Positions 1 to 64,000 of a stretch of 64,000 bases of DNA are shown piece by piece (the stretch's first letter is position 1; every line of letters begins with the position of its first letter). Source of the stretch: Fibrobacteria bacterium (GTDB taxonomy: Bacteria > Fibrobacterota > Fibrobacteria > UBA11236); assembly GCA_043732185.1 (NCBI GenBank), contig JAYTHY010000052.1, forward strand, positions 30,828 through 94,827. The letters are read 5' to 3'. Position numbers and translations under genes: made by a program. The notes beneath the pieces are model-generated. The model was not told where the DNA came from. It was given only the letters and a program-made list of their open reading frames with translations, and ran no database searches.

Positions 1-979
1 CATTTTCTTTGTTTGACTTGAATTTTTCAAACTCGGTTTGATTGGTATGCGAAAGTATGACCAGATCCGTATAAATCTGTGGAAATCCAGGTACCTTGAT
101 GAGCTGTTCTTGCGCCACTGTAATCAGCACGTAATGGAATTTAATGTCGCATTTTAAGATTTCAATGTATTCGATCAAACCACGATTACTTATTTCTAAT
201 TCGCCATCCAGACTGTACGCTCGCGGATCCGTTTCCCCAAATTCAGTGATCTTGGAAAAATCAACATGCCCGATCAGTTCGGAAATATCCTGGTTTTTTG
301 GATCGCTGGGCTGGAAGGTACCAATTCCACGTCGGGCACGCTCGGAAAGCGTAACCTGTTTCACCTTTACCTTTTCCCAGAGGATTCCACCTTTTTCATC
401 GCGGAAGTCCTTATTGTTCAAAAGGCGGTGGCGACAAATTGGACAAAGATCCCCTTCGATTTTTATACCACCGAGAATATCTTCCCATTTTGCGCGATCA
501 TGACGCGGTACCAGATGAAGCGGATCTTCGGACATCGGACAACCGTCGATGGCGTAAATGGGCATGGTGTTGGAATAGTCTTCCAGTCGTTTTTTTAGCA
601 AGCTGGCTATGGACGATTTGCCTGAAGAAACAGGCCCTACCAACATCAGAATTCGCTTACCCGTTTCCGTGCGCCGAGCGCCCGCATGAAAGAACTTCAC
701 AATATCGTGAATGGATTCATCTACCCCGAAAATGTTGCCTTCAAAAAAATTATACTGGACCAGATCTTCATAACCGGGAAGCAGGTCTTTCTCCGTAGTG
801 GGGTTCGTCCCTTGTGAAATAATCATATTGTAAAGACGGCTGGGAGCCGACATCGCCAAGGTGGGCGTTGCCTTGACTAATTCCAGATATTCCAGGCATG
901 TGCCTTGCCAAGAGGTGGCGTTTTTCTTCGCTCGATTTTCATTGATAATGGATTGGAAATCGCGGTTTTCGTCTACCAT
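1..979 (-). CDS. prkA: PrkA/YeaG family serine protein kinase (AAA+), partial; C-terminus runs off the left edge
   Basis: Not in the ORF track because there is no stop in the window. Manual translation from ATG at 979: MVDENRDFQS...KRILMLVGPVSSGKSS (Walker A)...IEGDLCPICRHRL...IGTFQPSDPKNQDISEL...DPRAYSLDGELEISNRGLIEYIEILK...ILSHTNQTEF, all PrkA motifs. GAAGGGAAG lies upstream. Confidence 0.93.
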   Translation of the reverse strand, partial: MVDENRDFQSIINENRAKKNATSWQGTCLEYLELVKATPTLAMSAPSRLYNMIISQGTNPTTEKDLLPGYEDLVQYNFFEGNIFGVDESIHDIVKFFHAGARRTETGKRILMLVGPVSSGKSSIASLLKKRLEDYSNTMPIYAIDGCPMSEDPLHLVPRHDRAKWEDILGGIKIEGDLCPICRHRLLNNKDFRDEKGGILWEKVKVKQVTLSERARRGIGTFQPSDPKNQDISELIGHVDFSKITEFGETDPRAYSLDGELEISNRGLIEYIEILKCDIKFHYVLITVAQEQLIKVPGFPQIYTDLVILSHTNQTEFEKFKSNKEN

Positions 980-1214
980 TGGTAGCTTCCCTTCTCGCTG
1001 AAACCTGCCTATATATTACGTTGTCCCATTCGGGAAAACAGCAATTTTCTAAATTTTTCTTCTCTGAAATTGGTGTCCGGCCGCAAGTTACTCGGGTTAC
1101 CGGCCACTTCCCTTGTAACGGCAATGGTTGATCTATTGTCGTCGAGTAGCGGTTTTTTACTAATTTCACTCTTTATTCAATTCAAAATTATCGTCCATAG
1201 GGATTTTCAACACC

Positions 1215-2462
1215 ATGACCAAGATCAATTCAAATTATCAAAAACTGCAAGCCGGTTACCTGTTCCCGGAAATCGGAAAAAGGGTTAAGGCTTATGCTAC
1301 CGAAAACCCGACTGCAAAAATTATTCGCTTGGGAATCGGGGATGTTGTCTTGCCCTTGCCTCCTGTAATTTTGGAAGCCATGCACAAAGGCGTTGATGAA
1401 ATGGGCAAAGCTGAAAGCTTTAAAGGCTATGGTCCGGAGCAGGGCTATGATTTTTTACTGCAAGCCATTTCCAAACATTTTCAATCACAGGGCGCACAGG
1501 TGGCACCGGATGAAATTTTCGTCTCTGATGGTTCAAAATGCGACACAGCCAACATACAGGAAATTTTTGACATCGACAACGTCATTGCCGTGACGGATCC
1601 TGTCTATCCCGTTTATGTGGATACCAATGTGATGGCAGGACGCACCGGTGAGGCCGAATCTGGCCGTTATGGCAAGCTCGTCTATATGCCGACCACGGCT
1701 GAAAATGGTTTCGACCCAGAAATTCCAAAATCTTCTTCACCGGGAGCAGGGCATGTGGACCTTATTTATCTATGCTCGCCAAATAATCCTACCGGAGCGG
1801 TGATGCCCAGAACCTCACTGGAAAAGTGGGTTGCCTACGCTAAGGCGAATGATGCCATAATCCTGTTCGACGCTGCCTATGAAGCCTTTATCCAAGAGCC
1901 CGGATTGCTCCATTCCATTTATGAAATTCCCGGTGCCCGGGAAGTCGCGATCGAGTTCCGAAGTCTATCCAAAACCGCTGGTTTTACCGGTACCCGGTGC
2001 GCGTATACCGTTGTACCCAAGGAATTGAAGGCCAAAAATCAAAAAGGGGAATTAGTAAGCGTCCATAGCTTATGGAACCGTCGCCAGACCACCAAATTTA
2101 ATGGTGTAAGTTATCCTATTCAAAAAGCCGCAGAAGCCACTTTCACCGAAGCCGGTGCCAAAGCCATTCGCGACAACATCGCTTATTATATGGAAAACGC
2201 GCGTATTATCCGTGAAGGATTGAAATTTTCCGGTTACACGGTTTATGGTGGGGTGAACGCACCTTACATCTGGTTGAAAGTGCCGAATGCCATGACTTCT
2301 TGGGCTTTTTTTGACAAATTGCTTCAGGAAGCCCAAGTTGTAGGCACCCCAGGATCTGGATTCGGTTCTTGCGGCGAGGGATATTTCCGATTGAGCGCCT
2401 TCGGTTTCCGGGAAAATGTTGTTGAGGCTGTTGAACGGATAAAACTACGCATAAAGCCATAA
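1215..2462 (+). CDS. dapL: LL-diaminopimelate aminotransferase
   Basis: N-terminal [48 protein letters not shown]-lysine motif [20 protein letters not shown]. Confidence 0.96.
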
Positions 2463-2547
2463 TAAAAATCTTCAAAAAAATAAACCTTTTTTCCACGCAA
2501 TTTTTGTGATTATTGAAAGCCCAAATACCATGAATAAGGTCTAAATT

Positions 2548-2577
2548 CTTGTACTTGTACTTGTACTTGTACTTGTT
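2548..2577. repeat. Hexanucleotide simple sequence repeat (CTTGTA)4 plus CTTGTT
   Basis: Directly visible: cttgta cttgta cttgta cttgta cttgtt, ending about 28 nt upstream of the OMP start codon. Confidence 0.95.
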
Positions 2578-2605
2578 CATGTTGATTTCAAAAAGGAGCC
2601 GTATC

Positions 2606-3166
2606 ATGTCATCACAGTATCAAAAGAGTCTTGTTTTGGCCCTAGTACTCCTAACCGGGGCTTGGGCAGGGGGTCATAATTTTGGGCTGGGTTTCATTTT
2701 GGGGGAACCGACAGCATTGGATGCAAAATACTGGACCAGCGCCAGCACCGCGATAGATTTTGGACTAGGCTGGGGACTGGGATACAACAATTATTATGAT
2801 GATCGGTGCTGGGATGCAGCGTACTATAACCGGAATCGAGCCTATTGCAATGACCGTGGTTTCAATGGTAATGGGAGTAACCGCTACGGTTACCGTGGTT
2901 TACACGTGCATGCAGATTATCTTTTCCATAACTTTAACGTAATACATACCTCAGAAAAATTTCCCATTTATTACGGGCCTGGATTAAACTTGAATTTTTG
3001 GAATCAAGGGGACACCCAATTTGGAATTCGCGGCGTAATCGGAATTGCTTGGATGCCGCAAGCGACCCCCATAGATTTATTTTTCGAAATCGCACCAGTT
3101 TTAGAATTGATCCCGGGAACTTGGATGGATGTGAATGCTGGAATTGGCGGTCGATTTTATTTCTGA
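2606..3166 (+). CDS. Putative small outer-membrane beta-barrel protein
   Basis: ATG 2606 follows AAGGAG. Signal peptide (SLVLALVLLTGAWA), GLGFILGEPT motif, alternating amphipathic strands, C-terminal GGRFYF BAM-type signal. Confidence 0.75.
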   Translation: MSSQYQKSLVLALVLLTGAWAGGHNFGLGFILGEPTALDAKYWTSASTAIDFGLGWGLGYNNYYDDRCWDAAYYNRNRAYCNDRGFNGNGSNRYGYRGLHVHADYLFHNFNVIHTSEKFPIYYGPGLNLNFWNQGDTQFGIRGVIGIAWMPQATPIDLFFEIAPVLELIPGTWMDVNAGIGGRFYF

Positions 3167-5877
3167 TGTAAAACTGCGGGACGATAATCCTGCAAGGAAA
3201 CGCGACAATTGGCGCCATGGACTATGGCTGGCAAACTCTCGATGCCGGGGTGAGGCAGTGCGAATAGAACTTTTGAACCGGGCTTATTCGCCACTGCAGC
3301 TTTTAAACGGATAAAAGTGGCCGCTTGGTGCGCGTCAAGGCCTAGCATCAAGCGGTTTGCTTCACTTGTTTTGTGCTGTTCTTCCAAGGCGATGATAAGA
3401 TTTAGTACCGATTCTGGGGCACTTGCATCCAGCTCCAAAGCTTTGCGAAAATGAAATTCCGCCGCTTCCGGTTCAATCAGTGATAGGGGATGAATGAATT
3501 GGATTCCCAAGTCAGTATGGGCCAAAGATAGTGCCCTAGAAGAGTGATCTTTTTCCAAATAGGGGTAGATTTTTTCCATCGGCAGCGTCCGTCTGTACCC
3601 AGGCAGGAATCGAGTTATTTCTTTAGCAATGCCGGAAGGATCCGAATAGGAAAGGCTTTTGGGTGATTCGTAATACAACGCCAGTGGCTCGGCTAAATGA
3701 AAGGCGCCGGCGGAAAGCGAGGCTTTTAAGAAGAACTCATAGTCCCCGGCAATTTTATAGCTCCCATCGAAAAATCCTAAACTATTATGCAAGGATTTCC
3801 GCCACATCACTGTACAACCAAATGGACAATCAACCAAAACTTGCCTTGCATTGAAATCAGGCATTACCCAAACACTGGTAGCCGAATGGCTTGTCATTGT
3901 TTCATTTTTTCTTTTTGTTAACAGGGCATCAACGTATACCAGTCCTTCCATTCTGGCATCCAAAGTCGCCGCCATCCGTTCGAAGGCATTATGGCTATGC
4001 CGATCATCAGCATTGGCATTTACCAAATATTCTCCTCGGGAAATCGTCACTGCCCGGTTCCATGCACTATAAATGGATTCCCTTTCCGTGCGCAAATATT
4101 GGATGCCAGAAAACTTAGATTGAAAATCTTTGACAATGTTATGCTCTCCTTGGGACGAGCCACTGTCAATGACTACGATTTCCAGTTCACCTTTTAAAAA
4201 GAGCGTCTGTTCGACCAAGTCTTGGAGGCATCCCTGCATGAATTCTTCGGCTTGATACACGGATACAATAGCGCTTACTTTGGGAAGAAATGGCGCAGAT
4301 TTTTCGAGACGGATTCCAGAAATTTCCGGAGTTGGCAAAGTGGCCTCAGGAGAAACCTGCGGCGTATTTCCCCTTTCAGGTTCCAAGAATTTCAATTCGT
4401 CCTGATATCCGGGTACTTCCCTATCCAGAAAAGCGGTCACGCCATCGGCCAATTCCTGTTTGCCCAGAGCAAGGGTAGATTGACGAAGCCACCAACGCGC
4501 CCGCCAATGCGGAAAACCGGTTTTAATGGCCTCCACGAATTCAAGAGCGGCCTCTCCATGCCAACCCATTGCGGAAAAAGCCAAACCTGCCCAGAATCGT
4601 AAAAAAGGATCGGTGGGATAGCGCTCCCGATACGCCATGATCCCACTGACAAAGAGCAGACGGTTGGCATGGGAAATTTCTGCTTCGGCTTTCCATACAA
4701 CTGGTAAGGCACCTCCTTCACGGCTCACTTTAAATGCACCAGCCTGATCCCCCAATGTGTCTATAAAGATACGTGCACCATCCGATCCGGTGGCCTTTGC
4801 AGTGGGCCAGTGTCGGGAGCGTTTCGGCCTCTCCAACATTTTTGCATAAAGGGAGTTGATCTTTACCGCGGCATTTTCCGCCCCAAATATTTGCTGTGCA
4901 TACGACCTGGCGTTAATTCCCATGCGCTGCCGCTCAGCCGGATTCCGGTACAGGTATTCCACGGCTTCTTTGTACTCACCCGTGGAATGCACAATTAAGC
5001 CAGTAAAATCGTTGATAACCAGGCGCTTAACCCCGCCATACGGAAAAACTACAGGTGCGAAACCTGCGTACATGACTTCCTGAAGATTCAATTCGGATCC
5101 TGCATATGTTTCTTCGCAAAGTGGATATCCGTAAAGGTCGAATTCCTCCATGACCTCCCGAACATTCTCAACGTAACCACGGAACTCGAAACGGTCGGTA
5201 GCTCCAAGTTCTCGCACTTGACCACGCAATACTTCCAGTGAGCCCTCTCCACAAATAATGAACTTAACATCGGGAATCTTTATAGCTGCAGACATCCTAA
5301 CATAATCTGGATGCATTTTAATGAAATCGATGGTGCCGATATAGCCGATCTTAAATCCTGTGTGGGGACGGTGTTTGAATCCCTGGATTCGGGAAAAATC
5401 AGCGGCTCCATAGACCAGACCTGCATGCTGAAATTTCCTTTCGGCTTCCATGTCCCTAAAAATTGGAGTGTCATAATAGGTATATGGATTACAAGGCACA
5501 TTCATATCGGCAAAATCAAGAAGCGCAGGAGTAATTAGATGCGGAACCCGATCACCGGCTACATGATAGAAGAACATAAGGCGCATGGGCGGGAGCGCCG
5601 AACGTATAAAATCAGTTATTTCCGGAACATTCCACCAGTGCATCTGCACAATATCGGCTTCAGAAAGTTCCGCTTCTAGTAAAGTGCGAGTTGGGCCGCT
5701 GATAACCCTGATACCGGAATCGAGCGCCATTTGATGAGCCCGACCTTCCGCTGGAAGAATCGAGAGAATGCTAGGCGTATAAGTTCCACTCCTCGCTGAA
5801 CATTTTGCTGTCGCCACTAATGCCCGTGCAGCTCCTCCCAGGGTTAGAATTTGAATAACATGAAGGATTTTAGGCAT
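3157..5877 (-). CDS. Multidomain glycosyltransferase (GT4-like + TPR-like + GT2 + TPR-like)
   Basis: Start moved to MPKILHVIQ (GAGGGAG RBS). GT-B motifs LTLGGA and ELNLQEVMYAG; GT-A motifs VSAIVSVY, VIDSGS, NANADDR, AGDYEFFL. Confidence 0.85.
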   Translation of the reverse strand: MPKILHVIQILTLGGAARALVATAKCSARSGTYTPSILSILPAEGRAHQMALDSGIRVISGPTRTLLEAELSEADIVQMHWWNVPEITDFIRSALPPMRLMFFYHVAGDRVPHLITPALLDFADMNVPCNPYTYYDTPIFRDMEAERKFQHAGLVYGAADFSRIQGFKHRPHTGFKIGYIGTIDFIKMHPDYVRMSAAIKIPDVKFIICGEGSLEVLRGQVRELGATDRFEFRGYVENVREVMEEFDLYGYPLCEETYAGSELNLQEVMYAGFAPVVFPYGGVKRLVINDFTGLIVHSTGEYKEAVEYLYRNPAERQRMGINARSYAQQIFGAENAAVKINSLYAKMLERPKRSRHWPTAKATGSDGARIFIDTLGDQAGAFKVSREGGALPVVWKAEAEISHANRLLFVSGIMAYRERYPTDPFLRFWAGLAFSAMGWHGEAALEFVEAIKTGFPHWRARWWLRQSTLALGKQELADGVTAFLDREVPGYQDELKFLEPERGNTPQVSPEATLPTPEISGIRLEKSAPFLPKVSAIVSVYQAEEFMQGCLQDLVEQTLFLKGELEIVVIDSGSSQGEHNIVKDFQSKFSGIQYLRTERESIYSAWNRAVTISRGEYLVNANADDRHSHNAFERMAATLDARMEGLVYVDALLTKRKNETMTSHSATSVWVMPDFNARQVLVDCPFGCTVMWRKSLHNSLGFFDGSYKIAGDYEFFLKASLSAGAFHLAEPLALYYESPKSLSYSDPSGIAKEITRFLPGYRRTLPMEKIYPYLEKDHSSRALSLAHTDLGIQFIHPLSLIEPEAAEFHFRKALELDASAPESVLNLIIALEEQHKTSEANRLMLGLDAHQAATFIRLKAAVANKPGSKVLFALPHPGIESLPAIVHGANCRVSLQDYRPAVLHQK

Positions 5878-5989
5878 GCGGAAAAGGCTCCCTCGGATCG
5901 GAAATTCCCCTACCGGAAATTCCAATAAAATCATGCTGAACGACAGTCCTCCCTCATGATACCATTTAAATGATCAAAAAAGGCACCAA

Positions 5990-6802
5990 ATGCGCATTCC
6001 AAAAAAACTGGTAAATAGAGACAAACTAGAACCTACTTACGAAATGGAATCGGATGTAAAATTGGAAACCATTGGCCGAGTGAATTGGGACCAAGTCGAA
6101 ATCCGTTCTAAATTGGAAGAATTTTTGCCCATATTTGCACAGAGACCGATCCAGGATAATCAAGGAGGTATGACATCCGTGGGTCTTTTCAATGTCTGGT
6201 TTCTGCTTAATAAACTACAACCGCAATACGTTATTGAAAGTGGAATCTGGAAAGGCCAAAGCACTTGGCTTATTGAAAACACTTTGACCCAGGCCCGGAT
6301 TCTTTCCATTGACATCGATTTATCCTTGCGTAATTTTATTTCCTCCCGCGCCATATATAGCCAAGAAGATTTTCTGGCCATCAATATTGCGAAACTGGGT
6401 TGGCGTTTCGAAAACTCCCTCGCCTTTTTCGATGATCACCAGCATGTAATACCCAGGTTACAAAAATGCCTTGCCTTAGGAATCAAGGACATCATTCTGG
6501 ATGACGACTACCCGGAATATGCAGGTGCGCGACATTTAAGTGCAGCATCCAGTTGGAACGAAAAAGATCCATCTGGAAAGCCGCGGTTCCCGAACGAAAA
6601 ACATTTTCTTGAGCAACATTTGGAAGCCTATTATCTGATGCCTCCCTTGTTTGATTACCCGGAAGCACTGACCCAAGAAAAATCCTATCTAACCATGAAT
6701 TCTTTGATGGGAAAATATGATCCTCTGCGGCATGGAAAACTCGCCATATACAACAGAGACATGTACAGTTATCGTTGGACAACCTATCTCCGATTGAAGT
6801 GA
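5990..6802 (+). CDS. Uncharacterised SAM-methyltransferase-like protein
   Basis: 270-aa ORF with VIESGIWKGQST (motif I-like), ILSIDID and AFFDDHQ; lies on the opposite strand to the surrounding cluster. Confidence 0.6.
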   Translation: MRIPKKLVNRDKLEPTYEMESDVKLETIGRVNWDQVEIRSKLEEFLPIFAQRPIQDNQGGMTSVGLFNVWFLLNKLQPQYVIESGIWKGQSTWLIENTLTQARILSIDIDLSLRNFISSRAIYSQEDFLAINIAKLGWRFENSLAFFDDHQHVIPRLQKCLALGIKDIILDDDYPEYAGARHLSAASSWNEKDPSGKPRFPNEKHFLEQHLEAYYLMPPLFDYPEALTQEKSYLTMNSLMGKYDPLRHGKLAIYNRDMYSYRWTTYLRLK

Positions 6803-6824
6803 CTGCATTCCCAAGTTTTCCATT

Positions 6825-8855
6825 TCACCCTAGGTCATAAAAGGACCGGAAGCGCTTTAAAATGGCTGCGTCCCTGATCACACCATCCGGAAAACGGCTG
6901 GGTGCAGTAGCGGCCAGTGGCGTACGATATTTTTCCGTTGCCCCACAATGCACGCCGGTTCCATCCATCCCGATATTGTCGATATGAGAAACCGTTGGGT
7001 AAATGAAAGAACCGCCACGAAGATAGGTGGTCAAGACCCAGTTCAATGTCCATGTATCCGTTAGAGGATTTGTGAGTTGGGCTTCCAGAATGTGCGGAAT
7101 ATCGTTGCCACCTTGGAGTAAATCGATTTTTTGATCCAAAGCCTTGCGGGTCGCATTTGGTAAATCACGCTCCAAAAGGCGCCAAGCCCGTGACCAGGTT
7201 GCCCAGCCCCAACTCCCGATTCGAGGTGCAAAATAGAGGTCAAAGGGATAATCGTTCAATATCTCCTCATTGAGAGGAACGGTATATCCGGAAATACCAA
7301 GTATCGTTGGTTCATGGCGATATTTTTCTAGGCACCTTGACATGAATTCTAGAAAGTACTTTTGGGGAACACAATCATCCTCGAGCAGAATCATATTTTC
7401 ATACCGGTCAAGCATATAGTCGGCGGCCGCCATGATTGATTTGGCCAATCCGTGGTTTTCCTGCCGTTCAACAATTATTGGTTTGACCCAATCCACAGCT
7501 TTACAAAGTCGGCGTGTTTCCGCTACGCCGATCATATCCTGATCCTTTTTGCAACCATCTAAAAATATTGTGAGGTTTGTGGCACCTAGGTTTCGTAGGC
7601 CTTCAAGAACCTTCCGGGTGTGCTCGGCGCGTTTATAGGCGACAAGAACGATGGGTAAATTTCGTGGATCGGGACGTCCACCAGAATTCTCAATGGGGCT
7701 TTTTTTTGTTGCATTCGAAAAGGGCAAAACAGGATCAATTATAGTTGGCTGTGGATCACGCACAGCTACCAAGCGGATTTGGTAATTTCCGGTACTGACA
7801 GCCTGGTCACGGCATGCTGCATGAAAGGCTTCCTCGCCTTTTCCACGGTAAATATTTTCATAACCAGCTGGCCATTGGTGCTGAATAGCCTCCACCTGAA
7901 GGACATTAAATCCCGCTGACTGGAAAAGATTGCCTAACGTCTGTGGATTCCAAGTAAACAAATGTTTATTCACATCCCTAGGATCGTAGGCTTGGCCCGG
8001 ACCCTCATAGGGCAATACGAAAACAATTTTTCCTCCGATTCTGAGAATTCGGCGAAGTGAACTTAGGACCTGTAAGGGATCGTGTACATGCTCCAGTGCA
8101 TGATTCGAAATGATTACATCTGCATATTCGTCGGGTAAATCTTGAGAAGATTCCACCGACCGAATTCCACCCACATTTAAAGCTTCACTCCGGGCAACTG
8201 GATTTAATTCAATGCCTATTTTTCTTCTGCCAGGAAGATTTCGAAGTAAATACCCTCCCCCACTACCGAAATCTACAAGACTCGCGTCCGGTGCGACAAA
8301 GGGCAGAAACTTAAAGCGATTTGCGACTCCGCCAAAAGCACCGATAGTTTTTTGAAAGGAAAAGTAGTCACTGCCATAATATGATTTTTCACTCTTTACA
8401 TTTTCAACTTTTCCAGAAGCAAAAAGCGACAAGTCACCGAAAACGGGTTGACCAGGCCTTGGAAATGACGCACCGTTTTCATTATCACGAATGGCCTGAC
8501 AATAGGATAGAACCCTTTCAATTGGTAGTGGAAATGAGACCCTGGTGGCTTCCAGGAACTCACGATATGCTTCTTGATATTTTTTTTCCGATTGGAAAAG
8601 TAACCCTCGCCAAAGCCTCAAGTGACCATCCCATCCACCGCCTTCCTTCATCACTTGGGAAAGTGAAAGCCAGGCCTTTTCCGGCAAGCGTTCTACGATA
8701 ACTTTTTCGGCAGCCAAGATATGCTCAAGATCGCTCGGAGATTCCATCTGACCAACCAAACTTGTCTCCAAAGCACCTTTCAATATCTGGTCAAAATTAT
8801 TTTCAGAAGAGAGTTTATCGAACCATGAATGTGCCAAACCTTGAGTACCGATCAT
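6825..8855 (-). CDS. Class I SAM methyltransferase fused to a GT-A glycosyltransferase
   Basis: LVDFGSGGG and SNHALEHVHDP (methyltransferase); PIVLVAYKR, ILLEDDC, SWGWATW (GT-A). Confidence 0.82.
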   Translation of the reverse strand: MIGTQGLAHSWFDKLSSENNFDQILKGALETSLVGQMESPSDLEHILAAEKVIVERLPEKAWLSLSQVMKEGGGWDGHLRLWRGLLFQSEKKYQEAYREFLEATRVSFPLPIERVLSYCQAIRDNENGASFPRPGQPVFGDLSLFASGKVENVKSEKSYYGSDYFSFQKTIGAFGGVANRFKFLPFVAPDASLVDFGSGGGYLLRNLPGRRKIGIELNPVARSEALNVGGIRSVESSQDLPDEYADVIISNHALEHVHDPLQVLSSLRRILRIGGKIVFVLPYEGPGQAYDPRDVNKHLFTWNPQTLGNLFQSAGFNVLQVEAIQHQWPAGYENIYRGKGEEAFHAACRDQAVSTGNYQIRLVAVRDPQPTIIDPVLPFSNATKKSPIENSGGRPDPRNLPIVLVAYKRAEHTRKVLEGLRNLGATNLTIFLDGCKKDQDMIGVAETRRLCKAVDWVKPIIVERQENHGLAKSIMAAADYMLDRYENMILLEDDCVPQKYFLEFMSRCLEKYRHEPTILGISGYTVPLNEEILNDYPFDLYFAPRIGSWGWATWSRAWRLLERDLPNATRKALDQKIDLLQGGNDIPHILEAQLTNPLTDTWTLNWVLTTYLRGGSFIYPTVSHIDNIGMDGTGVHCGATEKYRTPLAATAPSRFPDGVIRDAAILKRFRSFYDLG

Positions 8856-8870
8856 ACTTTATTCATTCAA

Positions 8871-9467
8871 TTAGCTGGACCGTGCCATGAGTAACATGTA
8901 TTCTTTATTATAAAGAATTTCCTTTTCAATCTGATAATTTTTACTCACTTCCAATTTCAATTCATCAAATGATTTTACAAATCCCAATGGATTTTCCGGT
9001 ATATAGAGGGAAATAAATAGAAATTCAGTTCGCGTGGCTAGGGCTGCCAAAACTTGGCGCCAGTTTTCCATATACGAAAGAACTTCCCGAGAAAGAATCA
9101 AGTCGAACTTTTCCCAAGGGAAATTATGAATTAGATTCTCGATTGGAAGTGTGAGGAATTCAACCCCTGGGCAACGCTGTTTTGCCTTCGCTATCGCGGT
9201 ACTGGAAATATCGAGTCCAAGCACATAATTATTTTCCTTTTTAAGGAACTGGGTAAAGGTTCCCTTTCCGCAGCCTGCATCCAATATCCGTTTAAAAGAA
9301 TACCTGTCCAACACACTTCGAGCCATGTTTTTAAAGAACAGGGTCATGTCTTCGGAACCCCAACTGTCATAACCCTGGACATCTTCGTGTTCGTACATTT
9401 CCTCGAAATTACCCAGAAACTTTCTCTTATTATGATCGAATACGTATTTATGGTAGGGTTTTTCCAT
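8871..9467 (-). CDS. Class I SAM-dependent methyltransferase
   Basis: ILDAGCGKG, GLDIS, FDLILSREVLSY; start moved to MEKPY after a GAGGTG RBS. Confidence 0.85.
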   Translation of the reverse strand: MEKPYHKYVFDHNKRKFLGNFEEMYEHEDVQGYDSWGSEDMTLFFKNMARSVLDRYSFKRILDAGCGKGTFTQFLKKENNYVLGLDISSTAIAKAKQRCPGVEFLTLPIENLIHNFPWEKFDLILSREVLSYMENWRQVLAALATRTEFLFISLYIPENPLGFVKSFDELKLEVSKNYQIEKEILYNKEYMLLMARSS

Positions 9468-9635
9468 CCGCACCTCAAGTTTTCCTGAACCCGAAACATT
9501 GGCGTTCTGAGCCCTATTATCCCATACCTCCTCAATGCCTGTCCAGGGGAGGATTGGACTAGAATTTTTGCGAGTAAAATGGGATCCATTGACAGGCAAT
9601 AACCGGTTGAGATAAAATTACCTGCAGTGAATAGC

Positions 9636-11546
9636 ATGCGAAGTGACGATTTTCAATCACAACCTTTAGAAACCGAAGATGCAACGGTGGTAGCGGAAAT
9701 ATGTAGAATCCTGGAAACTTTCGAAAAAAAAATGATTCCCGACAAGGATATTGTCGCGATTTTTGAGAAAAATCCACCCCCCTACCAACATGAATTGTTA
9801 TGGTACCGTACACTTGCAGCCCATTTCAAATCCCGAAACAAACACGATACTGCCGCCTGGTTCCTAGCCAAACTACCGAATTCCACATTTGATTTAACGC
9901 GAATGGAAGAGGTCTTGACTTCGGATGGAAGTCGCACTGCATTGGAGACCGTGTATGTGGAAGCGAAGGAAATGCTCTCCGTCCAACACATGCCTCAATT
10001 CTTGAATACAAAGGGTCGACTAAAGCTTCGGCGTCAATTACGTGCATCTTTGACCAAACTCTTTACTGGAAAATTTCCAGACACTGATATCGATCTAATT
10101 TTTGTTGATGCCAATCACTCTGCTTTTCACAAGCACGCGTTAGCCGAAACACCTTGGGGAAGCCTTGATTATATTCTCAATAGCAACGAGGTAACACGAA
10201 TTGAGGTTCTCGACAGCGAGCATCTTGTGATCTTGTGGTGCGTTAAAAATACCATTTTCTATTTGACTAAAGACGAAGCCTTCCAATGTTCACGAAGTGC
10301 TGCGATTGAAGCCGCTGCCTCCGTTTGTCATCATATCGGATTTCCTTCAACGAATCCTACTTTACAGGACAACTTTCATGAGACTAATCCTACACCGCAG
10401 GCATTGACTAGATCTTACTTGGGAGATCCAGTTATAGATGCAGAAACTATATTAGAATCCCGGGCCATTTCTCATTTTCCATTATTCGGCCAGATCATGA
10501 AGCATATATTTCAAGTAAAGGAATTCGACTCCGACCAAGTGAAGGGAATGTTGCAAACAGTTGCTGAAGGAGGCAAAGACCTAGCCATATCAGGACTGAA
10601 TTCACCCCAGGCCTACCAAAACATGATTGGTTTGTATTGCTTTACCAATGGGTATGCGAATGATTTTTTATCTTGGCTAATAGGCTTGTATTCTCAACCC
10701 TACACTTTACCATCCATGCGTGGAGCGCTTGGATTCTTGGAAAAATCAGCCGTTGAGGAATGCATAGATGTTTTAAGAGACCGAGGATACTACGTGTTTC
10801 CTGAGTGTCTTTCACAGGAAAAATGCGACGCGTTAGTGGAGTTCGCACTGCACTCAGAAGCCCAGCTAATCTCGGAAGTACAAGCCTCCACGCAAAAAGG
10901 GATCTATGACAGGGATAATCCAAAAGCCCATAAATATATCTTCCCTGAAGATGCGTTACTCCAACTGCCTGAAGTCCAAAAACTTATTTGCGACCCATCC
11001 ATTATTACTATTTCCCAAGCGTATTTAGGCGCTAAACCAAATCTCTGCTCCGTTTCCATGTGGTGGAATACGGCTTTTTCTAAAATTCCTAGCTCCGCTG
11101 CTGCGCAACTATATCATTTTGATATGGATCGAATAAAGTGGATAAAATGGTTCATTTATCTAACAGATGTCACCACGGATACAGGTCCACATTCTCTTAT
11201 TGCAAAATCTCACCGTCGCGGTGGGAAGCCTTCCGAACTTCTGAAACATGGGTATACAAGATTGGCGGACAAAGATGTGCAACAGCACTACCCAACCGAA
11301 GACTGTATTGAAGTATTAGGGAAAAGAGGTACGATTATTGCCGCGGATACGCGCACCTTTCATAAAGGGAAACTCCCAGCCAAGCATGACAGATTGATTT
11401 TTGAATTTGAATTTGCCAATAGTCTATTCGGCGCGGAGTTTGACCTCGACTGTAGTTTTCCACCGACTGTAGAATCGAGCTTTAACACAGCGGCAATTCA
11501 ATTTCCGCATATCTATAGGCGATATAATTTACTCCGCAATCCATAA
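9636..11546 (+). CDS. Protein with unknown N-terminal region and C-terminal PhyH-like Fe(II)/2-oxoglutarate dioxygenase domain
   Basis: RGYYVFPECLS, HxD motif QLYHFDMD, WFIYLTDV..DTGPH, distal His TFHKG, 2OG-binding Arg DRLIF; opposite strand to the cluster. Confidence 0.75.
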   Translation: MRSDDFQSQPLETEDATVVAEICRILETFEKKMIPDKDIVAIFEKNPPPYQHELLWYRTLAAHFKSRNKHDTAAWFLAKLPNSTFDLTRMEEVLTSDGSRTALETVYVEAKEMLSVQHMPQFLNTKGRLKLRRQLRASLTKLFTGKFPDTDIDLIFVDANHSAFHKHALAETPWGSLDYILNSNEVTRIEVLDSEHLVILWCVKNTIFYLTKDEAFQCSRSAAIEAAASVCHHIGFPSTNPTLQDNFHETNPTPQALTRSYLGDPVIDAETILESRAISHFPLFGQIMKHIFQVKEFDSDQVKGMLQTVAEGGKDLAISGLNSPQAYQNMIGLYCFTNGYANDFLSWLIGLYSQPYTLPSMRGALGFLEKSAVEECIDVLRDRGYYVFPECLSQEKCDALVEFALHSEAQLISEVQASTQKGIYDRDNPKAHKYIFPEDALLQLPEVQKLICDPSIITISQAYLGAKPNLCSVSMWWNTAFSKIPSSAAAQLYHFDMDRIKWIKWFIYLTDVTTDTGPHSLIAKSHRRGGKPSELLKHGYTRLADKDVQQHYPTEDCIEVLGKRGTIIAADTRTFHKGKLPAKHDRLIFEFEFANSLFGAEFDLDCSFPPTVESSFNTAAIQFPHIYRRYNLLRNP

Positions 11547-11560
11547 TATTTTTCGAATAT

Positions 11561-14500
11561 TTAAACAGAGTTATTCCGGGCTTCAATACGGATTTGATAA
11601 GCACCCTCTTTAACTGCATATTCTTGGCAAGCCTTATGAAACCCTTGCTCACCAAGCGATTCCCACAGTATTTCCGGTTCTGGAGGCCATTTATGCTGAA
11701 ATGCTTCTACTGAGACAACTTCATACCCGGCCTGTTGGAATAGGTTTCCAAGGGTCATAGGATTCCAGGTGTATAGATTTTGAACTGCGCTTTGTTTTTT
11801 AAAAGATTCTCCCGGTCCCTGATGCGGCACAACAAACACAATTGTCCCATTCGGTTTCAACTTAGACCGCAAGGCCATCAGATCATTTAGAGGAGATTTT
11901 GACTGAGATAAATACTGATCGGAAATAATTAGATCCGCCCAAGCGTTCGGGAGGTCCTCAATTTTTTCCACGCTTTCAATGCCACGAACATTAGAAGCCT
12001 CTTTCCGGGCAAATTTATTATTCTCTATTCCTACCTTTTCCATGCAGTAAATGTTCCTAAGTAAAAATCCTCCCCCACTTCCCAGTTGAACAACACAAAA
12101 ATTTGCCTTTAGGTATGGTGAAAATTTGAATACATCCGCAGCACCCGAAAAAGAATTGGCGCTTTTACGGTAGGAAATGTACTCCTTATCTTTGTAGCCC
12201 AAAACGTTTACATCCACTTTACCAGGAGAGTCAATTCCGGGTATTTTAGTGAGATTTGTGGAATTGTATTTCTGTTCCAATTCCTTGGCAATGAATTCAC
12301 AGAATCGCTCCACCCTGATTCGCGGCACAGCAAAGGATACTTTTGTGGCCTCTCGAAATTCAGATAGGGCCTCCTCCAATTGTCCCTCTGAAAGCAGACA
12401 TAATGCATTCCAATAATGCAAATGGCCATCCAATTTGGCATCCTTGGAAAGCATGTTCCGTAACACTTTCCGAAGAACATGCGGCATTCGCATAATTACA
12501 GTTTCTGCTTGGGGAAATTTTTCATGGGTGGAATCTTTCCCGGAGTAGCATTCCAAACTCGTTTCCATCGCTACATATAATTCCTCGATCTGCGGAAATT
12601 GTTCACGCAGGGCTTTTATCCACTGTCGACTATACGAAAACTTATATCCCCGAAAATCATTGTTCCTTGCGAGGTGAATTTGAATCTTTCTACCTGCTGA
12701 CAAAGTACTTACTACTTCATGTTCGGATAATAAAGGAGCAGCAGCTTCAATCCATACACGCCAGGAACCGGGCCAACCAGGTTCGACATCATGAAAGGCA
12801 ATCCAACCGTTTTGCTTTACCTTTGGATAAACTAATTGGAAATCAAGTAAAACATCAATGTACTCATGTGAAGCATCTATGAAAACAAAGTCAAGTTTGA
12901 GGTCCGGATTCCAATTTTCAAGAAGATCATGGGTATAGCCACGCATCGGAGTGGCATAAGACTCCAGCCCCAACCGAGTTAAATTGCCTTTCCAAATATG
13001 AAGAAAATCGGCGCCTTGAGCACCAGTTTCTGGATCCTCGGAATCGCAAAAGGCATCAATGGATATTATGCGTTTATTCGTTCCCACACAGGCGAAAGCC
13101 ATTGCACAGGTGGATTTGCCATGATTGGCACCTAACTCCAAAATAATTGCACCATCCGACAGCGATTTAACTTTGTTGAATAAGAATTTTGGTTGGCCAT
13201 CGAGCATCCAACCTTCGACGGTCTCCACCATCGCATGTACGTCTTCGTAGTTGGTATACACCCTGGGATTTGTTAAAACGGAAACTTTTCCGACCCCAAC
13301 AAGATTGGATACCGGAAGTATTGGAGCGGGTTCATTCAATCCTGTTTTAACATTTTGCAAAGCAGGGGCATCGTTGTTATCGGACAGCATCGAAAAATAT
13401 TCAGCCTGTAGCTCCTTATCAGATGGAAATTTTTTTATGGCTTGCTCATAATGCATTTTTGCTTTTTCAGTGTCGCCTGAAAGTCGGAATAATACTGCGA
13501 GATCCCTGTCATCTGTAGCATCGGCATCCGGTGGCAAATAAAATATTTGCATAGGCAGTGAGATGGAATGCATCCTGCTTAGGGGCTTTTTACCAAAAAA
13601 CTGAACAAAACAGGTTTCCGCTAATTTGTCCAAGGATTCCGGTGGGTACTCTTTTAGTTTTTTAAAGAAACTCAGCAAACTCTCAGTTTTCATGACGATT
13701 AAAGAAAGTAAAGTAATGGGTCTTTTCACTTTTTCAAAACCCAATTTTGCCGCAACATATTCTGCTGCCGGAGCCGTCTCCGTAAATATTTCACCCTGGA
13801 TAAGTCCTTCTGCATCGCATATCCAGGCACCGTACTGAACCCCTTCCAATTCCTTTTCGGTACCATGGAAAAGAATATTCAGCGCAGTGGACAAAACGGA
13901 TTCGTCCACCTGCAGATCGTTTGTGCCAAAGGCAACAAATTTCTCGGGTAAACTCTGTAATTGGGTTACCATGCTTTCCACGAAGGCGTTAACGGAAATA
14001 TCCAAAGCTAAATCCAAATCAACCCGCCTAATCGTTTGGCAACGCGAACGTTTAAGCGAATTGAGAAGGATCGAATCAGAATCACCAGTGCTTGTCTGAG
14101 ATATTATTCTTAGAAAGGCAATGGGAGGATCAGGAGCAAATTTTGATGATGTTTCACGTAATGTCTTGCGACGGGTATTGCAAGCCTCCAACTCCCGTTT
14201 GAGGAAAATTTCTTCGTCACGCGCTTCAGCTTGCTGACGGCCAGATGTAGGCAATAAATGAAGTTCGGAGTCATATAAAATTGAATCACATATCCTATCA
14301 AGAGCAGGATCCAAGCCTGGAGCTAATTCAGAAATTGATTTAATGCGGAGATCGGGGGAGTAGACTTCCTTGAAGCCAAAACTTTTGAACTTAAATACCA
14401 TTCGGTAAAAAAATAGGTGCGCGTAACGATATGCCTTCCTATAGTTCTGCCAATCAATGCTCCCATTCTTCGCCACGTTATTCAGTATCGCCTGTTCGTA

Positions 14501-15745
14501 GTGTTCAGCTGATTTGACCCAATCCATACCGATTGGTCTCCAGAATGAATCACCCATACAAAGAGTTGGAATACCTCTAATTATGGATTCGGGTCCAGTG
14601 GTAGAAAGAAAACTTGTCACAACATCTGCATTCCAAATAATGGCGTAAGAAGTTATTTTTTCATATGGCATAACTACCCGCACATGATTTGGAAATTCCA
14701 AATTCAGACGAAACAATTCCTTTAAAAATCGTTTTACAATTCGACCTCCTTTTACCAAAATTGGATGATGTCGAATTACGAGGTAGATGTTGTTGCGCTC
14801 GCAAATTTTGGCCGTTGCCCTCATCCATTCAAGTTGTGAATCAAATGCCATTTGGAAATGGCTGGCGGAAATTCCAACTTCCCAATCCCCGGAGGTGAAC
14901 ATGGCTAATATTTTACCACCGGCTGGTATACGCAGGGCCTGCCTCACGCGGGATGCGTCCGTTTGAAAATCATAGAATGGGCTGAAGTTTGTATTTTTAC
15001 CCTGTTCCCGATCTTGAAAATAACTTTTTACCTGCTCCATTTCCTCCAATTCCAAGGGTACATCTTTCCAGAGTTCCCAAATCCTCAGGACATCTTGGTT
15101 TCGTATCGATATACAATTCTTGAAAATACTGAAGCTGTCGTCGGTAAATCCTCGTTCATGCACTAAGACCGGAAGACCCACAGATCGGCTTAATTCAAAA
15201 GCGGCGCGGTAATAGACTTGCATTGCGTGAAAACATACCATGGAATCGCCACGCAATTCCGCGATCGCCCTAAGCAATCCTCGCTTAATGAGCGCACAGT
15301 TATACAGAAAGTCCCGTGCTACGGGCGCAATTTCAGGATTTGTATAATCCAGGGTTCCAACTAAAAAATATCCGTGTAGGGTACTTCTAATCCATTCACC
15401 TAATTCTAGGCCCTCAAAATTACCAAGAATCATGTCGTCTGGGGAAATGTCGTCCGCCCATTTTCTGCACTCTTTAAAATCCTTTTCTGTTAGGAAGGAT
15501 CGGAGTTGTACCGTGGGAACGCCAAGAGCCGCGAAGAGCTGTTTTCCCATTTGAGAACAGGTTCGACACGTATTTTGATCGGGAGGCTTCCCAGCAATGG
15601 GGCAACTTTGAAAGAGTCCATCGCACAAAATTGCAACCACATCACAACCCCGACTTTGTAGAGCTGCCCCCCAGACGGCATCTACTTGATGGTGGACAGT
15701 CCATTGCCCATAGGGTGCAAACATCAATACTTTTTTGCTGGCCAC
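11561..15745 (-). CDS. Giant multidomain protein: KpsS/LipB-like transferase + degenerate GT-A-like region + TPR + Methyltransf_24-type + second methyltransferase domain
   Basis: KpsS-like motifs LVHERGF, LVIRHHP, STTGPESIIRGIP; methyltransferase motifs ILELGANHGKST, FVFIDASH, IAFHD; C-terminal QLGSGGG domain. Confidence 0.75.
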   Translation of the reverse strand: MASKKVLMFAPYGQWTVHHQVDAVWGAALQSRGCDVVAILCDGLFQSCPIAGKPPDQNTCRTCSQMGKQLFAALGVPTVQLRSFLTEKDFKECRKWADDISPDDMILGNFEGLELGEWIRSTLHGYFLVGTLDYTNPEIAPVARDFLYNCALIKRGLLRAIAELRGDSMVCFHAMQVYYRAAFELSRSVGLPVLVHERGFTDDSFSIFKNCISIRNQDVLRIWELWKDVPLELEEMEQVKSYFQDREQGKNTNFSPFYDFQTDASRVRQALRIPAGGKILAMFTSGDWEVGISASHFQMAFDSQLEWMRATAKICERNNIYLVIRHHPILVKGGRIVKRFLKELFRLNLEFPNHVRVVMPYEKITSYAIIWNADVVTSFLSTTGPESIIRGIPTLCMGDSFWRPIGMDWVKSAEHYEQAILNNVAKNGSIDWQNYRKAYRYAHLFFYRMVFKFKSFGFKEVYSPDLRIKSISELAPGLDPALDRICDSILYDSELHLLPTSGRQQAEARDEEIFLKRELEACNTRRKTLRETSSKFAPDPPIAFLRIISQTSTGDSDSILLNSLKRSRCQTIRRVDLDLALDISVNAFVESMVTQLQSLPEKFVAFGTNDLQVDESVLSTALNILFHGTEKELEGVQYGAWICDAEGLIQGEIFTETAPAAEYVAAKLGFEKVKRPITLLSLIVMKTESLLSFFKKLKEYPPESLDKLAETCFVQFFGKKPLSRMHSISLPMQIFYLPPDADATDDRDLAVLFRLSGDTEKAKMHYEQAIKKFPSDKELQAEYFSMLSDNNDAPALQNVKTGLNEPAPILPVSNLVGVGKVSVLTNPRVYTNYEDVHAMVETVEGWMLDGQPKFLFNKVKSLSDGAIILELGANHGKSTCAMAFACVGTNKRIISIDAFCDSEDPETGAQGADFLHIWKGNLTRLGLESYATPMRGYTHDLLENWNPDLKLDFVFIDASHEYIDVLLDFQLVYPKVKQNGWIAFHDVEPGWPGSWRVWIEAAAPLLSEHEVVSTLSAGRKIQIHLARNNDFRGYKFSYSRQWIKALREQFPQIEELYVAMETSLECYSGKDSTHEKFPQAETVIMRMPHVLRKVLRNMLSKDAKLDGHLHYWNALCLLSEGQLEEALSEFREATKVSFAVPRIRVERFCEFIAKELEQKYNSTNLTKIPGIDSPGKVDVNVLGYKDKEYISYRKSANSFSGAADVFKFSPYLKANFCVVQLGSGGGFLLRNIYCMEKVGIENNKFARKEASNVRGIESVEKIEDLPNAWADLIISDQYLSQSKSPLNDLMALRSKLKPNGTIVFVVPHQGPGESFKKQSAVQNLYTWNPMTLGNLFQQAGYEVVSVEAFQHKWPPEPEILWESLGEQGFHKACQEYAVKEGAYQIRIEARNNSV

Positions 15746-15797
15746 GTATTCTTTCCTTTTACAAGTCGTCTAGTTGAATTGCATATTCATCAAATTC

Positions 15798-16745
15798 CTA
15801 TGGTCGATAATGGACGGTGTCGGAGAGAACCGCAATATTTTCAGAATGCTTCAGAATGTTCCCTTTCCGCTCTAAATCACGATTGCGAATATTGTTTTGA
15901 AGTTCTTGGAGTGTTTCGTCAACACTAAAGGGAAAATAGTTGCGTTTATGAGATTTATGGGCAATACAGCATATCTCCCAATCACCATCAGGCGCCTGAT
16001 TATGATAGTAGTGGGAAGACATGAAAAACCCATGCTTATTTAAAAATCCAGCCATGGAAACATGATCAAACATGCAATTATGTGGCGAATTGAAATCCTC
16101 GAAACAATTAATGGTATTGGCAAATCTCCATGCTGGAACAACGATCATCATTACCCCATCCGGTTTTATCGTTTGGGATGCATAATTCAGAAAATCATTT
16201 GGGTCATAGACATGCTCAAGAGAATGGTGGGAGAAAATTAAATCATACCGCATATTATCCGGTAATTTTGAAATGTGACTCACGATTTTAAGTTTGTAAT
16301 TCTTATTGCCAAAATCGGCGAGAACCCGATCCAATTCCACTCCATAAACCGTATTACCCGTACGACCAAGAAAATCAAGTGCGCCTCCAATCCCACATCC
16401 AAAATCAAGGCAATTCCAATCCCGTTTGTCCATTATTTTTATCCCGTTCATTTGCAACCATGGATCGAACCGTGCAAATTGATAGGGCGCATAGTTAACA
16501 TAGCCTTGTTGAATTATGGTTGGCTTAACCTTTCGGTATCCAGATTCGCCATAATATTTTTCCTGTTCGGACCTTGGCAATCGCGGATTCTGGAAAATAA
16601 AACAGCATTTTGTGCAAAGACTCCAGCCATACTCTTCATCTGGTCCAAACATGTCTGGTTTGAAAACGTCATTCTTGACGTCGATGTAAAGTCCCATCAG
16701 CGCGTTCCCGCCACACAATTGGCATTCTTTCAATTTCTCCAGCAT
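15798..16745 (-). CDS. Class I SAM methyltransferase with N-terminal CxxC Zn-ribbon (paralogue A)
   Basis: CQLCG...CTKC, CLDFGCGIG, HHSLEHVYDP; start moved to MLEKL after GGAGGG. Confidence 0.87.
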   Translation of the reverse strand: MLEKLKECQLCGGNALMGLYIDVKNDVFKPDMFGPDEEYGWSLCTKCCFIFQNPRLPRSEQEKYYGESGYRKVKPTIIQQGYVNYAPYQFARFDPWLQMNGIKIMDKRDWNCLDFGCGIGGALDFLGRTGNTVYGVELDRVLADFGNKNYKLKIVSHISKLPDNMRYDLIFSHHSLEHVYDPNDFLNYASQTIKPDGVMMIVVPAWRFANTINCFEDFNSPHNCMFDHVSMAGFLNKHGFFMSSHYYHNQAPDGDWEICCIAHKSHKRNYFPFSVDETLQELQNNIRNRDLERKGNILKHSENIAVLSDTVHYRP

Positions 16746-16818
16746 GGTACCCCCTCCCAACATTTTAGTATTACCGATGAGGATGAATCAACGAAATCAA
16801 CCAGGAGCAGCAATCGAA

Positions 16819-17799
16819 TCAAAATTTTACCTTCCAATCCGCATCTCGTTTGGCAATGTTTCCCTTCAATTCTTGGATTACTCCTTGTAAATCAAACGGA
16901 TAATAATTGCGTTTTGGAGATTTGTAAGCGATTGCGCATATTTCCCAATCGTTTCCAGGCACCAAATTTTGATAAAGATGTGCTGGCATGAAAAAACCAT
17001 GTTTATTCAAGATTGCCCCAAGTGAAACATGATCAAAAAGACAATTGTGAGCTGAATTGAAATATTCAAAGCAACCGATATTGTTTGCGTAGCGCCAGGC
17101 CGCAACTAAAATGATTAGGATACCATTTTCATTTAAATTTTTCGCTGCAAATTCAAAAAATTCATTTGGATCATAGATGTGTTCCAAGGAATGATGAGTG
17201 AATATCAAATCGTAAGAGCAATTGGGTGGCAATTTCGAAAGGTTTTCGACAATATTTACCCTGAAATTTTTATTTCCATATTCAATCAGCAGTGGGTCCA
17301 GTTCAACGCCAAAGGCTCGATTCCCCCTATCTACCATGAACTCAAACGCTCCGCCGAGTCCGCATCCAAAATCAAGACAGGTCATACCTTGCTTCCCCGA
17401 CAAATCAATTCCGTTCATCCTTAACCAAGGATCGAAACGCAGTAATTGATATTTGGAATACTGGATATACCCATCTGAAATGCGATTGGGCCTAACTTTA
17501 AGGTAACCTGATTCGCGATAATAGCGTTCAATTCTGGCTTGAGGTATTCTTGGACTTTGAAAAACTACGCAACAATTCTTGCAAACATTCCAGCCTACAT
17601 TCTCGTGTTCCAGTAACAATGCCGGACGAAAGACATCATTGGTTGGCACCATGTCCAAACCAACAAAGGCCTTCGATCCACACAGCTGACAGGAATCAAG
17701 ATCAATTAAATTTTCTAAATTCACGTCTTCTAAACTAGGTCTGGTGGATTCCTTTTTTGCCTGGACCGGCTCGGTCGGATTACGCCTAGGAATTCGCAT
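16819..17799 (-). CDS. Class I SAM methyltransferase with N-terminal CxxC Zn-ribbon (paralogue B)
   Basis: CQLCG...CKNC, CLDFGCGLG, HHSLEHIYDP; aligns end to end with the neighbouring gene. Confidence 0.87.
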   Translation of the reverse strand: MRIPRRNPTEPVQAKKESTRPSLEDVNLENLIDLDSCQLCGSKAFVGLDMVPTNDVFRPALLLEHENVGWNVCKNCCVVFQSPRIPQARIERYYRESGYLKVRPNRISDGYIQYSKYQLLRFDPWLRMNGIDLSGKQGMTCLDFGCGLGGAFEFMVDRGNRAFGVELDPLLIEYGNKNFRVNIVENLSKLPPNCSYDLIFTHHSLEHIYDPNEFFEFAAKNLNENGILIILVAAWRYANNIGCFEYFNSAHNCLFDHVSLGAILNKHGFFMPAHLYQNLVPGNDWEICAIAYKSPKRNYYPFDLQGVIQELKGNIAKRDADWKVKF

Positions 17800-18985
17800 A
17801 TTTCACTTGTTGTTCCTTAGTGAGGTGTACTTTACCATAGGCTGAAGAACCACCCCACACGTCATATTTATGCCATTGTCCATTTTCAACCCACCAAACA
17901 CGGGGATCTCGAAACGTATCTGCAATTTCCCAAAACTCAGACTCAGTCATGTCCACATAATTAAGCCAATGTTCCAAATCAGAGGATACGACTGAATCGT
18001 ATTTTCTAACCATTTCTACGCCCATCTCACGGGTCATATCACCGGCACGAATGTCCTTCGAGGCATGATCGGATGCTCGCCCATACCCAAATTTCAAAAA
18101 TTTTAGTAGGTCATGGATTCCATTTTCATAACGATCATCCAAATTTGAGATCATCCTGTACGTTCGTTCAAAGGGGGTTTTTGATTGGATCCAGTCATAT
18201 TTATTTTGGATTAGTTTAGTATGTTCATAAGGCAACCATTTAAAGAAATTTCCAATATAAAGTCCGCGGACACCTGCCTTAAGAATTTCATCATCACTTG
18301 GATACTTTCCCCAGACAAGATCTTTTTCCACCAGAGTATCTATAGAATCGTTAAGCATGTCATACCATTCAAAACCTCTTAGCGCATGCTCATGCCGCAT
18401 TCTTGCGGTAAACTCAACGAAATCATCTGGGTCGAACATCCCAGCTTGGTCCCACGGGGTTTCACCCCAAATAACGAGTGGAATATTAAACTTGGCAGCT
18501 ATTATTACTGGAAAAGTCATTATTCCACAATGATTGTGCCAATTCATGTCTCCCATTTTACGGAAGCAAAGCCTGTTCAATTTAATCAGAGCTTTTTGAC
18601 TAGGACCCATTACGATATGGTCTGCATCAAAAACCTTCCGCAACCTATCCCTGTTGTAATCGCCCTCTGGCAAATAATTGTTCCCGTGGTAGGTAACCAA
18701 TAACGGCTTTAAGCCGTAGTCGGAAGCCATGACATGCGCCTGATAATAACTGTCTTTTCCCCCACTTACACCAATAACACAATCATAATTTCCGGTATTG
18801 CGGCTGGAATATTCTTTCAAAATACCAGCAAATTTTTTCTCACGCTGCGCCCAGAATTCAGGAGTCAAATCATCAAACTTTTGGTATGCACGACAGCTTG
18901 AACAAATACCCTCTTCATCAATATGCAAATTTACCGACACCTTTGGATAGACACATCGTGAGCAATAAATCATTGGTTTTATCAT
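17786..18985 (-). CDS. N-acetyl sugar amidotransferase (WbuX/PseA/AglX-like)
   Basis: CSRC...CSSC, PP-loop YDCVIGVSGGKDS, KFLKFGYGRA; adjacent to HisF-like and HisH-like genes. Confidence 0.92.
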   Translation of the reverse strand: MIKPMIYCSRCVYPKVSVNLHIDEEGICSSCRAYQKFDDLTPEFWAQREKKFAGILKEYSSRNTGNYDCVIGVSGGKDSYYQAHVMASDYGLKPLLVTYHGNNYLPEGDYNRDRLRKVFDADHIVMGPSQKALIKLNRLCFRKMGDMNWHNHCGIMTFPVIIAAKFNIPLVIWGETPWDQAGMFDPDDFVEFTARMRHEHALRGFEWYDMLNDSIDTLVEKDLVWGKYPSDDEILKAGVRGLYIGNFFKWLPYEHTKLIQNKYDWIQSKTPFERTYRMISNLDDRYENGIHDLLKFLKFGYGRASDHASKDIRAGDMTREMGVEMVRKYDSVVSSDLEHWLNYVDMTESEFWEIADTFRDPRVWWVENGQWHKYDVWGGSSAYGKVHLTKEQQVKYANS

Positions 18986-18996
18986 AATTTCCTCAA

Positions 18997-19803
18997 TTAA
19001 ACCGCGAAAAGGTGCGCATTCCTGACATTACAAGCCCTATCCACTAAAAACTTTTTGGCGATATAGACGCTTTGATCCGTATAATGAAAAATATTTGCAG
19101 CAGCCACGGCGTCAACATTAGTTTTTTCAAACGCTTCAGAAAAATGCTCCCATTGACCCACGCCTCCACAGGCAATAACCGGTATGCCGACATTATTCGC
19201 AACAGTATTTAGCAGCTCCAAATCATAGCCGGTTTTCATTCCATCTCTATCAATGGAATTTAAGAGAATTTCTCCAGCCCCTTGCTCCTCGGCAATTTTC
19301 GCCCATTCCATTGCTGCATACGAAGTGGGATTTTTTCCGCCGTTTGACATTACTCTGTAGCTATCAGTCTGCTTTTTAACATCGATAGAGATGACAAGAC
19401 ATTGTGACCCAAACTCTTTGGCTGCTCTTTCTATGAAACCAGGGTCGGTTAGCGCCATTGTGTTTATACAAACTTTGTCTGCGCCAACAGCCAGTCGCTG
19501 ATCGATATCGGAAAGTGAACGAACTCTCCCACCAACCGTTAAGGGCATGAAGGTTTCCCTGGCAACGTCTTCGATTATTTCCAGAAAGGTATGTCGATTT
19601 GGGTGACCCAAATCATCACGACGCAGGTCGTAGTCTTCTTCCTGACTAATATCCAAATAGATCAACTCATCCGATGCCCACTGACTAAATCGTTTAACCG
19701 CAGAAGTCGGATTCCCGAGATTTTGGTACCTGCTGAACCCTTTACTTTGCACCAACCATCCATTTTTCAAAAGGATGAGCGGAATCATGCGCTTTTTTTT
19801 CAT
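18997..19803 (-). CDS. HisF-like cyclase subunit of sugar amidination (WbuZ/AglZ-like)
   Basis: KRMIPLIL, PLTVGGRVRS, GADKVCINT, GAGEILLNSIDRDG, AVAAANIFH; context in the glycan cluster. Confidence 0.9.
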   Translation of the reverse strand: MKKKRMIPLILLKNGWLVQSKGFSRYQNLGNPTSAVKRFSQWASDELIYLDISQEEDYDLRRDDLGHPNRHTFLEIIEDVARETFMPLTVGGRVRSLSDIDQRLAVGADKVCINTMALTDPGFIERAAKEFGSQCLVISIDVKKQTDSYRVMSNGGKNPTSYAAMEWAKIAEEQGAGEILLNSIDRDGMKTGYDLELLNTVANNVGIPVIACGGVGQWEHFSEAFEKTNVDAVAAANIFHYTDQSVYIAKKFLVDRACNVRNAHLFAV

Positions 19804-20420
19804 TCGATTTTTATAAAGTTTCTCATCAATGTCATCCCAGCTTCCTGGCTTTTTTCCGGGTGAAACTGCACTCCAAAAATATTGTCCTTAGCAATGATAC
19901 ACGGGAAATCTTCACCGTAATTACTTGTGGCAATTATATAGTCGGAAGGAATTTCTTTGAAGGCAAAACTGTGCAAAAAGTAAAAGTCAGGGCTTTCTGG
20001 CAAATCCTTTAATAGGGAACAAGTGCATTTTGGTAAAATATCGTTCCAACCCATATGAGGCAGAGGTAAAGTTCCAGTTACAAGTCGTTCGACTTTTCCT
20101 GGAATCCATCCAAGACCAGGGTGCTCGCCGAATTCAAACCCCAACTGGGCCATAACCTGCATGCCGACGCAAATTCCAAGGAACGGAATCCCATTTTTAA
20201 AAATTCTTTCAACAAGAACTTCCATTGGGATGTACTCATGAATTTTTTCCATCGCCGAGCCAAAGGCTCCAACGCCAGGCAGAATGATATGAGACGCAGC
20301 TTCCAAAACTTTTGTATCGTTTGAGATCTGAACGTTTTTACTAATCGATGACAGCATGTTGTAAACGGATTTTACATTTCCGGAACCATAGTCCAAAATG
20401 CATATGGAAGAAGCTGCCAT
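19800..20420 (-). CDS. HisH-like glutamine amidotransferase subunit (WbuY/AglY-like)
   Basis: DYGSGN, LPGVGAF, GICVGMQ (catalytic Cys), PHMGWN, QFHPEKS. Confidence 0.92.
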   Translation of the reverse strand: MAASSICILDYGSGNVKSVYNMLSSISKNVQISNDTKVLEAASHIILPGVGAFGSAMEKIHEYIPMEVLVERIFKNGIPFLGICVGMQVMAQLGFEFGEHPGLGWIPGKVERLVTGTLPLPHMGWNDILPKCTCSLLKDLPESPDFYFLHSFAFKEIPSDYIIATSNYGEDFPCIIAKDNIFGVQFHPEKSQEAGMTLMRNFIKIE

Positions 20421-20512
20421 TTGTTTTTATCATACCTTAACGAAGGCATTCGATTCAACACCCCCGTCTATTTCACCCGGGATTCCTTCGACGAAAAACA
20501 AAGGTCAAAAAT

Positions 20513-21418
20513 TCAGATCACGAATATACGTCTGAGGTGGAATAGGTCATCCGAAACGTCATTATCTCCCGGCATAGCGGTTGGGCAGCAACGTATTCCT
20601 TTGGCCTTAAGACTCGCAATAACTCTATTATCGAAGCAATGAGCCAGCCCTTCTGGATAGGAATAATGGCTAGAAATGATGCCCGCTTTTTCCCTAAGAA
20701 ATTGCAAACTGGTAGAAATTTCATCTTCCAAGGCGCTATCTTTTAAGAATGCCAGAACGGCATGGACGTGTGAATGCCCACCCACGATAAAATCTGGATC
20801 TGCGTGCAAAGCCCGGACTTGGTTCCAATTCAATTTCAGATCCAAATCCGAAGTTCCCGCATAAATGGGATCCATTGCACACTGTCTAAAAAATTCCTCC
20901 ACTAAGCCATCGGTATCCAGGGTTCGATCATTTTTAACGTATGCACGCAGCGCGGTTAAGATTTCAATTTTTTCCTGGCTAGTTCCAAAGGACCTCGCTG
21001 AGGGTTCCCAAGGGAAATGTAATTTCCCGGAAGATGTACCTTCCAGACAAAGCTCCAGTTTATCAGTCCAAGACATTCCATTTGCATCAACCAAGCCTGT
21101 GGAAATATAAAAAGCAGCGGGGATTTTGAGATCTTTTAATATAGGTGCCGCCACAGAATAATTGTTCTCGAATCCATCATCAAAAGTTACCGCAAAGGAA
21201 CGCGGCGGGTACGGTTCAGAATTGGAATGATGATACATAACTTCATCCATTGAAAGGGCATGTCCGCTTGCCGCCAGTTCTTTCATAATTTCAATAAAAT
21301 AATCCTTCTCCAAATGCTTTCGGGTGTAATTGCGAACAGAGTGCACGGAGCGATTTACAACTCCATGAAGAAGAAAAATGACCAATCGGTCCTGGGTTAA
21401 ATAGCTACTGAAATTCAA
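20513..21418 (-). CDS. Polysaccharide deacetylase (CE4/NodB) family protein
   Basis: VTFDDG, GGHSHVH, YSYPEG. Confidence 0.88.
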   Translation of the reverse strand: MNFSSYLTQDRLVIFLLHGVVNRSVHSVRNYTRKHLEKDYFIEIMKELAASGHALSMDEVMYHHSNSEPYPPRSFAVTFDDGFENNYSVAAPILKDLKIPAAFYISTGLVDANGMSWTDKLELCLEGTSSGKLHFPWEPSARSFGTSQEKIEILTALRAYVKNDRTLDTDGLVEEFFRQCAMDPIYAGTSDLDLKLNWNQVRALHADPDFIVGGHSHVHAVLAFLKDSALEDEISTSLQFLREKAGIISSHYSYPEGLAHCFDNRVIASLKAKGIRCCPTAMPGDNDVSDDLFHLRRIFVI

Positions 21419-22122
21419 AGCAAAGTATCCGTATATTTTCGGAATCTAACTTGGCAAACTTCTTTCAATGAAGACGGCATTGAAGAATAATAGCGCCCCC
21501 TGGATCGTTGTGGACTGGACAAAAAAGTTCCGTAACGTCTCCACATTTCAATAGCCGCAACCACCAATTCCACACAAACCTCCGTATTAAACCTGCGCAA
21601 TTGGTACAGTTCCATTCCCTTGACCATGGGCACACTGCTTTTAAGTATTATATCCCCTTCATCCAATTTCTCATTAAGATGATGCAATGTCGTCACCACC
21701 GATGCAAAATCACGATGATATATGGCCCAGAAATGCGAATCCAATCCTCGATAGAGTTCGGAATCGCCGCCGTGTAAATTCAAAATTCTACGTGGAAACA
21801 GCCGAATCAATTCCGTTCCAATTTTCCCAGTTCCAAAATCAAATACCAAATCGGGTTGTAATACTTCCAGCTTAGTCAAAGCGGATTTGTCGTTTAGGTT
21901 GGAATAAACAAGTTCAGGAATGGCCCACTTCCAGGCTTCATCCCCGAAAAATACTTTCTCTTCATAGCGATCGCGCAGTGTTTCCAATGGATGCGAACAG
22001 GCATAACTGGGATGGAATACTTTGGTTTCGACCATGATGGCCTGGAGGGGATGGACTTTGTGCAATTCTCGAGTAAAATATGCATGGTGCGCTGTCGGTG
22101 TGGTAAGCACAACAATATTCAT
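21415..22122 (-). CDS. Formyltransferase family protein
   Basis: ILNLHGG..YRG, TTLHHLNEKLDEGDI (N10-formyl-THF formyltransferase motifs). Confidence 0.85.
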   Translation of the reverse strand: MNIVVLTTPTAHHAYFTRELHKVHPLQAIMVETKVFHPSYACSHPLETLRDRYEEKVFFGDEAWKWAIPELVYSNLNDKSALTKLEVLQPDLVFDFGTGKIGTELIRLFPRRILNLHGGDSELYRGLDSHFWAIYHRDFASVVTTLHHLNEKLDEGDIILKSSVPMVKGMELYQLRRFNTEVCVELVVAAIEMWRRYGTFLSSPQRSRGRYYSSMPSSLKEVCQVRFRKYTDTLL

Positions 22123-22135
22123 ACTGCCTTTCTAC

Positions 22136-23137
22136 CTAGTCCAAAAAGCATTCGGGCGTGAATTTTTCACCAGCCCGCATGGACTGCGAGAGTACACGAC
22201 CCAATACCACGGTTTCCTTTCCAGGAGGATAGCCACCTGCGGGCCTGGTCCAGGACAAATCCTTCCAGCTAATTGTATGCCCCAGTGGCAAATCGGTCTT
22301 AACGGTCAGTGACCGACGTACCGCAGCTTCATTGTCTATCTCGCTATTCTGTGGAGTCTTCGTTCCGGTACCGAGCAGGACTTCCGCGTGTTTTATTTTT
22401 TGAACCAAGATCTTCATTTCTTCGGGATCCGCTGAAATCTGGTGATCCCGAAATGCGGAATGATTTTTATTTAGAGTGAAATGCTTTTCAATTATTCTTG
22501 ATCCAAGTGCCACTGCTAAAACCGCAGCGTCCACTCCCAGAGTATGGTCCGAATAACCAACCGTGCATCGGCATCGGCTTCGGATCGCGTTTATGGCAGC
22601 CAAATTGGCATCCTCTACGGGTACTGGGTAACTGGTGACACAATGCAATACGGCCAAATCCTTAACCGAACATCTGCTTTTCAAAAAGGAGACAGAAAAC
22701 TCCAATTGCTGAATATCCACGAGACCGCTTGATAGAATAACCGGTTTGTCAGCTTTAGCGACTTCCTCTAGAAGTGGATAAAAGGTGTTGTCGGAGGACG
22801 AAATTTTGAACGCAGAAACCAAAGGTGCCAAGAATCGCGCGCTATCCAAATCGAAAGGAGTTGAAATAAATAAAAGTCCGGCCTCCCGACTATAGCGATT
22901 CAATTTTTCAAATTGAGCATGGGAGAGTTCGAAGCTTTTAAGTCTTTGAAATCTAGCTTTGTCCACTCTTGAAACATACTCTTCGGTTTTGAAAGTCTGG
23001 AATTTCACCGCACCCACGCCAGCAGCTTTGGCCAAGCCTACCATTTCCTCGGCCAGCGTGTAACTGCCTTCGTGATTGTTTCCGATTTCGGCTATCACAA
23101 GTACTATTTTTTCAAGATCGAAATTCTCTATTCGCAT
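22136..23137 (-). CDS. NeuB-family nonulosonic acid synthase with C-terminal SAF/AFP-like domain
   Basis: IAEIGNNHEG, AVKFQTF, FISTPFD, LHCVTSYP, GYSDHTLG, IIEKHFTL, RRSL; sub-type (NeuB/PseI/LegI) undetermined. Confidence 0.95.
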   Translation of the reverse strand: MRIENFDLEKIVLVIAEIGNNHEGSYTLAEEMVGLAKAAGVGAVKFQTFKTEEYVSRVDKARFQRLKSFELSHAQFEKLNRYSREAGLLFISTPFDLDSARFLAPLVSAFKISSSDNTFYPLLEEVAKADKPVILSSGLVDIQQLEFSVSFLKSRCSVKDLAVLHCVTSYPVPVEDANLAAINAIRSRCRCTVGYSDHTLGVDAAVLAVALGSRIIEKHFTLNKNHSAFRDHQISADPEEMKILVQKIKHAEVLLGTGTKTPQNSEIDNEAAVRRSLTVKTDLPLGHTISWKDLSWTRPAGGYPPGKETVVLGRVLSQSMRAGEKFTPECFLD

Positions 23138-23141
23138 GCAG

Positions 23142-23939
23142 CTAAGCCTCACCCGTCAAAAAATTAGGCATGGGTCCATGGTAATGGAATACATATTGGG
23201 AATCTGCCAAGGAGAAGCCAAGTTTTTGGTAACATCGGATCGATGCTACATTCGCTATTTGCGTGCCCACCTGGAAGTGGTGAAACGAATTTCGTTGACT
23301 TTGAACCCAGGAAATTAATTTGGAGGCTACACCTATTTTCCGGAAAGATTCTCCAACGGCAATTAAATCAATAGTTATGGTATTCTGGGTTTCTAGCAAC
23401 AATAGATATCCTGCCGCTTTCCCGGAAACTTCGGCAACCGCCATTGAATTACCACGCTTTCCCGAAAAAAAGTTGCTGGTCCATTCTCCTTTAATTCTGT
23501 TTGCGGTTTCCAGGGGGATATTGGGATCCATATGAAATCGGGAAAACCGGAAAGAGTGTTGGGCTATTTCCACAATTGCCGGCTGATCCTGGGTTAGCGC
23601 CCAACGAATCTGGACATTCTTAAAATTGACAGTAGGTAGTGACTCATTTTTTTTCTCAAAAGTGACATTTGTATCCACCAACCGGAAGCCGTGGTCTTGC
23701 AAAAACAAACTGGATTCCACTGAATTGGAGGCAACTTTGCAATAGAGAAAAACAGGGTTTTCCAATTGATTGGCCGCAAGTGAAGGTAATCGAGGTTGGG
23801 AAAAGGAACCGGCTGCCGCTATCGAAACCAGGGACAGCCGATATGCCGGTTTTCCCAGCATCTGGCTCAACCAAGGGTCCGATTCAAGTACCGGTAAATA
23901 CACGTTCTGGAATTTTCCCACCAATGGACCAATCTGCAT
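23142..23939 (-). CDS. GNAT acetyltransferase (WecD-like sugar N-acetyltransferase)
   Basis: SRFHMDP, IDLIAV...FRKIGVA, VGTQIANVASIRCYQKLGF. Confidence 0.85.
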   Translation of the reverse strand: MQIGPLVGKFQNVYLPVLESDPWLSQMLGKPAYRLSLVSIAAAGSFSQPRLPSLAANQLENPVFLYCKVASNSVESSLFLQDHGFRLVDTNVTFEKKNESLPTVNFKNVQIRWALTQDQPAIVEIAQHSFRFSRFHMDPNIPLETANRIKGEWTSNFFSGKRGNSMAVAEVSGKAAGYLLLLETQNTITIDLIAVGESFRKIGVASKLISWVQSQRNSFHHFQVGTQIANVASIRCYQKLGFSLADSQYVFHYHGPMPNFLTGEA

Positions 23940-24945
23940 TGAAAGACGACTTTTTATACCACTCGATATACTTTACATAGCCTTTTTCCAGAGGGTTTTT
24001 CGGATTGTAATTGATGAGACTGCGCGCCTTGTCAATACAAAGCGTACCGCGATCCGGCATAAGACTATCCTTAGGCTGATAATTTATTTTTATTCCCGGA
24101 AAATGCGCACCAAGAATTTCGATCATTTCATTTAGGGAACGCGACTTTCCGTAGGTTAAATTGAGGATTTGTCCGCGAGAATTTTCATTTTCCAAAACAT
24201 TGATGACACCCCCGACAAGGTCTTCGACGTATGTAAAATCCAGTGCATCAGTCCCTTTTCCGCCCACGGTTATTTCCTGCCCATCCAATGCATTCTCAAT
24301 AAAAATTTGGCCAACCCTACGGCTTACACACCGTTCTCCATAGAGAGCAGATGGGCGGATAATGGTATACGGCAGATCAAAAACTTGATTGTATGCAATG
24401 ACCATCTTCTCGCCCGCCAATTTAAGCGCCCCATATATACCAATGGGATTGCAGGGAGTTTCTTCTGAAGCCAAACCATCCGGGAAGTTTCCATAAACCA
24501 TGCTGGAGGAGAAAAACACGAAATGCTCAACTTTGTTCTTGGCTACATCTAAAGTATTTTCCAGTGTACGTAAGTTATGGTCAAATGTGCTGAATGGATC
24601 CTTGTTCGATTTTCCAGCATGAGAAATCGCAGCCAGATGCACAATGATCTGTGGTTTAATCTTGTCTATCAGAATTGTCATCTTGTGGTAGTCACGGGCA
24701 TCCTGCACATGGACCGGTATGCCTGCCCGCATAAGCAAGTCTAACCGTTCATTTAATATGCGGACATATTTTTCTCGGTTTGGGATTTCAATTGAGCTGT
24801 TGAGAAACGCACAAAGATTGTTGACTTGAAGCCCATCGATGATTTCAACCCAGGCTCCCTGCTTTTTTAGGGAAAGGGCCAGATGATGGCCAATGAAACC
24901 AGCACCCCCGACCAAAACGACACTTTTACCTTTTAGATCGATCAA
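23884..24945 (-). CDS. NAD-dependent nucleotide-sugar epimerase/dehydratase
   Basis: GGAGFIG, SSSMVYG, YGALK. Start moved to TTG 24945 after GGGAGG, next to the upstream stop. Confidence 0.92.
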   Translation of the reverse strand: MIDLKGKSVVLVGGAGFIGHHLALSLKKQGAWVEIIDGLQVNNLCAFLNSSIEIPNREKYVRILNERLDLLMRAGIPVHVQDARDYHKMTILIDKIKPQIIVHLAAISHAGKSNKDPFSTFDHNLRTLENTLDVAKNKVEHFVFFSSSMVYGNFPDGLASEETPCNPIGIYGALKLAGEKMVIAYNQVFDLPYTIIRPSALYGERCVSRRVGQIFIENALDGQEITVGGKGTDALDFTYVEDLVGGVINVLENENSRGQILNLTYGKSRSLNEMIEILGAHFPGIKINYQPKDSLMPDRGTLCIDKARSLINYNPKNPLEKGYVKYIEWYKKSSFNADWSIGGKIPERVFTGT

Positions 24946-24946
24946 A

Positions 24947-26095
24947 TTACCCTCCCAGGTCACGTAATGCCTTTCTGAGGGTATCGGCAATTTTTTCCAT
25001 ATCCTTAAGGTCCAAATGCGGGCCGACCGGTAAAGCAATGGACCCATGGCTAATACGAGCGGCAACCGGGTACGATTCGGCCCCATATCCATATTTCTGG
25101 CGATAATAGGTCATATGGGGCACGGGACTCGGATAATAGATGCTAAAACCCACTCCATGGGCTTTTAAATACTCAAGTATTTTAGGCCGGAAGGGAACGA
25201 GGGCTTGATCCAAGAGAACGGTATGACAATAATAGCTGCTTTGAAAATCGCCTTGGGTAGACTGAAGCAAAGAAATTCCTGGAACCCCTTCCAAAAGTCG
25301 GGTCAGTTCCATATAATTTTTCAATCGTTTTTCCCCGAAACCAGAGAGTCGTTTTATCTGTTCCACACCTATGGCGGCATGAATTTCACTCATGCGGTAG
25401 TTAAATCCTAAGCCCTGTACATCGTAAATGCCAGCTACCGTACGTTCGCCAACATGTTTATCCATGCCAAAGGCTCGAGATCGAATGATGCTTTTTGCAA
25501 CATTTTCATGACGAGTGATTAAAGTGCCACCTTCCGCCGTTGTCATATGCTTGGCGGGATAAAAAGAAAAAGCACCTGCATCGCCCAAAAGTCCAGCATG
25601 GATTCCTTTATAATAGGTACCTGTGGCTAAGGCGCAATCTTCTACAACAAATAGAGAATGCTTTCGAGCAATAGCCATGACAGCATCCATATCCACAGGC
25701 ATGCCGAGAAAATGTACCACCGAAAGCGCTTTGGTCTGGGATGTAATAGCGGCTTCAATCTGAACAATATCAATATTTCCGGTATAGGCTTCGGCATCCA
25801 CAAAAACCGGTTTCGCGCCCGTTAATTCCACCGCATGAGCTGTGGCGGTATGCGTTTGTGCGGGTACGATGACCTCATCACCTGGTCCAATTCCCAAATG
25901 AAAATAAGCTAAATGCAATGCTGCAGTACACGAAGAAACCGCAACGCAATACGGCGCACCTGTAAAGGCGGCAAAGGCTTTTTCAAATTCTACCAACTTG
26001 GGTCCGTGAACCAGTATGCCTGATTCCAATACATTAAGCATGGCCTGTTGTTCTTCGACACCAGTAATTGGCTTTGCAAAGGCAATTGTGCTCAT
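24947..26095 (-). CDS. DegT/DnrJ/EryC1/StrS sugar aminotransferase
   Basis: SSCTAALHL, VVEDCA, FSFYPAKHMTTAEGG, GFNYRMSE. Confidence 0.95.
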   Translation of the reverse strand: MSTIAFAKPITGVEEQQAMLNVLESGILVHGPKLVEFEKAFAAFTGAPYCVAVSSCTAALHLAYFHLGIGPGDEVIVPAQTHTATAHAVELTGAKPVFVDAEAYTGNIDIVQIEAAITSQTKALSVVHFLGMPVDMDAVMAIARKHSLFVVEDCALATGTYYKGIHAGLLGDAGAFSFYPAKHMTTAEGGTLITRHENVAKSIIRSRAFGMDKHVGERTVAGIYDVQGLGFNYRMSEIHAAIGVEQIKRLSGFGEKRLKNYMELTRLLEGVPGISLLQSTQGDFQSSYYCHTVLLDQALVPFRPKILEYLKAHGVGFSIYYPSPVPHMTYYRQKYGYGAESYPVAARISHGSIALPVGPHLDLKDMEKIADTLRKALRDLGG

Positions 26096-26177
26096 AGTTA
26101 TTTGTCCTTCTCAGCCATTATTATCCGATAGTTAGCACAAACTATTCAACCCTAGGGAAAGGAGGAATTAAATGGGT

Positions 26178-27182
26178 TTAGAGATAGCGAACGGATACAG
26201 TTGCGCCAGAACGGGCTGCTTCTTCAATGGCAAAACAGACAGACATGGTATTGAATACCTCAGTTGCAGAAACAGTCGGTTCCTTGCTGTTTTGAAGTGC
26301 GTGGAGAAAATCAGCCAGTAATTCACCCTTCCGGCAACCAGGATAGGGCGCATCCAAGCTTCGAACTGCGGCATTTGCGTCCCTATCAACGATTAATTTG
26401 CCTCCACCGATGTCATTCAGGAAAGTAGCCTCGGTTCCATAGACTGCCACTCTATGGAAATGGGGGAAGACACAACCGAAATTTGCACTCACCTTTCCAA
26501 TTGCCCCATTCTTAAAACGCAAAATTGCAACTACGCAATCATTGAAACGGAAACCGGTACCTTTGGTGACAATTTGATTACCAACTGCCGAGACCTCCGT
26601 CACTTCACTTTGAGCGAACCACCTAAGTAGGTCAACCATGTGGATTCCCCCGCCGTACATGACAGAATAGAAATCGATTGTCCCACGCCATCCCTGGGTA
26701 ATCTTTTCCATTCTCCCATAATTGTAGTCCCCTTCAAGATGGTAAACGGTACCCAGTTCCCCACTTTCGATCATGTGCTTTACTTGAAGGAATAGTTGTG
26801 ACTTTCTCAGGATGTGATTGGATGACAGGTAAACTTGGGGTTGTTTCGCTAGCGCGAGGCGGATTTGCTGAGCTTCCTCACGGGACAAACACATGGGTTT
26901 TTCCACGAAAACGTGTTTGCCCTGGGCAATAGCCCTAAGGATTTGTTCGCAGTGGAAGTTGTCGTAAGACGCAATGCATACAAGATCAATGCCGGGATCA
27001 TCGATAACTTTATTGGCATCAACAGTTAGCATTGAGCCTGGGTATCGCGCGGAAACTTCATGCAGTTTTTGTTCTGAGAAATCACAGAGTGCCGCGATTT
27101 CGCAGTCTGGCGTGGATAGGCATCCTTCAATATGCTTTTCCCCGACCCCCAGCCCTATGATTCCAACCCGTATGGCCTTCAT
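26178..27182 (-). CDS. Gfo/Idh/MocA family oxidoreductase
   Basis: VGIIGLG, GKHVFVEKP, GGGIHMVD. Confidence 0.92.
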   Translation of the reverse strand: MKAIRVGIIGLGVGEKHIEGCLSTPDCEIAALCDFSEQKLHEVSARYPGSMLTVDANKVIDDPGIDLVCIASYDNFHCEQILRAIAQGKHVFVEKPMCLSREEAQQIRLALAKQPQVYLSSNHILRKSQLFLQVKHMIESGELGTVYHLEGDYNYGRMEKITQGWRGTIDFYSVMYGGGIHMVDLLRWFAQSEVTEVSAVGNQIVTKGTGFRFNDCVVAILRFKNGAIGKVSANFGCVFPHFHRVAVYGTEATFLNDIGGGKLIVDRDANAAVRSLDAPYPGCRKGELLADFLHALQNSKEPTVSATEVFNTMSVCFAIEEAARSGATVSVRYL

Positions 27183-27922
27183 ACTGAATTCTGATTTTGT
27201 TTACTGGCTTTAATTCGCATACCGACCAATTCCTGATAGCTATATTGCCACTGAGGCCGCTCCATTTGATGAATGGTTTTTTCAAAATCGATTAAGTCCT
27301 GCGGTGTATCGATGGAAAGTTGCATATCCTTGTAATCGGAACTGCAGGAAAAATTATCTATGGAAAATTCTGAATCGGTACGGTAAAAGAAATGCGTCAC
27401 ATGTTCAAAGTCTTCGACATCAGTAAATTTTGAATATGCCCTTAAAAAAACATCCCTTCCCACAACTTCTACGGACTGGCCCTTCGGGAATGAACGGGGA
27501 TGGGTATTTGTTACCAAATCAAATTTTCCTTTTTTAAATCTCTCGACGGCTTGATTGACGAGAGAAAAATCGAGCAAGGGACTGTCACCGCATATCCGAA
27601 CAAAAAAATCAAACGGGTCTGTAGCTAAAACCATTTTATATCGGGATGCCACATTCAAAGGATCACCACGCAGACACGTTATTCCCATTTTGTTACATAG
27701 AGATTCAATGGCATCATCCATTGCCAGAGTGGAAGTCACCAAAACCACTTTCCCCATGTTTGCTTGGATAGATCGTTCCAGCAGATATTCTAAAACTGGT
27801 TTGTCCTGGACTATCCGCAATACCTTACCAGGTAGCCTGGTGGAGCCCATCCGTGCTTGTATGATTATACCGAATTGATCCCGGGAACGACTATCGCTAG
27901 GTGGCACATTGGCATTATCCAA
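27179..27922 (-). CDS. Acylneuraminate cytidylyltransferase-like protein (SpsF/PseF-like)
   Basis: IIIQARMGSTRLPGKVL, VRICGDSP, EHVT, SIDTPQD. Confidence 0.9.
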   Translation of the reverse strand: MDNANVPPSDSRSRDQFGIIIQARMGSTRLPGKVLRIVQDKPVLEYLLERSIQANMGKVVLVTSTLAMDDAIESLCNKMGITCLRGDPLNVASRYKMVLATDPFDFFVRICGDSPLLDFSLVNQAVERFKKGKFDLVTNTHPRSFPKGQSVEVVGRDVFLRAYSKFTDVEDFEHVTHFFYRTDSEFSIDNFSCSSDYKDMQLSIDTPQDLIDFEKTIHQMERPQWQYSYQELVGMRIKASKQNQNSV

Positions 27923-27959
27923 TATCCGAATACGGAATGCAATCTCACTCGCCGGTAGG

Positions 27960-29537
27960 CTATTTTAGAGTTTTCGAAGTCAGAAATCTTCGTCCACAAG
28001 CATAAAACTGGGGATCCAAAGCCTTTTCCTGGTGGATAAATTCTTGCCACTTTTCAAAAAAAACCGTTCTCTGGATGGAATCTTGAGATTCTGCTAATCG
28101 CGAAAAAGAACCGTTACCAGTTTCTGGATGGACAACCTTACTATTCGGTTGATAGACCACACTGAGGCCCATTCTGCGAACCTTAAAACACAAATCCAAA
28201 TCGGAATAAAAAACAGGAAGGGCCGTTGAGAATCCTTGTACTTCAAGAAATACATTCCGTTTAATAAGGAGACAGGACCCAGATACAGCCGGTACTTCTA
28301 GAGTTAGATTTACATTTGGTTTATCTGGACTCGACCCTCGGAATAAGTATTCAGGAAGGTCGTTTTCCATAAAAACAATTCCAGCTTGCGACACTAAACC
28401 ATCGGGAAAGCGAAGTTGCGAACCAACCATGCCTACCCTTGTGTCCTGCATAGTGGCTAACATCTGAACAAGCCAATCAGGATCTAAAGTGCAATTCCCA
28501 TCTAAAAATATCAGAACATCGGTATCAGTATTTCCGGCTGTCCAATTCCGGGAACGTAAAACTCCAACCGGACTTTCGAATCGGACAATATGTAGCCAGT
28601 CATATTTTTGCGATTTCAAAAATAAATCAGCCGAGATGTTTTCATTACTTGCGTCATCTGCCACCAAGAGCTTTGAGAAAAAAAGCAACGGACGAGCCTT
28701 GGCGAGGGAATCCAAAAATTCGTCAGTGAGTGGCCGTTCATCGTTTACGCAAACCACAATCGTCGTGGTAAGATCTGGTGCAGCAAGTACCTGCTTTTGG
28801 GGTCGAATGGATGGATCTACCTGCTTATAATCAACTAAGACTTTTTCCGCCTTTACCAAAAATTGTATAGTGTTTGCTCTTTCCATAAAGGCATCTGTAT
28901 CGATCTGAAGCGCATTCAGTAAGGGAATTATGGACTCATCCACAACGAGATTGGTAAAATATTTCGCGTATTTTACCACATGAAATCCGCATTCTTGAAG
29001 TAAGGTTTGGAAGGTTTGTAGAGTGTAAAATCGCAAATGGGTTCTATCCAGTACGCCAGAATCCGAGTACTCCCATTCGCCTTTGAGCAGGCCATTGATA
29101 ACCGACCAATGGGAAACATTGGGAAGACAGCAAAGCAAACAACCATTTGGAGAAAGAAGAGTTGTAACCGATCGTATTGTCTCTTCTGGGTTCTTCAAAT
29201 GTTCCAGAACATCAGCAAAAATAATGCAATCAAACTTTTCACCTGATAGATTGGCCCATTCAAACTTCTCCACATCTGCTATAAAGACCTTATCCAAAAC
29301 CATTCTGGCCTGGGTACCCGCGTTTTCAAAAAGTTCTATCCCAATATAGTGGCACCGCGAATTTCGATTTTTTATCGCTTGACCCAATCGCCCATTGGCG
29401 CATCCGATTTCCAGAATTCGGCTCGCTTCCAGTGGGACCATATTGAATAATAAAAGGTTTACGCCTTCGTAATAATCCGCAGGTTTATTCCCGGTCGGTG
29501 TTTGAACAGCGATTCTATCGGACATTATTTTTCCCAT
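27960..29537 (-). CDS. SAM methyltransferase + GT2 glycosyltransferase fusion
   Basis: ILEIGCANG, FADVLEHL, GVLDRTHLRFYT; ADDAS, AVSGSCLLI, SDLDLCF. Confidence 0.87.
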   Translation of the reverse strand: MGKIMSDRIAVQTPTGNKPADYYEGVNLLLFNMVPLEASRILEIGCANGRLGQAIKNRNSRCHYIGIELFENAGTQARMVLDKVFIADVEKFEWANLSGEKFDCIIFADVLEHLKNPEETIRSVTTLLSPNGCLLCCLPNVSHWSVINGLLKGEWEYSDSGVLDRTHLRFYTLQTFQTLLQECGFHVVKYAKYFTNLVVDESIIPLLNALQIDTDAFMERANTIQFLVKAEKVLVDYKQVDPSIRPQKQVLAAPDLTTTIVVCVNDERPLTDEFLDSLAKARPLLFFSKLLVADDASNENISADLFLKSQKYDWLHIVRFESPVGVLRSRNWTAGNTDTDVLIFLDGNCTLDPDWLVQMLATMQDTRVGMVGSQLRFPDGLVSQAGIVFMENDLPEYLFRGSSPDKPNVNLTLEVPAVSGSCLLIKRNVFLEVQGFSTALPVFYSDLDLCFKVRRMGLSVVYQPNSKVVHPETGNGSFSRLAESQDSIQRTVFFEKWQEFIHQEKALDPQFYACGRRFLTSKTLK

Positions 29538-29555
29538 GGTGTTGAATTGGGAGTA

Positions 29556-31949
29556 TCAAATGGTTTCCATGTTTTTTATCGACAAAGTCACCGGGCCATA
29601 TTTATGCAATGGCAACCGCTGTTCTACTCTAAAGATAATCTTAGGAAGCGCTTGCAAGGCGGGATACTCTAGGCTAAAAAGCCGCTTAGCCTGTGGAAAT
29701 GGTCCGTCCAGATTTAAGTAGTCTTTGAGTGCTGGAAATCTTTGGATGGCATCCAAGAGTAGTTTACCCGCTTCGTCTTTTTTGCCTTGGAAACCTAGTA
29801 CATAGGCCAAATTATTTATCACCTCAGGGAGGTCTCCCAATTTGGTAAGGGCAATGCGGTAAAAAAATTCTGCTTCGGCGTATCCCACTCGACCATTCTG
29901 GTCCAACAAAAGCGTCCCGAAATCCAGTGCGGCCAAACCCAGTGCTTGGGGGCTTCGATCTGTTTTTAGAAAAGGATAGAGTACATCCATTGAAGTAGCC
30001 ATTCGCAAGTCCGGAAGAAACCGGCTTATTTCCAGTTTAGCATCGTAGGACTGTCCATAGGGAATATTATGTTTGGCCTCATATTGTAGACAGAGTGGAA
30101 GTGGGATATGGTACGCGCTTCCAAGCAGGGCAGCCTTGAGAAAAAATTCATAGTTGCTCGCGATTTTGAAGGACTCCTGGAAAAGACCGATCTCGCTATG
30201 GAGAGAGCGTCGCCACATTACCACATTTCCGAAGGGGTAATCCAGCAACGCTTGCCTGGCGTTGAAATCCGGATAAGACCAAATAAATTGTGATCGATGG
30301 TTTTCAAAATTTTCAGTTCGATCATTCGTTATCAGGGCATCTGCATAAACTAGGGCAACTTGACGGGAATCCAATTCTCGCTCCATGAATTCAATTGCCG
30401 CAGTGGAAAGACTACACCGAGCATCGATATGAATTAGATAACGACCTTGTGAGGCCAATACCATGCGATTCCAAGATACGAAAGGGTCTTCTTGACTGGT
30501 GCGAATATATAGAATGTTGGGGTGAGCAGCTTGGCTGGCACGTAAAATAGCCTGCTCCGCTGAACTGCAACCATAGTCCAAAAGAATCAACTCCATTTTC
30601 CCATCTTTGAAAAATGTTTGATTCAAAATATTTTGGACACGTTCCTGAATTTTACCTTGAATATTGATCACGGAAATCATCGCCGTAACTCTAAATTTTT
30701 CCCTCAGAAACCTAGGAGCTATAACATTTTGGCCGTCTGTATGAGCGACTTTCAATTCGGATCGTTCTGCCTTTGCTTCGCCATCCAATTTACCCAACCT
30801 AGCTCTAACCTTGGTTTCCCGATAAGCTTTCGCATAGTTGGCTTGTATGACATAAATCTCGTCAGAGGCTTCTGACCCCCCGGAAAGTGAATCCTTTGTC
30901 AGCCATACTAGCCCCGTAAAAACACAAATATGGTACATGGGAAATTGCTGACCTAGGCGCAGCCAAAAATCCTGATCACTAACAGCCTTATATCTTGGAT
31001 CGAAATATCCCACGGTAGCATGAACATTCCTTCTCCAGAGTGGATGGGCTCCAATGCCGCAAGACATCAGAAGGAATTCGTAATTGTATTCCGGCCAACA
31101 AAAACTACCCCCGCAACTGGTGGAAGGCACATGTTGGCCAAATTTTTGATGCGGCAAATCAGTCAGGTAGCTGTCCCCGTACACCAACGCCGCCTCCGGA
31201 ACTTCCTCAATGGCTTCAAATAGTTCCTGACAGGCATTGGGCGACAAACGGTCATTGGTACTAAAGGGCAGAATATATTTTCCATGTGCAGCGCGAATGG
31301 CCATGTTCCAAGCTGGATAAATGCCAATTCGGTTTGGCGTACGTAAATATCGGATATTGTCATATCGATTTTGGAATTCCAAGACAATGGATTTTTCGTT
31401 TTGAGGAGAATGGGCATCCACGATAATAATTTCCAATTGGTCGGCAATAGTTTGGGATTCAAGATCTTCCAGGCACTCTCGGATAAAGTCACTGGAAGCA
31501 TATGTGGAAACCAAAACGGAAATTGAAAAATCTCGTTTCCTAAAATTTCCCTCGATGACTTCACAACTAGCCAGTAGCTTGTCATATATATACTCGTCAG
31601 CCACTATCAGTGCCTGCACTACCTCTTTTTCCAAGGGTTTTCCATCCAAAAACTTGAAATATTCCTCGCTGGCTTCCTCCCAGCGTCCCATTGCTTGCAG
31701 GACATCTCCATAATTCAGGAGGTAGGTACAATCGGTTGGATCCGATTCACGCGCCTGCCGGAAATAATTCAAAGCTTCCGCAAGATTACCTTGCACATGT
31801 GCAATCGTACCAAGATTGTTTGAAATTCGAGGGTGTTTGGGGAAATTATCAGCCAATTTTTCCAAAAGGGATCTTCCCAGCCCAAGATCTCCAGCCAGGA
31901 TAGTGTTCTCCGCCACTCCAATCTGGTCATTAAATTCGATAGCAGTCAC
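29556..31949 (-). CDS. TPR + two GT2 domains + TPR glycosyltransferase
   Basis: N-terminal TPRs (SNNLGTIA, LNYGDVL); GT2 motifs ISVLVSTY, IVDAHS, DQDFWLR; a second degenerate GT2; C-terminal TPR (INNLAYVL). Confidence 0.87.
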   Translation of the reverse strand: MTAIEFNDQIGVAENTILAGDLGLGRSLLEKLADNFPKHPRISNNLGTIAHVQGNLAEALNYFRQARESDPTDCTYLLNYGDVLQAMGRWEEASEEYFKFLDGKPLEKEVVQALIVADEYIYDKLLASCEVIEGNFRKRDFSISVLVSTYASSDFIRECLEDLESQTIADQLEIIIVDAHSPQNEKSIVLEFQNRYDNIRYLRTPNRIGIYPAWNMAIRAAHGKYILPFSTNDRLSPNACQELFEAIEEVPEAALVYGDSYLTDLPHQKFGQHVPSTSCGGSFCWPEYNYEFLLMSCGIGAHPLWRRNVHATVGYFDPRYKAVSDQDFWLRLGQQFPMYHICVFTGLVWLTKDSLSGGSEASDEIYVIQANYAKAYRETKVRARLGKLDGEAKAERSELKVAHTDGQNVIAPRFLREKFRVTAMISVINIQGKIQERVQNILNQTFFKDGKMELILLDYGCSSAEQAILRASQAAHPNILYIRTSQEDPFVSWNRMVLASQGRYLIHIDARCSLSTAAIEFMERELDSRQVALVYADALITNDRTENFENHRSQFIWSYPDFNARQALLDYPFGNVVMWRRSLHSEIGLFQESFKIASNYEFFLKAALLGSAYHIPLPLCLQYEAKHNIPYGQSYDAKLEISRFLPDLRMATSMDVLYPFLKTDRSPQALGLAALDFGTLLLDQNGRVGYAEAEFFYRIALTKLGDLPEVINNLAYVLGFQGKKDEAGKLLLDAIQRFPALKDYLNLDGPFPQAKRLFSLEYPALQALPKIIFRVEQRLPLHKYGPVTLSIKNMETI

Positions 31950-31954
31950 GGCAT

Positions 31955-31983
31955 ATTTTCTTATTGGGTCCTAGAGATGTCAA
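31955..31983 (-). promoter_or_regulatory. Sigma70-type promoter heading the glycan island
   Basis: Minus strand TTGACA-N17-GAAAAT, ending 5 nt before the GTG at 31949. Confidence 0.6.
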
Positions 31984-32096
31984 GCATTTGAAACCTACAG
32001 CCTTAGCAGCAAAAAGAGAAGGGCCCGGGCGTAAGCCCAAGTTCTGTCTTTTCTCCTTAAAATTCTAAGTTCATGCCAACTTATAACAGGATTCGC

Positions 32097-33278
32097 ATGC
32101 AGATCACCCATTCCGTTCAAATCAGGCCTGACCGCGTTAAAAACATCCAAGGAGGCCATCCCTGGATATTCTCCGGAGCCTTGTTGCAAAAACCCAATAT
32201 CCCGGATGGTAGTTTGGTACGCATCCTCTCCAATCGCCAATTTGTCGGAGTCGGGTATTATAACAGCCGTACCGATATAGCCGTGCGCATTTTGTCACTG
32301 AGGGATGAACCCATCGACTCCCGTTTTTTTGCCGAAAGGTTTCAAACCTTGCGCCGCAGTAAAGAAGCGTGGCTGCCCGCTCGCACCAATGCCTATCGGG
32401 TGGTATTCGGAGAAGCGGATGGACTACCAGGATTAGTAGTTGATAAATACAATAATACCCTAGTCGCACAGTTTCACACCCATGGCATGAACGAATTGAA
32501 ATCTCAAGTGGTTGAAGGTTTTGTAAAAGTTTTTAACCCCGCAAGTATTGTGGAAAGAAGCGATGTCGGGGTTCGAAAAATGGAAGGGCTTCTGGATCAG
32601 CCCATCGGTATTCTCCATGGCAAGGATACCGCCGAGGTGGAAATCGAAGAACAGGGACATAAATTTTTGGTACATGTGTTAGAAGGCCAAAAGACCGGAT
32701 TCTTCCTCGATCAACGGGAAAATCGTCAGGCCATAACACGCTATTGTAAAGGTCGCACCGTCGTCAATTGTTTCAGCTATACGGGCGGATTCTCAGTATA
32801 TGCCGCCTCTGCAGCCAAGCGCGTGGTCAGCGTGGATATTTCCAAACCCGCTACGGAATACTGCCGTCGCAATTTTCAACTGAACAATTTGCCTACTCCT
32901 GATGGGGATTTCTTGGCCCTGGATGTTTTCGATTTTCTTAAGGCCATGGAACCCGGAGCCTTTGATTTCATTATTCTGGATCCCCCTTCCTTCGCCAAAA
33001 ACCGGAAACAATTGCCAAATGCCATTAAGGCCTATACGACCATCAATTCCAAGGCCTTGGAAAAACTTCCCGACGGCGGCATTTTGGTCTCTTCCTCCTG
33101 CACATCGCACGTCGATCCAGGAACGTTCATCAAAATCCTCAATCAAGCGGCCATCAATACCCGCTGCACTTTAAAAGTTCTGGAAAGTCGTGAGCAACCT
33201 TTTGACCATCCCTACAACCTGGCGTTTCCAGAAGGGCGCTATCTGAAATTTTTCATACTCCAAAAGTTTTCTCGATAA
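32097..33278 (+). CDS. rlmI: 23S rRNA m5C1962 methyltransferase (RlmI family)
   Basis: PUA domain GHPWIFS, GEADGLPG, GQKTGFFLDQRENR, FSYTGGF, ILDPPSFAK, SSSC. Confidence 0.9.
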   Translation: MQITHSVQIRPDRVKNIQGGHPWIFSGALLQKPNIPDGSLVRILSNRQFVGVGYYNSRTDIAVRILSLRDEPIDSRFFAERFQTLRRSKEAWLPARTNAYRVVFGEADGLPGLVVDKYNNTLVAQFHTHGMNELKSQVVEGFVKVFNPASIVERSDVGVRKMEGLLDQPIGILHGKDTAEVEIEEQGHKFLVHVLEGQKTGFFLDQRENRQAITRYCKGRTVVNCFSYTGGFSVYAASAAKRVVSVDISKPATEYCRRNFQLNNLPTPDGDFLALDVFDFLKAMEPGAFDFIILDPPSFAKNRKQLPNAIKAYTTINSKALEKLPDGGILVSSSCTSHVDPGTFIKILNQAAINTRCTLKVLESREQPFDHPYNLAFPEGRYLKFFILQKFSR

Positions 33279-33281
33279 ACG

Positions 33282-33698
33282 TCAAGGATTGAAATAGGGA
33301 ATGCCGGCCACCAACTGGTAATCGCCGTTAAACCGTTCCAAATACCGGTTGTCCGGACCATTAGTTAGCATCACATATCGGCTGGGAATCTTCCGCAAAT
33401 AATCCGCGGCTTGAAAAGCCACTGCATCGTTAATGGGAACGCGCGGCTCCTTGCACTCCACCAACAACCAAGGAGTCAATAAACTCTCCCCCGGTCGCCA
33501 CACCACAATATCGGCACGGCGCAAATTGCCCTGATCCAATGAAACCAGGGAAAACTCGACACTGATAAGATTGACAGGTACCCGCAGCGTATCCATGAGG
33601 TAAACGAGCACCGTTTGGCGGACCTTTTCTTCCGGTGTTGCGGGTACGTGTTTCCGGCGGACAGGATCGAAAAAGGTGGCCTGCATGTCAGATTTCAT
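33282..33698 (-). CDS. Stand-alone HsdR N-terminal (type I restriction enzyme R, PD-(D/E)xK) domain protein
   Basis: TPEEKVRQ, RRADIVV, LVECKEP, YVMLTNG. Confidence 0.82.
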   Translation of the reverse strand: MKSDMQATFFDPVRRKHVPATPEEKVRQTVLVYLMDTLRVPVNLISVEFSLVSLDQGNLRRADIVVWRPGESLLTPWLLVECKEPRVPINDAVAFQAADYLRKIPSRYVMLTNGPDNRYLERFNGDYQLVAGIPYFNP

Positions 33699-33707
33699 AA
33701 ACCGTAT

Positions 33708-34853
33708 TCACTGGCCGACCAGCCTTGCCCAAACCATGCGATGATCGGAAGCAAAAATCCGTGCGCCCAGCCCGATTGTCACAGGACCATTTAGGGCTAC
33801 TTCATGATCCAGAATCTTCACCAGATGTTTTCCCCAGATATAATCAAGGCGACGATTGGAAAAAGTGGTATCCGGCCTCCACAAAGCGCTGCCCGCCACG
33901 CAGCACGAGTAGCCGGAATCCGGTTTTGGAATATACAGATCGACAAAGCCACCCTCTGTCATCACATTATGTGCATCAGTCATTGGGCTGACATTGAAAT
34001 CCCCGAGGACAATCAAAGGGTTTACCAAATTGCCTAGGCTATCTTTGTTACCCAAGCTATCGGCCAAGTGACGGATTTCCTTGGCCTGTGGGCTACTGAA
34101 CTCCGCGAATACTTCCAGATGCGTAAAGAATACCTGCCAGACCACTTTCTTGGCGCTTTTAAGTTTAACATAACCTAGAGCCCGCTCCGTATCTTTACCT
34201 CCAACGGTGACAATTGGTAAAAGTGAATAATAGATGAAGCGCGCGGAGTCGAGTAGTTGCAGGCCAGACTTAACTAGAATGGCATTGCCCTCGTGAAAGG
34301 CTATTGTATTGGTCAGCGTACCTTGTTTTCCCGTTAGCGATGTATCGTTAAGTGGATTGTAGTAAACCTGATACGCTGGACCGCCCGCTGCTTTGATATC
34401 CGCCACCAATTCAGCCAAAAAATCATTGGCAAGAATACCGTTCTTGGAGATTTTCATAACCTCCTGCAAGGCAACCACATCCAGATTGAGGGCCATGATG
34501 GTATCTGCCATTGCCTTGATCCTATCCGCAGGTTGTCCCAGAATGTACCGCTCATATAGGGTATCCAAAACGCGATAGGCTACTTCTGGATTGGCCATAT
34601 CCTTGAAAAGCAATTGTGCTACTGGAAAGCCAATGCTCATATTCAATGTGGCAATGCGCAATGTATCCAGCGGTTTGGCCGTGTCTTGTTTAACCAAGGT
34701 ATCTTGTTTGATGACTGGACCGGTATTTCCAAAATCCGCATCATGCTGCGTGCAGCCCAACCCGGCCAAGAGCAAACCTGCCAGGAGCAACCCTGACAAA
34801 ACTGCCCAGAATAGTTGCCTGAATTGCACAAACCACTTGTTCGGCTTGCTCAT
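33708..34853 (-). CDS. Endonuclease/exonuclease/phosphatase family lipoprotein
   Basis: Lipobox-like LAGLGC; IATLN, VALQE, THLE, VLGDFN, RLDYIW, SDH. Confidence 0.85.
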   Translation of the reverse strand: MSKPNKWFVQFRQLFWAVLSGLLLAGLLLAGLGCTQHDADFGNTGPVIKQDTLVKQDTAKPLDTLRIATLNMSIGFPVAQLLFKDMANPEVAYRVLDTLYERYILGQPADRIKAMADTIMALNLDVVALQEVMKISKNGILANDFLAELVADIKAAGGPAYQVYYNPLNDTSLTGKQGTLTNTIAFHEGNAILVKSGLQLLDSARFIYYSLLPIVTVGGKDTERALGYVKLKSAKKVVWQVFFTHLEVFAEFSSPQAKEIRHLADSLGNKDSLGNLVNPLIVLGDFNVSPMTDAHNVMTEGGFVDLYIPKPDSGYSCCVAGSALWRPDTTFSNRRLDYIWGKHLVKILDHEVALNGPVTIGLGARIFASDHRMVWARLVGQ

Positions 34854-35788
34854 ACTCCCCTCCAGTAGAAATTTAATTTTACCGATAGGAACCAGCCGGT
34901 GAAATCACCATTGACTAGGTGAAAACGTGTGTTCTCGATGATTGCTTTGGCTTTGGCATCTGCTTCGGTGCCGACATAAATCTTATCGTCATCAGGATTT
35001 TGAGTGAAGGATTGGAAATACATATGAGCCCCATTTTTTGCCTCGGGGAAAACGGTTGTGAAGATGCGTGAACTGCCTTCTTGATTGCGTAATGTGAGCC
35101 CTTCCACTTTGGAAAAGCGCCAACCCATGCGCCAATCCAGCCCTACCCATTTCCAGGGCAAGTATTCCATATCGGCAAAGGCTTTTTGAACGGGATTTAT
35201 GCCCGGCCAAATCTGAAACTTGATATGGTCATCGGGTACCGCATCGGCGCCATAATATTTGGCCGTCATTTCAATATGGGCGGATCCGGCCAATACGCCC
35301 AATCCATAACCTGCGCCCACTCGAAAATGTTTTCCAAGATCGCGGTTATAGGATACCTGAAGGGTAATGGGTAGGAAATCAAAGATCTCTTTGGCTTCTA
35401 CGCAGCCGAAAAGTTTGGTGGAAACACGATTTGGATCTCGAAGGTCCGCACAGGTGATGCGGTTGACCCGTTCGGCTTCTTCGAGGTCGAAAGGCACTTC
35501 ATCTTGCTGAAAACTTTCCACCCAGAATTCGGCTTCAGCCCCCAAGGTCCATGGACCGTGAACCATGCCGAGCACTAAGGCATTCTGAGGGTGTCCATCG
35601 AATAATTTTACCGTATAAGGATTAAACCCCTTCTCCTTGGTGGTTTTCTCCATAAGCAGCAAGACCCGATTAAAATCTTTTGCTTCATAATGAGTGTAGC
35701 CTTGCGAGCCGGAAATGAAAAAGTCCCACCCCCAGGATTCCGTTCCCCAAAAGAGGGCGGCCAGGAAAAGATAGCGGCAATGGATCAT
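34850..35788 (-). CDS. Putative outer-membrane beta-barrel protein
   Basis: Signal peptide, amphipathic strands (RVGAGYGLG, WVGLDWRMGWRF), C-terminal LSVKLNFYW; ATGA overlaps with both neighbours. Confidence 0.55.
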   Translation of the reverse strand: MIHCRYLFLAALFWGTESWGWDFFISGSQGYTHYEAKDFNRVLLLMEKTTKEKGFNPYTVKLFDGHPQNALVLGMVHGPWTLGAEAEFWVESFQQDEVPFDLEEAERVNRITCADLRDPNRVSTKLFGCVEAKEIFDFLPITLQVSYNRDLGKHFRVGAGYGLGVLAGSAHIEMTAKYYGADAVPDDHIKFQIWPGINPVQKAFADMEYLPWKWVGLDWRMGWRFSKVEGLTLRNQEGSSRIFTTVFPEAKNGAHMYFQSFTQNPDDDKIYVGTEADAKAKAIIENTRFHLVNGDFTGWFLSVKLNFYWRGV

Positions 35789-36498
35789 GAACCTTTCGAT
35801 TGCCAAAGGAAGCGACGGCCTCCAGTTAAAGTCATCCAGGCCACTGGTGCTAGAAGAACGACATCGCGGATTAGAGAAAACCAGGTCTCCCCTACATCCG
35901 CGGCCCCTTCGATATCAAAACAGCCGCATGCGATGCCTAGGTCCCGTAACAAGGCTTGACCCAAAGCAACAATGAACATAAGCAGCATCACGCCAACCAA
36001 AATCGAAAATTCCTTCTCCCACGCGGTTAGAATAAGGCCTAGGCCTACAACCACTTCGGTAGCAGCCAACCATAGGGTAAAGCCATTAACCAGGATACTG
36101 GGCAAGAATTGGTATTGGGCGACCAGCATGGAAAACCCTTTGGGGTCGGTAAACTTAGGCCATGCGGCCGCGAGGAACATGGCGGACAAACCCAATCGCA
36201 AAGCGGTACGCACCATGGCCGATGCGGGCACTCCACGAAATTTCTGCAAAAGAAAAATGATAATGGCTAGTAACGCAAGGCCACCCAGAATCCACAAACG
36301 ATGGGCCTCAAAACCTTTCCAAGCCACTTTAAACCCAGCCACGAGGCCCTTGGCAATGCCCATCGAGGGCCAGCCGGACGGTTTTTCCAGAACCTCCGGA
36401 CTGCCAAGCCAATCTACGGAATGCGGGTTCACAAGGTTATTCACGCCAGCCAGTAGGCCGCCGGCAAGTATCGCTCCAGCCAAAATCTTTTTCTGCAT
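35785..36498 (-). CDS. MauE/DoxX family membrane protein with N-terminal extension
   Basis: RLGLSAMFLAAAWPK, EVVVGLGLI, GIACGCF, RD motif. Confidence 0.85.
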   Translation of the reverse strand: MQKKILAGAILAGGLLAGVNNLVNPHSVDWLGSPEVLEKPSGWPSMGIAKGLVAGFKVAWKGFEAHRLWILGGLALLAIIIFLLQKFRGVPASAMVRTALRLGLSAMFLAAAWPKFTDPKGFSMLVAQYQFLPSILVNGFTLWLAATEVVVGLGLILTAWEKEFSILVGVMLLMFIVALGQALLRDLGIACGCFDIEGAADVGETWFSLIRDVVLLAPVAWMTLTGGRRFLWQSKGS

Positions 36499-36562
36499 AC
36501 CAGAAAAATACACACTTGTTTGGGAGGTTTCTCTTCAATTTGTTAAACTTGAGGATACAATT

Positions 36563-37468
36563 ATGGCCTTCCTTGAAAAGCTCCTTGTGGGCACACCGAC
36601 CCTATCTTTTGAACTTTTTCCGCCAAAAAATCCGGCCGGTTGGGGTACCTTGTACAGCACATTGGGCGAGATAGGCAAACTTTCCCCGGATTATATATCG
36701 GTAACGTATGGTGCCGGCGGTTCCACTCGGATGAAAACCGTGGAATTGGTGGCCCGCATTCAGGGTGAATTGGGTATTGAATCCATGGCCCACTTGACCT
36801 GTGTTGGCCATTCCCAAACTGAAATCAGAGATATTTTACAATTGCTGGAAAAATCCGGAATACGGAATGTATTGGCTTTACGGGGAGATCCACCCAAAGG
36901 CGATGCGTCTTTTCGACCGCATCCAGATGGATTCGCGCATGCTACGGATTTGATTCAATTCATCCGTGGGCAATTTCAATTGCAAATCGGCTGCGCTTTC
37001 TATCCCGAAAAACATATGGAAGCGGAAAGTCTCGATAGAGATTTGGATTTCCTGAAAATGAAACAGGAATTGGGCGCGCAGTTCACGATCAGCCAGCTTT
37101 TCTTTGACAATGAGATTTTTTATCGCTTTCGAGACAAGGCTGCGGCTAAAGGCATTCTGATTCCGATGGTGGCCGGCATCATGCCCGTGCTTGATAGCAA
37201 TCAGCTGGCGCGTTTTAAAGAATTGTCCGGTTGTTCCATTCCGGATAAGCTCGTCACCTTTTTGGGCCAGGGAAAGCCCGAGGACTGCATCGACCGCGGC
37301 GTGGAATTCGCCACCCTGCAATGTCTGGATTTGCTCAAGAACGATGTAGCCGGTATCCATCTCTATTCCTTGAACCGATCCCATTCTTCGGCGCGCATCA
37401 CGGAAAATCTTCGCAGTCAAAATTATTTTCCCCTGCTGAACCGCACCGCTTCCACAGTCAAACCCTAA
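36563..37468 (+). CDS. metF: 5,10-methylenetetrahydrofolate reductase
   Basis: Start after GAGGA; SFELFPPK, SVTYGAGGS, AHLTC, LALRGDPP, SQLFFD, GIHLYSLN. Confidence 0.95.
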   Translation: MAFLEKLLVGTPTLSFELFPPKNPAGWGTLYSTLGEIGKLSPDYISVTYGAGGSTRMKTVELVARIQGELGIESMAHLTCVGHSQTEIRDILQLLEKSGIRNVLALRGDPPKGDASFRPHPDGFAHATDLIQFIRGQFQLQIGCAFYPEKHMEAESLDRDLDFLKMKQELGAQFTISQLFFDNEIFYRFRDKAAAKGILIPMVAGIMPVLDSNQLARFKELSGCSIPDKLVTFLGQGKPEDCIDRGVEFATLQCLDLLKNDVAGIHLYSLNRSHSSARITENLRSQNYFPLLNRTASTVKP

Positions 37469-37491
37469 ATTTTTTCCAGCAGCCAATCCCG

Positions 37492-38739
37492 ATGTTCTCG
37501 GACCGATTCGGCAAGGCTCCCCCGGAATTAAATCCGCAGTGGAAGACCAAACTGGCTTTGGAGTCGGCGGGTGTCTCCATTTTGGATCTGACGCAAAGCA
37601 ATCCTACAGCAGTAGGGCTGGACTATTTGGACCCACTCGCCCTTCCCGTTCCCATCCCGGCTTTACTGGGTCGTGAAGCCATCTTAAAGTATGCACCCAT
37701 CCCGCAAGGCCTACTTGAAGCGCGTCAAGCCATAGCCAAATATTATCTCACCCGCCAGCGTACTATCCGACCTGAGGAATTGATTCTTACCGCCAGCACC
37801 TCCGAAGCCTATTCCTTTCTTTTCAAATTGCTCTGCAATCCCGGGGACGAAGTGCTCATTCCTTCTCCGAGCTATCCCCTATTCGATACTTTGGCCGAAT
37901 TGGAAAATGTCCAATTGATGTGGTACCGCGTGTCCGCAAACGGCGGGCTGGATGCAAAATTGCGCCGTGGTCTGGAGGCCAACGCAGAAAGTGATTCTCG
38001 CACCTGGCAAACGGATTTCATTTTTTTGCGCAGTCAGATTTCTACCCGTACCAAAGCCCTAATACTGGTCAATCCCAATAATCCGACAGGCCATATCTCT
38101 ACTGCCGCGGAACTAAACGAATACCTGCAAATCGCTAGAGAGTACAATTTGGCCTTAATTGTGGATGAGGTGTTTTGTGATTTTCTCCTCGGTTCGCAGC
38201 CTTTTATTCCCTTGGTTTCCGAGGACGTGCTTGTTTTCACCTTGAACGGATTTTCCAAACTTCTGGGTTTGCCACAATTGAAACTCGGCTGGATCCATGT
38301 TGCCGGAAGCAGGCCTATAGTCGATCAGGCTTTAGGCCACTTGGAAGGAATTGCCGACGCTTTTCTTTCCGTCAACACTCCCGTGCAATTGGCCGCCACA
38401 GATCTATTATCCCTAGTTGCACCCATTCAGTACAAGTTGCTGGGCCGGCTACAGGCCAATTTGCTCACGGCTGAAAAAATGTTGAATGCCTCCCGCCATC
38501 TTAAATTCTATCCGCCTCAAGCGGGCTGGTCGCTGGTGTTGGAACTTGCCATTCCACTCACCTCGGAATCTTTCGCACTGCGACTATTAGAGAAGCATCA
38601 TGTCCATGTGCATGGTGGCTACCTTTTTGGTTTTGAAACCGGCTGCCAGGTGGTCCTCAGTCTGCTTGGCCCCGAAAAAGAATTCCAAACAGGACTCGCC
38701 CTGCTTATCCAGTGTGGAGAGGCTTCTATTCATGGATGA
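37492..38739 (+). CDS. PLP-dependent aminotransferase class I/II
   Basis: LDLTQSNPT, TASTSEAY, PSYPLF, NPNNPTG, IVDEVF, GFSKLLGLPQLKLGW. Confidence 0.9.
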   Translation: MFSDRFGKAPPELNPQWKTKLALESAGVSILDLTQSNPTAVGLDYLDPLALPVPIPALLGREAILKYAPIPQGLLEARQAIAKYYLTRQRTIRPEELILTASTSEAYSFLFKLLCNPGDEVLIPSPSYPLFDTLAELENVQLMWYRVSANGGLDAKLRRGLEANAESDSRTWQTDFIFLRSQISTRTKALILVNPNNPTGHISTAAELNEYLQIAREYNLALIVDEVFCDFLLGSQPFIPLVSEDVLVFTLNGFSKLLGLPQLKLGWIHVAGSRPIVDQALGHLEGIADAFLSVNTPVQLAATDLLSLVAPIQYKLLGRLQANLLTAEKMLNASRHLKFYPPQAGWSLVLELAIPLTSESFALRLLEKHHVHVHGGYLFGFETGCQVVLSLLGPEKEFQTGLALLIQCGEASIHG

Positions 38740-39634
38740 AATTCAATCCAAAGTCCATCGCTATTATCAAGCAACTACTGAAGACTACCTCCGGTATTAT
38801 CAAACCGGATGGCATCATCATATGCATTATGGATTTGACCGGGAATTACCTAAGGGTGGAAACCCCACCGAGAACATGCTCCGGTATTTGGCCAAGGTAG
38901 GTGGAATTGTAGCCGGGAATACAATTCTAGATGCAGGTTGCGGTGTGGGAGGCTCAGCTATTTTTTTGGCGCGAGCCCTCGGTTGTAGATGTGTGGGGAT
39001 TACCTTGGTGGAAAGCCAGGCCCATTTGGCACAAGGTTTTGCAGCGACAGGCAAGGCGGGTGGTATTCCCAAAGGGCAAAAGACCGTGGACGAGCGGGCC
39101 ATGAATGCGGCAATCGCGTCCCCCCGTTTTGTAGTGAATGATTTCAATGTTCCCGCCTTTAAAGCAAAAACCATTGATGTGGTTTGGGCGGTGGAAAGTT
39201 TTGATCATGCCGAAGATAAAGAAGCCTGGGTCAAGGCTATGTATGCGTTGCTCAAACCCGGTGGCCGCCTCGTCATCGCCGACGGGTTCAGGGGACAAGC
39301 GCCGCTATCAAAATCGCAAGCTGCCCAGTACCATGGATTTTTGGCGGGATGGGCCGTTCCCCATTTGTGTTCCTTCCAGGAATTGGCAGATTACGCGAGC
39401 CGGGCTGGCTTTGAAAAATCCCATGGCGAAGATATTAGCCGGGATGTGATGCCCCATGCCAGGGCCATTTTTCGCTTTGGACTGCTCTTTATTCCCATCC
39501 GTTGGATGTTGCAAAAAATCGGATTAACCAGTTTGGAAAAGCTCGGAAACGCATATGCAACGTATTACCAGTACCGGACGCTAAAACAGGGGCTGTGGAC
39601 CTATGGCGTTTTCTGTTTCCGAAAACCGGTTTAG
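38732..39634 (+). CDS. SAM-dependent methyltransferase (tocopherol/sterol methyltransferase-like)
   Basis: HHHMHYG, ILDAGCGVGG, WAVESFDH, LKPGGRLVIAD; overlaps the upstream stop. Confidence 0.85.
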   Translation: MDEIQSKVHRYYQATTEDYLRYYQTGWHHHMHYGFDRELPKGGNPTENMLRYLAKVGGIVAGNTILDAGCGVGGSAIFLARALGCRCVGITLVESQAHLAQGFAATGKAGGIPKGQKTVDERAMNAAIASPRFVVNDFNVPAFKAKTIDVVWAVESFDHAEDKEAWVKAMYALLKPGGRLVIADGFRGQAPLSKSQAAQYHGFLAGWAVPHLCSFQELADYASRAGFEKSHGEDISRDVMPHARAIFRFGLLFIPIRWMLQKIGLTSLEKLGNAYATYYQYRTLKQGLWTYGVFCFRKPV

Positions 39635-40245
39635 GATTTTTTCCGCTGGTAGAGATAATCCAAATCGCAAGCCTCTTTTGGCATCCAATGCTTTTCCCTG
39701 TCCCACCATTTGATATTGCAGCCAATAGCCGGAGTGTGCGGCACGGCAATGGGCCTACCCGCCAGCATCTCTTCGAGGGCATCGGCTAATTCATGCGTCT
39801 GCGCCTTGGTGACATCGCGGGGGCTATTGTCCATCCGCCCTGAATAAACCAGTTGGCCTTCCGCATTGATTAGAAAATAATGCGGCGTGCGCTCGGCGCC
39901 ATAGGCCTTGGCCACCACTTGGTTTTCATCCTGCAATGCCAACCATTTGAAATCAAGTTTTTGCATGCGTGCAACCACCTCCGGGAAGGCATCCTCGGGG
40001 TGATCCTTGGTTTCATTGGAATGGATGGCGACCATTTGCACTCCATGCGATGCGCATTTAGTGTAAAAGGCTTGCATGCGCGCTTCACTGCCAACCACAT
40101 GCGGGCAATGATTGCAAGTAAAGAAAAGCAGGGTTCCCGCTGTCCCTTGGAGGCTATTTGGCCCACGCAAGGAATGATTTTTCCCATCGATGCCCACTAA
40201 TTCAAAATCGGGCGCCAGCGCGCCTGAAACCAAGGTAAAGCTCAT
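39631..40245 (-). CDS. Thioredoxin-fold (AhpC/TSA-like) protein
   Basis: APDFEL, FTCNHCPHV, YGAERTP, YSGRMD, IGCNIKW. Confidence 0.9.
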   Translation of the reverse strand: MSFTLVSGALAPDFELVGIDGKNHSLRGPNSLQGTAGTLLFFTCNHCPHVVGSEARMQAFYTKCASHGVQMVAIHSNETKDHPEDAFPEVVARMQKLDFKWLALQDENQVVAKAYGAERTPHYFLINAEGQLVYSGRMDNSPRDVTKAQTHELADALEEMLAGRPIAVPHTPAIGCNIKWWDREKHWMPKEACDLDYLYQRKKS

Positions 40246-40294
40246 TTTGAAATTTCCATTTTACGGATCTGTTTCGCAATATCCATGCGCCATA

Positions 40295-41290
40295 TCAACG
40301 AATGCCAATCGCAGCACGCACTCGAGTTAAAAATTCAGCGGCCCGCGTGCGGGCTTTGTCCCTACCTTGGGCTAGAACCTGGTTCAGACTTTCCGGATCG
40401 TTCATCCATCGCCGGTACTCGGCGCGCGGGGCCTGTAGCTGTTCATTCAGCGCTTCAAACAAGTCTTGTTTGGCCTTGCCCCAGCCCAAGCCACCGGCCA
40501 GATAACGCTCGCGTAAGGCAGCTTCTTCACCAGGATTTAGCAGCAATTTATGCAAAGCAAAAACCGTGCTTTCGTCTGGTTGCTTGGGCTCTTCCGGCGA
40601 CTGCGAATTGGTCACGACCTGATTGACCCGCTTGCGCAAAGATTTCTCATCCATGAACAAGGGCAGCGTGTTTCCATAGCTCTTGCTCATTTTTTGGCCG
40701 TCCAAACCCAAAATGGTTTTGACCTGTGTGTCGATGCGAGCTTCAGGCAGTGTAAAGATTTTAGCTTGGTAGGTATGATTGAAATGCGCGGCGATATCGC
40801 AAGCAATTTCCACATGTTGTTTTTGATCCATTCCGACCGGCACCACGTCCGCCCGGAAAATGAGAATATCCGCTGCCATGAGAACGGGATAACCGAATCG
40901 GCCCATATTGATATTGAAATCCGGATCCTTGGCTTGATCCAAATTTTTGGCCACGGCATCCTTATAAGAATGGGCTCTATTCATCAGCCCCTTGGCCGTA
41001 AAACAGGAGAGTATCCAAGCCAATTCAAAAATCTCCGGTATATCGCTTTGGCGGTAAAAAAAGGACTGGGCCGGGTTAAGGCCAAATGCCAAATAAGTGG
41101 CGGCGATTGCCAGACTGTTCAGGCGCAGCTCTTCCGCATTGTGAATGGCTGTTAAGGCGTGGTAGTCGGCGATGAAATAAAAGGTTTCGTAGTCCCCGGC
41201 CAAGGCTAGGGCCGGCTTTATGGCTCCCAACCAATTGCCTAAGTGGGGTTCCCCAGTAGGTTTGATGCCCGTCAATGCCCGAAGCGGCAT
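40295..41290 (-). CDS. trpS: Tryptophan--tRNA ligase
   Basis: TGIKPTG, HLGN, YPVLMAADI, VPVGMDQKQH, KMSKS; start moved to MPLRAL after AAGGA. Confidence 0.97.
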   Translation of the reverse strand: MPLRALTGIKPTGEPHLGNWLGAIKPALALAGDYETFYFIADYHALTAIHNAEELRLNSLAIAATYLAFGLNPAQSFFYRQSDIPEIFELAWILSCFTAKGLMNRAHSYKDAVAKNLDQAKDPDFNINMGRFGYPVLMAADILIFRADVVPVGMDQKQHVEIACDIAAHFNHTYQAKIFTLPEARIDTQVKTILGLDGQKMSKSYGNTLPLFMDEKSLRKRVNQVVTNSQSPEEPKQPDESTVFALHKLLLNPGEEAALRERYLAGGLGWGKAKQDLFEALNEQLQAPRAEYRRWMNDPESLNQVLAQGRDKARTRAAEFLTRVRAAIGIR

Positions 41291-41424
41291 AGCAATTTTC
41301 CTTTCGTTTTTTTCAAAGCTAGCATTCCCGATCGCTGTCGACATTTCTCATACAGAAAAAGAAAGGTCCGACCACTAAACTGGATTTTTGTACTTTTGTC
41401 TCACTTCCAAATTTGTCAGGAAGG

Positions 41425-41476
41425 ATTCAATGATTTACATAACTCATTGAATTATAAAGATTTACATTATTCTTTA
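41425..41476. repeat. Two adjacent inverted repeats with near-identical 10-nt spacers; IHF-like sites
   Basis: ATTCAATGA-tttacataac-TCATTGAAT followed by TAAAGA-tttacattat-TCTTTA, in the divergent trpS/rnd intergenic region. Confidence 0.7.
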
Positions 41477-41501
41477 ACCTGTATATGAGCACGCCATCCA
41501 A

Positions 41502-42653
41502 ATGACTGGTCCCATCCAACCTCGCTTCCCGGTTGAATACATTGACACGGCGGCGGGCATGGATCGCCTACTCCAACAGATGGATAAATCTTCCACTGTC
41601 TTTCTCGATTTAGAGGCAGACAGCATGCACCATTACTTTGCCAAAATTTGCCTTATTCAGATTCTTGTCGAAGAAGTGTGTTACCTAGTCGATCCCCTTA
41701 GCGGTATGGACTTGTCCCCATTTTTGTCCAAACTCGAAACCAAATTGTTAGTCCTGCACGGTGCGGATTATGATTTGCGGATGCTTTTTCAATTGAATGG
41801 ATTCCGTCCCTATCGCATTTTTGATACGATGATTGCGGCACAGCTTCTGGGCAAGGCCGGCTTCGGTTTGGCTGCGTTGGTCCAAGCTTATTTTGAAATT
41901 TCTTTGCCAAAAGATCAACAAAAAGCGGATTGGTCTAGCCGACCCTTAACTGCCAGCATGCTGGAATACGGTGCTCAGGATACGTTTTTCTTGCCCAGCC
42001 TCTGCGCATCCCTAACCCAAGAATTAGCAGACAAGAACCGCCTGTCCTGGCATGAAGAAACGTGCCGTGAATTGATCAAGGCGACAGCTAAAATTAAAGA
42101 AATCGATTTGGAGAATGCTTGGAGAATAGAAGGTTCGGCGCGGCTTCATCCGCGTCAATTGGCAGCCTTGCAAAGTATGTGGAGCTTCCGGGATGAAGTG
42201 GCGAGAAATCTGGATTTACCGGCCTATCGCATTTTGCCTTCCGATGTTTTGCTGCGTTTTGCACTTGCCGTTCCTCTTTCTGGCGATCCAGAAACGATTC
42301 CGACATTGCCCTCGCGACTGTCGCCGGAACATAAAAAAGGATTTCTGGATTTTTATCGCAACGCATTAGAATTGCAGCCTGAAAATTGGCCGAAAGTTTT
42401 GCGTCCATCCAAAAAAGTCGGCCCAAGCCCCGACATCAATTTAGTCAACCACCTTAAGATCGTTCGCGATGCAATTGCCAAGGGATTGGCCTTGGACCCT
42501 TCGCTTTTAGCCACTAAATCCACACTTGCCAATGTGGCATTAACGGGCTGTACCTCTCGCGCTAAAATGAGCGAAGCCGCAAAGTGGATGAATTGGCAGG
42601 AAGCGCTGTTACTGGACGCGTGGTTGAAGCCCAAAGAACCGCCAACTTCCTAA
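41502..42653 (+). CDS. rnd: Ribonuclease D (3'-5' exonuclease + HRDC)
   Basis: FLDLEAD, CLIQI, HGADYD, FDTMIAAQ, DWSSRPL, YGAQDT, HRDC region. Confidence 0.9.
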   Translation: MTGPIQPRFPVEYIDTAAGMDRLLQQMDKSSTVFLDLEADSMHHYFAKICLIQILVEEVCYLVDPLSGMDLSPFLSKLETKLLVLHGADYDLRMLFQLNGFRPYRIFDTMIAAQLLGKAGFGLAALVQAYFEISLPKDQQKADWSSRPLTASMLEYGAQDTFFLPSLCASLTQELADKNRLSWHEETCRELIKATAKIKEIDLENAWRIEGSARLHPRQLAALQSMWSFRDEVARNLDLPAYRILPSDVLLRFALAVPLSGDPETIPTLPSRLSPEHKKGFLDFYRNALELQPENWPKVLRPSKKVGPSPDINLVNHLKIVRDAIAKGLALDPSLLATKSTLANVALTGCTSRAKMSEAAKWMNWQEALLLDAWLKPKEPPTS

Positions 42654-42733
42654 CTGCCCGGCAATGGCTTAAGGCAGTTGATCCTGCTTTTTACTATAAT
42701 ACATACAGGTAAACTCATTCTAGGAGGTTAGGC

Positions 42734-42949
42734 ATGTTTGGTCGACTTGGACCCATGGAACTTGTCATTATCTTATTGATCGTCATCCTACTTTTCGGTG
42801 GAAAAAAGATTCCCGAAATAGCCAAGGGGCTTGGCAAAGGCATTCGTGATTTCAAATCTTCTATGGCAGGTACGGCTGACGCCGAAGTCGAAACTAAAAG
42901 TTTGGATAAACCCGATACTACTTCCGACTCCGGAAAACCTAAAGTCTAG
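42734..42949 (+). CDS. tatA: Twin-arginine translocase TatA
   Basis: GPMELVIILLIVILLFGGKKIPEIAKGLGKGIRDFK; AGGAGG RBS. Confidence 0.96.
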   Translation: MFGRLGPMELVIILLIVILLFGGKKIPEIAKGLGKGIRDFKSSMAGTADAEVETKSLDKPDTTSDSGKPKV

Positions 42950-43006
42950 TCAAGCGGCAGGGTATGGCAACTAAACGGTTCCCCTAGCCCGCCCTACTTT
43001 CCTCTC

Positions 43007-43735
43007 TTGGACGCTGAACTAACATTTTGGGATCATATTCACGAACTGCGTTCGCGCTTGATAAAAATCATGGCAGGCGTTTTTATTGGCAGTTGTATAG
43101 CCTATTTCTTCTGGCAAGAAATTTGGGCCGTCCTCGCCTATCCCTTAACCAAGCAACATCTCAAAGTGGATCTCATTGCCACTTCACCGATGGAAACTTT
43201 TACAACCAGTTTAAAAATGTCCGTCATTTCTGGGGTTATTCTTGCATTTCCCTGGGTCATGTGGCAGGTATGGTGCTTTTTGGCGCCGGGGCTGTTTAAA
43301 AAAGAACGGCATGTTTTTGCCATTGCCTTCACTGCATCCATCATCATGTTTATTGTTGGAGCCGCCTTTGCTTATTTTGCAGTTTTGCCCGCTGGCATTC
43401 TTTTTCTTGCGACATACACTAACGGAGCCATTACGCAGAGCTGGCGCCAGGGAGAATTTGCGTCCTTTATCAGCCAGTTCCTGTTGGCCTTTGGGATCAT
43501 ATTCGAGTTACCGGTTCTGGCTTTTGTATTGGCATTTATGGGACTGATTACGGCAAAAGGTATGTGGGGGTTTTTTCGCTATGCCATCGTCGTTATTTTT
43601 ACTGCTGCGGCCATTTTAACTCCTGGCCCGGATCCGGTTTCCCAAATAATGATGGCCATTCCATTGCTCATTCTCTATCTCCTATCGATTGCCGTTTGCG
43701 CTTTGGCACAAAAAAGGAAAGGGGTAGCATCTTGA
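43007..43735 (+). CDS. tatC: Twin-arginine translocase TatC
   Basis: DHIHELRSRL, SPMETF, QVWCFLAPGL, FELP, AAILTPGPD. Confidence 0.95.
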   Translation: MDAELTFWDHIHELRSRLIKIMAGVFIGSCIAYFFWQEIWAVLAYPLTKQHLKVDLIATSPMETFTTSLKMSVISGVILAFPWVMWQVWCFLAPGLFKKERHVFAIAFTASIIMFIVGAAFAYFAVLPAGILFLATYTNGAITQSWRQGEFASFISQFLLAFGIIFELPVLAFVLAFMGLITAKGMWGFFRYAIVVIFTAAAILTPGPDPVSQIMMAIPLLILYLLSIAVCALAQKRKGVAS

Positions 43736-44535
43736 TTTTTGATTCACTTGGTATCGGTGAGTTCGGTATTATCCTCGCCCTTGCCGTCGTCATGATCGAA
43801 CCCAAAAAACTTGGCAAGGTGATGAAGGAATTCGGAAAGTTCAAGCGAAAGGTTTTGCAAATACAAACCGAAGTCAAATCACAGCTCGACTCGATTACTA
43901 GGGAAGAAGATGCCCGCCAACGGGTGGAAGAAACTGCAAATGACAAAGTCGGCATGCGTAAATGGGGTCGCGATCAAGTACAGTCGCTTACGGCCGCGGC
44001 TAGAGTGGATGCCGCCCAAGTATTGCTGGAAAAAATTAAAGCATGGCCCACCTATTCCCAGGCAAAAGTGGTTTCATGCTTTGCCGGGACCCTGCAAGAA
44101 ATGGACACGGAACCGCTCCTTCGACAAATTCTCGCTGACGGTAAAACATTGCTGATGCCGTACATTACGCCGGTAGAAAAAAACATGTGTATGGCCAGTA
44201 TTGCCAACCTCGAACTTGACCTGGTTGAAGGGACATTTGGTATTCGGGAACCGCGAAAAGAGGCTCAAGCGGCGGGTATTGCGCCAGTTCCCAATCTCAT
44301 TTTTGTACCAGGCACCTGTTTTGACGAGCGGGGAGGCCGCCTAGGCCAAGGCCTAGGCTATTATGACCGGTATTTGGCTTCAGTTAAGGCCTTTCGGGCT
44401 GGAATTGGCTTTGACGTACAAATCACACAGAAAAATTTAGCTTTGAACCCGCATGACCAGTTCATGGACGCCATCCTATCCGAGAAACGTCTTTTGATCT
44501 TTTCAGCGCCTTCCCAATTGGCCGATGATCGGTGA
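43732..44535 (+). CDS. TatB-like N-terminal domain fused to 5-formyltetrahydrofolate cyclo-ligase
   Basis: TTG start overlaps the tatC stop (TTGA). N-terminus FDSLGIGEFGIILALAVVMIEPKKL plus amphipathic helix; C-terminus GTFGIREP, FVPGTCFD..GGRLGQGLGYYDRYL, PHDQFMD. Confidence 0.85.
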   Translation: MIFDSLGIGEFGIILALAVVMIEPKKLGKVMKEFGKFKRKVLQIQTEVKSQLDSITREEDARQRVEETANDKVGMRKWGRDQVQSLTAAARVDAAQVLLEKIKAWPTYSQAKVVSCFAGTLQEMDTEPLLRQILADGKTLLMPYITPVEKNMCMASIANLELDLVEGTFGIREPRKEAQAAGIAPVPNLIFVPGTCFDERGGRLGQGLGYYDRYLASVKAFRAGIGFDVQITQKNLALNPHDQFMDAILSEKRLLIFSAPSQLADDR

Positions 44536-44580
44536 AATCCAAGGGCGGGACGATCGATTCACCGTGTTTGGAGAGGTAGC

Positions 44581-45744
44581 ATGAAAGCCATTTTGGCCTT
44601 GGAAGATGGAAGTTATTTCGAAGGCGAGTCCTTTGGAGCCGAACGCAGTATCGATGCTAAAAATGTGGGCGGCGAAGTCTGCTTCAACACTTCCATGACC
44701 GGATACCAGGAAATACTGACGGACCCATCCTATTCCGGTCAAATCGTAACGCTAACCTATCCGGAAATCGGGAATTACGGAATCAACTTGGATGATGTGG
44801 AATCCAAGCAGATTCAGGTGTCCGGTCTGGTTGTCAAAAACTGCTGCGAGTATCCCTCCAACTGGCGTTCATCCAGTGCGGACTCCAAATCACCCCTATC
44901 GCTTTCCACTTATCTTCAACAGAATAATATTCCTGGCATTCAAGGTGTCGACACGCGTCGACTCACTCGAATCTTACGGGAAACAGGCGCCAAGAACGGG
45001 ATTATCGTAACCGGCGAATATCAAGTAAAAGACGTACTGGCAAAGGCCAAAGCGGTACCGGCATTTTCCAATATTGACTTTGTAAAAAAAGTGTCTATCG
45101 GTCAAAAAGAAGGCTGGAACGAATTTGAACACGACCTCAGTTTTCAGCCGATAGCCAAACCAGAAGCGCGCTACACCATTGCCGCCATTGACTATGGCGC
45201 CAAGTACAACATTTTACGCAAGCTACAAACCTTAGGCGCAAAAGTTATTCGCCTACCCGCAGATGTCAAAGCCGAAGAAATTCTCGCTCTCAACCCCGAT
45301 GGAATTTTCCTTTCGAATGGTCCTGGCGATCCCGCCTTGCTCGATTATGCTATCCAAACTATTCGCGCCTTAGTGGGGGTAAAACCCATTTTTGGAATTT
45401 GCCTGGGGCATCAATTGTTGGCTCAAGCATTGGGTGCAAAAACCTTCAAGCTCAAATTTGGTCATCGCGGCGCCAACCATCCTGTCAAGGATTTGCGCAC
45501 AGGCAAAGTGGAAATCACATCCCAGAATCATGGCTTCGCCGTGGACCCGGATAGCATTGATACGTCCATCGTGGAAATTACCCATATCAATTTGAATGAT
45601 AAGACCGTGGCCGGCCTACGACATCGTACCGTACCCGCCTTTTCCGTGCAATATCATCCGGAAGCTTCACCAGGGCCAAAGGATTCGCATTACTTGTTCA
45701 CCGAATTTTATGCAGAGATAAAAAAACATGCCCAAACACGTTGA
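44581..45744 (+). CDS. carA: Carbamoyl-phosphate synthase small subunit
   Basis: GEVCFNTSMTGYQE, LSNGPGDP, GICLGHQ, GHRGANHP, QYHPEASPGP. Confidence 0.97.
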   Translation: MKAILALEDGSYFEGESFGAERSIDAKNVGGEVCFNTSMTGYQEILTDPSYSGQIVTLTYPEIGNYGINLDDVESKQIQVSGLVVKNCCEYPSNWRSSSADSKSPLSLSTYLQQNNIPGIQGVDTRRLTRILRETGAKNGIIVTGEYQVKDVLAKAKAVPAFSNIDFVKKVSIGQKEGWNEFEHDLSFQPIAKPEARYTIAAIDYGAKYNILRKLQTLGAKVIRLPADVKAEEILALNPDGIFLSNGPGDPALLDYAIQTIRALVGVKPIFGICLGHQLLAQALGAKTFKLKFGHRGANHPVKDLRTGKVEITSQNHGFAVDPDSIDTSIVEITHINLNDKTVAGLRHRTVPAFSVQYHPEASPGPKDSHYLFTEFYAEIKKHAQTR

Positions 45745-46714
45745 TGGGTCCTCTATCGTAGCAGGCTTGCATGCCGTTGAGGCCTTGCTACGCACGGCTC
45801 CCGGCAAAATAAATCACCTTGTATTGCTACAAGGCGGCCAAAACCGTAGGCTGCACGATTTGCAAAAAATCGCGGAAGATCAGCATATTCGCATTCATCA
45901 ATTGCCGCAACAAAAACTAGACTACTGGTTTCCGGGACCGCATCAGGGCATTCTCGCCTTTTGCAACACACGATCCTGGGACAATTGGGAACAGCTCAAA
46001 TCCGATCTACTCACCGCCAAAAATTCCGGTTACCAACCGCTGGTCATCGTGCCGGCTGCAATGGAAGACCCGCATAATCTTGGCGCCTGTATCCGTTCGG
46101 CCGTGTGCTTTGGAGCCGATGCTGTGCTGACGCATAATAAGGGTGGCGCTGGGCTGACTCCTGCAGCAGCCAAGGCGGCCTCCGGAGCCTTGGAGCATAT
46201 TGCCATTGCACAAACCGGGGACATCGAAAAAGAGCTTAAAGTTTTAAAGGATGCCGGATTTACGATTGTTGGACTGGAAGCGGAAGCGGAAGTCGAAATG
46301 CATCAAGGCGATTTTCGTGGACCACTGGTTTTGGTAGTCGGTGGAGAGGATCGCGGCATTCCCCCTCATATTCGTAGGGCATGTACCAAGTGGGTTCGCA
46401 TTCCAATGGCTGTTGGTGGGGCGGCACATTCATTCAATGCCAGTGTGGCCCTGTCACTGCTGCTTTATGAGGCCAATCGGAATACGGACTTTAATCGACT
46501 TAAAAGTCCAAGACAAAAGTTTATGCAGGCCCGCACGGAGCCTGAGCTTCCTGCTGGACCTTCGGTCAATTCCCTTCCAGACAGAACACTGGAAAGAGAA
46601 CAACGACCCCGTAAACCTCCAGCCCCCCAGCGCGTCTCTACTAGAGTGTCTCATCGTCCACCGGATCCGTCCACCGGCGATTCCTTTCCCCGTTCGAAAG
46701 CCCGTCCTAAATAA
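45728..46714 (+). CDS. rlmB: 23S rRNA Gm2251 2'-O-methyltransferase (TrmH/SPOUT family)
   Basis: GLHAVEA, HQGI, EDPHNLGACIRSA, VVGGEDRGI, IPM...SFNASVA; long P/R-rich C-terminal tail. Confidence 0.88.
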   Translation: MPKHVDGSSIVAGLHAVEALLRTAPGKINHLVLLQGGQNRRLHDLQKIAEDQHIRIHQLPQQKLDYWFPGPHQGILAFCNTRSWDNWEQLKSDLLTAKNSGYQPLVIVPAAMEDPHNLGACIRSAVCFGADAVLTHNKGGAGLTPAAAKAASGALEHIAIAQTGDIEKELKVLKDAGFTIVGLEAEAEVEMHQGDFRGPLVLVVGGEDRGIPPHIRRACTKWVRIPMAVGGAAHSFNASVALSLLLYEANRNTDFNRLKSPRQKFMQARTEPELPAGPSVNSLPDRTLEREQRPRKPPAPQRVSTRVSHRPPDPSTGDSFPRSKARPK

Positions 46715-46743
46715 AACGCGTACCCGGGTCCGCCCTATTTTGG

Positions 46744-46885
46744 AATTTTGAGCCAAGTCCTGGGAATCGCAGCATTTGCTTTAGCTTTTGCATTAAACTC
46801 TTTGGGGATTCAGTGTCCATCCCCTAAAATCATCAGGTGCGGATTAGAACCTACCGCATGGCTCAAAATTGAGCCCAAGACCTGG
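46744..46885 (+). other. Candidate structured intergenic RNA or leader
   Basis: Perfect 12-bp long-range inverted repeat AATTTTGAGCCA (46744-55) / TGGCTCAAAATT (46859-70) enclosing two hairpins; family not recognised. Confidence 0.4.
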
Positions 46886-46893
46886 AAGTCCCT

Positions 46894-48219
46894 ATGATGG
46901 ACACCGTTTGGAAGAAGTTTTCCGCACAGCGGCCAAAGGGCAAGAAGCTCTACGTTTTCATTGGGATTTTATCTGGGTCGATTTGGATCCTGTCCTTAGT
47001 CGCTGTCCTCGCGCTTAAGGACAAAGGCGTCGCCAAGGCATTGGTGGCAGTAGCAGGTGCAAAATCTGACACGCTGAATATTCATGGCCTAAATGTTAAG
47101 GTTAAGGTTGATGATGGAGAAGCGAGTGAAGCAGTTCCCGAGCACCCTGGTCAAGATCAAGCCCATCATGAAAAGGAGCAAAGTGAGGCCACCGCAACTC
47201 TGACTGTGGACGTGCCTACGCGTGCGGAATGGGAAGCGCTTAAAGAATTAGCGGAATTGCATGCCAAAGCCGGTGACCTGGAACAATCCGTGCAACCCTT
47301 GGAGCGCATTTTAGTAATGCCTACACGGGATGCAGACTTGCTCACGCTGGCCACTAAGGTTTTTCTTGGGACGGGTCATTACCGGGAAGCCTTGCAAACG
47401 GCTGAACAGGCCATTGTGATTCGCCCTCAGGACTTGGCTTTGAAAGCGCAGGCCATTGAAGCCACCTATCGGTTAGGTAAAGTAGAGAAGGCCTACACAA
47501 CCGGCCAATCCGAAGTTGCAGCACATCCAAACGATTTGACCTTGCTTGTTCAACTAGCGACCATGGAAGTGGAAATTGGACCCGCGCAACCCGATTACGG
47601 CAAATCCCTACAGGCTGCTCTAAAATTGGACCCCAACTATGAACCGGCCCTTTATTTACTGGGTCGGAAGTGTCAACTGGAGGGCAATTATAAGGACGCG
47701 GAAAATGCCTTTCAAGCGGTTCTTAAGTTGAATCCCGCCAACAGCAAGGCTCATGGGCAATTAGGTATTGCCCTGTATCATCAAAAAAAATTACCGGAAG
47801 CTCAAAGCGCATTCGAAACGGAATTGGCATTGGCACCAAGTGATTACAACACTTGGTTCAATTTGGGTGAGCTGCATCTGACTAAAGCTGGCATGGAAAT
47901 CGATCCGGAAAAAATCAAACCACAGCGGGAAATGGCTATGAATTGTTTCCTAAAGGCGCTGGAGTTCAACGCAAACCATGCTCAAGCTGCATTTAGAGTC
48001 GGCGTGTTGTTGAATGGCAATGGGCAATATAAAGAGGCTATCCATTATTTGGAATCGTCGCTACAACTCGACGCGCGTTACGTTCCCACTTTGGTTCAAC
48101 TCGCCTTATCCTATGAATACCTTAAACGTCCCGAACGTGCCAAACACTACCTGACTCTGGCCAATGAGCTGGATCCCCTCAACAAGGTTGTTCTTTTCAA
48201 GCTCAAGCAATGGTCGTGA
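46894..48219 (+). CDS. Membrane-anchored TPR-repeat protein
   Basis: N-terminal TM helix; several TPR units (ALKLDPNYEPALYLLG, VLKLNPANSKAHGQLG, LAPSDYNTWFNLG). Confidence 0.88.
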   Translation: MMDTVWKKFSAQRPKGKKLYVFIGILSGSIWILSLVAVLALKDKGVAKALVAVAGAKSDTLNIHGLNVKVKVDDGEASEAVPEHPGQDQAHHEKEQSEATATLTVDVPTRAEWEALKELAELHAKAGDLEQSVQPLERILVMPTRDADLLTLATKVFLGTGHYREALQTAEQAIVIRPQDLALKAQAIEATYRLGKVEKAYTTGQSEVAAHPNDLTLLVQLATMEVEIGPAQPDYGKSLQAALKLDPNYEPALYLLGRKCQLEGNYKDAENAFQAVLKLNPANSKAHGQLGIALYHQKKLPEAQSAFETELALAPSDYNTWFNLGELHLTKAGMEIDPEKIKPQREMAMNCFLKALEFNANHAQAAFRVGVLLNGNGQYKEAIHYLESSLQLDARYVPTLVQLALSYEYLKRPERAKHYLTLANELDPLNKVVLFKLKQWS

Positions 48220-48261
48220 GTTAAAAGTCCCTCCAGACACGCAAAAAGTTGCAATCGGCTC

Positions 48262-48290
48262 TTGCTTGGGTATATCTAAAGTGTTATTAT
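48262..48290 (+). promoter_or_regulatory. Sigma70-type promoter for the HU/IHF gene
   Basis: TTGCTT-N17-TATTAT. Confidence 0.6.
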
Positions 48291-48320
48291 GCCTAATGTT
48301 ACGGCTGATCTGGGAGGCAT

Positions 48321-48644
48321 ATGGGGAACGTCACCAAAAAGGACATTGTGGATGAAATCGCATCCCGCACAGGACTTACCCAGGTGGATACCAAAATCAT
48401 CGTCGAATGCTTTTTGGATGCCATCGCCAAATCTCTTGTCCAAGGCAAGAATATTGAAATCCGTGGATTCGGCCGATTCAAGGTAAAGGAAAAAAAGGCC
48501 CGCACCGCCCGCAATCCTCGCACAGGTGAAATGGTGCAAATCGATGCTGGACTGAAGCCCATCTTTGAAGCCAGCAAAGAGCTAAAAACCATACTGAATC
48601 AGGACGAAACCGAACCTTCCAAGCCAGCAAATAAAAAATCCTGA
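48321..48644 (+). CDS. HU/IHF family DNA-binding protein
   Basis: TKKDIVDEIA, IEIRGFGRF, ARNPRTGE, FEASKELK. Confidence 0.95.
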   Translation: MGNVTKKDIVDEIASRTGLTQVDTKIIVECFLDAIAKSLVQGKNIEIRGFGRFKVKEKKARTARNPRTGEMVQIDAGLKPIFEASKELKTILNQDETEPSKPANKKS

Positions 48645-48695
48645 TATTTAAATTCGATTTTTAACCCCCACCCCGACTCTTACTAAATTAACCGC

Positions 48696-49160
48696 ATGAC
48701 GACTCATGCCCCGGTAATCCAGAACCGCAGCGCCCGCCATCATTATCATGTGATGGACACCTATGAAGTGGGCATTATGCTGAAAGGCACGGAAATCAAA
48801 TCCGTGCGTGCCGGCAAGCTGGAATTGGCTGAAGCTTTTGTGATTGTGCGCAAGAATGAGCTTTGGCTGGTGAATGCGTATATCAATGAATACACTCAGG
48901 GAAATATTTACAATCACCTCCCCCGCCGCGAACGAAAACTGCTCGCCCACAAACGCGAAATCGTAAAAATTGAAGAGCTGATTTCCCTCAAAGGATTGAC
49001 CATCATTCCCCTCAAAGCCTATTTCAAAGGCAGCGTGCTGAAATTGGAAATTGCGATTTGCAAAGGCAAGGAAGCCAGGGACAAACGGCAGGACAAAGCG
49101 AAACAGGAGAGCAAACGCGATATGGACCGGGCGATGAGGGATGCCAATCGGAGCGGATGA
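48696..49160 (+). CDS. smpB: SsrA-binding protein
   Basis: NRSARHHY, GIMLKGTEIKS, RKLLAHK, KGK..DKR. Confidence 0.97.
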   Translation: MTTHAPVIQNRSARHHYHVMDTYEVGIMLKGTEIKSVRAGKLELAEAFVIVRKNELWLVNAYINEYTQGNIYNHLPRRERKLLAHKREIVKIEELISLKGLTIIPLKAYFKGSVLKLEIAICKGKEARDKRQDKAKQESKRDMDRAMRDANRSG

Positions 49161-49164
49161 TTTC

Positions 49165-50712
49165 ATGATCGCGAAGTATTTACAATCCCTAGTTCTAGCC
49201 CTTTTCCTATGTGCCGGATTATGTGTTCCGGCCTACAGTTCACTGACATTAAAAGCGGCCGAACCCAAGCAAGGAAGGTGGACTGGCGGTTCCTTTCCGG
49301 ATACCACTTTCGAGGGTATTCGGTACGTATCCTCACAATTTTTGGAAAACGTGTTCGGCAAAGAAGGCGTTTGGGTGCCCGATCGCCAGAAATTTGTTCT
49401 GCCCGATTCCGCCGGAAAAAAATGGTATTTCACTTTAGACAATCCCTATATAAGCATTGGGGATGAAGTGTTTAATCTGGGTTTTCCAGTTAGGCGCGGT
49501 GCAGAATTTTTATACCTGCCCTTACCCTCACTCATTCGGATTTTGAACCAACGCGGCATTACCGTTGAGATTTCGGAGCGAGAATTAACTGAAGATGATA
49601 AACCCGCATTGCCAGCACATTCCAATGAATCCCTTCCTGGCCGGGCAAATATTCTCGACCTCGGTGTGGAAGAACGCGACAACGGAACGTTAGTGAGTGT
49701 CCGCACTGCCGGGAAATTGGATTTGGAATCCCTTTGGGTCCCGCCGCATTATATCCTCAAGTTTCAAGGTGGGCAGCTTTCCCCACAGATTCGCCATAAG
49801 ATGCAAGGCCAGGGTCTGGTCCAAAACATTCAAATTTTTCAAGAAAAGGATTTGGTGCAGGTCACTTTATATATTCCCAAAGCCATCGATACCGTTGAAA
49901 TGGCTTATGTGCCTGAATCATTGGGTTACCAAATACTTGTCCATAAAAAAGGCAGTCGACCCAATCCAGTTTTAGTGCCTTCCAAGGAGGCATCAAAAAA
50001 AGAGGTCGAGAAATCTTTTGGTACTATCATCATTGATCCGGGACACGGAGGAAAGGATCAAGGCGCCCAAGTTGCCGGAGTGAATGAAGCGCCCGTGACC
50101 TTAGCGGTAGCCAAAGAATTAAAAACAGCCTTGTCCAAAATGGGATTTAAAGCGTTGCTTACCCGCGAAGACGATCGATTTGTGGAACTGAAAGATCGCC
50201 CTAAATTTGCTTCCGACCAAGGCGGCGATCTTTTCATCAGCCTACATTGCAACTCCATTGGAGGTTCGCCTAAACGCAAGAAGACGATTTCTGGTTTTAC
50301 CGCATATATTCTCAGAGAGGGCGAAAGCGAAGAAGATAAGACTCTGGCACGCCGGGAAAATCAAGCTATTAGCGAAGGCAGTGGCAAAAACAATAAAACT
50401 GAAATTTCACCCGTTGAATGGATTCTCCTAGAGCATCAGTTAAACCTCTACAGCAAGCAAAGCGAAGCTTTTGTCGACATGATTGTCCATGCTTTTGACG
50501 GCAATCCCATTGAGAAATATGCCACCGGAGCCGGACAAGCTGGATTCTATGTATTGGTGGGTGCCTATATGCCGGCGGTGCTTTTCGAAATGGGCTTTCT
50601 TACCCATGATGAAGACAGGCGCATTTTGTCCTCAGAAAAAGGACAGAAACAAATTGCGGAAAAACTGGCAAAAGCCATTCAAAAATACCGTCAAAGTCTG
50701 AGCAAAAAGTAG
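49165..50712 (+). CDS. N-acetylmuramoyl-L-alanine amidase (Amidase_3)
   Basis: Signal peptide; IIIDPGHGGKD, LTREDD, FISLHCN, PAVLFEMGF. Confidence 0.92.
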   Translation: MIAKYLQSLVLALFLCAGLCVPAYSSLTLKAAEPKQGRWTGGSFPDTTFEGIRYVSSQFLENVFGKEGVWVPDRQKFVLPDSAGKKWYFTLDNPYISIGDEVFNLGFPVRRGAEFLYLPLPSLIRILNQRGITVEISERELTEDDKPALPAHSNESLPGRANILDLGVEERDNGTLVSVRTAGKLDLESLWVPPHYILKFQGGQLSPQIRHKMQGQGLVQNIQIFQEKDLVQVTLYIPKAIDTVEMAYVPESLGYQILVHKKGSRPNPVLVPSKEASKKEVEKSFGTIIIDPGHGGKDQGAQVAGVNEAPVTLAVAKELKTALSKMGFKALLTREDDRFVELKDRPKFASDQGGDLFISLHCNSIGGSPKRKKTISGFTAYILREGESEEDKTLARRENQAISEGSGKNNKTEISPVEWILLEHQLNLYSKQSEAFVDMIVHAFDGNPIEKYATGAGQAGFYVLVGAYMPAVLFEMGFLTHDEDRRILSSEKGQKQIAEKLAKAIQKYRQSLSKK

Positions 50713-50734
50713 CCGATTGGCAAAAAATAGGTGT

Positions 50735-50762
50735 TTGTCACACCGGTAGTTCGTGCTATCTT
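50735..50762 (+). promoter_or_regulatory. Promoter for yebC-ruvCAB
   Basis: TTGTCA-N16-TATCTT with extended -10 TGn. Confidence 0.5.
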
Positions 50763-50789
50763 TTAGTCCATTCAAAGGGAGTTTAACCT

Positions 50790-51533
50790 ATGTCCGGCCA
50801 TTCAAAATGGGCAACCACCAAACGCAAAAAAGCCCGCATTGACGGGGCCAGAGCTAAAGTTTTTAATCGACTACTGCGGGAAATCACGGTTGCCGCCCGC
50901 ATGGGAGGTTCGGATCAGGACGGCAATCCCCGCCTTCGATCCGCTGTGCTCAAAGCCAAAGCCTCCAACATGCCAGCCAAAAACATTGACACCGCCATTG
51001 CCAAAGGTGCCGGTGAACTAGAAGGCGTTCATTATTCGGAAATCACCTATGAAGGCTATGGACCTGCGGGAACCGCTATCATGATCGATACCATGACCGA
51101 CAATAAAGTGCGCACGGTTGCGGAAATCCGGAACATATTCACTAAAGCCGGTTGCCACATGGGTGCGGAAGGATCCGTATCGTGGCTGTTCAAATCAAAA
51201 GGCATCATTACTTTGACCAAAGACGCCATCGATGAGGACACGTTGTTCGAAATTGCCACGGAAGCGGGTGCCGATGATTTGGACACGTCCGGCAGTGAAT
51301 ATGAAATCAAGATGGATCCCAACCATTTTCATGCCGTACTGGAAGCCTTACAAAGAAAAAATCTGACCCCACTGACCTCAGAAGTCGTCAAGGTCGCTGA
51401 TAATATGGTGAAAGTGGTCGGCAAGGATGTGGAAAAAGTCTTGCACCTTTTAGAAGCATTGGATGATCAGGACGATGTCCAAAATGTGCATACCAATGGC
51501 GACCTTGATCCAGAGGAAATGGAAAACTTGTGA
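50790..51533 (+). CDS. yebC: YebC/PmpR family protein
   Basis: MSGHSKW, NPRLR, YEGYGP, TDNKVRT, DDVQNV. Confidence 0.96.
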   Translation: MSGHSKWATTKRKKARIDGARAKVFNRLLREITVAARMGGSDQDGNPRLRSAVLKAKASNMPAKNIDTAIAKGAGELEGVHYSEITYEGYGPAGTAIMIDTMTDNKVRTVAEIRNIFTKAGCHMGAEGSVSWLFKSKGIITLTKDAIDEDTLFEIATEAGADDLDTSGSEYEIKMDPNHFHAVLEALQRKNLTPLTSEVVKVADNMVKVVGKDVEKVLHLLEALDDQDDVQNVHTNGDLDPEEMENL

Positions 51534-52009
51534 TTGTTCTGGGGGTCGACCCCGGTACACATAGGACTGGTTACGCCTTTCTAGAAAATCGCGACAGCCG
51601 AATCCGGGTGCTTGAATATGGAATCATCCGTTGTAAAGCAAAGGATGAGCTGCCGATAAGGCTTGAGCAAATCCACCGGGAATTGCAGGCTTTGATGCAA
51701 GTCTATCACCCCACCCATCTGGCTCTCGAGAGCATTTTTTTCGCCAAGTTTCCAAGAGCGGCCTTGATTCTGGGTCATGCCAGAGGGGCTATCATGGTGG
51801 CCGCGCAAGCATTGGGCATTCCTGTGGCCGAGTATGCGCCAAGATTGGTAAAGCAGGCTGCAACCGGCAAAGGCGGAGCTTCTAAAGAACAGGTGGCCAC
51901 TCTGATTCAAAGCCATCTCGGCCTGAAAAAACCTCCCACACCTGCCGATGCCGCAGATGCGTTGGCGATCGCCTTCTGTCACTTGATTCAGTCGCAACGA
52001 CGGATTTAA
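51530..52009 (+). CDS. ruvC: Holliday junction resolvase
   Basis: LGVDPG, ALESIF, GHARG, ASKEQV, DAADALAIA. Confidence 0.96.
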   Translation: MIVLGVDPGTHRTGYAFLENRDSRIRVLEYGIIRCKAKDELPIRLEQIHRELQALMQVYHPTHLALESIFFAKFPRAALILGHARGAIMVAAQALGIPVAEYAPRLVKQAATGKGGASKEQVATLIQSHLGLKKPPTPADAADALAIAFCHLIQSQRRI

Positions 52010-52075
52010 AAACAAAAAGTACTGAACAAACGGGCCCCCAAACCGTTCCCCTCTTGTTAACTTTTGGATCAAACC

Positions 52076-52675
52076 ATGATTGAATTTCTCCGTGGCCGCT
52101 TGGCCCAAACCCATCCAACGCGCCTTGTCATCGATGTGGGTGGAGTAGGATTCGGCGTCGACGTTTCTTTGCGAACGGCCGAACTCTTTGTGAAAGTTGG
52201 TGAGCCAATCGAAATCATCACCTATTTGCATGTCAAAGAGGAGAGTCTGGAGCTCTATGGCTTTCAGAATGCTGTGGAAAAGATGATTTTCCTTAAACTA
52301 CTGGGTGTCAGCGGGATTGGGCCCAGATTGGCTTTACGCATCCTTTCTGCCGTACAGCCGCATCAACTTGCCCAGATGATAGTCAGCGGTGACATCCGCG
52401 CCTTAACGGGTCTAAAAGGCGTTGGCAAAAAAACGGCCGAAGTGATGGTGGCGTCCCTACGCGCTTCACTCGGCAAGCTCGATTTATCGGGTTCAGAAGG
52501 TGGTTCGCCTCACCTGGATGCAGGCGGGGAAGCTTCCCGAGATGCTGTGCTGGCCTTGATCACTTTGGGCGTCAAAGATATGGCCGCGCAGTCCGCGGTG
52601 CAAAAGGCTTTGGCTAGGCTGGGCGAAAAAGCCAATACCAGCCAGTTGATTACCCAGGCGTTACAGGAAGTCTAG
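52076..52675 (+). CDS. ruvA: Holliday junction branch migration protein
   Basis: MIEFLRG, LYGF, VSGIGP, KGVGKKTA. Confidence 0.95.
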   Translation: MIEFLRGRLAQTHPTRLVIDVGGVGFGVDVSLRTAELFVKVGEPIEIITYLHVKEESLELYGFQNAVEKMIFLKLLGVSGIGPRLALRILSAVQPHQLAQMIVSGDIRALTGLKGVGKKTAEVMVASLRASLGKLDLSGSEGGSPHLDAGGEASRDAVLALITLGVKDMAAQSAVQKALARLGEKANTSQLITQALQEV

Positions 52676-52684
52676 GTAGCTACC

Positions 52685-53710
52685 ATGACTGAACGCATCA
52701 TCGCTCCGGAACAATTCGGCGACGACCTCGACCAAGATATTTCTCTCCGCCCTGCGACTTTGTCCGATTTTGTCGGTCAGGAAAAACTCAAGGAAAGTTT
52801 ATCCATTTTTTTGCAAGCGGCGCGTGAACGCCAGGAACCGATAGACCATATCCTGTTTGCAGGCCCGCCCGGACTGGGTAAAACCACTTTGGCGCATATC
52901 ATAGCCAAGGAAATGGGCGCCAATTTAAAAATCACTTCTGGGCCTGCACTGGACAAACCCTCAGAACTGGCCGGACTGCTGACGAACTTGGAAACCAATG
53001 ATATTCTATTTATCGATGAAATCCATCGCATCAGCCGGGTGATCGAGGAATTCTTATACCCAGCCATGGAAGATTTTAAAATCGATATCATGCTTGAATC
53101 TGGGCCTTCAGCCAAATGCATCAACTTGCCGCTTAAGCGATTTACGCTAATCGGGGCTACCACACGAACGGGCATGTTAACCTCTCCCCTACGCGATCGA
53201 TTTGGACTGACCTATCGACTGGAAATGTATTCCGAAGCGGAAATGAAAAAAATCCTGCTTCGATCAGCGCGGATTCTAAAAGTAGATTTGTCGACGGAGG
53301 GCACCGATTTGCTTGCTGCCCGCTGCCGAGGCACGCCGCGCATTGGCAATAGGGTGTTGCGTCGTTGCCGCGATGTGGCCCAAGTCAAGGGAATCGGAAA
53401 AATCGACGCGAAAATCGTGGATAAAACTTTGAGCATGTTGGGTATCGATGCAGCAGGTTTGGATGAAATGGACCGAACCATTCTCAAAACCATTATCGAT
53501 AAATTCGATGGGGGCCCAGTAGGACTATCCACGCTGGGTGCTTCCATTGGAGAGGAAATGGAAACCCTGGAAGAGGTATACGAACCTTTTCTGATCCAAA
53601 GCGGTTTTCTAAAACGAACACCCCGCGGACGACAAGCGACCGCTGGCGCCTACCGACACTTGGGATTGATTCCGCCGGTGATTTCACCGGGGCAAGAATC
53701 CTTGCTATAG
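52685..53710 (+). CDS. ruvB: Holliday junction branch migration ATPase
   Basis: LRP..FVGQ, GPPGLGKTT, FIDEIHR, PLRDRFG, RGTPR, GGPVGL, EPFL. Confidence 0.98.
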   Translation: MTERIIAPEQFGDDLDQDISLRPATLSDFVGQEKLKESLSIFLQAARERQEPIDHILFAGPPGLGKTTLAHIIAKEMGANLKITSGPALDKPSELAGLLTNLETNDILFIDEIHRISRVIEEFLYPAMEDFKIDIMLESGPSAKCINLPLKRFTLIGATTRTGMLTSPLRDRFGLTYRLEMYSEAEMKKILLRSARILKVDLSTEGTDLLAARCRGTPRIGNRVLRRCRDVAQVKGIGKIDAKIVDKTLSMLGIDAAGLDEMDRTILKTIIDKFDGGPVGLSTLGASIGEEMETLEEVYEPFLIQSGFLKRTPRGRQATAGAYRHLGLIPPVISPGQESLL

Positions 53711-53792
53711 TGTCTTCCGTCTAAAAAAGCTTTCTCGTTTCAAATCAGACTGGTTTCCGGGCCAGTACCCGGGCTGATTTTCCGGCTGGTTT

Positions 53793-56675
53793 CTATTGGC
53801 CGAGCCAAATCTTTGTCTTCCAGGTAGCATCATGCATTTTTACGATGGCCAGGTACACGCCTTTTTGCAGCACCGTTTGGCTCGCGGAAAAGCCATAATC
53901 CCAAGTAGTCTTATTCGATTTCCCTGCACCGGCTACCGATTTTGGGTAGAGTGCAATCGTTTTGCCGGACAAATCTTGCAATGTGACGGTGATCGGCGAC
54001 TTGCCTTCGTTAGGTAGAATCAATCGCAAGCCCCCATCGATTTCTTGCAATTTAAAGGCCTGCACGTCATTATGCATCGCCACCGAATGCTTCACATTGC
54101 TGGGTGTGCCCGTATAGACGGTAAAAATATCCCCTGCCGACAAGGTAATTGGAGTTGCAAAAGCCAAGTGAATATTCCCGTCCGTGGTGCCAAATGTAAC
54201 TGTGGGGCTTAAAGTTACCCCATTGTTTTTAACCACTACGTTTTTTGGTGCTGCGAGGGAATCCAGGTAGAAGTCCAATTGTTTTAAGGTAAGCTTCCCG
54301 GATTTCACCGCAATCGTGTCCATCTGGTTCATAGCAGTTCTGGCTTGTGAAAAAAGACCATATCCTTCCGAGCCCATGAAAAAGGAAACATGATTGTCCG
54401 GCTTGAAAACAGGGTGAAAGGCAATGGCATTAGCAGGTCCATCATAGGCATATCCTTGCGTAGCCGGGATTGCGGACCAGGCGGCCAAGGCGCGGAAGTA
54501 ATAGGATCCCCATTCCACTTCGCGAAAAGGGTCACCACCCGGCCAATCCCATTCCGGTCTTACGACGCCATTGTAACGGTCACGCACCGCTTTAAAAACT
54601 GTAAATCCTTCAGTAAGCAATCCGGTTTGCATCATCGCTACAGCAGCCCCATATTCAAATCCAGTCATGGATTCGGCATAATAGCCCAATGGATTTGGAG
54701 GTTTAGTCGAACCCGTTGGCCAGGTACACATGACTAAACCCGCATCATTTGGAGAAACGAAATGACGTTGGCCTTGGAAATTATAGCCCACAAAACTGGT
54801 CTGGAAATTGTTGGTGTACAACTTTTGTAGAGCGGATCGAATATGTGCCTTTGGATACAACTCTCCCAGCCCCAATAAATTCGACCAATACTGTCCAAGC
54901 AGTTGATCGATTTCACTGCCATTGCCGTAAGCTTGATCCGTTCCTGGCTTGTCCGGAATCTGAATAAAATATCCCAATTGCGTATTGAACAACGCTAGAT
55001 CCTGCAGAGACTTTCCTCTGGTACGAATTTGGGCGCAGCGTGCAGCCATAGCAGCGTCGCCTTGGAGAGTTGCCATTTTTTCAGTCGCCGCCAGTGCCGC
55101 TAAATAAAGTGAACCAATCCAGGTATTATTTCCATTAATATTTCCATCCAAGGTATTCCACTGAGAACCCGAAAGTACGCCATCTTCGTTTAAATCCCAG
55201 GTCGTTATGGAATATTCCATAGCCTTTTTGGCTTTGGGCCACATTTGGCTCAGCCACGTGCCATCAACATTATGCAAATGCTCACGATAAATACTGAGAA
55301 TTTCCGCGAACTGTCCGTCAGTGGCTGGGTGCGATTCCCAAATCCGGAAATTGATGGCACCGGTCGTTTTGTACTGGTTATTGAATACGCCTTCCCGGAT
55401 GGTCCGTGCTAAATCCGGAAATAGATAAGCATGGCCCTGCGCGTAATGAACGACGTGGGTGCAATTTCCGTCCTGATGTCCGTCTGTGCGCCATCCTTCA
55501 TTGACGCCCAAAAATCCGTCTTTGTTCCAGAAAACGGTGGGGGAACGCATAATCGCAAAATTGTTTGCCGCGCCATCAAGCATCCAATACGGAAGATTGG
55601 AGGAATAAAAAGTTTTATTGAAGAGTTTTGTTTTTGCGGTAAAGTCCAAAAGATTTGCATTGCAATAATTCGCAACATCCAAGGCACTGCTCCACCACGT
55701 AGAATATTTCGGTCCCACTGGATTCGGGCTCCAATTCATGCGGCGATTGGGAAAATACCAGGTTAGAACATAAGTCAATGTTGTCTTTTGACCTGGAGCC
55801 AACGTGGCTTCACTTGATAGCGCACCTTGCAAAGTCTGACCCGCTGTTGAGGGGCCAACACTATCTGCGCCCGCTAGGGTCCCATTGGCGGTAAAGTCCG
55901 CCAGCAGTGCATCCTGCGTGGACCAGGAAGCCGTAGCCGATGCCGTGCTTTGCTGAAACGCCATAAGGGCCATATTCCCAAAGTAATGTTCGGTGGTGGG
56001 AATTTGCGAGCGCATGGAAAGTATTGTCGATCCATTGGTGCGCAGAACGCTATTGATATTAGCGCCATAACCGCTCAGCACTCCTGTGCCGATGGGATTC
56101 ATTTGCGTGCCCAGCAAATTGACCTTTACGGTTTGCGCGCTGGTATTTTCCACAGTATAGCTATAGACCGCACATGGAATTGCAGAGTTTTTAGCATCCA
56201 AGGGAATAAGGGGATTGAAAACTTCCAGCGACACTTTCACGGGCAAAGCCGGTTCAACGAAATCGTACCATCCAAACGGATACTCACCCTTAAAAGTCAG
56301 GTCCGTCATTTTTGACCAATTTCCCTGGTTAACTGTTTGCAATGCCCTTACGACAGCTGGTGCCGTGCCAACTTGTGTACGAATGGCAAAAAAGCTATTC
56401 GGCATCGTTTTCATAGGGTTTATTTCCCATTCGCCCCAAATCCACCAACTATTGTCACGAGTAGCATTTCCGTTCATGCGTATCGTGCCCGCGCCGATGC
56501 CGCCCACTGGAATTTGAATGGCCCCCAATGCAGTTCCCGAATAAATATGGGGAGTACCATGATCAAATAGTGCTTGGGCAAAACCCTGGTGACAGGTTAA
56601 ATAGCCAAGCAAGAGGGCGGAGGAAAAAAGCCGAAATTGGCGAAATTTGGTGGAAAACGAGGTAAGTTTTATCAT
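53793..56675 (-). CDS. Secreted GH116 family glycoside hydrolase with a T9SS-like C-terminal sorting domain
   Basis: Signal peptide; PVGGIGAG, GEYPF, NEG..GNCTHV, WNTLDG, DQLLGQY, ESMTGFEY; tail QDLSGKTIA...LQKGVYLAIVK. Confidence 0.85.
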   Translation of the reverse strand: MIKLTSFSTKFRQFRLFSSALLLGYLTCHQGFAQALFDHGTPHIYSGTALGAIQIPVGGIGAGTIRMNGNATRDNSWWIWGEWEINPMKTMPNSFFAIRTQVGTAPAVVRALQTVNQGNWSKMTDLTFKGEYPFGWYDFVEPALPVKVSLEVFNPLIPLDAKNSAIPCAVYSYTVENTSAQTVKVNLLGTQMNPIGTGVLSGYGANINSVLRTNGSTILSMRSQIPTTEHYFGNMALMAFQQSTASATASWSTQDALLADFTANGTLAGADSVGPSTAGQTLQGALSSEATLAPGQKTTLTYVLTWYFPNRRMNWSPNPVGPKYSTWWSSALDVANYCNANLLDFTAKTKLFNKTFYSSNLPYWMLDGAANNFAIMRSPTVFWNKDGFLGVNEGWRTDGHQDGNCTHVVHYAQGHAYLFPDLARTIREGVFNNQYKTTGAINFRIWESHPATDGQFAEILSIYREHLHNVDGTWLSQMWPKAKKAMEYSITTWDLNEDGVLSGSQWNTLDGNINGNNTWIGSLYLAALAATEKMATLQGDAAMAARCAQIRTRGKSLQDLALFNTQLGYFIQIPDKPGTDQAYGNGSEIDQLLGQYWSNLLGLGELYPKAHIRSALQKLYTNNFQTSFVGYNFQGQRHFVSPNDAGLVMCTWPTGSTKPPNPLGYYAESMTGFEYGAAVAMMQTGLLTEGFTVFKAVRDRYNGVVRPEWDWPGGDPFREVEWGSYYFRALAAWSAIPATQGYAYDGPANAIAFHPVFKPDNHVSFFMGSEGYGLFSQARTAMNQMDTIAVKSGKLTLKQLDFYLDSLAAPKNVVVKNNGVTLSPTVTFGTTDGNIHLAFATPITLSAGDIFTVYTGTPSNVKHSVAMHNDVQAFKLQEIDGGLRLILPNEGKSPITVTLQDLSGKTIALYPKSVAGAGKSNKTTWDYGFSASQTVLQKGVYLAIVKMHDATWKTKIWLGQ

Positions 56676-56807
56676 AGTAAGAATAGTACTCGGCCTTCCT
56701 ATAAAATGGTTGCTATCGTCTAATAAAGTGTTCCGAACGCACGGAACGGGCCCGATTCCAAGGAAATGTTTGTGCTAGCACACCCAGGCATTCTGGAAGA
56801 CGCCGGG

Positions 56808-59579
56808 CTAATCGTCGTTAAGGCCCGAGGACAAAAACGATTCCAGTTCTTCCGGGTTCATAAGCACTTCCCGAGGCTTGCTGCCGCGTTCCTTGCCGAC
56901 AATACCAGCCCGCTCCATTTGGTCCACTAAGCGCCCGGAGCGTGCATACCCTATTCCCAACCGTCGCTGCAATAAGGACACGGACGCCTGCTTGACTTGT
57001 ACTACCAGTTCTGCAGCTTCCCGAAACTTTTCGTCTCGAGGCTCATCGGATCCTTTTGTATTATCCCCATCGTCATCGAGATTGAAGGATTGGATTTGCG
57101 GATAATTCACGAACTGTTGCGATGCACATTTGGCCATTTTTTCCGCTTGATCATCATCCAGAAAACATCCATGCAATCGAACTGGTTCCGGGAATTCGAT
57201 CGGCCGGAATAGCATGTCTCCACGACCCAGGAGTTTTTCGGCTCCCATTTTGTCCATGATGGTACGGGCGTCGATTTGGCTCGCGACCTGAAACGCAATA
57301 CGTGTGGGAAGATTGGCCTTAATGGTTCCCGTGATGACGTTGGTAGACGGGCGTTGTGTCGCCAGAATCAAATGGATACCCACTGCCCGCGCCTTCTGGG
57401 CTATACGGGCGATATTCGTTTCCACTTCTTTTCCGGACACCATCATCAAATCCGCCAGCTCATCGATGATGATAACTATATAGGTCATCAATTTCCGGTC
57501 TTCCGCTTCCATTTCTTCCGGAAGGGACGAGCTCCTGACTTTGGCATTGAAGCCTTTGATATTGCGAACGCCGCATTGGGCCAGAATTTCATACCTGCGA
57601 TCCATTTCCACCGTGGCCCATTTGAGGGCTTGCACGGCCACTTCCGGTTGCGTAATTACCGGATACAGCAAATGCGGAATCGCATCGTACGGTTTAAGCT
57701 CGACTACCTTAGGGTCGATGAGAATCATACGCAGTTCATCCGGGCTTTTTGAACATAAAAAGGAAGCCATAATGCTATTGATGCAAACGGATTTTCCAGA
57801 ACCCGTTTGCCCTGCAATCAGCAAATGCGGCGCGCGCGTCAAATCCATCACATAGGGTTCGCCCCCGATGGATTTTCCCAGCCCGATTTTTAAGGTGTCC
57901 TCTTCAAAGGCGAATTCCGGCGCACGCAGGATTTCCTTGATGTACACGATTTGCGCTTTACGATTGGGCACCTCAATACCGACCACGGATTTACCTGGAA
58001 TCGGAGCGAGAATCCGAATGCTTTTGGCACGCAATGCCAAGGCTAAATCATCGGCGAGGGTGCTGATGCGGCTGACCTTAACCCCTGGCGCCAATTCCAC
58101 CTCATACCTGGTTATCACGGGTCCAGGACAGATTTGTGTCACCTTGCCCATCACTTTGAAGTTGATCAGTTGATCTTCGAGCAATTTGGACTGCTCGCGC
58201 AATTCCTCTTCGGTGAATTCCAAGGGCTGTTTAGGGGGTTCGGGAAATATCTCGTCAATGGTAGGTATGCGATAAGTGTCATATTTTATAATGGGCTTTG
58301 GGCGTGCGATGGCTTCGCTCTGCTCAATGCCATCTTTTTCAATAGCGACCACCGATTCAAGCACATCAGATGTTGCAACTTTTGCAAGCGTCACTTCGAA
58401 GTCTGGCTTTTTTTTGCCTTTCTTTTTGAAATTGGCTTTGAGCGCTTCTAAAGTTTCCTCTTCCGTAATACCTGCGGCGGCTTGAGAGGCCTCCTGAACT
58501 TCCGGCTGAGCCTCAAGTGAGCCCTTATTCACACTTTCCTTATGCTTTTCCCTTAGCAATAATCCGGCTATTTCCGGATTGCGACTTTTGATTTCCCAGT
58601 CATTCAATTCGGAAACCCGTTTGCGTTCTAAATCCAGGTCCCGAGACTTGCGTACGGCAAGGGGATCGTTTAGGTCGAGTTCAATCAGTTCCTCTTCATT
58701 ATCGAGTAAGGCATTGTCTAATTTACCGAGGTAATTCCCTTCGGATAGCACAGGCACCTTTTGCGCAGCACCGGGTAGGGCGCGTGCATCCCCAAATGCA
58801 TAATCGAGTTTTTCTGCACCTGCAGTTCTTTTACGGCTGCCTTCCATTTTGGAAGTTTTTTCCAGCTGTGCCATTGCCAGGGCCGCGTCTGCTGCCTCTG
58901 CCCGATCCCTCTCATCGCGTGGCCGATTGGATTTGTTCCAGAGATGAGTTAAGCCCAGAAAAAAAGGTCGGATCACAAAGACGACAAAGGCGGCCGATTG
59001 TTCAGAAAGCGCAACAACGCTCATTCTAAAGCCCCAGACCAAGATAAACAGAATGGCTAGGGAAACGATTAGGTATGGACCAAATTGACCAACCCCAAAC
59101 ATGGGTTGAAAAATTTTATGCACCAGGAAGTTTCCCAGGTACCCGCCGGACAATTGATAATCCAAGGAAGTGAGATGCGCGTTGGCGATATTTTTAATGC
59201 TGAGAAACATGCCTGCAGCCAAAAAAAGCAGGGTTAAGGCTACGACAATTCGGATTCGCAAGCCACCGCGGGACAAGATGAGCTTGAACCCTAAAGTGGT
59301 TCCGGCGGCCACCAGAAACAGAACCGGCATTCCACCCGCAAACTGGTTGATGCGATCCGCCCACCAATCTCCGAGGTACGGACCAAGAATATTTTCCGTG
59401 AGCGGTGTTGCAAAACTCGAGAGGAGTGCGATAACAGTGATTAATGAGACGGAGAGTACTAGAAGTCCAAGACCTTCCAGAAGCAACGAGTTATCCGTGC
59501 CGGCCTTATCCTCGGCTTCGACGGACTTCGACTTTGACGAGGATTTCCTCGACTTGGGTTTCGCAATCTTTACAGACAT
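56808..59579 (-). CDS. ftsK: DNA translocase FtsK
   Basis: N-terminal TM domain, GPVITRYE, PHLLIAGQTGSGKS, IDELADLM, ATQRPS, gamma domain LQRRLGIGYARSGR. Confidence 0.97.
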   Translation of the reverse strand: MSVKIAKPKSRKSSSKSKSVEAEDKAGTDNSLLLEGLGLLVLSVSLITVIALLSSFATPLTENILGPYLGDWWADRINQFAGGMPVLFLVAAGTTLGFKLILSRGGLRIRIVVALTLLFLAAGMFLSIKNIANAHLTSLDYQLSGGYLGNFLVHKIFQPMFGVGQFGPYLIVSLAILFILVWGFRMSVVALSEQSAAFVVFVIRPFFLGLTHLWNKSNRPRDERDRAEAADAALAMAQLEKTSKMEGSRKRTAGAEKLDYAFGDARALPGAAQKVPVLSEGNYLGKLDNALLDNEEELIELDLNDPLAVRKSRDLDLERKRVSELNDWEIKSRNPEIAGLLLREKHKESVNKGSLEAQPEVQEASQAAAGITEEETLEALKANFKKKGKKKPDFEVTLAKVATSDVLESVVAIEKDGIEQSEAIARPKPIIKYDTYRIPTIDEIFPEPPKQPLEFTEEELREQSKLLEDQLINFKVMGKVTQICPGPVITRYEVELAPGVKVSRISTLADDLALALRAKSIRILAPIPGKSVVGIEVPNRKAQIVYIKEILRAPEFAFEEDTLKIGLGKSIGGEPYVMDLTRAPHLLIAGQTGSGKSVCINSIMASFLCSKSPDELRMILIDPKVVELKPYDAIPHLLYPVITQPEVAVQALKWATVEMDRRYEILAQCGVRNIKGFNAKVRSSSLPEEMEAEDRKLMTYIVIIIDELADLMMVSGKEVETNIARIAQKARAVGIHLILATQRPSTNVITGTIKANLPTRIAFQVASQIDARTIMDKMGAEKLLGRGDMLFRPIEFPEPVRLHGCFLDDDQAEKMAKCASQQFVNYPQIQSFNLDDDGDNTKGSDEPRDEKFREAAELVVQVKQASVSLLQRRLGIGYARSGRLVDQMERAGIVGKERGSKPREVLMNPEELESFLSSGLNDD

Positions 59580-59592
59580 GCAATATCCCCTT

Positions 59593-60690
59593 TCAAGCCT
59601 TGGGCCTCTTGTAAAAATTTCTGGAAACTACTTTCGCCCTTTTAGTCGTGTCCCTGATTCTCACTTCAAGTTCCGTGCCGATTTTGGCGAATTCGGCCGC
59701 CACATAGGCCATGGCAATACCCTTGTTGAGCGTAGGCGACATGGTGCCTGATGTCACAACGCCGATATCCACGCCACCTGCCTGCACCAAACATCCCTCT
59801 CTGGGAATAGCCAATTCCAAAAGCTCCAAGCCCACCACTTTCCGCGACAACCCCTCACGGACTTTTGCATCCAACGCGGCTCGACCCATAAAATCACCTT
59901 TGTTTAAATCCGTGATCCACGCCAAGCCTGCTTCAATAATGTTGGTTTTATCCGTAAGCTCATGCCCATAAAGTGAATAGCCAGCTTCCAGACGCAAAGT
60001 ATCTCTGGCCCCAAGACCTATTGGTAGAATACCATAGCTCGCCCCCACTTCCAATAAGCGCGTCCACAGCGCAGGCAGATCCCGATGTTCTGGAAAGAAT
60101 TCAAAACCGTCCTCACCTGTATAGCCCGTGCGACTGAAAAACATGTCGACACCGTTGACTCGGCCTTGACCCGCTTTGTAAGTGGCCGTCGCCCTTGGAT
60201 CGACTTCCATCACCTTAGCAGCAGTATCGAGCGCGCGCGGCCCCTGCAAGGACAGAATGCCTAGATGCGAACTGGCATTGATAAGATTCACGTCCCCGGG
60301 CTTTTGACTGAGAAGCCACGCAAAATCTTTGTCGATATTGGAGGCGTTGACTACCAGTTTATAGCTATCAGGTTCTAGACAATAGACGAGGATGTCATCC
60401 ACCACAGTGCCATTTTCATAGCATAGCGCCGAGTACTGAACGTCCATTGGCTTCAATTTGTCCACATTGTTAACCGTAGCCCGTTGTAGGAAGGCACCGG
60501 CGCCTTTTCCCGTAACATAAAAGTTACCCATGTGGGATACATCAAAGAGACCAACGGCTTTGCGTACGGCCTCATGTTCTAAGCGAATGCCAGAATATTG
60601 CACCGGCATCAAGAAGCCGGCAAAGGGAACCATTTTCGCGCCCAATGCGACATGGATATCGTACAAAGGTGTTTTTTTTCCTAGGGTCAA
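59593..60690 (-). CDS. gcvT: Glycine cleavage system aminomethyltransferase T
   Basis: KTPLY, MPVQY, FDVSHMG, SRTGYTGEDGFE, GARDTLRLEAG; start moved to TTG 60690 after GGGAG. Confidence 0.96.
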   Translation of the reverse strand: MTLGKKTPLYDIHVALGAKMVPFAGFLMPVQYSGIRLEHEAVRKAVGLFDVSHMGNFYVTGKGAGAFLQRATVNNVDKLKPMDVQYSALCYENGTVVDDILVYCLEPDSYKLVVNASNIDKDFAWLLSQKPGDVNLINASSHLGILSLQGPRALDTAAKVMEVDPRATATYKAGQGRVNGVDMFFSRTGYTGEDGFEFFPEHRDLPALWTRLLEVGASYGILPIGLGARDTLRLEAGYSLYGHELTDKTNIIEAGLAWITDLNKGDFMGRAALDAKVREGLSRKVVGLELLELAIPREGCLVQAGGVDIGVVTSGTMSPTLNKGIAMAYVAAEFAKIGTELEVRIRDTTKRAKVVSRNFYKRPKA

Positions 60691-60783
60691 AATACTCCCG
60701 GGTTGGGCGGCCTGATGGGGCCGGGTAAGTGTTGTAAGAAAGCCAGAAGGCCGATAATACAAGGGCTAGAGCCGTATACTATT

Positions 60784-60812
60784 AATATACTTTAAGCCCT
60801 AGGCCTTGACAA
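60784..60812 (-). promoter_or_regulatory. Sigma70-type promoter for gcvT-ftsK
   Basis: Minus strand TTGTCA-N17-TATATT. Confidence 0.6.
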
Positions 60813-60826
60813 AGCAGTGGAAAATA

Positions 60827-61138
60827 TTAACGGATTTCTAAGATCTTATCCAAAGAAGTGGTTCGCAAGATTTGCAGTATTTCTTCAGATGGCGACAAGA
60901 GCGTCAACTTGGCCTTATGCTTGGCTAACTCATTCATATTGAACATGATAACGCCTAGGCCGGCGCTATCCAAATAGTCCAGCTCGGCCAAACGCAAAAA
61001 GAGGCGGGAGGAAGATTTGGGCACGCATTTCTGGAAAGCCTTGATAAGCGACTCCAGCCCAGCTTGATCCCATTCCCCCTTGACTTCAATGCAGGGTTCA
61101 CCCTCAAAGTTCGATACCTTAATGTTGGATTGCGACAT
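60827..61138 (-). CDS. STAS domain anti-sigma factor antagonist
   Basis: VKGEWD, LDYLDSAGLG (phosphorylatable Ser), ILRTTSLDK. Confidence 0.9.
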   Translation of the reverse strand: MSQSNIKVSNFEGEPCIEVKGEWDQAGLESLIKAFQKCVPKSSSRLFLRLAELDYLDSAGLGVIMFNMNELAKHKAKLTLLSPSEEILQILRTTSLDKILEIR

Positions 61139-61211
61139 TTATAAACCAATCACGTTTAACTTCATTATGATAACCCATTTCTATGCCAACGTGCAATCAT
61201 CCTGGCGATTT

Positions 61212-61262
61212 TTTAACTCTTTTAACTTTTAGGTTTTAACTTCTAACTGCTAACTTCTATCT
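61212..61262. repeat. Imperfect heptamer tandem repeat (consensus TYTAACT)
   Basis: tttaact (61212-18), then tttaact tttaggt tttaact tctaact gctaact tctatct in 7-nt register (61221-62). Confidence 0.8.
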
Positions 61263-61330
61263 CTAGGGGCAGCGAAAGGTCTTGTTATTTTTACTTAGAC
61301 GCTTCTCCAAAGCCAAAAGGTAAACCCGCC

Positions 61331-61699
61331 ATGAAATCCATTTCCACTTTGATCCTATTGGCGCATGGCAGCCGTGCCCCACAAACTCTGGAGGAAATGG
61401 AGAAATTAGCTGCAAAACTTCAACGAAGCCAAAAGGGATTAAGGGTACTTCCCGCCTTCCTCAGTTTGATAAAACCGGATCTTTCCCTCGCCATTAGCCA
61501 TGCAGCGGCAAGTGGGGCGCAGGAAGTGCATGTCCTTCCGCTCTTTCTTTTTACCGGGAAACATGTACTTGAAGATATTCCCGCATTAATCAGGGCAAAC
61601 CGGGCACTTTATCCTAGTATAAAGCTCATCCTTCAAAAACCTATTGGCCATCATGCCAGTTTTGCTGACTTCTTACTCCAAGCAGGTGGTTTCCGATAA
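61331..61699 (+). CDS. Short single-domain CbiX/SirB sirohydrochlorin chelatase
   Basis: LAHGSR, PAFL..KP, VLPLFLFTGKHVLEDIP, PIG. Confidence 0.85.
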   Translation: MKSISTLILLAHGSRAPQTLEEMEKLAAKLQRSQKGLRVLPAFLSLIKPDLSLAISHAAASGAQEVHVLPLFLFTGKHVLEDIPALIRANRALYPSIKLILQKPIGHHASFADFLLQAGGFR

Positions 61700-61741
61700 T
61701 ATCCACACGATAGACACGCATTTTCCTACCTTGCCCAGTTC

Positions 61742-63427
61742 ATGCCAAAGTCCAAACCTAGCCGAAAAGCCTCCCAACTTTCCCCTAATCGCCCAGGTGG
61801 CCGCCGCGGTCGTCGAAGCCGCGACGATGGGCAACGCGAAAATCATGAACCGGGCAGTGACAATCACGCCCCTAGTTCCAAAGCAGGCTGGGAACCAGAA
61901 GGATCCTATCAAGCGAGTCGTGTCAAACGAACTGCCGATCAATCCCGCCGTGAACCCGCAGGTAGGCATACAGAGCCTCGCTTTCCAGGCTCAATAGATA
62001 AGGGCAAAAAACATCCGGGCAATAAAACCTTAGGTAAAGGTGGGCAGGGTGCCCGCATTCCTTTAGCTAGAGTCAGCGGGAAGCCCGTTTATCGTGGCGG
62101 TAAAACCGAACGGATTCCCATTATACGCGAGCCGGAAAAAATTATTCGTTTTTCGGATTTGCTCATACAACTTGCCCGCAAAGAAACACCCACCTTGGTA
62201 GGACCCTCAACCAGCCCTGAGCCCTTGGCCAGACTGGACTATGTTCTGGAATTGGATTTGAAAAATCGGGCACTGCAACAATTCTGGGCGGCAAATGGAT
62301 TGCCGGATAAGCCCAATCGAATAACACCGTCTCCTAAGCCACGAAATTATCGGACAACGACCAAGCGCAGAGTCATCTTTGACAAGGGTCGATTTCATCT
62401 TGATTTTCTACCCGATCCGCGCACAGGGGCGGAACGCATGGGGGCTGGTTCCAGCCTCGAGCCAAAAGAACACGCGGACCTCTATACTTTCTTGCTCACA
62501 AAACTGAATCAACCCGCGTATTCTCAAATCGCTCATGCTCTCAACTACCTCGTTATTCGCGGGGATTATACCCGTTTTTCCGTTCTTTTCAATGTCCACG
62601 AATTGAACGCCAACGTTGTTCGCAAAGCCAAATTATTAAGTGAACACCTGCAAACTATCGATCCCAAAACGATGTCCGCATTTTTGTTCTACGACTCTGG
62701 GAAATCTCCCTTTTATCTGGACCAAAGAAGTCCGGAAGGCCCCTGGAAATTCAAAAAGCTGTTTGGTCCAGACAATTTGCGTCTCAAAGTCGGCGACAAG
62801 AATTATGCGTTTCATCCCACTTCTTTTTGCCAGGTCAACGCTTCCATATTACCGGCCTTTTTGGAAAAAGCCCATCAGCTGCTAAAGGCAAGGCCAGAAC
62901 AACGTTTGATCGATCTGTACTGTGGTTTTGGTTTGTTCAGTCTGGGTCTAGCCGGAGCCTACAAAGAAGTCCTTGGAATTGATGCCGCAGGGATGTCTAT
63001 TCAAGCCGCGCAAGCCATGAGTGTTACAGAAACCACTGGCCGTTGCCGGTTTAAGGCCGGAAGAATACAGCTGGGATCCTTAGACAAACTTTTGCCACAA
63101 CCGGATGCCGGAACTCCCGAGGCTATCCTGCTCGATCCACCCAAGAATGGCACGGAACCTGGCGTCATCCGTGCCCTCGCATCCAGGGCACCAGCGCGCG
63201 TACTGCATATCTTTTGCGATATGGACACCCTGGCTAAAGAAGTGAATCAATGGCGAAAAGTCGGCTATATGGTTGCAAAAGTGGTGCCTTTGGACATGTT
63301 TCCCGGCACGGACAATCTCGAGGTCATGGTGTTATTTATACCCGACAGATACAGTATTCTCAACCGTGTCGATAAGCGGCCACCCGAAGGTTACTCCGGC
63401 CCGTTTCACAAATCCAAGCCTAAATAA
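61742..63427 (+). CDS. RNA m5U methyltransferase, RlmD/TrmA family, with basic disordered N-terminus
   Basis: SFCQVN, IDLYCGFG, LLDPPKNG, HIFCD (catalytic Cys), DMFPGT..LE. Confidence 0.85.
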   Translation: MPKSKPSRKASQLSPNRPGGRRGRRSRDDGQRENHEPGSDNHAPSSKAGWEPEGSYQASRVKRTADQSRREPAGRHTEPRFPGSIDKGKKHPGNKTLGKGGQGARIPLARVSGKPVYRGGKTERIPIIREPEKIIRFSDLLIQLARKETPTLVGPSTSPEPLARLDYVLELDLKNRALQQFWAANGLPDKPNRITPSPKPRNYRTTTKRRVIFDKGRFHLDFLPDPRTGAERMGAGSSLEPKEHADLYTFLLTKLNQPAYSQIAHALNYLVIRGDYTRFSVLFNVHELNANVVRKAKLLSEHLQTIDPKTMSAFLFYDSGKSPFYLDQRSPEGPWKFKKLFGPDNLRLKVGDKNYAFHPTSFCQVNASILPAFLEKAHQLLKARPEQRLIDLYCGFGLFSLGLAGAYKEVLGIDAAGMSIQAAQAMSVTETTGRCRFKAGRIQLGSLDKLLPQPDAGTPEAILLDPPKNGTEPGVIRALASRAPARVLHIFCDMDTLAKEVNQWRKVGYMVAKVVPLDMFPGTDNLEVMVLFIPDRYSILNRVDKRPPEGYSGPFHKSKPK

Positions 63428-63447
63428 AACGTAAAAAGGATTTTTCA

Positions 63448-64000
63448 ATGCTGAAACGATTGGCTTCATTTCCAGGTTGTCAGGGGCCCGTTGTGACCAT
63501 CGTTCTCGATGGATATGGCATCTCACCTTCGATTGAGGGAAATGCTATCGCACAGGCGAATAAGCCAGTGCTCGATTCTCTCCTGGCACGTTACCCGAAC
63601 CTTGTTCTAAAGGCACATGGCAAAGCCGTCGGGCTACCCAGCGATGAGGACATGGGAAATTCCGAAGTGGGTCACAACGCCATTGGTTCTGGCCAAATTT
63701 TTGAACAAGGTGCCTCCTTGGTAAATGAAAGTATTGCTTCCGGAAAACTATTTAACCGTCCGGCTTGGAAAGAAATTGTGTCCAATGCCAAGGCCAACGG
63801 CACTTTGCATTTTCTGGGACTGCTCTCAGACGGCAATGTCCACTCGCACATCAACCATTTGACCGCCCTGATTCAAAGAGCCAAACAAGACGGCATTTCC
63901 AAAGTTCGCGTCCATATTTTACTGGACGGCCGGGATGTCGGTGAAACGTCGGCACTTGAGTATGTCCAACCTTTTGAAAAATTTCTCGCGGAAATTTCCA
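63448..64000 (+). CDS. gpmI: 2,3-bisphosphoglycerate-independent phosphoglycerate mutase, partial; runs off the right edge
   Basis: Manual translation: VVTIVLDGYG, NAIAQA, AHGKAVGLP..DMGNSEVGHNAIGSG, GLLSDGNVHSH, LDGRDV. Confidence 0.95.
   Translation, partial: MLKRLASFPGCQGPVVTIVLDGYGISPSIEGNAIAQANKPVLDSLLARYPNLVLKAHGKAVGLPSDEDMGNSEVGHNAIGSGQIFEQGASLVNESIASGKLFNRPAWKEIVSNAKANGTLHFLGLLSDGNVHSHINHLTALIQRAKQDGISKVRVHILLDGRDVGETSALEYVQPFEKFLAEIS

Follow-up and report, generated by a model that had tools for sequence, protein, structure and literature searches.

In the Tat translocon the receptor core is formed by TatB together with TatC, and in E. coli the genes of the pathway are ordered tatA-tatB-tatC. 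A hinge glycine, present as a Gly-Pro or F-G hinge, is highly conserved across TatA and TatB proteins. According to PMC13323110, TatB residues 1-63 are ordered in the E. coli structures, and the TatB chain beyond the amphipathic helix is disordered in solved complexes. The same source describes a hydrogen bond between TatB E8 and TatC T208, which together with Q215 is among the polar-cluster residues of TatC. The gene analysed here is probably the TatB of its lineage, in which the usually disordered tail has been replaced by a predicted active 5-formyltetrahydrofolate (5-formyl-THF) cyclo-ligase (MTHFS). It lies in a stretch of 64,000 nucleotides from a Fibrobacteria bacterium (assembly GCA_043732185.1, contig JAYTHY010000052.1), which is referred to as the window. 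Searches of the literature on Tat, MTHFS, Fibrobacteres and gene fusions returned no description of a TatB-MTHFS fusion, in agreement with the sequence-only reading, which knew of no characterised example. The main text of a gene-fusion survey (PMC4921024) makes no mention of it; the supplements of that survey might list it.

The gene is the third of an operon on the forward strand. The first is tatA (42734..42949, 71 aa), whose product matches PF02416 (E 2.4e-17) and passes TIGR01411 tatAE with 65 bits (cut-off 53.9). The second is tatC (43007..43735, 242 aa, TTG start), whose product matches PF00902 (E 4.1e-65) and the solved TatC chains 4b4a (2e-41) and 9dzz_A (1.7e-32). The fusion ORF (43732..44535, 267 aa plus stop) is a single frame without interruption between its TTG (43732) and its TGA (44533-44535). 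Its start codon overlaps the stop codon of tatC by 4 nt in the sequence TTGA (43732..43735), and the purine-rich GGAAAGGGG (43716..43724), 7 nt 5' of the TTG, may act as a Shine-Dalgarno sequence. The frame between stops opens already at 43564; the start was assigned to 43732 because relatives conserve a MIFDSLG start there, for which most of them use ATG or GTG. A GTG at 43564 was rejected as the start, since it is inside tatC in a different frame and the proteins of relatives begin with MIFDSLG. A promoter scan gave 7 promoter-like sites versus 2.7 expected, none of them compelling, and no terminator was found from tatA to the end of the fusion gene except one within tatC. Rfam detected no RNA families in the window.

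The source genome is 100% complete, and in it tatA is the only PF02416 locus. Profile searches of this genome revealed no TatA/B-like gene besides tatA and the fusion, and no second MTHFS or other PF01812 locus; the fused MTHFS is thus the only one detectable in the cell. The earlier statements that the ORF is unbroken and coupled to tatC, and that the operon holds no other tatB, are accurate, and the latter extends to the whole genome. Two matches in this genome exceed the cut-off of the Tat signal-peptide model TIGR01409, which is weak evidence.

The joining of a TatB-type module, in frame, with a complete MTHFS is genuine; the arrangement is no artefact and is not restricted to this genome. 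A check of the junction, which the sequence-only reading had proposed, was made with Logan contigs from two further samples of the same study as the likely source. Across positions 43696-43876 and 43864/43890-44296, which these contigs bridge, there are 0 differences and no indels. Of the best 98 homologues (E<=3e-59), 95 cover >=94% of the fusion, and the architecture recurs in dozens of genomes that were assembled independently, some of them complete in a single contig.

The MTHFS domain spans residues 72-251 (43945..44484), with residues 75-251 forming a canonical cyclo-ligase. It is intact and, by its sequence, a predicted 5-formyl-THF cyclo-ligase. The match to PF01812 has an E-value of 1.3e-33 and 116.9 bits (cut-off 27), the TIGR02727 equivalog model is passed with 116.3 bits (cut-off 84.9), and sequence matches in the PDB are 3hxt, 1sou, 2jcb and 1ydm. 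The predicted fold agrees: Foldseek aligns the domain with 2jcb_A at E 1e-17, a target-normalised TM of 0.89 and an rmsd of 1.9, and with the human enzyme 3hy6 at E 5e-17. Both families match 55/55 homologues at the E-value thresholds used. The loop RLGQGLGYYDR (residues 203-213; 44338..44370) is intact, and K72, R76, R203, G205, G207, G209, Y211 and D212 are invariant in all 55 fused homologues. K72 and R76 would map to human K10 and R14 from the alignment offset; the motif residues presumably have the catalytic roles given in the human MTHFS literature. A complete YgfA/MTHFS with an intact loop, as first described from the letters of the window, is what these comparisons return.

The N-terminal module (residues 1-70) reads MIFDSLGIGE-FGIILALAVVMI-EP-KKLGKVMKEFGKFKRK. 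In both the sequence and an AF2 model of the fusion protein (mean pLDDT 90) it has the layout of TatB, namely a short N-terminal transmembrane helix, a hinge and an amphipathic helix. The model places the transmembrane helix at residues 8-21 (43753..43794) and a second helix from residue 24 onward. The basic amphipathic helix and a helical linker occupy residues 24-71 (43801..43944), where the model is continuous from 24 to 84 and runs into the first helix of the MTHFS (block pLDDT 85-95). The pattern claimed earlier for the first ~60 residues is thus present, as is the hinge E23-P24 (43798..43803, direct reading), in which Glu replaces the Gly of canonical TatA/B. Judged from every second row of the alignment of 55 homologues, position 23 holds E, K, D or N, and F3, D4, G7, E10 and P24 are invariant in all 55. 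The canonical FFG(S/P)K hinge is kept in distant fused members of the phylum, for example as FFGSKELP, and EP is the derived state of the family to which this protein belongs.

Profile searches identify the module only in part. The tatB model TIGR01410, the best TatA/B-type model for this protein, matches residues 6-68 with 25.6-29.1 bits and E-values of 1e-5 to 1e-6, below its equivalog cut-off of 56.5 bits. Missing this cut-off is common, because only 3/14 control genomes exceed it, and at E<=1e-3 the model matches 54/55 aligned homologues. Neither the full-length fusion protein nor its first 73 residues match PF02416 at E<=1. The same family is found at E<=0.01 in 8/55 full-length homologues and 13/30 N-termini sampled across the phylum (best 3e-8), and is a precomputed label on 19 of the best 98 homologues. 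Since PF02416 hits relatives but not the window protein, TatA/B homology is supported via the relatives rather than directly. The expectation that the N-terminus would match TatA/B profiles therefore holds for TIGR01410 (E 1e-6) and fails for PF02416 and for the curated cut-off. The only Pfam matches of the N-terminus, Imm68 and AnfO (E 0.04-0.07), are at chance level.

Within the TatA/B family the module is divergent and, on the following comparisons, leans towards TatB. A profile built from the 30 N-termini matches solved TatB chains (9e02_F 9.9e-12, 2mi2 7e-9, 9dzz_B 2e-8) and, more weakly, bacterial TatA chains (2l16 6.7e-6, 2lzr 7e-4, 2mn7 0.03); the chloroplast TatA-type Tha4 chain 7b7o equals TatB with 8e-11. 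When the proteins of this genome are ranked by TIGR01410, the fusion N-terminus is first and tatA second, with no other match. E10 (43759-43761), where the transmembrane helix has its N-terminal end, is invariant in 30/30 N-termini across the phylum and probably occupies the place of E8 in E. coli TatB. It cannot separate TatB from TatA, because the corresponding residue of this genome's TatA is a Glu too. On the TatC side, T205 of the motif LTPGPDPVSQ is invariant in 30/30 aligned TatC sequences and S212-Q213 are conserved; T205 and the S212-Q213 region probably correspond to E. coli T208 and Q215. A prediction of the complex of TatC with the N-terminal module, run without controls, scored 0.00 and has no bearing on the pairing either way.

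The fusion is lineage-specific, as had been suggested, and the lineage is most of the sampled phylum rather than one organism. Fibrobacterota were sampled as 201 genomes, and the taxonomic spread was taken from genome searches and record titles. Inspection of relatives showed that tatC is directly upstream of the fused gene in 36/40 Fibrobacterota MTHFS loci, of which 20 were best matches and 20 were chosen across families. In named genome records, 10/10 full-length matches have tatC upstream; the 70 other MTHFS loci all lack tatC, tatA and the module over a distance of 2.5 kb. The architecture is rare among MTHFS proteins at large: when 44,821 family representatives were searched, the best 150 included 34 that align with the fused profile right from its beginning, and another 5 whose N-terminus resembles TatB.

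The examined lineages with a standalone MTHFS are in one of three states. TatC was not found in genus g42 (0/3 genomes, 97-98% complete); g11 and g32 have a tatA-tatC pair only; and f11, g19 and g33 have a separate 55-aa TatB-like gene after tatC. Because every examined lineage with a standalone MTHFS is in one of these Tat states, the module tracks Tat and not folate. As g11 and g32 manage with tatA-tatC alone, TatB is not obligatory in Fibrobacterota. In the domain tree (a single-domain FastTree) the standalone g11 MTHFS nests with the fused MTHFS of g10 and g15 at a local support of 0.99, which indicates secondary loss of the module; replacement of the g11 gene by a foreign MTHFS was considered and is less likely than truncation, given this grouping. 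The fused forms do not make one clade in this tree, which rests on one short domain and is midpoint-rooted.

It is reasoned that the gene encodes a bifunctional membrane protein. Its residues 1-70 would act as TatB and assemble with TatC in the receptor core, and the chain would pass via the helical linker straight into a complete cyclo-ligase. Homology and gene order together suggest that the MTHFS is thereby tethered to the translocon. The origin was most likely single and early in Fibrobacterota, by the joining of adjacent tatB and MTHFS genes. The fusion may have been kept because the tail of TatB tolerates cargo and because both products are co-expressed. In later lineages the fusion would have been split, or the TatB part lost as Tat changed or vanished.

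The competing account that survives best, although we regard it as unlikely, is that the module is derived from TatB and inactive in export, so that its sole role is to anchor MTHFS at the membrane, with a two-component TatAC as the translocon. Absence of the hinge glycine, the missed curated thresholds and the TatAC-only arrangements of the related genera g11 and g32 would all be compatible with such an anchor, yet the invariance of F3, D4, G7, E10 and P24, with E10 kept throughout the phylum-wide set, exceeds what a plain anchor needs. The position of the module directly after tatC in 36/40 loci also speaks for a role in Tat. Once split from MTHFS, moreover, the module persists as a mini-gene after tatC and not with MTHFS, and it is absent where TatC is absent.

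It is quite improbable that the two halves are functionally coupled, such that an MTHFS located below the TatBC core would control or sense export (e.g. by tying the capacity of Tat to folate, C1 or ATP status) or that Tat assembly regulates the MTHFS. Retention of the fusion over most of the phylum could be read in this way, as could the short linker, predicted as part of the AF2 helix 24-84. Since the linker is short and predicted to be helical, the enzyme would begin ~10 residues past the end of the ordered segment of E. coli TatB (PMC13323110). Against this, the halves are apart in several lineages, both functions presumably being kept, and the fused MTHFS has ordinary catalytic motifs and passes its equivalog cut-off. 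The literature searched contained no link between 5-formyl-THF and Tat. To our knowledge no biochemical link between the two has been reported. Nothing found here supports the link between C1 metabolism and protein export raised in the sequence-only reading. In sister lineages each half is present, and is lost, without the other; a fusion that is tolerated, or that serves co-expression, fits this pattern as well as coupling does. The chance is slimmer still that three MTHFS domains, suspended directly below the receptor cup of (TatBC)3, gate or adjust the docking of substrates, or are switched by Tat assembly. The Tat pathway is otherwise thought to need no nucleotide. If this reading were true, the cell's folate, one-carbon or ATP status would be coupled to the export of folded proteins, and no Tat system is known to have such a layer of regulation.

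We consider it highly improbable that one gene yields two products, with internal initiation near M75 or proteolysis of the linker releasing a soluble MTHFS and the fusion existing at the gene level only. There is an ATG (M75) at the domain border, but this position is Leu in several homologues, a start there would drop the invariant K72, and the linker is confidently predicted as a continuous helix. The merging of two genes by a sequencing error, or another assembly or annotation artefact, is virtually excluded and is refuted, as far as sequence data allow, by the same architecture across independent assemblies and by the indel-free contigs of other samples.

If the gene is a TatB carrying an MTHFS, it offers Tat biology a natural experiment, in which a folded 20-kDa domain follows the TatB amphipathic helix by ~10 residues in 36/40 loci. 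An MTHFS placed at the substrate-docking face would bound the bulk that the receptor core tolerates, and structural and localisation studies of TatBC could use the fusion as a fiducial or handle that is already built in. There is also a consequence for annotation. Public records with a name label these proteins only '5-formyltetrahydrofolate cyclo-ligase', and as a result the Tat system of these bacteria looks like TatAC, though it is probably TatABC. The phylum presents fused, split, TatAC-only and Tat-less states side by side and is a compact case for the fusion, fission and displacement of a membrane subunit. The finding would be much more important if the enzyme were coupled to export.

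Among known systems, the TatB of TatABC (E. coli; TIGR01410; 2mi2, 9dzz, 9e02) shares with the fusion the short transmembrane helix, a Glu near the start, the hinge Pro, the basic amphipathic helix and a gene beside tatC in the tat operon. Unlike TatB, the fusion has E23 in place of the hinge Gly, scores below the curated cut-off and has a folded 20-kDa enzyme after the amphipathic helix; the gene order is tatA-tatC-tatB instead of the tatA-tatB-tatC of E. coli. The bifunctional TatA of TatAC systems (B. subtilis TatAd, 2l16) is a module of the same type as the fusion N-terminus, and it matches the N-terminal profile (6.7e-6) more weakly than TatB chains do. In contrast to TatAC, this genome encodes, besides the fusion, a canonical TatA with a TIGR01411 score above the cut-off, which implies two differentiated paralogues. 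The 55-aa mini-TatBs (loci L046 and L049) are homologues of the fused N-terminus, whose profile they match at E 1e-6 and 5e-5, and share its place after tatC, the Glu and a K/D-(P/A)-K hinge; unlike the fusion, they stop right after the amphipathic helix, and the MTHFS is separate, elsewhere in their genomes. With standalone MTHFS (YgfA, YqgN; 2jcb, 3hxt, 1ydm, 1sou) the fusion shares the fold, the cut-offs passed, K72, R76 and the GRLGxGxG(Y/F)YD loop, and it differs from them in carrying a 70-residue N-terminal membrane module.

The open reading frame at 43732-44535 (+) is a single stop-free frame of 267 codons with a TTG start. It follows tatA (42734-42949, +; PF02416 2.4e-17, TIGR01411 above its cut-off) and tatC (43007-43735, +; PF00902 4.1e-65, TTG start), and its TTG is shared with the TGA stop of tatC in a TTGA overlap (43732-43735, +). 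A purine-rich GGAAAGGGG, read from the sequence, lies 7 nt 5' of this start (+). The gene 5' of the three is RNase D-like (3'-5' exonuclease and HRDC domains), and carA and a SpoU-family methyltransferase gene lie 3'. The sequence-only reading had described an FD..G.GE start, a hydrophobic helix of ~14 residues, E23-P24, a basic amphipathic stretch, and an intact RLGQGLGYYDR, and the description is accurate. Established, then, are one frame, a TatA/B-homologous N-terminal module with a conserved Glu, a complete 5-formyltetrahydrofolate cyclo-ligase (MTHFS), and a kept position after tatC; the genome (100% complete) holds no other tatB and no other MTHFS. The protein is probably the TatB of its lineage, with the disordered tail replaced by MTHFS and the salvage enzyme thereby placed at the membrane.

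The TTG start of tatC at 43007 (LDSELTFWDH...) is common to the window and most relatives in family f1. The start codon of the fusion gene is TTG in the window and ATG in most relatives. Four genomes of the same genus lack the 4-nt overlap and have a 220-295-nt spacer between tatC and the fusion gene (L004, 1206-1500; L007, 2287-2527, minus strand; L009, 2290-2508, minus strand; L010, 747-1017, minus strand). Inside the spacer, GTCGGGC is repeated in tandem about four times, and some four GCCCGAC heptamers follow ~100 nt on; the resulting long inverted repeat resembles a small palindromic insertion element. A search of the window allowing up to 2 mismatches found no copy of it.

The assignment of the N-terminus to TatA/B in the sequence-only reading holds in part: TIGR01410 (tatB) matches residues 6-68 (E 1e-6, 29 bits) but stays below its 56.5-bit cut-off, and PF02416 gives no match to the window protein at E<=1. 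In its own genome, the fusion N-terminus is the best TIGR01410 match, tatA is the second, and there is no third. Among 55 aligned homologues, 54 match TIGR01410 at E<=1e-3 and 8 match PF02416 at E<=0.01, as do 13 of 30 N-termini aligned from loci across the phylum; a precomputed PF02416 label is carried by 19 of the best 98 database homologues. A profile of the 30 N-termini finds solved TatB chains (9e02_F, 9.9e-12; 2mi2, 7e-9; 9e03_B and 9dzz_B, ~2e-8), the chloroplast TatA-type chain 7b7o (8e-11), and, more weakly, bacterial TatA chains (2l16, 6.7e-6; 2lzr, 7e-4; 2mn7, 0.03). Because the relatives match the profiles, homology of the module to TatA/B is settled, mixed as the direct tests are; judged by sequence, it belongs to the TatA/B family as a divergent module of the TatB type.

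The sole invariant column among the 30 N-termini is E10, which aligns with E8 of E. coli TatB. According to passages of the structural report, E8 is highly conserved and hydrogen-bonded to TatC T208 inside the (TatBC)3 core, and the ordered part of TatB comprises residues 1-63 only (PMC13323110). The window TatC retains LTPxPDxxSQ, whose residues probably correspond to T208 and Q215, and T205 is invariant in 30/30 aligned TatC. TatA of the same genome also carries Glu at the position equivalent to E10, so E10 is a mark of the family and not specific to TatB. In the homologue alignment, position 23 is E, K, D, or N in the displayed rows (every second row) of the window's family, P24 is invariant in 55/55, and fused proteins of a more distant class have the canonical hinge (FFGSKELP or LFGPKG). 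As far as these alignments indicate, the EP hinge is lineage-specific. In the AlphaFold2 model, a helix of residues 8-21 ends in a break at 22-23; one continuous helix (24-84) then leads into the first MTHFS helix.

It is proposed that the module would act as TatB within the TatBC core, that MTHFS would take the place of the usually disordered TatB tail, and that the enzyme would work at the membrane as the 5-formyltetrahydrofolate salvage enzyme of the cell. The fusion probably arose from neighbouring genes and would persist because the TatB tail tolerates cargo. E. coli TatB is functional after truncation of its C-terminal part.

The module follows Tat, not MTHFS, and three situations account for every examined lineage with standalone MTHFS. 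Firstly, no TatC is found in genus g42 (0/3 genomes with a match, 97-98% complete), nor in 11/51 genomes of g11. Secondly, g11 has a divergent TatC preceded by TatA, with no third gene after it (L043, L044, L047, L048), and g32 likewise has tatA-tatC only (L054). Thirdly, tatA-tatC is accompanied by a separate mini-TatB gene homologous to the fused module in f11 (L046), g19 (L049), and g33 (G153). The mini-TatB genes directly after tatC (L046, 4345-4509; L049, 4248-4412) encode 55 aa, similarly short in g33; those of L046 and L049 comprise a TM helix and an amphipathic helix only and are among the shortest TatB candidates encountered. The divergent TatC of the four g11 loci and L052 matches the window TatC at 1e-19 to 1e-24. 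g11 has no Tat system other than the divergent tatA-tatC, which some g10 genomes carry in addition to the tatC-fusion system (two TatC matches in G032, G054, and G126, the last including L052). Because some g10 genomes hold both systems, a displacement of Tat in g11 is suggested. Set beside this distribution, a module that merely anchors MTHFS is an unlikely alternative, and a true functional coupling of export and MTHFS, compatible with the TatB reading, is less probable again.

In a FastTree phylogeny of 118 MTHFS domains (~190 residues, midpoint-rooted; tip L040 mislabelled as standalone), the g11 standalone enzymes nest in a clade (local support 0.99) that includes fused enzymes of g10 and g15, and the g32 standalone form adjoins the fused f14-f18 clade (0.99). 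These placements fit a secondary loss of the module. The fused forms were not all recovered as one clade in this tree, which leaves a single origin of the fusion a proposal.

Residues 75-251 match PF01812 at 116.9 bits (cut-off 27) and the NCBIfam equivalog TIGR02727 at 116.3 bits (cut-off 84.9), and solved MTHFS chains are matched by sequence (3hxt, 1.3e-16; 1sou; 2jcb; 1ydm). The AlphaFold2 model, built with 55 homologues as input (mean pLDDT 90, pTM 0.75), fits onto the MTHFS structures of B. anthracis and human (Foldseek 2jcb_A 1.2e-17, target-normalised TM 0.89). K72, R76, E123, T126, D198, R203, G205, G207, G209, Y211, and D212, which we take to be nucleotide- and folate-site residues, are invariant in 55/55 aligned homologues. 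By homology and model, the C-terminal domain is an ordinary, complete MTHFS, presumably the only one of the cell since its 100%-complete genome has no second PF01812 locus. M75 could in principle start a separate soluble enzyme; however, position 75 is Leu in several homologues and such a start would drop the invariant K72, which makes two products very improbable.

Searched by word index, 5.8 billion proteins yielded 165 matches. The query is covered to >=94% by 95 of the first 98 (E<=3e-59), and the 22 listed after these are standalone enzymes of 181-257 aa with 55-75% coverage. All named full-length homologues are titled as MAGs of Fibrobacteria, Fibrobacteres, or Fibrobacterota, and their only annotation is '5-formyltetrahydrofolate cyclo-ligase'. 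Within the phylum, 195/201 sampled genomes have an MTHFS match, and in about 90 it begins at query residue <=9 (hand count among the 150 matches listed, with 53 further), a figure that under-detects fused forms because a single-protein query misses divergent N-termini. Forty MTHFS loci were studied with HMMs, 20 being best matches and 20 picked for other families (4 with partial matches). As to the distribution check called for in the sequence-only reading, tatC lies directly 5' of a fused gene at 36/40 of these loci, and at 10/10 loci of full-length matches in named genome records, among the matches listed. The profile of N-termini or the window N-terminus is matched by 35 of the 36 tatC-linked genes, L040 showing only TatA-like similarity; L008, another of the 36, comes from a genome flagged unpublished (G194), is counted once per genome tally, and bears no conclusion. 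Eight of the ten record titles are Fibrobacter-something, one is 'bacterium', and one, 'uncultured Bifidobacteriales' (L060), is probably a mislabel because its hit statistics are the same as those of Fibrobacterota L019. At the other 70 MTHFS loci among the matches listed, mostly from Bacillota, Bacteroidota, Spirochaetota, or Planctomycetota, tatC, tatA, and the module are absent within 2.5 kb. When 1.84 billion representatives were scanned exhaustively by HMM, 44,821 proteins of the MTHFS family came up; at least 34 of them align from profile position <=8 (among the best 150 of 44,821), and 5/6 further long MTHFS forms have TatB-like N-termini. That two genes were joined by error is next to impossible: many assemblies made independently, some of them single-contig genomes, show the architecture, and contigs of two other samples bridge both junctions with 0 differences and no indel. 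These contigs bear on the junction check called for in the sequence-only reading and are only weakly independent, as their samples and the probable source sample belong to one study.

Several other MTHFS forms were encountered. P0251, a protein of 286 aa, is a different fusion, in which 85 N-terminal residues matching YlxQ/L7Ae-family RNA-binding models (2e-6 to 1e-5) precede a full MTHFS. In two g19 genomes with a separate mini-TatB, MTHFS matches lie inside open frames of 599 aa (G138:C219:11829-12335) and 610 aa (G176:C95:8556-9065) and may be fused to something else. G128 (f5) has two MTHFS genes (L045 and L042), one fused and linked to tatC and the other standalone, with the standalone copy scoring 143 bits against the MTHFS profile versus 68 bits for the fused one. 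One in-frame TAG occurs in the fusion matches of L011 (G166), G027, and G047, and in L011 the terminal ~50 residues fall into a frame of their own as a result; sequencing error, pseudogene, and read-through are all conceivable.

No description of a TatB-MTHFS fusion was found in the paper listings and abstracts searched, nor by a term search of the main text of the fusion survey PMC4921024. The sequences are already public under an incomplete name, and the sequence itself is not new. There is no sign yet of a function beyond the sum of the parts. Both parts belong to known families; what appears to be new is the recognition of TatB as an MTHFS fusion in Fibrobacterota and of a module that tracks Tat, a finding that a Tat specialist would not expect and that can serve as a natural construct.
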